Source: Magallana gigas
Taxonomy: Eukaryota
Length of the DNA: 64,000 bases
Direction of reading: 5' to 3'
Assembly (NCBI RefSeq): GCF_963853765.1
Contig: NC_088854.1
Location: 36,952,001-37,016,000 of the forward strand
In this document: positions 1-64,000 of the stretch, one piece after another
Layout of the letters: the number at the start of each line of letters is the position of its first letter
Position numbering within the stretch: position 1 is the first letter of the stretch
Translations under genes and position numbers: made by a program
Notes under the pieces: generated by a model
Seen by the model: the letters and a program-made list of their open reading frames with translations, nothing else
The model's database searches: none
What the model was told of the DNA's origin: nothing

Positions 1-1430
1 TTGAAGCCGAAGATTCATGGCTTAACCTTAAATCGGATTCATTGAAGAAAAAAAAAATTCTTGTATTTATGAGATCTAACTTCAACTGTTAATGAATCAT
101 ACGATTTCACGATCAATTTCTATACTGCTGCAGTATAAAGCAATAAACAATAAAACTTATTTATAAGCATTTGTACAGTGATTTAAATTGCAGCACCAGT
201 ATAATTTATTAATTGACTTCCATTACCATATACACGTATAAAATAATCTGAAAACCTTTGACCAATCCAAGGCAATGTTCTGGCTCGTTTGTTTCCATAT
301 AGCAACAAAACAGTAAAACATTGTAGGTTTTATTTCTGTGCTAGATTCTAAACCCTATGGTAGACCCTTCTAAACTCTCGCTTGTCACTCACTGATTAAA
401 ACGTGTAACACCTTTGAAAATCTGTATATGCAGTAAAAATTAACCGCACAAAATCAAAATTTTTATAACCCCCCCCCCTCCCGCCCATTTCCCAGCTGTG
501 TTACCTCTCTAATTACTATATAGGTTATAGTGCAAAGCGTACTATATAAATATTTTTAAGACACTTCCCTTCCAAATTGTGTCGCAATTGCTTCTGGTAT
601 GAATAAACTTGGTGCTTCTTCATGGAACACGTAGCTCCCTTCCAAGTTAATATTGAAGTTTATTTAGTAACATTTGAATTGAGAGGTCATTGCATTTGTA
701 TAGCCTATACTGTAAAATGACTTCATGTAAGATTTTACTATTTTTTCTGAATTAGTTTCCAATTTCTATAGATGTCCTTCAATATTGTATCTATGTTACT
801 TTTGAACCCATGCCCAATTTGGATTTCCTTGATCATAAGATTAAAAACTTAAATTTTTTGTGCAAAGGTTGGACGAGGCAAAGATATTTTTCATGCCATT
901 TACTTAAAGCTTCAATTCTTACACATTCATTCAAGCGCTCAATTCCAAACGAATGGCATTTCTCTCAAGATTTTATGGGCTCCAAGGGTCATAATTGAAA
1001 CTTTGACGATTAACAAACTGAAGAAGATATTTTAAATTTTTATATTGAATTTAATTGAAATATGATCTATGAATTCCATGATGAGTCCCTTCTTGGTCAT
1101 CAATATTATACCAGCCGCCATACTTTTAATCCATCCGAACATTTCCTTTTCGTATTTATGTATTCCTCAAAGGCTTGGGGTCTCTGTCCAACAAATTTTA
1201 ACGCCTTTAACAAAGGATTGTTTGAGTTGTATTTTGTTTATAGGAACCTAGTAGTGAAAATTTTGTTTGAAATGTTGATAGACGAGGAAACATTTTTTGG
1301 GGCAACAATTGATTAGAAATAACAGTACTAGTCAAACGGATCATAGCTACTGAAAAAAACCCGGGCAATTCTCTTCAACCCTTCAACCCAATATATGTTA
1401 TATAACGCATTTGATTTTGCTCATTTGTAG

Positions 1431-3500
1431 AGGAAATCCCGTATGTTGCAGTCATTATCATCTTATAAATGGAACTTGCGAGGGTAAGACAGCAATCCTA
1501 TTCTTACCATGATTTATAACATTTTCAGAATAACAAGTAATTAGTGTTTTGTCATAACTAGCAAGTCGAGTTTGAAAGTCTTTCTTTCTTAAAGCAAACT
1601 GCAGTGTAATATACCCTGCTATTCTAATAATATCTGCAAGTTTGCAACGATTAGTGGTAACTAATTAATTCTTGAACATATATTGTTGATCTTTCTTGGC
1701 CCATCTTACAGAATGCTTGGACGGTTATTTTGGGAGATATTGTACACCGTGCGTTTATCCGTCTTATGGATATTTGTGCCGATTTACCTGTACTTGCTTA
1801 CAACACCTATGTCACAACGCACATGGATGTCAAGGTAAGTGATTCACGTGTACAGTCTGTCCAAAGATATTTTTGCAGCATATTGTGGTAATTTTTAATA
1901 AAAATGCTTATATCTGTACAAGAAGAGCAATTGAAATCGATCAAGGGGAAAAATATCCTAGATCCAAAATATCTTTATTGATTCACTATCGTTTTTCAAT
2001 CGAAAAAAATCACAGGAACGAAAACAGATTTCTAACGTCGATTTATAGTGGGGAATGTTAACATCTTTTCTTGATTCCGAAGTCACGCGGAATACCTCGC
2101 ATAATTTCTCAACGTTATCATCCTGGTACTATCATCTCGTTCGCAATGTAAAACCCTTGTAGATTTGTTTTTATTTTTAACCGTGTATTCAAACCTGACA
2201 AGCTAGAGGGGGCGTTTTAGGGATAAATCTTGGGAATTTTTAATGCTATCGAATGAACATCATTAATTTTAACTCAGACAATGTGCTGCATAAATATCTT
2301 GAGACAGACTATAGTAAGAATTTTATGCAGATAAGCAAAACACACCTCTTTCTAAATTTTAAATCAATGGAAAACGGACATTAGATTAAATAAATTCATA
2401 CAATTAGCTGCTGTTAAGATATATTTCAATATATGTGGATGTATTTTATGCTTTTGATACTCTTTGCTGGAGGAATTGAGTAGTTAATGTCTGAGACAAA
2501 GTGCACAAACCAAGTAACCAAAGGATATGCTAAATGCCCAATCAAATCAACTTATGTCCTAACCATTTGTATATGCACAGTACCGATCAGACCCAACCTA
2601 ACAGAAAGTAAACCCCAACTAAACCCTGGGTTTACTTTCTTGGTTTACTAGACTTGTCCCATAGTAAATCTAAAGTAAACACAGAGTTGACACAGAGAGT
2701 AAACCTGGTCAGAAGTATACCGCTGAAAGCAGCCTCTAACTGTGTATTAATATACAAGGGGCAGAAATAAACAGGCAGTAGAATGGTAAGATGAAAGACG
2801 GATCTGCTTCACACTTCAGTGCGTACAGTTGACCTCAAAAGCAATTTCCAAGTAAACCCCGAGTAAACCAAAATTAAACCCCGAGTGGACCCAAATGTTC
2901 AAAAAGTAAACCCAGAAAAAACCCCAAGTAAACCCCTAAAGAAAACACAGGGTTTAGTTGGGGTTTACTCTGGTATTAGGTTGGGTATGAACGGTACTCG
3001 TTTGTATCTTACATATATACAATAGAATATGTTCAGATTAAATCAATGACAATTTCAAATGATAGGTTCTCTAAGACACTTATAAAATGTAGGTTCGTGT
3101 AAATCAGAGCCTACTATTTATTGATGGTATATTTATCTTGTTTTAAAGTTTTTAACATAAATGTCGAAATAGTAGAACACTGAGTACATAGTTGCAATGC
3201 TTGCAGGAGACATTATAATGCAACGTAACTTATAACTGTATATTGACTAAGCATGTATATCCATACTAGTTTATGCTCATCAATATATACACAGAATCAA
3301 CAATGCAGACTACAGCACAGACACCGGAAACTACGAAAACTTCACCCATGATGGCAGAACGGTCTTCCTCAATGCTAACAACCACCACCAAAACGTGGAC
3401 TGCCGCATCGTTCAGTTCTATATACCTGGCTTTGTCGTCAATCAGTACATACAGTTCAAAAGTCAGAGGTAAATTTTATAAAAGAATATTTACTAGGTAG
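1431..3500 (+). CDS. MEGF10/SCARF-like Cys-rich receptor paralog A (5'-partial; TM and cytoplasmic tail absent). Exons 1431-1483, 1712-1834, 3295-3500 (alternative donor after 3468)
   Basis: AG/GT-bounded exons join in frame: [17 protein letters not shown] + [41 protein letters not shown] (EGF-like) + Ser/Thr-rich stalk ESTMQTTAQ..., ending at TAG 3498-3500. Family assignment comes from the Cys spacing pattern. Confidence 0.7.
2581..2996. mobile_element. MITE with about 48-bp imperfect terminal inverted repeats, TA at both termini
   Basis: 5' taccgatcagacccaacctaacagaaagtaaaccccaactaaaccctg vs reverse complement of the 3' end taccgttcatacccaacctaataccagagtaaaccccaactaaaccctg. Internal gtaaaccc repeats. 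Absent from the paralogous intron of copy B. Confidence 0.8.
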
Positions 3501-5299
3501 TAAATAAATAGTAATGAGCACAACTATAAAATATATACAATGAAAAGTAGGGAAAAGTAAAACAATTGAGGAATTACTATCATATTAAGTTTTCTTAAGC
3601 TAACTTAATTTGAAAATAATTCGGTGTATGGAAATAACAAACACATGTATGATTCACTGTTAAATGTTCTAGTCAATGGATAAGAATGGCGGTAAAAAGA
3701 ATAAAATTAGATGTACAAAACGAAAAACAAAGATTCAATATGTAAGTACTTATCATAATAACAGCTATCAAAGAAGAAGTTAATTGCTACGATTGTCAAA
3801 CAACCGTCCGATCAGACCTATACAAACACATGAGATATTTATACAACTATTATACATATGAAGCGTTTTTCATACATGCAAGAGAATATTACATACATGT
3901 ATACAGCTTATAACCATATGTATGTAATTTTAATTTAATCAGAGAAAACTTGACATTGTGAGAATTTTGCCGAACACAAACTTGGATTGTTTTCTATGCC
4001 AATAAATAAGTCTTCTGTATATAAATTTTGGGTATTTGGTTCGGTAACACATCGACCATCTCAATGATGAACGACATCAATTAGACATTATAAACGTCTT
4101 CAGTTAAAATCAAACCGTTCATTTTTTGGGATCGCTGGCTGTTGCTTTAAAAAGTTAGTCCGTACATTTCTTTTCGTAATTGATGCCGTCCGTCATTGAA
4201 TTACTGTTTCGTCTCTGAGCTATTTCGAAAATGTGTTGTGTAAAGTTTTAAAAACTCCTTTTGTCGCCTATGAAAGTTATTGTCGTGAAATCAACAAAAA
4301 AGTAACTCATCAAAATCTACCAAATGTAATTAGACAAATTAACTTTTATAATTTAACTAATTATAAATGTGATTCATTATTTATGTCAAAATTATTGATT
4401 GAAAATGACCATCATGTGAAAAAGCACAAGTCGTTAATGAAGTGAAAGTAATGGCATAATTTTGATGTTGATGGAAATAAATGCTTTTTTGTTTAAAAGA
4501 ATTAACTAAAACTAAAAAGAAAAAGAAAATGTAGTCTCTAAAACTCTTGTGTATGATAGTAAGTAAAAGTGAAACTATCTGTAATATTTTGTAAATAATG
4601 TAATTATGATCTACGCGTTTCTTGTTGTGTAAACGCGAGTAGGGTGTTGAGGAGTACATGTGTATTTGAGAATCCTTGGCATAACATCAATAATAGTTTT
4701 TGAGAAAGCAGCAGGTTTGGCGGTGATTCATGCGATAGATTACGTCATTTGAAGTACGAACTGTCTTTTTGATTTGTATGCAGTTGGTCGATCATTAATG
4801 GTTTTATTTCTCATACAAACATTAACAAGGTGTATTTTTTATCTCTTTTATGTGAAATATTTCCTAAATTTGTTTTTTTTCAGGTGTTTTTATACGTCTT
4901 TGTTATGTATTTGACTAAAAACGATAGTAAGTTATTTTGTGTTGCGTTCTTGTTTTCCTGAAAGCACATGCGTTCTAGTTTTCATACATTTGAGTTATAA
5001 TCATTACATACATGTAGTTATCCTTGTAACTAAGAGTAGTACTTTCAAAATACATGAACATAAAATGAAAGATATTTTCAGGTGGATACATTGATTGAAA
5101 GCATGTGTGGTATTTTTCTCTGCTTTGTATTAGGGAAACTGCCCAACTACATACATTTATGCAATAGGGTTTCCGAGTTCTCACTTTGTTTAAGTTGGAT
5201 AAAAACAAAAGAAGTAAATGTATGAAAAAGATTTCAAATGGCTAGTTTTGGGGGATTGGTGTTAATTAAACATTTCTTGGTTTATCAGAAGCGATTAAA

Positions 5300-5805
5300 T
5301 TCAGGGAGCTCAAATCTGGAGCTCGTCAGCTTCCATTTTAACTAAAGTAAGATTATTCAACAGCCTGGTCCTTTCAGTCTTATTATATGACAGCGATACA
5401 TTAAAACAACAGAGCGGGACAAAAAAAATTAACACCTTTCAGAATGATGCCTAGAAAAATCCTAAGGGTAAGATGGCCAAATATAATTTCAAATGAAGAA
5501 CTTTACATGAGAACAAAAAAAAACTCGAGTAAGCATCATCATACTTATGAGAAAATGGAATTGGATTCGCCATGTTCTAAGATTGCAGAACCACAGAATT
5601 TGTACCACCGCATTGGCATTGCATCCAGAAGGAAAACGGAAAGTAGTCCGACCAAAAACAACATGACGCAGAACCACAGAGCAGGAAAGATCACAGCTGG
5701 AGTGGAATAGCTGGGCGTCAGCGAGGGCAGCAGCCAACGAAAGGGACAGGTGGAGGCAGTGTATCCAGGCCTTATGTACCAGCGGGCACGATGAGGTTAG
5801 GTGAT
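5300..5805 (+). mobile_element. RTE-clade non-LTR retrotransposon, 3' fragment (degenerate ORF2 C-terminus)
   Basis: Translation across frameshifts and a stop: TKVRLFNSLVLSVLLYDSDT...RKILRVRWPNIISNEELYMRTK...RKWNWIRHVLR...PEGKRKVVRPKTT*RRT...DRWRQCIQALCTSGHDE. This is the typical RTE ORF2 C-terminal pattern. Confidence 0.85.
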
Positions 5806-5959
5806 GTAAAACAGATGACTATAATTCCAATGCAACATGTGTCAAACAGTGGAATCTCCTGTATCCGCTTTAAGGGATATTCCATGTATTTCATCTTAAA
5901 CCTGTTACTTTGGTAAAATGGAAAGAGTCAATTTTCAAGATGGTCATTTCTCAATATTT

Positions 5960-6402
5960 ACAGAAAAATTTACTATTCAACCAAAATTTGAATGTCATTC
6001 GTTGACTTATAAACGAGACACAGAGCTAATGCATCTTTTTGGTTTATACAAAGCCCAGGTCATGTTTTTGTTTACAATTTAAATTTTAAAAAGAGAATTC
6101 CAGATTCAGACCTTAAATGAATGTGACAAACGCTATTAACTAGCAAATGGGAAAATCAGCATTAAAAAACTTATTTACTAAAATAACGGTATATTGAACC
6201 ATACGAATGTATACAAAAACATGGCACGAATTCTGTTTACATAACAAAAAGTTGTAAGTTCTGTATCTTGCGTATAATTCTACGACAGACGCTCAAATTT
6301 GGGTTGATCATTATACAAATGCATTAATTAAAAAGGGGTTGTAAACAATGTAAATAGATAAATACAATTTAATAAAAAAAAAATCGCGACCATGCTACTT
6401 TA
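5960..6402. mobile_element. Partial copy of the TTAA-flanked MITE family at 7648-8155
   Basis: Shares aatttgaatgtcattcgttgacttataa with 7750-7780. Ends in aaaatcgcgaccatgctactttaa, similar to the TIR aaaatcgtgaccatgcccctttaa. Confidence 0.6.
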
Positions 6403-6433
6403 AAGATAAGTTGTGCTGACTATTAGAGTAACC

Positions 6434-6500
6434 GGACTGACGGACTGACTGACTGTTTGACTGACGGGGGACTAAAAAACAGTACACCCCTCGCAACTTT
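6434..6500 (+). repeat. GACT/GACG microsatellite plus start of a terminal hairpin; probable Helentron/pearl-type element 3' end
   Basis: ggactgacggactgactgactg...gacgggg followed by acacccctcgcaact, resembling the end of the element at 48171-48616. Confidence 0.45.
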
Positions 6501-7018
6501 TCCAACCCTGCGCTGAGTTTAATTACTCAGAATAAGCTTTCTGATTGATGAGCTGGTCTTGATTTCAACATAAAGGCAATGATCCTATAATGTAACTACA
6601 TGTTTAGGATGCTTTCTCGCTTGTATACAACGGAAATAAGAACCAAACTGCCAGAAAGCTGTCTCATGGGACGTTCAATCTGTCCAATTTGATGTAATTT
6701 TTTTATTGCAAAAACACATTAAAAATCTGTATTAAAGTAGTTTAAAGCGCCCCGCTCTTAGTAAAAGCAAACAAGCTTGATTACCAACAAATAGAGTAAA
6801 CGTAGATAATTTCAACATACGTGTGCATGCCTTTTCTAAATGCATTTACAGGGAAGTTGAACGGTCTTCTATCTGCTTGGCAGCATCAGCTTACGTAAAC
6901 TTCCCATGACCACAAACGGAAATTAAACACATAGTCAACAGAGTATTCAATATTCACTATTGTTCACATCTTTTATTTTTGGGCTGATATACTTAGAGAT
7001 CTAGACTAGATTTCAAAA

Positions 7019-10000
7019 ATGACCGTCAAAATAGGCGTATGTTCTTACAAAAAGTAAGTTCTATATATTTATATTTAAATTCCATTCAAATACGTTAACT
7101 TTCATTTGGGGACTTATAATCCTTTTCAGATTCAAAATGAATATTCATATTCTATAAATAATTATTTGCTTAACCAAATAAACAATTGTGTTCATGAAAT
7201 AGTTTTATAAGGGACAATCCAGATAATTTGTTTTTATCTTACTGTTCTAAAAAAGATTTTAAAGAGTCGTTTTTCATTTTTGTTCCAATTTTGACCTCAA
7301 TGTCGAGCAACTTTAAAACTAATTCGTAGTTCAAGTAATGCTAAGTCGGTCACAATTAAAAGTATCGAAATTGCAATTTTAAATACTACCAAAAAAATAA
7401 TAATTGTATAATAATATAAAAAAAAAATTGAAATTCATGTAGTGATATCAAACAAAAGCATTTAAGAAAAAAAGTAATGAAAATGATTTAAACATATTAT
7501 TCAATTCGAGAAGGTGATGTTTAATTAACTAGTACTGCTCAATGTACAGGAAGTATTGTTTATATTTTCTTTTAGTGATAAGCCTGTGTGCTGCACATAT
7601 TACCATCTAAAAGACGGAATATGTACAGGTAAGAAATAATATCTTAAAGGGGCATGGTCACGATTTTGGTCAAAAATTATTTTTCCAATTTTAATTTTTC
7701 CAATTTTAATGTTTACAATGCTTCATTAAGGCAGTTTTAATAGGCAACCATAATTTGAGTGTCATTCGTTGAGTTATAAGTGAGTTACAGAGTTTGAAAT
7801 TCTTTGCTATGTAAACAAAGCGTTTGTTTACATTTTGAATGTTGAAGTGAAAATTCCTTTTTTAGACATAAAATGAATGTGTTAAACATTAGGAACTGTT
7901 TATGTTGGCTTAAAATGAATAAAAAGATATACAAATCAGATTTTAAACGTTTTTTATTGGTATATTAAACATATGTAAACAAAAACAGGAAACGAGCCTT
8001 GTTTACACAACAAAGAATTGCAAGCCCTGTATCCTGCTTATAACTCTACGAATGACTCTCAAATTTCATTTGATCATTAAAAATGCATTCTTAAAGCATT
8101 TTAAATAATAAAAAACACAAAAATAGAACTTGACCCAAATCGTGACCATGCCCATTTAATTATATACATACATACACCTATCAGCGAAGAGCAAGTGATT
8201 TTGACAGTAAAAGTCCAGGGAGTTTACTATTTTTTCTATACCCGGAGAATTTAACAAGAAAAAAAAAATTAAATCTGACAACTTTTTTTTTCATTCGGAG
8301 ATTCTTGGACCACCACGCTTAATTTTACAACACCGTCACTTGTTACTCTCACGTTGTTTGCAAAACAGATTTCTTGTAAATTTTTTATCTTTCGCCATGT
8401 TTTTTTTAACCTGACAATGGGTGTTTTAAAACACAACCTTTTGTTAACCTTTAAAACATCAAATTCTCACATGATTTCTTGTTCATTACGGATATATTCT
8501 CTTAATTCTTTTACATATCAAGTTTTTGTTGTTCTGATTTGTCTTTTAAAAATTGTTGTCAAATGACAATAAATGCATAATTACAATACCTTTATCTAAT
8601 CAAACTATCCCAAAAGTGTTCAGATCTTTCTTTTTACATACAAAAATGAAAAATGTCCCAAACATTTTTTTAAAAAATACTGGTTTATAAAAGTTCCAGA
8701 AAACCCATATCAATATTTGAAAGCATTTATCGATTTATTCTTCTTAGAACAATGAAATTATGTTTCAAAAATATACTAAATCATTCCTTTTTATCTTATA
8801 AGTACGGTGTCTTATATTGAAACGATTCACAGAGGATTTGAATTTCTACTACACCTTCTTTTGGTGATTCATATGGGCATGGCACTAACGCGGTTTCTGC
8901 AATGATCGTTAGACCTTCACAGCCCGCATAAATCATCAAAGATAGCATTTTTTGTTTATTTTCACATCTTTCTTTCTTAAAACAAATATTGCTTTCAATG
9001 GTCTAGAGAAGGACTTAGATGCATTTTCTATGGTTTGTGTGAACTTTTTGTTAGTTGTGACGTATGAGTAGTCAATGAATGGACAAATTACACTAACCAA
9101 AGGTGATTTTGAATGTCAAATTTAATCAGTAATGATATCTAATTCAGAAAATGTCAGGGATATGTATTGGAAATACAGAAAAGGCAAACAGATATGCTTA
9201 ATCTAGACATGAAACCCATTTTAAAATTTAAGCTATAAAAAAGACTGGTCATATTATTTTATACAAAAACCCAGTAAATGCTTTAAATCGGCATAAATTA
9301 TTATACTGGTATTAAAGAAACGTCACATAAAAAAAATCTATACATTTTCTTTTCTGGCATATACTTTTTTAATTATAATGCTTCAATACAAAGAGTTTAT
9401 TTATCACATTTGTGCATACACAGAATCAACAAATCAGTCTACAGCACAGAAATCTGAACAGTCAGTACAGCCAACGATACTAACAACAATAGCAACAACA
9501 GAACCTCGACTCGTGATGACAAAACGGTCTTCCTCAATGCTAAAAACCAACACCAAAACGGGGACTGCCGGATCGTTCAGTTCTACACACCTGGCTCTGA
9601 CGTCTCTAGAGGCAACTCCAATGCCTGGTTCTACGGGCGTTCCCCCAGAGCATACGTCACAGACGTCTGTCATTATCATCGTCGGAGGTCTAATATGTTC
9701 CTTTCTCATTTTCATACTAGGCATCCAAATCCACAGCAATTTTCTGAAACGGAAAAACGCATCTAGGCGAAAAATTGGTGAAAATCTTTTCAACCTCTAC
9801 GAAATGGAAGATGTCTACAACCACATTGAAGACGGTCATGTCTCAATGACCTCAGATAAGTACGATGTTGTTGCAAATCAGAATGATGCAGAGAGCTCGA
9901 CTTCTTCCAACATCAGTCCAAAATTTGACAAACCTAATAAAAACCTTGCTCCAACCTGCGTTTATTCAAAGACAACAAGGGATGGTAATATTTGTCATAG

Positions 10001-10214
10001 CCCTACCCAGAGCCAAGATAATTTATACATTGATCCAGTAGCCAAACTGTGTAATGGTTACACAGATCTTGTAGCATCACCACCAAGAAATGAAATGCAG
10101 GAAGAGACGGGTGAAAATAATCCAAAGGAAGCTTTTCAGAAAGTGGATTCAAGTCTGGTTAATGAAGAGCAAAACATACAAAAAGACAATTATCTCGATG
10201 TAGTACAACAATAA
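7019..10214 (+). CDS. MEGF10/SCARF-like receptor paralog M (middle copy, lacks EGF exon). Exons 7019-7053, 7576-7628, 9424-10214; true 5' end uncertain
   Basis: In-frame splicing gives MTVKIGVCSYK-N-DKPVCCTYYHLKDGICT-E-STNQSTAQ..., then an S/T stalk, TM VIIIVGGLICSFLIFILGIQI and a Tyr-motif tail ending DNYLDVVQQ. The 53-nt exon has the same length and phase as the corresponding exons in A and B. Confidence 0.7.
7648..8155. mobile_element. Non-autonomous DNA transposon with TTAA target duplication (Kolobok-like)
   Basis: ttaa|aggggcatggtcacgattttggtcaa ... ttgacccaaatcgtgaccatgcccat|ttaa. About 26-bp TIRs, TTAA at 7644-7647 and 8156-8159, purine-purine 5' end as in Kolobok. Confidence 0.8.
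8858..8950. repeat. Degenerate palindromic end of the repeat family at 17078/46809/58918
   Basis: ctttt ggtgattcatatggg...ctaacgcgg...tgcaatgatcg...cccgcataaatcatcaaagatagcatttt matches the palindromic terminus of those copies. Confidence 0.55.
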
Positions 10215-11144
10215 AAACTGACAAAACTTAACAAACAGGACAAAACTGATTATGTAAGCTATTAATTACCAGTAGTTGATAAAATTGGCAGTTCAACATA
10301 CATTTACTTTATGCACACGTCACATCCTTACATGGTGAACTGCTTATTTACTGATAACGGACGATCAGGTACATAATGCTGGATAGGTCACGGAATGCCG
10401 GTATTCGTTGTGATGATCTTTAAATCTTAATTTATGATTCTTATATTCGAAGTTTTCAAATGAGTTTGACTAATTACATGTATATAAATTATAATATTTT
10501 TGTGATAATAAATGGAAACATACTTATTTTGTGCTATTGCTTGATATTATAATAAATGTAAGTTCATGAACTTGTTTTCTTGATTTGTGTATATTTAATC
10601 ATTTTTGGAAAATAAACAAAAATGTCACTATTACAATTATCAACAATCAGAAAATTGGATATTTTAAAAAAAAAACCTGCTTAGCTTATAAAGATGTTCA
10701 TTTACCTTATCAAAACATGCAATAATCAAAGGTGATAGCTCTTCTCAATAAATTGTTTGATATAAGGAATTTCCATGAATTATCCTCAGAAGAAATATTT
10801 TTTTCAATATAATTCATGTACATACAATTATACAAATATCAGCCAATCAAGTTAAAGCGTCCATTTTCTTATGAGGAATTTTTTTTATGTTTTTATGAAA
10901 ATTTTACTGCAACTCTATTGTGATCCTATTATAATTCACAGAGGTTAATTTCATGTTTTTAAACTGGCCATATTTTTTTTTTTTATTCGTTGGAAAGGGA
11001 CTCCGATACACCCCTCTTTAAACAATTATTAATGCAACTTGCTAAGTTAATATATAAGATTTGATGGAAATGAGCGCAAGTGTTTAGAAAAGGTCAAAAT
11101 ATCTTAAAGACGAACAAACGATAGACATAGAGAAAAAATGGATA

Positions 11145-11261
11145 CCTTTTTTTCATATCACAGCCAGTATCAGCCCGATACACCAATATCAGCCCGAGTG
11201 CCGAAGGCCGGAGGTATGATATTAGTCGAGGGCTGATACAAGCTGTGATATCGAAAAAAGG
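11145..11261. repeat. Palindromic repeat element with central gccgaaggc mini-hairpin
   Basis: Arms tttttcatatcacagc..gtatcagccc and gggctgatacaagctgtgatatcgaaaaaa flank cccgagtgccgaaggccggagg. Confidence 0.65.
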
Positions 11262-11627
11262 ATTATTATTATTATTAAATTTATTACAAACTTAATAATA
11301 AATTTTGTTTGAAAACATTAACTTGAACAAATTGATTTTAAATATCATTTAAAAGTAGGTTGTATATGTATTAAATAAAAATATATGATCATATTGTTTT
11401 ACCAAACATGAAGCTACAGTACAAGGATTTCCCCAGGTTTTCAAATTAACTGCTCCAAAATATTTGCTGGTATATTTAGTTTTAAACTGCACTTAAAAAT
11501 GTGGACTGTATCAAATGCCTTTTTTTTCAATGTTGATATGCACAAATGCCGAATCGAAAGAAGGCAGAGGAGTTCTGCAACAAGGGGTGTGATACGAATC
11601 CGTATCAGTCGGAGGCCGATACGAGTT

Positions 11628-11801
11628 NNNNNNNNNNNNNNNNNNNNNNNNNNNNNNNNNNNNNNNNNNNNNNNNNNNNNNNNNNNNNNNNNNNNNNNNN
11701 NNNNNNNNNNNNNNNNNNNNNNNNNNNNNNNNNNNNNNNNNNNNNNNNNNNNNNNNNNNNNNNNNNNNNNNNNNNNNNNNNNNNNNNNNNNNNNNNNNNN
11801 N
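11628..11801. other. Assembly gap (174 N)
   Basis: Run of N characters. Confidence 1.
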
Positions 11802-12092
11802 AAAAGTATAGTACTTCAATCTCCAGTTTAGCTGGACTACAAAAATTATGTAATTAAATCTGTATAATAAATTAATGTCTTAAATACACTTTCTATTGAT
11901 TATGATGTATTTCAAAAACGTTGTATTTTTATACATGCAATCAGGAAATTAGATGGTCTACAACCTGGAAGTATCATCGGCAAAGCAGCTTGTGTGTAAA
12001 AACATTGTCAAGTGCCTGTGTGCATAATTATTGAAATTATTTAATAATAGTACATATAGAATGCATTGATTTAAAATAGTTCCGCATTTCAG

Positions 12093-12241
12093 TAAAAATG
12101 AGCACCAAAAACGGCGTGTGTGGTTACAAAGCGTGAGTTTCATTACTTTATTGCTTATTCATTTTTAACTTTATTCACATTTGTTTACAATAGTTCAGTG
12201 ATTTCACTTAATTTTAAGGAAATAATATTGTATTTGCCGGG

Positions 12242-12331
<90 letters not shown>

Positions 12332-15300
12332 TAGTAATTATATATTGTTTTATGTTTATATTTCAAAGACAGTATGGATAGATATTGTACTTTTCTGTTA
12401 CCATTAAGTGTATATCTTATGCGCAAAACAAAATAATAGCATAATTATGAATACAATGCATGAATACAATGTATTTTAAATGCAAATAATCATGTTTTTA
12501 ATATATTATTGACTTTAAAATCAATTGAAGCCGAAGATTCCTGACTTAACCTTAAATCAGATTCATTGAAAAACTTTCTTGTATTTATAAGATCTAATTC
12601 CAATTGTTAATGAATCATACGATTTCTATACTGCTGCAGTATAAAGCAATAAACTAGAAAACTTATTTATAAGCATTTGTATAGTGATTTAAATTGCAGC
12701 ACGAGGAACTCATATATTAATTGATTCCCATTATCATATACACGTATAAATTAATGTGAAAACCTGTTGGCCAATCCAAGGTAATGTTCTGGTTTGTTTG
12801 TTTCCATATTGCAACAAAACAGTAAAGCATTGTAGGTTTTATTTCTGTGCTAGATTATAAACCCTATTGTAGACCTTGCTAAACTCTCGCTTGTCCTTCA
12901 TTGATAAAAACTTGTAACACCTTTGAAAATCTTTATATCCAGTAAAATTTACCTTCAAAATCAATTTTTTCTTTAAACCCCCCCCCCCGGTCCCTTTCCC
13001 AGCTGTGTTACCTCTCTACTATAGGTTATGGTAAAAATTAAAGAGTACTAAATCAAGATTTTTAAGACCCCCCCCCCCCCAAATTGTATCGTCATTACTT
13101 CTGTTATGAATAAACTTAGTGCTTCTTAATGCTACATGTAGCTCCCTTCCAAGTTAATATTGAAGTTTATTTAGTAACATTTGAATTGATGGGTCATTGC
13201 ATTTATATAGCCTATACTGTAAAATGATTTTACTAATTTTTCTGACAAATAGTAATTCATTTCTATAGACGTCCTTCAATAGTATATCCACGTTACTTTG
13301 AACCCATCCCCTATTTTGATTTCCTTGATCATAAGATTAAACACTTGAATTTTTTTGTGCTTATTATTTTCAGACATCTTCCATTTTGCACTAAAAAAAA
13401 TAAATACAATTCCGCTACCCCCGGTCGTGGCCCTCTGTTCACAAGGTTGGATGATACTATATAAATAGTGCCTGTTTGGGAGGGTAACAGTTGAAATTGA
13501 CACCCCGAGAAAACCATTGTCAACCGACGCGAAGCGGAGGTTGACAATGGTTTTCGAGGGGTGTCAATTTCAACTGTTATCCTCCCAAACAGGCACTATC
13601 TATTTTGTTATACTGAATGTCTTTTTTAAAATTTTTAAGAAAATTTTACTGCTTTTATATAGGAATAACGTGAATTCTACAGCGAACCGTACGCGCATAA
13701 TTTTCGCGCATGTAACATTTTTTAATGTTACCCGTTGCCAAGTGCGTTGCTAACGCTGAGGGTAATAGTAAATATTATTAACTGCGTCTTAACCAATCAG
13801 ATTTCAGTATTTAACATGAAAGTATAACAAAAAGACATGTTTCATGCCATTTACTTAAAGCTTCAATTCTTACATAATCATTCAATCGCTCAGTTCCAAA
13901 AGAATGGCATTTCTCTCAAGATTGTAAGTGCTCCAAGGGTTATAATTGAAACTTTGACGATTAACAGACTGAGCCTCTTTGTTCCTCAGAAGATATTTAA
14001 AAATTTTATATTGAATTTAATTGAAATATGATCTATGAATTCCATGTTGAGTCCCTTCCTGGTCATCAATATTATACCAGCCATACCTTTAATGCATCCG
14101 AACATTTCCTTTTCGTATTTATGTATTCCTCCAAGGCTTGGCGTCTCTGTCAACCAAATTTTAACGCCTTTAACAACGGATTGTTTGAGTTGTTTTGTTG
14201 ATTCGGACCTAGTAGTGAAAATTTTGTTTTAAATGTTGATAGACGAGGAAACATTTTTTGGGGCAACAATTGATTAGAAATAACAGTCAAACGGATCATA
14301 GCTACTGAAATAAACGGGCAATTCTCTTAAACCCTTCAACCCAATAAATGTAAAATAACGCATTTGATTTTGCTCATTTGTAGAGGAAATCCCGTATGTT
14401 GCAGTCATTATCATCTTAAAAATGGAACTTGCGAGGGTAAGACAGCAATCCTATTCTTACCATGATTTATAACATTTTCAGAATAACAAGTAACTAGTGT
14501 CTTGTCATACTATAGTAACTAGCAAGTCGAGTTTGAAAAACTTTCTTTCTTAAAACAAACTGCAGTGTAATATACCCTGCTAAAATTTGCGGATATTCTA
14601 ATAATATCTGCAAGTTAGCAACGATTAGTGGTACTTAATTAATTCTTGAACATATATTGTTGATCTTTCTTGACCACTCTTACAGAATGCTTGGACGGTT
14701 ATTTTGGGAGATATTGCACACCGTGCACCTTTCCGTCTTATGGATATTTGTGCCGATTTACCTGTACTTGCTTACAACACCTATGTCACAACGTGCATGG
14801 ATGTCAAGGTAGGTGATTCACATATACAGTCCCAAGATATTTTTGCAGCATATTGTTGCAATTTTTATTAAAAATGCTTATATCTGTAAAAGAAGAGCAA
14901 TTGAAATCGATCAAAAGGAAAAATATCCTAGATCCAAAATATCTTTATTGATACATAATATCGTTTTTTCAATCGAAAAAAACAGATTTCTTACGTAGAT
15001 TTACAGTGGGAAATGTTGACATCTTTTCTCGATACCGAAGTCACACGGAATACATGTACCTCGCACAATTTCTCAACGTTATCACCTGGGTACTATCATC
15101 TCGCTTGCAATGTAAAATCCCCGTAGACGTTTTATTTTCAACCTGACAAGCTAGATTGAGCGTTTCATACATTAATCTTGGGATTTTTTCATGCTATCGA
15201 ATGAATTACTTTTGATATATGGTATATTTACCTTCTTTGAAAGTTTTTAACAAATATGCCGAAATAGTAGAACACTGAATATACACAGGTGCAATGCTTG

Positions 15301-16215
15301 CGGGAAACATTATGATATAACATAACTTTTTACTGTATATTGACTAAGCATGTATATTTTTACTAGTATATGCACATCTATATAAACACAGAATCAACAA
15401 TGCAGACTACAGCACAGACATCGGAACAGTCAATACAGTCAACGATAAGTTCTACAACAGAAACTACAAAAACTCGACACATGATGGCAGAACGATCTTC
15501 CTCAGTGCTAAAAGCCACCACAAAAACGTGGACTGCCGCATCGCTCAGTTCTACATACCTGGCTCTACCGTCTCTAGAGGCAACTCGGATGCCTGGTTCT
15601 ACGGGCGTTCCCCCAGATCATACGTCACAGACGTCCGTCATAATTATCGTCGGAAGTCTTGTATGTTTTTTTCTCGTTTTGATAATAGGCATTCAACTTC
15701 ATAGCAAGTGTCAGAAACAAAAGAGCGTATCGGAGCGCAAAAAAGGAAGGAATAACGCAAGTCTTTATGATATTGCAGACATTTACGACGAAATAGAAGA
15801 CGAACATGTTTCCACAGTGACAAAAAAGTACGAAATTATTGCAAACCGAAGCGAGCCAAATTACAGAAGTCCAAAACGTATCGACACTGATGCAAGTTTT
15901 GTTCCAACTTGTTCAAGTTCTAATTTGTACTTAGACGTTGCAAAAGATGGCTGTCCTGAAATTCCTGATTCGCTGCAGAATAGCTGTGAACCTCTAACTC
16001 AACCTGAATCATCCTCATTTGATGATTCAAGTCAAAATGAATGTGAACCTGTTCATGAGTCTAACTCTTCGCCGGCTGAGATATACCCACAGAGCCCTGG
16101 CGATACAGGCTATCTAGAACCTATGCGGCCAATAGACACAAAATCAGGCATTTCTGACACTCTACCTGACCATTCATCATCGTATTCGACATATTTAGAT
16201 GTAGTATTTAAGTGA
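12093..16215 (+). CDS. MEGF10/SCARF-like receptor paralog B (most complete). Exons about 12093-12132, 14384-14436, 14686-14808, 15392-16215; signal-peptide exon not identified
   Basis: In-frame splicing gives [80 protein letters not shown]..., then [23 protein letters not shown] and a tail with [27 protein letters not shown]. The donors and the three downstream acceptors are canonical; the first acceptor is uncertain. Confidence 0.8.
12244..12330. repeat. (TA)n microsatellite
   Basis: About 43 uninterrupted AT units. Confidence 0.98.
13454..13827. mobile_element. Insertion with a 135-bp near-perfect palindrome (13465-13599); non-autonomous element, possibly Crypton-like
   Basis: atagtgcctgtttgggagggtaacagttgaaattgacaccccgagaaaaccattgtcaacc-gacgcgaagcggag-gttgacaatggttttcgaggggtgtcaatttcaactgttatcctcccaaacaggcactat. 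Absent at the paralogous site in copy 1 (about 875). The superfamily is a guess. Confidence 0.7.
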
Positions 16216-17077
16216 CGTGAGAAGTGTTATATTCTCCATTACCAAGTCAAAGAACGATTCTTATTACTTATATTTACATTACAGTATTGATCAAATAATT
16301 CATCATGGTTAAATTAACCGAATTTTTACGTTAATTCCATTATGTGTAATTATGCAAACCCCCTTGTGCCCCACCAGTGTACGTCACTAAACACATCATG
16401 TTTCCATGTCGTGCAAACTGTGTATAACCATGTTGTAGCGCAAAACAATCACCTGGTGCTATTAAAAACGCCCAGTTCAGGCCACATGTCAATTATCGTG
16501 CAAGTTTTATCACCTACATAAACACTGGAAAATATTAATATTCTAGTTTTAATATGGTTTAAAAAGAGCAGGTCAAAATTGAAAATCGTGCATAATATAT
16601 CTATGCCAATAATTTGAATGCATGAACATTAGTTAATGCACAGTTTCCTTAAAGTCCATTTATGTCATATGAAAGTACATTGCTAAAAAAAATATATAAC
16701 CACTTTGCTTTTAGTGTTTCTTACAAGACAGATGGGGTATAAAAATTTTAAAAATATCTCATGGGAAAGTTACATTTGCTAAAGGGGAAATAATTTTCCT
16801 GTAGAATATCTCTAAATCAATATCTGAACTCCCCAACAGGTTTGCAATGCATTTATTTCTAACAGGTAGTTTTTCTAAAGGAAATTTAATTTCATACTTG
16901 GTTTTCAATTCCATTTGAATTGTTTTCGAATTTTACAGCTATGAAGTACTAGTAATTTAATCTCGTATAAAAACATATCATATTGGAAAATCACATTTTA
17001 GGGAATTATTTACCTACTGGATTTTTATTGGTAAAGATTAATATTCCACAAGACAAATGAAAAAAGTAGTTGTTTAA

Positions 17078-17655
17078 ACTTCTTTGGTGATTCATGTGGG
17101 ATATGAAGACATTGCAAAAAAATGCATAACAAAAGTTAGCGGGTTATGTAAATATTTTCCTTCAATGATCGCTACCTTCATATAGTCCGCATGAATCGTC
17201 AAAGATAGCACTTTATTAATTATATTTATGTGTTCCTTGCAAATTATTAATTTTATCATAAAAAGTAGGTAAAAGTATGTAAATTATTGTTGATGTACAT
17301 CAGTACGTTGAAAGAAATAGCCAAGTATTTGATTCTGGCATCATCATGATTAATTCGTGCAGTCCGTGATTTTCTTTCATGGCTACTAAAGGTTTCGACC
17401 AATCGATAAAAAGGTTAGAACTGGATCGCGTATATTTCAGCCCTTTTAGTTTCTATAGCGCTGTAAATTACAATCGATCTGTTTGAGAAATGTAGGATAA
17501 AATATATAGTGAGTGTAAATATTTTAACAACAAAATGGCCATTTGGTGTTTTATGCTGGATATGGACCTTGCGGATTTCAGTCCTGTCAGTTTCTATATA
17601 GAGCTGTGAATTACAATTAATTTCCGTAAGAAATAGAGGGAATCATACTTAATGG
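17078..17655 (-). repeat. Dispersed repeat (inverted copy of the family at 46809-47236 and 58918-59215)
   Basis: Reverse complement of ctaccaagtattattccctctatttctt at about 17630-17655; gtcctgtcagtttc; palindromic end ggtgattcatgtggg...ttagcgggttatg...cgcatgaatcgtcaaag. Confidence 0.75.
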
Positions 17656-18128
17656 ATGTTCATGTAAATATGAAATAATAAACTCTTACCACAATTTTAA
17701 CCTATTTGATTTTTACACATTTGATTTTCTTAGGAACTGCTCGTTTAACGGGTGCCAAAAATACCACCTTAGTGCTGAGCCGCTGACATAATTATTCGGC
17801 TGTGTTGTGTGCAAACTAATCGAATCAAGCATGCTAATTATTGAATGTTAATTTGTGTATTTCAAAATGTTCTTTTTAGGTTTCGTAAGTTAACCTAATT
17901 TGGAAATAATTTAGTATTTGGAAATGACAAATGTGACTTACTGTTAAATGTTCTAGCTCATGGATAAGAATGGCGGTAAAAGAATAAAATAAAATGTACA
18001 AAACGAAAAGGAAAGAATCATTATGTAAGTAGTTATCATCGTGACAGGTATAAAGGAAATTAATTGATATTACATACCTGACTACTGTATGCAGCTAGTA
18101 ACCATATGTATGTAATTTTAATTTAATC

Positions 18129-18454
18129 AGTCCAATCCACACTTTGCAAAAGTTGTTTCCCTTTGCAGGCTCAACCCAAAGGTTAAAAGAGAAAAAACAA
18201 CTTTTTCCTTCTTTATGCAACAGAGTATTTGGGCGTCCTGTGATGAAATCGTTTGGAACTTAATTTATTCATTCAATATGTGTGTTGCCCCATCCTCGGG
18301 CAATCAAAATACAGACGGGAAACGGATTTTTAATGTCAAATGACAAAGTTATAAACCTATAAACTACATAGGCTACTGTGAGAAATCTATGGGGGGTTTT
18401 TTCCCAAAGATGGCGGCCAAAGGGTCATAACTTATGTAAAGTGGGGATTGGTCT
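18129..18454. mobile_element. MITE inserted in duplication copy 2
   Basis: TIRs agtccaatccacacttt / aaagtggggattggtct. The paralogous site in copy 1 (about 3940-3950) lacks it. Confidence 0.7.
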
Positions 18455-20341
18455 TATAGACATTGTGAAAAATTGACGAACACATTTTAACTTGATTGTT
18501 TTCAATGCCAAAGAATAAGTCTGTTGTGTATTTTTGGTATTTGGTAACAAGAAGAAAAGCACATCGACTATCTCAATGATGAACGACATCAATTACATTA
18601 TGAACGTCTTCCATTAAAATCAAACCGTTCATTGTTTGGGATCGCTGGCTCTTGCTTTGAAATTCAGTCTGTAAATCTCTTTTCGTAATTGATGCCGTCC
18701 ATTATTGAATTATCCCACTCACTGTTTCGTCTCTTACCTATTTCGAAAATGTGTTCTGCGGTAAAGCGTAAAGTTTTAAAAACTTCTTTTGTCGCCCATG
18801 AAAGTAACTCATCAAAATCTACCAAATCTAATTAGACAAGTTAACTTTACATGCTTAATTAATTTGCTCACATGGTCTTAATTAGATGTGATTCATTATC
18901 TATGTCAAAATGATTAATTGAAAATGACCATCATGTGAAAAAGCACAAGTCGTTAATGAAGTGAAAGTAATTGCATCATTTTGATGTTAATGGAAATGAA
19001 TGCTTTTTGTTTTGTTTAAAAGAATCATTGATAACTAAATGAGAAAAAGAAATTGTAGCTCTAAAACGCCGGTGTATGATAGTCAGTAAAAATAAAAACT
19101 ATCTGTAATATTTGTACATAATGTAATAATTATTATGATCTACTCGTATCTTGTTATGTAAACAAGAGTAGAGTGTTGTGGAGTACATGTGTATTTGAGA
19201 ATCCTTGACATCACGCCTGTGTACAATATACATGTACATGTACGTCACATAATTGTTCTATCTTGTACACTTTATTACCATAGCAACCTCTTTAAATTGC
19301 GCTAATCTTTTTTTTTCATTAATCCATGGTTTATCTTGACCCTATCGAGTCTATTTTAGATTCTTCAATGTCCTTTCATAGACAAATATTTCTTCCTTGT
19401 AAATGTAAGCAAGTATTAAACAAAATTGATCGTATACATTAAGTAGCCTCTCCAATGTTATTTGTGTACAACAACATTCCGATTTAACAGAACCTTTTAA
19501 CAATATTGTATAATAATGGAGTACTTTGTTTAGACTGCTTGTCTAAAAACAAATAACGAACGTTCATATAAGCTCTGTGGCAACGTAATGTGAAAAAATT
19601 ACTCATTTATGTATAAACAAGTTGCTGTCCTTTAAAAAAGGACTGCAATACGTGGACCATTTGCATGTGTTTTCAACGAAGACGTGAAAGCCTTAAAATT
19701 ATCACAGATTCTACCAACTCTAGCCCCCTGCTTTTAACTACTAAATTTGTACGTTGTATTATGTATATGTATAGTTGACTTTTAATCTCAGAATTTAAAA
19801 GGTTCATACTTCTAAAATAATTATGATCTATGTTAATGAAGATTGCATGTATAGTATAAGGCATTCGGCGAATTCTACTATTTGCGCACATTACGCTTCG
19901 CACTACCTTTGTTAACTTTGCAGTGACAGCTTTGTGTAAATCATTTCATATTTTGATGCATTTTTCTTGAGATTTAAACTTTAATACAGTGACAAAAATT
20001 TATTATATACAGTCACATAATTATTCACTCATACTTAAATGCTTAAATAATTTTAATCGGGAAGTACTCTAGCCTCGCCTTCTATAAAAGTAAAATTCAG
20101 CTATAGTGTATTCAGAAAATAACAAAACATTGCAAATTATGCTATTTGATGCATGTTGTAGTTTCGGCATAACCTTAACTTATTTCATAATACTGACAGT
20201 TTATATCACATGCCAATCATTTCTTTAAAAGGAATACTTTGTTTCTGTTTACCGACAACTTTACAATAGTACAGCGCCTTTGAACTTACATACATGTGCA
20301 TATGGCATGGAATCCCGATCCCGATTCAGATAAAACTGTGC

Positions 20342-20474
20342 TAGCCTGGTTCCCTGAGCTACCCATTACGCACCAATCGGCAATCCTCGGCTGATTCCGC
20401 TACGCTCCATACAAACATTCGAGTGCGCGAGACATCCGAGTAGTTCCGAGTGATTACGCACAGGAACCAGGCTA
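20342..20474. mobile_element. Small MITE with TAG...CTA termini (Academ-like termini; no clear TSD)
   Basis: tagcctggttcc ... ggaaccaggcta, a perfect 12-bp TIR around a GC-richer interior. Confidence 0.6.
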
Positions 20475-20771
20475 GCTCATGCGCAGGCTGAATTTTCTCC
20501 ATAGCATCCGGTTTAACCTCGCTTATTAATTTTCTGCGTGGACCTCAGGGTCCACGCAATGGCAAATTCTGGGATCCGATTTATTAATAAGTTGATAGTA
20601 TGGTGATTTGCACACACTAATGAATATGTTTTATCAATGTCTTGGAGAACGGGGGGGGGGGGGGGGGGCAACCAAATAAACAATACAGTTACTACTATAA
20701 CACATCATTCAAAATTACATGTGAAGAAGGCCCTCTACACTTTATTTTTCTTTCCTTAATGTATGATAAAA

Positions 20772-20989
20772 AGCAAACTGAAGAAATTGTAAAATAACGA
20801 CAAAAAGGGGTAAGCTTTGCTGTTAATAAAGTACAGTGATAATGAGAAAATGAGCTGTGTAGCAACCTCTAATTATACAGTATCCACTAATGATATAAAG
20901 TTGCATTAGTGGTCAGACCGTTAATGAAATAATTGTAATCAGCAAAGCTTATCCCTTTTCTCATTATTTTACAATTTCTCCAGTTTGCT
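20772..20989. repeat. Inverted-repeat element (about 50-bp arms) with internal hairpin
   Basis: agcaaactgaagaaattgtaaaataacgacaaaaaggggtaagctttgctg vs reverse complement of the 3' arm agcaaactggagaaattgtaaaataatgagaaaagggataagctttgctg. Internal ccactaatg...cattagtgg. Confidence 0.7.
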
Positions 20990-22389
20990 GTTGACTCAAT
21001 TTATTTCGACCAAACCCTGCACAATTTTTTTTTAACGTGCGTTAATATATCGACGATATTAACTCACTTTGAAATTATTTTATTTTTTTTTTCAAAGTGC
21101 GTTGAATTTGTCCAAAAAGTAATTAACGCATTTTGAAAAAAAACAAAAAATTTTCAAGGTACGTAATTTTTTTTAAGTGCGTTGTAACAAAGATCCGACA
21201 TAAAACAAATATCATGCACGCGGGCAAAAAATGGAGAAAAACAAACGTTCTCACATCGTTTGATATATATAAAGATAAGAAGCAATGGAATTTTAGAAAC
21301 ACAATCATGCAAAGCAAAATGAACACGTAACGCAAAGATAATTGGCTTAACAACATGATTATCTTACATTCTCAATAGGCTTGGCGCGCCACTGGGTAAT
21401 TGAAGCCATCTTAAGCCAACCCTTAAGCCATATCCGTCTTTAGACAAAATATGGATAAGTCGATTCTTCGTCTCCTTACTGGTCAGGCATTTACTACGAA
21501 AAGTCTCGTTTTTATATTTATAAGAAAAAAGTCATTTGCACAATTTTCTGTTGTTATTTTTTCTCAGAAAATGTGGTTGCACCTGTGTTGTTGTGATTTA
21601 CAGGGATTCATAGTCCAGTAGATATAAGGAGGAACTCCTGGATATTGTTGTATGGATACATTGTCGTTAAATAAGACGCTTATTCATACAGCAAAAAAAA
21701 CCATAATTTATGTCATATTACACGTTAATAAAAAAAAATCATATAATACACACATTGTCCGAAATGAAACACCTTTGAACTTTAATATTTACATGACACA
21801 CGCGCATTGCCAGAATAGAAACAATGTAAGACAAGAAGTATGCTGCTTCTGTAAGCGTCCTTGATATGCTTTTGATTGACATAACCTAACAAGTGTTTGT
21901 TTTCATCCCTTCATTCACCAAGATGATCACTCGGGACCTCTCAAGACACTGTAAATTAATGAAAACCGTCGTAGAGGTCGCATTTTTAAAATCACATAAG
22001 CGAGGTGTCAGTTCATTATGTCATAAACCCGTCATCATGTTTTGCCCGGTCGGATAAACAAATTTTCGCTCATTTATAACCACGACGTTTTGAAACAGTG
22101 ACATATGCAAATGTTTTTTTTTGTTCGTATTCTAACTGTTTAAGATGACGCTGGTTTTCGTGTTTTGGCGAAACGGCCAGAAGGACGATTGATAAAAATC
22201 TTCCGAAAAAAGCATTCATCCGTGGAAAGGTTCGTTATATTGCATAGGTACAAGGGGGAGCTATGCTATTTCATTAAAAAAAAGGAAGCGGAACGGTCAC
22301 TTGGAGAACGGACCTTGGATGATTCGGGTTTAAGAAAGGGGGAGTCGAGAACCGTTTATTTTAAAGGATAAAAAATTCTTGAGAGGAAA

Positions 22390-24952
22390 ATGGCATTGGT
22401 TTGGAAGATTCTTTTTTACTTTACTGGTTTGCTGATCGCTGTCACATGTCAAGGTAATTTAGGCTAATTTTCTCTTTTCTTTTTCTTTTTTCTTTATTAA
22501 AAAAGTATTTTTTTTACCTACCTGTAGAACCTTTTATCCTCAAAAAGAGAAACTCAATACTTTCCCTTTAAAAACGTTTTTTACCTGGATGATTATTGTC
22601 CTGATTGACAGATGATTGACATTTATTACTGAGTGATCATAACACACCTGTCTTGTCCGCAAAACATTAGCCAATACTTCCTTACTCACTCTAATTTGCG
22701 ATCGTGATGTTAATTTTAATACAACTTTCTGCATTCTGTATATTATGCATGCTAAGTTTTACTCTTCTTTTAAAAAAAGAATAATGAAATTTAAAAAAAA
22801 AAATGTTTTCTTTGGGTTTTAGAAGTGACTTTGATTGGATCGTCTGCTCTGTACTCCACAACCTAGTATTTTGGTATTAGCCGTAAAAGTTGTGTTTATG
22901 CCCAGGGATACGATGTTATCCAATAGTAGACTTCTGTTGATACGGTGATCGTTCTGTTGGGGCACTGCCTCATATAAAGAACGGAAAGATCTCCAGCAAT
23001 GTGCAAATTAGATGATAGGATTACGTAATGATATAAGTCGCAATTTATCTTCGTTAAAATACTTGTAAAATTTTTTAAGATCTGTGTGCAAAATCATAGA
23101 CGACCACCATCATTTTCGTCCCCTGTTCATTTTCTAGCCTAGCGTTTTTCACAATAATTCTCTTTTCAATGGTCAAGGTATTTGAGCATTGAATTCACAG
23201 TCATTCGACTGAAACTGGACAAAGCGAATTTTTAACCTTTCAATATAGCTGATGGTAGCCTCAGGGAATATATACCTCTCTTTCTGATCAATTAACCCAA
23301 TATGACTTTTCTTTCGGATTGTTGAATCTTTCACCCCCACCCCTACCCCATTTCTTTAAGATAGGTTTACTTAGTCTAATAGCAGCGTGTGAAAATAGTT
23401 CAGAAGTACATGTATAATATTTGCATTAAATTTTAATTCTGAATGGTAAGAAACAGTCGTGACTTCAAAATATGAAGACATAATTTAAATGACGTTCAGT
23501 GTATACTTCTATGGACAGTTAATGTTATTTATAGATAAAACCATGAAGTTTGGTTGAAATAAGTAACTAGGGATTTGACGATATATATATCTTTATTCTC
23601 ACATAAATGCCCTGAATGTATATCCAGCACTTTTGCTAGCAGGTCGTTTGACTTCAATTTCGTGCAGCATATTTTGTCGAGAGCATTTTTATGTAAATGA
23701 GGACAGAACCTTCATGTATGATTGGCGATGAACTAATGCCCACTGGCCTTACTTAACCAGTATGCCACTGTTCGCTTTTCCGTTAATTTATTAATTGTTT
23801 GCACGGATTAACAGATTGTAGCCATTCAAATTCAGTCATGACCACACAACAAAGTCTGTGACTTTATCAAATTAAAATCATTTTCTTTGAAGGCTTCTGT
23901 GAAATTTATTCCAATAGTCGTGATTTGCAAAAATATCCAAAAATCTGCAAGTCTGTAGTTGTTTTAAAAAGGTCAGCAATGGAAATATTGACTTTTTTTT
24001 TTACACAAATGTTATGTCAGTCTTGTAGTTCAGTTCTTATTGTCCTATTAGTTTCTGAATGTTAAGACGTTAGTTCATTCCAGTCTGACACGTTCAAAAG
24101 AATGTCATTAGACCTTGGAGGGATAACATATACACAACCTTGGGGATCTTTCTTATTTGCATTTACACACAAAACAAACGTGAAAACACATGTAAATATT
24201 TGCCTATCGTGTAAAGCCAACTGCACAAATCATTGATTTGATAACATACTTGCTATCGATATCGCTATCTATTTTTCTTTGAGTTGGTTTTCTTAGTGTC
24301 CCCCGGGGCTATTTTTGGTAATTAGATCAGCATTGCATTCTTTGATAAAAAGATAAAATTTATTTGAAATTTTCTTTTGAAGAGACTGTATACCACGCAC
24401 ATGTAATTGGAAACGTGAAATGTGCTAAAGTGATAAAAATGTAAAAGTTGTTTAATGCGTACAATAAAACAAAGGCTAGAGTTATTTTTTTGTACTTCAA
24501 TCATGTCAGGCATGCATCATTTTCGAAAACCAAATCAATTAACTCATTAAAAAACTACGATGTAAAGTTGATTGTACAGAGTTATATAATTAATTCATAG
24601 TAAATTCATAGTAAATCGAATAAAAACTGCACATTGAATATATTTATTTAATATAACACAAGTCCCATCAAACATTACAGTAGAATGATGCATCAAATAT
24701 TGTACTACATGCATATCAAATCTATGTTTTTACAAAGTTAGAATTACATGTATCTAGCTTTCATGAATGAGCCAGTTCATATCTTAAATACACTTGACTT
24801 GTTTTGACAATAGGGCTACTTATACATGCTACTTGAACATACACATGTATGTCATCATTAAAAGGCGTGAGAAGTCAAGTAGTACTTCAAGTAGTAGAAA
24901 ATCCAAGTGTTGCTTCATGAATGACCCGAGTTTTGCTGACTCGAAAAGTATT

Positions 24953-25026
<74 letters not shown>

Positions 25027-27331
25027 ATTCACTAGTAAACACTGACAAATGAACTGACAAATGAAAAGTTAGCATGCTATAAGTTTTTAAATCTAGTGAT
25101 ATCATGTATATACATTTGCAGAAGAGGACCGCGGACTGGTGGTCTCCTTACTCCCCGATCACGTCAGTGAGATAGTCACATTTCCCGGCAGGGTAGACAA
25201 CTTTGTGAACTCTAAAGACACGACGGATGACAAATCAGGTCACCGGTTTTTGTATTTCTTCGGTCGCACGGACGTTCTTAGTATGGCGTGTGACCCATGG
25301 AATCATTCCATGTATGTTCTGGATGGTCTGTCCCAGAGTCTCTACAAGATGCACCATTTCAACATCTGGATGAATGATACTGAGAGAAACGTGACCCTCA
25401 TGCATAAGGGGGTGTCGCACTCCGCTACATCCCAGATAGCGTTCGATTGGCTTTCTCGGAACATCTATTGGACAGATGACTATTACAATTGGATTGGTGT
25501 ACAGCCCGTCGATACCGAGGATAAGACTATGTACAAAATTATCATGCACGATGGACTCTGGTCCCCGCTAGCTTTGAGTTTGGACCCTATTAAAGGGTAA
25601 GTGAGCGAAATCTGGTCATCAAATTGCTTCGAGATTTTCACTAATTATAAAAACAGTTATGAATGTTTGATCTATTTTCAGATATTTGTTTGTTGCTGAG
25701 CATGGTGCCAATACGGTTATAGAGCGTGCCGATCTGGCCGGCGAAAACCGGAAGACCATCATTACCTCGGTTTCAAAAGTCCCTGACATAGTGGTGGATA
25801 CAGAGGAAGAAAGGATCTACTGGATAGACATCGGCAGGAATGCTCTAGAAACGGCCAAATATGACGGCACCGACAGACGACTGGTGCGGCGCTCCACCAA
25901 TATCTACATCATGATGAGTGGACTCACTCTGTACAAGGTCTGGCAACTTTTACTTTTGGGGAAGAAACCCAAATTAAAATCCATCAAAAAATATATGTAT
26001 GGGAAATCTTAAGTATTCACTTCAAATGATAGATGTATTGAATCTCGATCCATCAAACTTCAACTTCATGGAGAAAAAAACAATATGTAATTTAAATTGT
26101 TTGCTTGATATCTTATTTCAGGATGTGGTGTGCCTAACAAAGTTTCAGGAGAATGAGGTTTTGTGTCTGGACAAAAGAAGCGGTTCCGTGGTGTGGTCTA
26201 CCACTTTTGCGACTCAGCAGCCCTGGAGTGTGGAGGTGTATGACAAAGATCTACAGAAAAGAGTTCCCCGTACGTCGCCCCTTAAAATCTACCACACGAT
26301 TAAGATACTATAATGTACAAATATTATGCAACATTTGTTTTGATAGATGATCATAATTTCAAAAAATTTCCATGATATGAAAGCTAATTAAAGAATATCT
26401 TTTTTTTTCAGACGAATGCGAAAAGAAAGGTTGCAGCCAATTTTGCGCAAATACCCCGACTGGTGCTAAATGTCTTTGCAAAGAAGGACAAGAACTTGAC
26501 ACGGACGGTAAAAGCTGTAAAGGTAAATCAGGTCTTGTAACGCGTGAAACAAGAAAAATGATGAATCGTATGTTTGTTATTATCATTTTAATAACATCGC
26601 GATTAGGAAAAAATTTGTGGTCAGCCTGTCTGTAGTATAATCCCAACTTTACATTGTTTCATTTCAGTCTCTCATACATTGTATGGTAAAGGGCTCTTGG
26701 TAGCCAATGGTACAGACTTGTGCATGCTGGACATCCGGGTGATTACGGGTCATGAAAGCGATGCCCGGTGCTTCCTTTTCTGGAAACACAATATCACTCA
26801 CCTAGCTGTCGACGCCAACCAGAACAAGATTTATTTCACGGACGACGTAAGCAGGAGGATCCAGAAACACGACATTGTACTCAATGTCACTTCCATCATA
26901 GCAACTACATCCTCAGTATCTGGTATATATAAATATGTTGTTTTCTAAGAATCTCATAATACGTTTTATGTTTTCCCCTAGAAAAATTTATTTAAAACCA
27001 CTGTATTGTGTAAGTTGATTTATATATACAATTTAAAATTTTGCTCCTTTTCATTAATTTACACTTTCTTTTTTCTCCAAACTTTAATTTAAATTTTAAA
27101 AGTTTAGAATTGTTCAATGGTTTGGCGTTGGTTTGTAGGACTTGTGTACGATTGGGTCAATGATGATGTATACTGGTCAGAGGCCGACTCCGGGAAGGTT
27201 AAGGTCACTACTACAGCAGACAACGTCCGACAAGAAGCCACCATTTTCTGGGGCCTTGATCGCCCCACATACCTTACAATTAACCCACATAACTCGTGAG
27301 TATGAAGATAACCAAACCCCCCACCCCTCTC

Positions 27332-27401
<70 letters not shown>

Positions 27402-30400
27402 ATATTATATATAAATTAATGGACGACACAAAAAATAATTTGACCGGAAGATTTAAGATGGGCGTTTTTATTCTGTTCACACTTCAGACTTCAATGTAGG
27501 ACAAAGAAACTAGATCATCTAATTCATTTATATCTAAAAGTAATTTGGTCAGTCGAGCGAAGCATCAACTGTCACATTCCCAAATCTAAATGAGTCGATG
27601 ATTTGCCATTGTACACTCCTCGCATGTCATTACATGACAGTTGACATTCATCACTCAAATAGATGATTTCTTAATAAGGGGAAAAACGGTTACACGTGAC
27701 GATTCTGTAGTAAATACGAATCTGTTCATTAGTTGAGAGATATTGTACGATTTAGTTTTCACCGAAACTATTCAGCTTTGGCAACACCTTGATAAATATG
27801 TTTATTTTAAAAAAGAACGAAAAGTTTTCTAATATGAGATATTTTAAGTGCATATAGGCCATTCATGTAAGACATTTTTTGTTGGAAGTAAGTTAATGAA
27901 TGAAGAACTTTAAAAAGAAGAAGACTTAAAACTATGATGAATTTCAATATTTTAGGTCATTGTACTGGATATCAAATAAAAACGGACAATACAGTATTGA
28001 GGGCGGGAGCTTTGACGGAATGAAACGATGGAGAATAGCGGAGAAAGCCACACTCCAAAGCCCATCTGGATTATTTTATGATTATTCATACAAAAAGTAT
28101 GTACGCACCTATCCACAGAAATCAGAGTACCACCAGAGTACCACCATGTACTTTGACAATTATATCTGACATATATGTTTACTGCTGACTGACATAAATT
28201 ATTTCGGTAAAATACTATCTGAATTTTGCAGGCTATTCTTCATTGATAAAGGGGAGCTCAAAAGTATACTTCCAGACGGGAGTAGCCTTTTAGCTTTGAA
28301 TTCCGTAGGAAGCGACAGCAAGGTTGTTGTATATAAGGTAAGTTTTACAGACGCTTTACTACAACACTGTGGTTCCTCTCACTAACGTTCAAAATGATGT
28401 TCATTGAGCTTTTTTTGTCCTTACAGGATTATGCTCTTGTTACTAATATCAAGAATTCTGTTCGAACACTCAACATCCACACGAAAGCTATGCAGGGTTC
28501 TTTAAATCTAACAAACGTTCAGAAAATTTTGGACATTGCAGTGTTTGATAAAAGCATTCAACTGACAGAGAAATGTGAGTATAAGAACGTGAATCTATAT
28601 TTAAAAAAAAAGTTTCTTGCTTGTTACTTGTAAGGTTGAAAATTAAAATTATTTAAATTACTTGTAATTTCTCAGCTCCTTGCATGGTCAATAATGGAGG
28701 ATGTGAACATATATGTACCGTAGACACAGGAATGAAGAAATGTCGCTGCGGGTTTGGATACACTCTCAAATCAGACGGACTCAATTGTTCAAGTAGTAAG
28801 GGAGATTAGTTGTTCTTTTTATATCGATAAAAGCAGGGTCTTTATGGAATCCACTCATTGAAGTTTGCACATGGTATTGTTAACTTGCATTTTCGTTTGT
28901 TTATTTACAGTTCCAATTATGGAGGACTTTGCATTGACAGTAGACTACACTCATGGAATACTCTATCAGGTCTCTCTTAGTAACGCCGAAGTGACGGCAG
29001 TGGATCTTCCGCCGCCTAACTACCCAATGAGCGCTGCGTACGACGCTAAGCGTCACCGCGTGTACTGGACAGACTTCCAGCGATACCAGATTCTGGAGAG
29101 CACGATCTGGGGCAAAAATAAAACAGTCGTCTTTAACACAGGTCAGTCACACTTGGAAAAGTAAAATAGATGGGAGGGGTAAGGGTGTTTGTTTTGTTTT
29201 GATTTTGGTTTTGGGGGTTGGGGTGGAGGAGCATGTATATTCTACTGAAAGGTATTGATACGTGTTAAAGTGAGCAGTTGATAGTTTAAGATATGCTGAT
29301 AACCTAATGAACCGTCTTTTTGTAACTTTCAGGGTCATACATTCCCGGTTCCATTCAGGTTGACTCATCCACGGGAAATATCTACTACGCCGCCACCACC
29401 TTTGACTTTATGAAGGGTGTGACGTCACATATCGCGGTTGTACGACCAAAGAGTGAGCAGAACAAAGTGGTGATCTCGCAGTTAGAAGTGGTCAAAACCA
29501 TTGCGCTGCATCCCCAGAAAGGGTAGGGAATTGAGTGTTAAGAATTTATGCTACAAATGTACAGATTCCAAGCTCATGTAGTTCATTATTTAGTGTGAAT
29601 AAAACCCAAATCATTTATGAATACATATATAGCACACAGATGTCTTCAAGATAATAGCGACAATTTCTTTTCTCCATCATTTTTCTGGATACATTCTTAG
29701 TGTTGTCTTTGCTGTAGATGGCTTTACTGGATTGACAAGGGAGGTGCCCAGTACACGGCTTATATCGGGCGAGGCGCCATGGATGGCGACAGTCGCTCTT
29801 TCTTCGTGTCCTCCAATTTGTTTAGCCCCACCGGTTTAACTGTTGACTACCAAGGTGAGTGTTACCCATTGGATATGAAAATCTTAACAAATTAAATTGT
29901 GATTTTAAACCAAAACCCAATTCTACGGCGAGTTTCAAAAGTTGCCCCGATGTTAAGCATCATCCTTTTTATATTTCAGGTGATAAGTTATACTGGTCTG
30001 ATAGTTACATGAATACAATCAATTATATTGGTTTGGACGGCACCAACCGAGGGGAACTGACCCATGATCCTCGTGCAGATATTATGCATATTGCAATATT
30101 TGGATCCCATTTGTACTACACTGCTGTGAACAGGCAGTAAGATATACAACACATTTCTTAGTGAAAAAATACCGAATAGAATATATTTTTATTTTATTTT
30201 ACACTTCATGTAATTAACTTATGTCAAAAATGTAACTAATTTATATATAATTACAGGTTCATCACTAAAGTGAACAAAGAGACGGGAACTATTTCTTCTT
30301 GGATGAGTGAAACGCCGGAATTCGGACGTTTGGAAACATTGGACATATATCCAGGAGACCCCATGCCAGGTATGTAAAATATTATCAAAGGTTAATACCC

Positions 30401-32888
30401 CCTCCCTTCCAAATAAATAGGATCTATCAAAATTGGTCGATATATTGATAAATCCCTCCGTTCAAGACTTTGTAATTGGTCTCTTTCTTAATATTTGCCA
30501 TTGCTATTGTTTTCAGTTAACGAAAAATGTGCCGTAAATAATGGTCTGTGTAGTACGTTTTGTTTACCAACTCCGTTCGGTCGGACGTGTGCTTGTGAGG
30601 AAGGAGTTCTATTGGAGAAAGATGGCAGAACGTGTAAAGGGGGTGAGTCCTTAGTCTTCAGATTTATGTGGTCAACACTGCGAAAGGAAAGCATGTTGGT
30701 TTCCACGAACGGTTTTAGCTTAGTTAACAGTCCTGAATTATAAATAGTTTCTTCTATATATGCGTAAATGCAAATATGTTACCCAGAGTAAATGAGGTCA
30801 CTCAATTCCAGGAAAATACGTGCTACGTTGTTTGTTATCCTATATTTCCTTGTAAATTTCCTGGGTTGGATATAAATATAGAAGTCTAGTTTAAATCTAT
30901 AGTTAAATGATTAAAAGTGTATCAAATTGTTGATCTGTGAATCAGTGTTATTCACGGTATACAGATTATTATGGTTCCAAGGTTAGGAAGTATCCTCAAT
31001 TATCGAAAATAACAATTGATCGAAACTTCTAGATTGAACAGCTCAAAAAATATAATTATAAAATTATTGTGCAATGATATAGTTAAGATCTACATCCTTG
31101 ATATTGATAGTTAAAATACAAACTATCTAAGATACAATGATATTTTTTTTTCTATAAAAGTTCATTCTTCAAACTTAGGTTTGTTTAACTGAAAAGGTGC
31201 AATTACATTTTTTTTTAATTTGAAAAATGTAATAAGACAGCAATTAAGAAAACTTGTTAAACATTGTGTAAATATTTGTCATTTTGCACAAGATTTTGAA
31301 TTCATGCTTCAGTCAAGAAGTGTAACCAGACTGTTCCAAATGGGGGGTTTGACGTGGAGTGCAGCGGTTACCTAGGAACCACGTGCAAGTATCACTGTTC
31401 CCAAGGTTACATCCCAGCAATGGCGAACCAAGAGTTACACTGTAGCTACAATGGAGACTGGGGTGTTCGCATGGAAAAACTCTGTGAGTACAAGTTTAGT
31501 TCTGATTGGGAAACTAAAACATGCAACTTCTAGTATAGTTAGAATTGTTTCTTAGCCATTATTTACATCAAATATTGCATGCTTTTCATCTAGAATGATA
31601 CCACAGCCCCATAATGCAATGACCTGCATACGTGATTACTGAAAAAATTAACAAAATGTCTTATTTAATGTGCATATTAACGAAAGAAATGTGAAATCTT
31701 GTATCTTTTTGATGTCTATCAATAACTTATTGTTCGACAAAGACGTGTATCACTCTGCATGCACATCACGGATTTTACCTAATAAAAGGAATATGAATAA
31801 GTAGTTGAAATTTTAAAAAAAATCAGAATGAACATTTATAACATTTCAAGATTATTTACTGCTATGTGGTCTTTGAAGTCAATTGTTCAGTATGAATGCA
31901 TTCATGTGACGAGACCGTATCGTGTTGATACATAGTCATGTACATGTATGTTTATTAATAATGCATGTGCTTGCCTAAGTCTGCCAGCCGTTTCTGATTT
32001 GTTACATACTTTGACCTCGTCAGCTTCGTTATGTTCTGTGACGGTTTTTTTCTAGGACAGTGCACTTAAAATAACGCTATCTGTACTTTTCACAGGTGAA
32101 CCTTACGGTCCCGCTAGGGCCGATTTCTCCACAGAGTCTCGTGAACTAGACAGGGCGGCCCTCGGGGGGATCCTGGGAGCGGTCATCTTCGTCCTTCTCG
32201 CCGCCATTGTCGTTATAATCCTTGTATTATACAAGAGGTACAAACATAATTACATACATCTTGTTTGTTTTTGTTTCAAAAACGGAATAACTTTTTAAAA
32301 CACCCAAATTAAACACAACTTTGCCATAAACTCAATGTCGGTTACCAACAAGTGATTAACATCAAATCTCTCTGAAAACCGTGGTTTGTTACGTTATTAT
32401 TGGGGTTGTTCTGAATTTTAAATACCATATTTCAATATCACATGCATAAATGATAATATATTCATGTACCATTATAGACCTAGCACTAAATTTCATATTT
32501 CACCAAAACAGTTCCAAAGTAGTCGGACAGCATGAATAAACACGAAGATTTAGACCTACTATAATATGTAAAAACAATCTCGTATATTAATTTATTTTTT
32601 TTTAACCATTTCTACCTTATACACATTTGCAGATTATATATTTTCTCTTGCAGACGATCGGGTATGTTTGCTCACGCAAAGTTTGTTAACGCTCCAAATG
32701 TACAGCTAAATCCATCTAATGCCGAGAAGATAGACGAGAAAGACCTCTCCAATGGGAAGGATCACAGCAACGGAACTTTGAATGGAACTATGGGAACTAG
32801 CAACCCAGTGTACGAATACAAAACCGACACAAACAATTCCAACAGTTCTCATCACGTCTACACGACATTGGATATTCAGAAAATGTGA
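22390..32888 (+). CDS. LDL-receptor-related (LRP-like) type I membrane protein, about 1160 aa: SP-(YWTD propeller-EGF)x3-Sushi-TM-NPxY tail. 20 exons: 22390-22453, 25122-25596, 25682-25937, 26122-26269, 26412-26522, 26668-26922, 27139-27295, 27956-28096, 28232-28337, 28427-28574, 28676-28795, 28911-29141, 29333-29522, 29718-29854, 29980-30136, 30257-30369, 30517-30642, 31313-31483, 32096-32237, 32654-32888
   Basis: All junctions are GT-AG and phase-compatible; the exons sum to 3483 nt. Signal peptide MALVWKILFYFTGLLIAVTCQ. Motifs IYWTD, IYWID, IYFTD, VYWSE, VYWTD, LYWID, LYWSD. Three EGF exons (e.g. CAVNNGLCSTFCLPTPFGRTCAC). TM ALGGILGAVIFVLLAAIVVIILVLY; tail contains NPVY. Confidence 0.92.
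24958..25023. repeat. (CT)n microsatellite
   Basis: Uninterrupted CT run in intron 1 of the LRP-like gene. Confidence 0.97.
27336..27396. repeat. (CT)n(CA)n compound microsatellite
   Basis: Intronic compound dinucleotide run. Confidence 0.97.
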
Positions 32889-33563
32889 TCACGTGACTCT
32901 CGGGGTAGTATCATTCCAGATTTTGAAATCCATCTATCAGGAGACTGAAATCCACTTATACTAATGTGTCTCTAACTGGAGCAGTTCTTCAAAGAATGGT
33001 TAGGACATCGCATCTTTTCAACATTGAAATGGACATTATTAATAAGTGTTGATTTTCAGATGTAAGATTTTTTTTTATTGTTGATGTTTATATGGTGCTG
33101 AGGGATTGATTTTTAATATCCTGAAATCTAGACAAATAAATACATGATTGTATGTTTAATATAGTGTACGAGGACTTTAGGTTGATGTTTTATGGTTAAG
33201 AAGGCGGCCATTTTTTCTGCTGAATACTTTGGCATGTATATATAATGAACTTGGAGCAAATTCTTGGAATCGTTTGGTGAATGAACGAAAGGCCATTGTC
33301 GGTGATAACACGCCTAACATATACATGATGACAACATTCCGAGGAATAAGAAATGACCAGAACGGCCATTGGCTGCTACGTCATAAAAGAAGCCAATTTA
33401 TAATCACTGCCGTGAAGTTAATAACTTCGAGGAAAACAAAAGTCGACAAATACGGTTTTTACTTTTTTACTTTGTTTATTTGAAATAATCACTCAACAGC
33501 ACAAAAGAAGATGCATGCCCGAAAGTATAATTCGTACAAATGGTTTTATGGGTAAATAAAGTT

Positions 33564-34185
33564 TTAATGTTCAAATTGTCCTGTCGTTGACCGTATAAAA
33601 TCCTGTAGGAGGTGGAAAGCACTTGGGAAGGTCGGGCTCGCGGTCCGGCGGGGGCGGGAGTTGGACGGAGAGTTCCGGCGATCTATCGGAATCAGGGGCA
33701 CCAGAAGTAAGTCGCCGGCGACTATTGCCCCGCTCTGTGGCGCCGAGGGAAGAACCCATAAACTATGGTCTCTAGCTGAACTAAAGTCTCGAAAGGCAAA
33801 GAGAGCTCCTCCTAGGAAACGAATAATATATTATACGCTTTTGTAGCTTTGTTTAATTCACTAAAATATTTCTACATGGGTATTCTGTCAATTTTATTCA
33901 TATTTTTAACTTTTCTTTTAATTGTAATAGATGACCGATAAAAAGAAAATAATTTTCATTCCTTTTATGGTTTGATAAAAATTCCTGGAAAGAATGATAA
34001 TCCTTTGACTAGTCTTCCGCTATAATCTTTTATCATATTCATAAACATATTATTGCATTTTCATTTGTCAACGATATCAGGTTTTTGGATGAAAACATAA
34101 CAGATGCCCTTAAAATAGTATTTGTTATTTCCCCTGTATACCTGTTATTTATCTACAACCCTGTACGTGTAACGAAGAAACCCAT

Positions 34186-34219
<34 letters not shown>

Positions 34220-34967
34220 GAAGGATAATTGTGTTTGCCAGGGGGGGTCCGAGGCATATTTTCGCGATAATTTTACTATGTAAATTTAATAAATTTTCAT
34301 TTTCCAGGGGGGTCGGGACCCTCCCGACCCCCCCCCCCCCCCCTCTAGATCCGCGCATGAAACCTAATGCTTTGAAAGTAAGTATCGTTGTAAATTTAAG
34401 CTGAAGAAATATGTATCAAACAATATATTATATTTATTTGTTTAATTAACAAAATGACATCATTTCTACATTAATTTAAGTTTCTCCTCTTTATCCTTTT
34501 ACATGTAAGAGATCAAGACTGCTTTCTACATTGTAAACTAAATACACGTTTCATATTAATTACACGGTTATCATAGAAACGCTTTATATATAAAATCCGT
34601 ACTCTTACAAATCATATAAAATATACTTTGGAACGTAAGTAATGAACGACTTAATCAATCTCTCTCTCTCTCTACCTCTCTCTTACCTCGGTTTCCACTG
34701 ACGCCGTGGTGGCTTATTCCAACGAATAAAAGCACAAGAAGAACTAAAAATTTCTCCATTTCACTAGTTATATCTGGACTCTGAAAACAAAATATTAGAT
34801 ATTGTTGCAGTGATTGTTTGCATTAATTAATTAATGAAATCATCCATTCATTCATTATTTGTCACAACTTGTCATAGAATGTTATCAGTCTTGCTTACTT
34901 AATTTTAACGAAGAATTATATTGCAGAAAGAGCATCCGAAATTCCCTGCACTACCTTTTGAGTTCAT
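33564..34967 (-). CDS. Putative 105-aa secreted prepro-peptide-like protein. Coding exons 34967-34955, 34743-34687, 33811-33564; probable 5' UTR to 35026 and an upstream exon ending at 35367
   Basis: Three GT-AG-bounded, phase-1-compatible exons give MNSKVLLVLLFVGISHHGVSGNRGGALFAFRDFSSARDHSLWVLPSAPQSGAIVAGDLLLVPLIPIDRRNSPSNSRPRRTASPTFPSAFHLLQDFIRSTTGQFEH*. There is an in-frame stop upstream of the ATG, a signal-peptide-like N-terminus, a GC-rich last exon, and AATAAA at 33480-33475. Confidence 0.7.
34183..34359. mobile_element. MITE with CATG termini and 5-bp TSD (AAACC)
   Basis: aaacc|catgcgcggatccaga ... tctagatccgcgcatg|aaacc. It lies in an intron of the minus-strand peptide gene. Confidence 0.85.
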
Positions 34968-37522
34968 GGATTGTAACTGGTCCAGCTAAGGTCGTGCCGA
35001 GTTATTTGTTGGGAACACGGGTAAAGCTGTATTGATTGATTGCATATCAATTACTGTATACTTATCTGTATAAGGGCAATAACCCTGTCAAAAAGGGTGT
35101 GATCTAGTGTGTTCTTTCTATCTCGATGTAATGAATATTAAGATAATTGTTTTGACCCGAACAACAGTTGCATAACACACGGTGTATCTATACACAATCG
35201 ATAAACAAGAAAACAATAAACATGTTATTCAATGCGATATTACAGTTCCGTTGAATCAAAGAAATCAAATGCATCTATAAGGCATGTACATACAATAATA
35301 AAATCGCGGAGCATTTGGCCTGATAACGTCTAACAAAAACATTAAAAAAATTACGATGTGCTTTACCTCAGGTTTGCCTGTCAAAACGCGAGGGTCGTGA
35401 TCGTCCGCGGGGGTGGCGTTGCATCATACTACTGCGAGTATACACATTGTGAAATGCATTAATAAAAACATAATGTGTGTTCAATGTATTTGTAAATTTT
35501 TGGGGGTTTGTACATTAAACTGAAAAACCGATTAAATACGTGAATATAATTCAGTTTCATTTTTTTGCTGGTATCCTCCACAGCGGTTTTCAGTTTGGTT
35601 TCCAGTTGAAAATATATACCTTAGTTTTATTTTTTTTTTTACCAACTATAGAAAGGGATTTGTTTCTCCTAGGGGTGTGATATATCTATTTTAATTACTT
35701 TGCCTAAATCCTTTACTTATTAATTCGCTAATTGTAAATAATAATGAAACTTTTATTTCTTTCAAATGTGAAAACGAAGTAAGACCAGACAAAATACGCC
35801 AGCTTTCTTATTCTTCATGTACCTTAATGATTTGCATGAATTTTTGCACATGCATCTTATGTTCAGAGTTTACCAAATTTTATATGACTTGTTTGAAATA
35901 AGTTGAATATTTCTTTTTTAATTGTTTACTTTTTTTATGAATACGACGTTGTGCTGTTCGCAGAAACTCCTGAAAATTTGCATGGACAATTAGATTGTTT
36001 TCATACTTATTGCATGAAATGAAACCTGATAATGAATATCGATAAATCTAACATATTAATATCTAGCAGAGGTAGGCGGAAAGAAAACATATAGATAAAA
36101 ATAATGGAAAACTAATTGAAGTTGATACCGATTTTAACTACTAGTATATGGGAATCGTATTTAGCAGAAGAGGATCTTCTAAGAATGCAATACAGAAATT
36201 AGCCGAAAAAGCATTATATAAAGTGTTAAAAAGGAGATTCCATAACCTTTCAATGCAAAGCATGTCAAATAGATTTTTTTGACAAAAATTTCTAGCCCAT
36301 ACTATTGTGTAGATGTGAATTGTGTTGTGTGGATGGGAATTTTTCAAACATTGCAATTATAGAAAGGATTTAATTCAAATTTTGTCAACTTTTACTCCAT
36401 TTAAAACAATCAGTTCCAGATTAAATGATGTATGGTGAATTTGGTAAATATCCATAGAAATTCAAATAAAACCACGCATGGTTTTTATATTGGACGAGAA
36501 TATTCGTAGGAAAGTATACAATAATCTATTATTTAGGCATTTGTAGGAATAAAGAAATGGGGGGGGGGGGGGGGGGCTTAATAAATTGGTTTGAAAGCAT
36601 GAAAACATTTTGAATAATTGTGGACAGTCTAATATTTGGATTGATCAACGAGTCGATACATACAAAATAGCGGAAATTAAAACTTACTTTAATTGATAAA
36701 TTCAAGCTTTAAATTATAAGAATAAATTATAAATTAGCGAGGAAAAATCAGATTTTGAGAATCATTTAAGACAGTATTAACAAAAAAGAAATGCAATTAC
36801 TTTTGTAGATTTCGAACTTATTATCAACTACCAATTGAAGTAGAAGATATATTGGGTAAATATTAGATTCTGTGCTTGTTGCAATCGACATGAAATTGGA
36901 AATTAATGTACTCCATCACTCTCTTATAGCTGTAATTCATTGCAACAAAAACGCGTTCAATTTTTATTAGAAAAAAAAAACTATCAAAATAAAAATGCTA
37001 CATGTATTAGTTTTGAATCAATAATGTCTGGTACAAAACGATCATATATTTTTTCGTTTTCAGTTCAGTGCCACGACGACAGCACTGTTTTCTTTGGAAA
37101 GTATGCCGAAATGCTCCCCCGGGTTTAGAACCTCCATACTTCATACTTGTATTTATGACGAGTCAAAGTTTATATTTATCACGCGCATGCGATGTTTATT
37201 AGTTAGTACTTGTACCATTGTACAATGATGTTGAGATTAAAATAAATGAATAAGTAACACCCCCTTCTTCTGGGAACATTTTCTTCTCCGGCATTCTTCC
37301 AAGCACATTAATTTTTTTTTTTTTTTGCTTTGGTATTTTTTTGTTTGGTTGGTTTTTATTTTAGAAAGAACAAAAATATTAGAATTTTTGTTTTTATTTT
37401 AAAATCATAATCAATCGCTGGACCTGAAAAAGGAAAAAAGAGGGAGGTATGGCGTTTTACGTACGACTTATCGAAAACGTCCAACTTTCACTTCAATATT
37501 TCCGGTTTTGCCACATCACAAC

Positions 37523-64000: not shown

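Follow-up and report, generated by a model that had tools for sequence, protein, structure and literature searches.

A transcribed, LINE-truncated tandem duplicate in a cluster of predicted membrane-protein genes of the Pacific oyster

Several described systems resemble parts of the gene presented here. In pro-neuregulin-1, an EGF ectodomain is translocated without a signal peptide, the transmembrane segment (TM) serving as an internal signal. Duplicated (unprocessed) pseudogenes, genes affected by exonization of transposable elements (TEs) or by TE-derived polyadenylation, and conjoined or read-through transcripts supply further points of comparison. For the insertion of a LINE itself, endonuclease-independent events have been described for human L1, with 3' truncation of the element, no tail, no target-site duplication (TSD), deletion of target DNA and a double-strand break (Sen et al. 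2007, PMC1920257).

The gene, which we call paralog A, is located on chromosome C2 of the Pacific oyster, Magallana (Crassostrea) gigas, in a window of 64,000 nucleotides (G000:C2:36952001-37016000) that is the whole stretch of DNA analysed; positions below are counted in this window and are negative where they fall upstream of it. By self-comparison, A belongs to a two-gene unit that has been duplicated in tandem, giving M'-A followed by M-B. The reading that we favor, with a probability of roughly 0.6, is that A is a transcribed, LINE-truncated tandem duplicate without receptor or decoy function, the product of which is likely cytosolic. A would most likely be an ordinary decaying duplicate. 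The neighboring genes and their exons are as follows.

-5355 to -2187: M', the upstream paralog, after which A comes next.
7019 to 10214: M, after which B comes next.
6988 to 7053, forward strand: M exon 1, with ATG at 7019 and the start MTVKIGVCSYK; the exon is supported by transcript contig L001, and the joint 7053->7576 is seen in the RNA runs described below.
7576 to 7628, forward strand: M exon 2, to which the A donor is seen to splice (3468->7576).
9424 to 10214, forward strand: M terminal exon, encoding stalk, TM and tail, with the stop at 10212-10214.
15392 to 16215, forward strand: coding part of the B terminal exon, encoding stalk, TM (~15636-15704) and a tail with Tyr motifs, with the stop at 16213-16215.

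M corresponds to XP_034303358.2 (P0009), a protein of 292 aa without an EGF exon. Its three exons (6988-7053, 7576-7628 and 9424 onward) are found in the RNA-derived contig L001, in which an in-frame TAG lies 12 nt 5' of the ATG, and its exon 2 is 100% identical to exon 2 of M'. B corresponds to XP_034303357.2 (P0029), 344 aa, and is laid out as a first segment of 12 residues, a second of 17 residues, one EGF-like exon and a final exon for stalk, TM and tail. The RefSeq model P0029 puts B exon 1 at 12098-12132. An alternative B exon 1, ATGGCATTTCTCTCAAGATT followed by the donor GTAAGT at 13904, would imply that A has lost this donor; we rejected it, as P0029 places exon 1 elsewhere, in sequence that is intact in A. 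The window contains a run of N at 11628-11801.

In the family to which these genes belong, a Cys-rich N-terminal part, in some members joined by a single EGF-like module, leads into a mucin stalk, which is followed by a TM and by a tail with Tyr motifs. Pfam returns no family above cut-off for B or M, and the EGF exon hits the stabilin EGF model EGF_STAB1-2 with an E value of 0.015, below cut-off. An Atlas feature search places B among mollusc "hypothetical protein" clusters at 0.94-0.95 and finds MEGF10-like clusters at 0.82-0.86, the latter a lead only. Membership in the multi-EGF group of MEGF10, Draper and PEAR1 was considered and rejected, as Pfam detects no EMI domain and no repeated laminin- or PEAR1-type EGF domains. 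A literature search on the LOC and UniProt identifiers returned no paper on these loci. Judged from their sequences, these are predicted to be oyster- and mollusc-specific small single-pass membrane proteins.

Paralog A can be followed through four exons, which are listed here together with a MITE in its third intron and the extension that is read when the last donor is ignored.

-330 to -296 (G000:C2:36951670-36951704, outside the window): A exon 1, 35 nt, with the ATG.
1431 to 1483, forward strand: A exon 2, 53 nt, encoding 17 residues, with canonical AG/GT borders.
1712 to 1834, forward strand: A exon 3, 123 nt, phase 1-1, encoding one EGF-like Cys-rich module with every Cys retained.
2577 to 2998, no strand assigned: MITE of 422 bp with terminal inverted repeats of ~72 bp, within an A-only insertion (2258-3111) in intron 3.
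3295 to 3468, forward strand: spliced form of A exon 4, a cassette of 174 nt with phase 1-1, represented by a contig of RNA run X1 that is exactly 3294-3468.
3469 to 3500, forward strand: read-through extension of the A ORF into a LINE fragment, ending in KVRGKFYKRIFTR.

All A exons have canonical splice sites, and the ORF is intact across the four exons, with no stop, frameshift or splice-site loss; the sole indel is in frame (36 nt). Exon 1 is identical in sequence to B exon 1. The 5' end and exon 1 of A are 94-100% identical to B and the remainder 84-89%, a difference that is probably explained by gene conversion with B, which would have kept the A promoter working. In exon 4, positions 3295-3436 encode a mucin-like stalk homologous to B 15392-15569 and the final ~30 nt are LINE-derived. 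Three features named in the original prediction are present as described: the donor after 3468, which reads CAGAG/GTAAAT, the symmetric phase-1 exon of 174 nt that it closes, and the stop at the end of the read-through frame. The donor GT occupies 3469-3470, and the stop is the TAG at 3498-3500, followed by TAA.

Self-BLAST and MAFFT also bear out the prediction that A has lost its TM and tail, together with the points at which it placed the divergence from B and the return of similarity. A 3112-3431 aligns to B 15207-15564 at 86-88% identity, by eye the homology extends to 3436-3439, and similarity restarts at A 3585, equivalent to B 17875. No relocated TM or tail homology for A is found anywhere in 3600-9400. 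The segment that is missing, and what has taken its place, are the following.

15570 to 17874, forward strand: B segment of ~2.3 kb without counterpart in A, holding TM, tail, stop and 3'UTR (self-BLAST, MAFFT).
3437 to 3588, reverse strand: antisense LINE 3'UTR fragment, which fills the 2.3-kb deletion.
3503 to 3508, forward strand: AATAAA, a candidate LINE-derived poly(A) signal, kept in every haplotype seen.

The LINE origin of the filler, and hence of the donor, stop and AATAAA, is new here. A genome-wide DNA search with 3425-3590 as the query finds 3437-3588 in at least 40 places, with identities of 79-86%, and an alignment of twelve copies with their flanks reveals that A holds an internal piece of a longer element. 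The longer copies have one common end, preceded by (TTCAA)n, and breakpoints that vary on the other side; they encode a 620-aa ORF on the opposite strand with a reverse-transcriptase domain (PF00078, E=1e-39), and the element is therefore a LINE that is antisense to A. The piece in A is without the last ~45-58 nt of the LINE and without the (TTCAA)n repeat tail. At its left junction there is a 3-nt microhomology (GTC) between B-type and LINE sequence, and no direct repeat or TSD flanking the piece is evident. The last 21 codons of A, the stop at 3498-3500, the donor GTAAAT after 3468 and the AATAAA at 3503-3508 are all LINE-derived, the donor being GTACAT in the LINE consensus and GTAAAT in A. 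This TE-derived 3' end is present in RNA, as the LINE-derived coding end is found in contigs of the RNA runs (3299-3519 and 3439-3597), and A transcripts probably end at the LINE AATAAA.

The truncation is present in many individuals. The exon-4 ORF matches one database protein, P0008, at 96% identity, which occurs on ten contigs, each of a different sample, and all ten are colinear with 2926-4680, LINE filler included. Its presence in ten independent contigs shows that the deletion is no artefact of assembly, a concern that had been raised at the outset. The flanks of these contigs are only ~93% identical to the reference, and the truncation is therefore common to well-diverged haplotypes. 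Two sequences, L034 and L035, were considered as a TM-bearing intact allele of A and rejected, as both are ~90% identical to A and B alike and probably represent another species or gene.

These observations suggest an order of events. After the duplication, ~2.3 kb comprising A's last exon and 3' flank would have been lost and replaced by a 150-bp antisense piece of LINE 3'UTR. This may have occurred by capture of LINE sequence during repair of a double-strand break; a history in two steps would fit equally well, in which an ordinary 5'-truncated LINE landed in the 3' flank and a single later deletion reached into it. Recombination between two TE copies was considered as a cause of the deletion and rejected, as the LINE fragment is truncated at both ends and B is without a copy. 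With promoter, exon 1 and splice sites intact, and the 5' end probably converted by B, A would have continued to be transcribed and spliced. The LINE piece would then have supplied a stop with the 21 codons before it, an AATAAA at which transcripts probably end, and a GTAAAT donor that occasionally splices read-through transcripts into M exon 2, out of frame.

A is transcribed. At least half of the sampled words of 3295-3600 are contained in 19 public runs, 3 of which are recorded as RNA. RNA data were placed on 1650-7649, which covers A exons 3-4 and M exons 1-2 and ends short of 9424, from the contig runs X1, X5 and X7 and the raw poly(A) run X20, all four selected for containing A sequence. 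The junction between A exons 3 and 4, 1834->3295 (GT..AG), is found in X5 and X7, from two studies. Contigs that read through past the donor extend over 3299-3519 in X7, 3439-3544 in X5 and 3439-3597 in X1. Transcripts do cover 3295-3500, the lack of which was to have overturned the original prediction. Among the runs examined, which were selected for A, the depth of A exon 4 is of the same order as that of M; a ~1% sample of the poly(A) run X20 yields no reads on exon 4. One X5 contig holds a 36-nt stalk segment that is missing from reference A, an in-frame indel polymorphism.

A, B and M begin with one of two 11-residue sequences, one of them MTVKIGVCSYK, and no signal peptide or N-terminal hydrophobic stretch is found in any of the three (KD9 maximum 0.3-1.3). 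The TM is the sole hydrophobic segment of B and M (KD19 3.0-3.3), and a Lys/Arg-rich stretch comes right after it; the KD19 maximum of A exon 4 is 0.83. Oriented by the positive-inside rule, B and M would insert with the N-terminus out, the TM acting as a reverse signal-anchor (type III topology). As the family has no signal peptide and A has lost the TM, A is predicted to be without an ER-targeting signal, and the "secreted decoy" that was originally proposed is therefore unlikely. Every A product seen is predicted to lack a TM, and we infer that such a protein would most likely be retained in the cytosol, without receptor or decoy function.

This bears directly on the strongest alternative to a decaying duplicate, namely that A is a selected, functional soluble EGF-plus-stalk protein that acts as a decoy or modulator of B and M, the LINE supplying its C-terminus and its poly(A) site. 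In favor of this, the ORF is intact with every Cys retained, the putative ectodomain keeps its EGF-like exon and most of its stalk, with junctions seen in RNA, and read-through transcripts extend to 3519-3597. Diverged haplotypes also differ less in exon 4 than in its flanks, and they retain the stop, donor and AATAAA. Among four haplotypes, 6 of the 206 sites of the exon 4 ORF are variable and no indels are seen, compared with 74 of 866 sites in the flanks (Fisher p=0.005). The exon 4 ORF, including its LINE-derived tail, is thus ~3x less variable than the flanks in contigs that were found via an intact ORF, which brings some ascertainment bias. The conservation of exon 4 hints at constraint on the sequence, and the evidence is mixed, exon 4 being conserved and exon 3 not. 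When another haplotype is compared, the EGF module in exon 3 has changes at 5 of 123 positions and the introns at 34 of 834, so that exon 3 varies at the intron, or neutral, rate. Changes in the stalk number 5 non-synonymous and 3 synonymous in the A lineage, no different from the 3 and 3 in B. Classical secretion is unexpected given the missing signal peptide and the exon 4 KD19 maximum of 0.83 against 3.0-3.3 for the TMs. Searches of the protein collection turn up no spliced A protein from any contig, and word-search matches for spliced A proteins were rejected as genomic read-through ORFs only (P0008, P0053 and P0054); the absence of reads in the 1% sample of X20 adds to the case against. 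We consider a selected soluble protein unlikely, and a decaying duplicate remains our preferred reading, although the intact frame, the low variability of exon 4 and its depth in the runs examined count against it.

The LINE-derived donor is used, as one X5 contig with GT..AG ends joins 3468 to 7576, the acceptor of M exon 2, at a depth of 2.25. Its short side is 28 letters and lies within LINE sequence, below the guide of 30-31 letters, and the 30-nt A side of the joint is ~2 letters different from other LINE copies. In X1, a unitig spanning exactly 3294-3468 has a depth of 11.5 and the read-through branch a depth of 5.7; therefore about half of the exon-4 depth exits at the donor, to a partner that is not listed. 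The M exon 2 acceptor is nearer than 9424 and has a much stronger pyrimidine tract, and for these reasons it would capture the A donor. The A end is in phase 1 and the M exon in phase 2, so the joint shifts the frame: Val is followed by ISLCAAHITI and a TAA stop at 7608-7610, and translation ends 11 codons beyond the joint. The idea that A splices into M thus holds in part, in that the donor is used and 3468->7576 is seen in X5; the target is M exon 2 and not the terminal exon, and the frame is lost.

X5 also contains a backward joint, 7628->3295, at exact exon borders, in a single contig with a depth of 2.52. Because exon 2 has the same sequence in M' and M, this joint is ambiguous: it is equally possible that it represents a splice from M' exon 2 to A exon 4 or a circular RNA of A exon 4 and M exon 2 formed by back-splicing. 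A similar joint in X1, 7628->3349, was rejected, as it has the M letters at 3379, 3385 and 3396 and represents M mRNA that was cross-laid on A. Thin, low-depth contigs over the A-M spacer in X1 and X5 may be read-through RNA or DNA carry-over.

From these joints, one could propose that the relevant product of A is an RNA, either a circle in which A exon 4 is joined to M exon 2, or a read-through transcript that interferes with M or feeds transcripts running from M' exon 2 through A exon 4 to M exon 2. The forward (2.25) and backward (2.52) joints of X5 are of similar depth and keep exact exon borders, the spacer coverage in X1 and X5 is in keeping with read-through, and the linear join from M' exon 2, which equals M exon 2, is as possible as the circle. 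Each joint is, however, a single low-depth contig from one run; the forward joint has its short side of 28 letters and a 30-nt A side within the LINE piece, some 2 letters from other copies; and the spacer coverage could be DNA carry-over. An RNA product of this kind seems improbable to us. It is also doubtful that A exon 4, 174 nt and phase 1-1, is a selectively maintained TE-created exon shared across the array, spliced between M' exon 2 or A exon 3 on one side and the M exons on the other, which would give TM-less isoforms, double-stalk receptors or circular RNA.

A fusion receptor with a doubled stalk, formed by in-frame splicing of A exon 4 to the M terminal exon at 9424, is very unlikely: the donor is real and used, about half of the X1 exon-4 depth leaves 3468 for an unlisted partner, and the join 3468->9424 would keep the frame as originally predicted (phase matches, and G plus AA gives Glu, then STNQ...), but the sole junction seen from 3468 in the RNA data, which cover 1650-7649, goes out of frame to M exon 2, which is nearer and has the stronger pyrimidine tract, and no A-M fusion-length protein (~350-390 aa) is found in a protein search with a length window of 150-478 aa or among those 15 proteins of the M cluster that were listed.

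A thus provides a case in which a LINE-associated deletion trims a receptor paralog and the raw sequence nevertheless mimics a clean "soluble isoform". The apparent design features of A, namely its stop, candidate poly(A) signal and donor, are transposon sequence, and in a family without signal peptides the loss of a TM cannot be taken as a switch to secretion. For oyster biology, an uncharacterised, lineage-specific receptor cluster gains a member that is truncated but transcribed, along with some splicing across paralogs.

Compared with the known systems, the intact family members B and M resemble pro-neuregulin-1 in their predicted plan, in which a Cys-rich or EGF ectodomain forms the N-terminal part, a signal peptide is absent and the single TM is followed by a basic stretch; the likeness is one of layout and predicted topology. 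The A-M joint resembles conjoined transcripts in the usual pattern of these, a donor in the last exon of an upstream gene joined to exon 2 of the downstream same-strand gene, and differs in that the donor is TE-derived, the product is out of frame with a stop within 11 codons, and the joint was seen once, at low depth.

The filler in A matches the endonuclease-independent insertions of PMC1920257 in having both ends truncated, no tail or evident TSD, microhomology at the junction and a loss of target DNA; unlike those cases, the element is an oyster LINE and not human L1, and the pre-insertion state is known from paralog B alone. As in TE exonization and TE-derived polyadenylation, the end codons, stop, AATAAA and donor of A lie in an antisense LINE 3'UTR and are transcribed, but the TE piece is a filler at a 2.3-kb deletion rather than an insertion into an intact gene, and its use for polyadenylation is a probable one. 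Set against duplicated pseudogenes, A stands apart in that its remaining four exons have no disabling change and exon 4 is less variable than its flanks. It shares with them its origin as a tandem duplicate of a functional parent of the B type, the loss of an essential portion, here the TM and tail, and the retention of promoter and introns with modest transcription.

The two copies of the tandem two-gene unit, [M'-A][M-B], were compared as paired segments, window -5400 to -14 with 7000 to 12507 and 1 to 4500 with 12525 to 19012 (negative positions lie upstream of the window start), and the comparison reveals that the duplicated unit is a mosaic of high- and lower-identity parts. M'/M, the spacer and exon 1 of A/B are 94–100% identical, whereas 3' of position 1 / 12525 identity between the copies is 79–89% throughout. 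This split suggests either that gene conversion has occurred or that a younger duplication, sharply bordered, is nested in the older one. The RefSeq model of M' (LOC117681733, P0010) is 232 aa long and starts at an internal Met in the last exon; upstream of this modelled start, however, there are two further exons, which match M exons 1 and 2 perfectly or almost so.

A joint in the public RNA run X5, 7628→3295, runs backward from exon border to exon border, connecting exon 2 of M (or the identical exon of M') to exon 4 of A. Its depth is about that of the forward joint 3468→7576 in the same run, in which the exon 4 donor of A is spliced to exon 2 of M. The backward joint is either a chimera of M' exon 2 with A exon 4 or a circular RNA of A exon 4 and M exon 2.

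At 3329/3330, a stalk segment of 36 nt (12 codons) present in both B and M is missing from reference A. One RNA contig, the rest of which matches A at 95% or more, has 33 additional letters at this point, and the indel therefore seems to be polymorphic and in frame.

The introns of A and B contain two repeat features:
2577-2998, A intron 3: MITE of 422 bp with terminal inverted repeats of ~72 bp
~13470-13600, B intron 1: near-perfect palindrome of ~130 nt within the B-only insertion 13360-13830
The MITE has more than 100 copies in the genome, and RNA-run contigs show very high depth over it. The palindrome is probably another MITE or a foldback element.

Two Logan contigs (L034 and L035), encoding P0028 and P0027, carry an intact gene with the TM present. 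Over the stalk and intron end this gene is equally distant from A and B (~90%), and it may be an unduplicated or orthologous gene from another Crassostrea species. More distant family members lie upstream of M' (window -9299 to -8131, L002) and 3.7 Mb off (G000:C2:40629008-40629685).

Throughout the family (B 12098-16215, P0029; M 7019-10214, P0009), the proteins have no signal peptide at the N-terminus, and their sole hydrophobic segment is the TM, directly followed by a Lys/Arg-rich stretch. This arrangement implies a predicted type III (N-out, signal-anchor) topology, in which the Cys-rich/EGF part of 110–150 aa would be the ectodomain.

What the first reader, a model, noticed from the sequence alone, without database searches (positions are those of the whole stretch)
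33564..35430. Hidden small gene encoding a secreted prohormone-like precursor with RR and RPRR cleavage sites
Seen in sequence: coding exons of 13, 57 and 248 nt on the minus strand splice in frame to a 105-aa protein that the ORF track misses. It has a signal-peptide-like N-terminus (MNSKVLLVLLFVGISHHGVSG), no Cys, a DRR site and an RPRR site, a Pro/Ser-rich spacer, and a final 26-aa segment TASPTFPSAFHLLQDFIRSTTGQFEH. An upstream in-frame stop, a probable non-coding first exon (donor at 35366) and a poly(A) signal about 85 nt after the stop complete the gene. Established: R-X-X-R and dibasic sites are furin/PC1/PC2 substrates in neuropeptide and hormone precursors. I do not recognise the sequence as any known molluscan neuropeptide. 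Inference: a possibly undescribed peptide hormone, neuropeptide or secreted matrix/defence peptide.
Basis: partly seen in the sequence, partly recalled or inferred. Interest (0 to 1): 0.85.

Follow-up and report, generated by a model that had tools for sequence, protein, structure and literature searches.

The report
Small secreted protein gene of oysters
This is a real Pacific-oyster gene, dropped from the current gene table, for a small exported protein kept across oysters and pearl oysters; its front half, not the hormone-like end piece, is what evolution has conserved most, and its job is untested.

Summary
The gene is real, but the model needs a fix. The window is Magallana (Crassostrea) gigas. 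The protein is the older RefSeq prediction LOC105340373: 106 aa, two coding exons, start at 34759. The current assembly's gene table calls no protein here. Through OSTC/LRP synteny I found orthologues in C. virginica, a third Crassostrea-like genome, two Saccostrea genomes and Pinctada, plus the signal exon in Ostrea. All keep the signal exon and phase-1 intron. Exon 3 is under purifying selection (dN/dS 0.21). RPRR is kept in all five oyster sequences but not in Pinctada; DRR is not conserved. The most conserved part is a ~45-residue hydrophobic core before RPRR (62-74% identity in distant oysters). The 26-residue tail is 38-44% identical and has no amidation signal. No Pfam, PDB, Atlas or literature match; not in the published oyster neuropeptide catalogue. 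Best reading: an orphan secreted protein trimmed by furin in oysters, acting through its core. A tail-borne hormone is a weaker rival. The scan noted other orphan precursors elsewhere in this genome.

The parts
35014..35180 (-). Conserved non-coding element about 400 nt upstream of the ATG (probable promoter or 5' regulatory region)
   Evidence: Aligns in C. virginica, two Saccostrea and Ostrea at 397-434 nt before the ATG; not found in Pinctada
34781..34898 (-). Probable short 5'-UTR intron (strong donor at 34898, acceptor before 34780)
   Evidence: A strong donor lies 108-139 nt before the ATG in the window, C. virginica and both Saccostrea; inferred, no reads
35366..35460 (-).
   Evidence: UniProt model K1QXJ8 splices this donor to 34780; the frame has a stop in this allele; no clear match in C. 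virginica
34955..34967 (-).
   Evidence: Not in the RefSeq protein; not seen in orthologues; would open a 20-aa upstream ORF
34687..34780 (-). Signal-peptide exon; CDS starts at 34759; 73 coding nt, phase-1 donor
   Evidence: orthologous exons of 70 nt (four oysters) and 100 nt (Pinctada), all phase 1
34694..34759 (-). Predicted 22-aa signal peptide
   Evidence: Hydropathy peak 3.7; hydrophobic core followed by Gly in all six species; SignalP not run
33812..34686 (-). Intron between the coding exons; holds a polymorphic 176-nt MITE-like insertion at 34183-34358
33564..33811 (-). Last coding exon, 248 nt including the stop
   Evidence: Third-position-biased substitutions 21/14/42 and dN/dS 0.21 against C. 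virginica; other frames broken by stops
33687..33800 (-). Conserved hydrophobic core with three motifs (FAFxD, LWxxPSxP, GDxLLVPxxP)
   Evidence: 16 of the 17 invariant columns of the six-sequence alignment, Pinctada included
33645..33656 (-). Furin-type RPRR site
   Evidence: Invariant in five oyster sequences, absent in Pinctada
33567..33644 (-). 26-aa C-terminal tail with an amphipathic helix, near-neutral, no amidation signal
   Evidence: Helix in both low-confidence models; hydrophobic moment 0.57-0.69 in oysters
33475..33480 (-). Poly(A) signal AATAAA
   Evidence: similar signals follow the stop in orthologues

Best explanation
A single-copy gene between OSTC and an LRP-like receptor encodes a 106-aa secreted protein of a family found in true oysters and pearl oysters. 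Shown: the gene, its frame, its selection and its orthologues. Inferred: the 22-aa signal peptide takes it into the secretory pathway. The working unit is the Cys-free, probably beta-stranded core of about 45 residues, which binds a partner or self-associates outside the cell, as a mucus, matrix or short-range signalling component of an epithelial or glandular tissue. In true oysters a furin-type convertase cuts at RPRR and removes the amphipathic tail. The tail most likely shields the hydrophobic core until export, rather than being the main product.
For: Frame and selection. Orthologues with the same exon structure. Invariant residues sit almost all in the core; core identity 62-74% vs tail 38-44%. 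RPRR fits the furin consensus RX[KR]R (established knowledge) and is invariant in oysters. The Pinctada orthologue keeps the core without any basic site, so the cut is dispensable for the family while the core is not. Both models put strands in the core and a helix in the tail, at low confidence.
Against: No expression, tissue or peptide data. The tail is still under purifying selection (pN/pS 0.14 between the two Saccostrea) and keeps P, S, L, S and a terminal FE, which would also suit a ligand. Structure models are unreliable (pTM 0.20-0.22). The shielding role is an analogy, not a result.
Confidence: 0.5

Rival explanations
1. A neuropeptide or peptide-hormone precursor: cleavage at RPRR releases the 26-aa amphipathic tail as a receptor ligand, in the manner of helical ligands such as CRF/ELH; the core is a pro-region.
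For: Signal peptide, invariant RPRR in five oyster sequences, amphipathic tail with fixed positions; tail pN/pS below 1. A loose likeness to CRF-type helices was recalled from memory.
Against: Tail is the least conserved part; no amidation or pyroglutamate signal; DRR not conserved; no site in Pinctada. Tail and tail profile find nothing in PDB at E<=10 or Pfam. Not in the ganglion catalogue of PMC8398477 by accession, though that catalogue was built by homology, so absence is weak.
Confidence: 0.27
2. An antimicrobial or defence peptide precursor whose amphipathic tail or core attacks microbes.
For: Small, secreted, lineage-restricted, furin-type site and an amphipathic helix, a layout seen in some oyster defence peptides (own knowledge).
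Against: Tail net charge is 0 to -1 in Crassostrea and +3 in Saccostrea; no Cys; one copy in every locus read; purifying rather than diversifying selection.
Confidence: 0.1
3. Not a protein gene: a non-coding transcript or chance ORF, as the absence from the current gene table might suggest.
For: No protein called here in the current M. gigas, C. angulata, Saccostrea or Pinctada tables; no reads seen here.
Against: dN/dS 0.21 in this frame only; open frame, signal exon and intron phase kept from Magallana to Pinctada; C. virginica RefSeq has three protein accessions for it.
Confidence: 0.02

Closest known systems
LOC105340373 / XP_019927831.1 / K1QXJ8 (C. gigas) and LOC111126737 (C. virginica), uncharacterized predictions
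   Same: The same gene; XP_019927831.1 differs from the window's 106-aa product at one residue.
   Different: Never named in the searchable literature; the Saccostrea and Pinctada orthologues are not in their gene tables; K1QXJ8 adds a 34-aa extension whose frame is closed in this allele.
Mollusc-restricted neuropeptide precursors of C. gigas (IWMPxxGY, GNamide, RTLFamide, GRWRN; PMC8398477)
   Same: Short precursors with a signal peptide and basic cleavage sites, restricted to a few bivalves.
   Different: In most of those the mature, often amidated peptide is the conserved part and was seen by mass spectrometry. Here the conserved part precedes the site and nothing is amidated. No shared accession.
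CRF / DH44 / egg-laying-hormone type helical peptides
   Same: An amphipathic helix after a furin-type site (resemblance from memory).
   Different: Shorter, unamidated, no Pfam or PDB match; site missing in Pinctada.
Lineage-restricted secreted shell, mucus and matrix proteins of pteriomorph bivalves
   Same: Small, secreted, domain-less, restricted to related families (own knowledge).
   Different: No low-complexity repeats or acidic tracts; no evidence of mantle expression or presence in a shell proteome.

Membership tests
Neuropeptide / peptide-hormone precursor | N-terminal signal peptide | tested here: met
   Hydropathy and conservation in six species; SignalP not available
Neuropeptide / peptide-hormone precursor | Conserved convertase cleavage site | tested here: inconclusive
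   RPRR invariant in five oyster sequences, absent in Pinctada; DRR not conserved
Neuropeptide / peptide-hormone precursor | Released peptide is the most conserved segment | tested here: not met
   Tail 38-44% vs core 62-74% identity
Neuropeptide / peptide-hormone precursor | Amidation or pyroglutamate signals (common, not universal) | tested here: not met
   None in any orthologue
Neuropeptide / peptide-hormone precursor | Neuronal or endocrine expression and detection of the mature peptide | not testable with these tools
CRF / DH44 / ELH family | Match to the family profile or solved members | tested here: not met
   No Pfam hit; no PDB hit at E<=10
Cationic antimicrobial peptide | Clear positive net charge of the released peptide | tested here: not met
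   Last 27 residues: 0, -1, 0, +3, +3
Shell matrix protein | Mantle expression and presence in the shell proteome | not testable with these tools
   No identifier hit in papers

The most novel reading that the evidence does not exclude
Founding member of an undescribed signalling family of oysters and pearl oysters, possibly wider: a Cys-free beta-strand core acts as the ligand or assembly unit, and true oysters added a furin cut that frees a second, helical product.
Probability: 0.25. Interest if true: 0.6.

Novelty: new member of a known kind. Interest (0 to 1): 0.36.

Why it matters
It restores a conserved protein-coding gene that current oyster, Saccostrea and pearl-oyster gene tables miss, and defines a small secreted family with no known domain. 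It gives a short, makeable core and tail to test in a major aquaculture species. Without tissue or activity data it stays one of many orphan secreted proteins of bivalves.

Tried and rejected
The reason was not given as human-like, and the stretch is identical to an oyster chromosome. The spliced model was searched exon by exon; the joined search step was left out. The join was only translated in a local script, and whole-protein searches used ids the database returned. P0016 (bacterial-type repeat protein) rejected as a repeat artefact. No orthologue within 10 kb of OSTC in Tegillarca, two scallops or Dreissena, where synteny differs. Alternative frames of exon 3 rejected. Likeness of the core motif to cupin, LysM or SLBB ends and of the tail to glucagon or CRF came from memory and found no support.

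Full report
Origin. Window 27523-49799 is 100% identical to record OY970746.1 of assembly GCA_963853765.1, Magallana (Crassostrea) gigas. The gene lies on the minus strand between an LRP-like receptor (plus strand, ending near 32957) and OSTC (37523-39799, plus strand).

Observation. The N-terminus is wrong. The acceptor at 34743 is weak. A strong acceptor opens an exon at 34780 whose own ATG at 34759 gives 106 aa in the same frame. A search with exon 3 returned exactly that protein, XP_019927831.1 / LOC105340373, and a 106-aa C. virginica protein, LOC111126737. The current assembly's gene table calls no protein in this gap, so the gene is predicted in old annotation and missing from the new one.

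Is it coding? The C. virginica gene has the same two coding exons, the same phase-1 intron and the same neighbours. Exon 3 mismatches fall 21/14/42 on codon positions 1/2/3, and dN/dS is 0.257/1.2 = 0.21. The other two frames hold stops. A third Crassostrea-like genome, seen in sequencing contigs, shows the same third-position bias.

Orthologues by synteny. Protein databases gave only Crassostrea hits. I therefore fetched the OSTC region of other bivalves. Unannotated orthologues lie upstream of OSTC in two Saccostrea genomes (tblastn E about 1e-28) and in Pinctada (E about 1e-8), each with a signal exon ending in a phase-1 intron. Ostrea edulis has the signal exon; its last exon lies beyond the DNA held. 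None was found near OSTC in Tegillarca, two scallops or Dreissena, where neighbours differ. The Pinctada protein would score only E 0.08 in a library-size search, so a wider range is not excluded.

What is conserved. In six exon-3 sequences, 16 of 17 invariant columns lie in a core before the linker: FAFxD, LWxxPSxP and GDxLLVPxxP. Identity to the window protein in C. virginica and Saccostrea is 62-74% in the core and 38-44% in the tail; in Pinctada 41% and 13%. RPRR is invariant in the five oyster sequences but Pinctada has no basic site, and the DRR site is not kept. The tail is still constrained (pN/pS 0.14 between the Saccostrea pair, 0.4-0.6 across genera). It forms an amphipathic helix of near-zero charge and carries no amidation signal. 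Two AlphaFold models are low in confidence (pTM 0.20 and 0.22) but agree on strands in the core and a helix in the tail.

5' end. A non-coding element at 35014-35180 is kept about 400 nt before the ATG in all four oyster genera. A strong donor lies 108-139 nt before the ATG in four of five oysters (34898 here). The donor at 35366 may be an alternative first exon, since the UniProt model uses it.

Mechanism. Shown: a conserved secretory-type protein with a core, a polar linker and a helical tail. Inferred: export through the signal peptide and, in true oysters, furin-type cutting at RPRR. Because the core outlasts both the cut and the tail in evolution, I take the core as the working part: an extracellular binding or self-assembling unit, with the tail as a removable shield (0.5). 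The rival, a tail-borne neuropeptide or hormone, keeps 0.27; a defence peptide 0.1.

Known families. No match in Pfam, PDB sequences or the ESM Atlas. No paper names the gene. The visceral-ganglion precursor catalogue of PMC8398477 does not list it by accession, but it was built by homology.

Limits. The spliced model was searched exon by exon and the joined search step was left out. The N run at 11628-11801 was left as it is.

Verdict. A real, under-annotated orphan secreted protein of oysters and pearl oysters; a new member of a known kind. The hormone reading is possible but not favoured. Interest 0.36.

Noticed in passing
window 34183-34358: 176-nt MITE-like insertion in the coding intron, with terminal inverted repeats and a 5-6 nt target duplication; absent at the same site in C. 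angulata.
   Followed up: partly
window 37523-39799 (+): OSTC gene, four coding exons, divergent from the gene studied and about 2.7 kb from its ATG; the pairing is kept from Magallana to Pinctada.
   Followed up: yes
window 25127-32957 (+): LRP-like receptor gene (about 1160 aa) convergent with the gene studied; kept in C. virginica, C. angulata and one Saccostrea locus.
   Followed up: partly
L009 1-7821 (-), Ostrea edulis: The called 171-aa gene starts inside what looks like an antisense retrotransposon fragment upstream of the true signal exon (5395-5326); probably a mis-extended model of the orthologue.
   Followed up: partly
L012 556-1098: A spliced OSTC contig continues into a Tim17-family ORF that does not map to this window: a chimeric contig or a distant read-through.
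   Followed up: no
window 54399-56764 (+): Hsp70-family gene ending in a KDEL signal (BiP/GRP78-like).
   Followed up: no
window 9378-10214 and 15370-16215 (+): Two paralogous exons with a Ser/Thr-rich stalk, transmembrane segment and Tyr-bearing tail.
   Followed up: no
window 39287-39353 and 39604-39670: 67-nt inverted repeat pair in the last OSTC intron, probably a small transposon.
   Followed up: no
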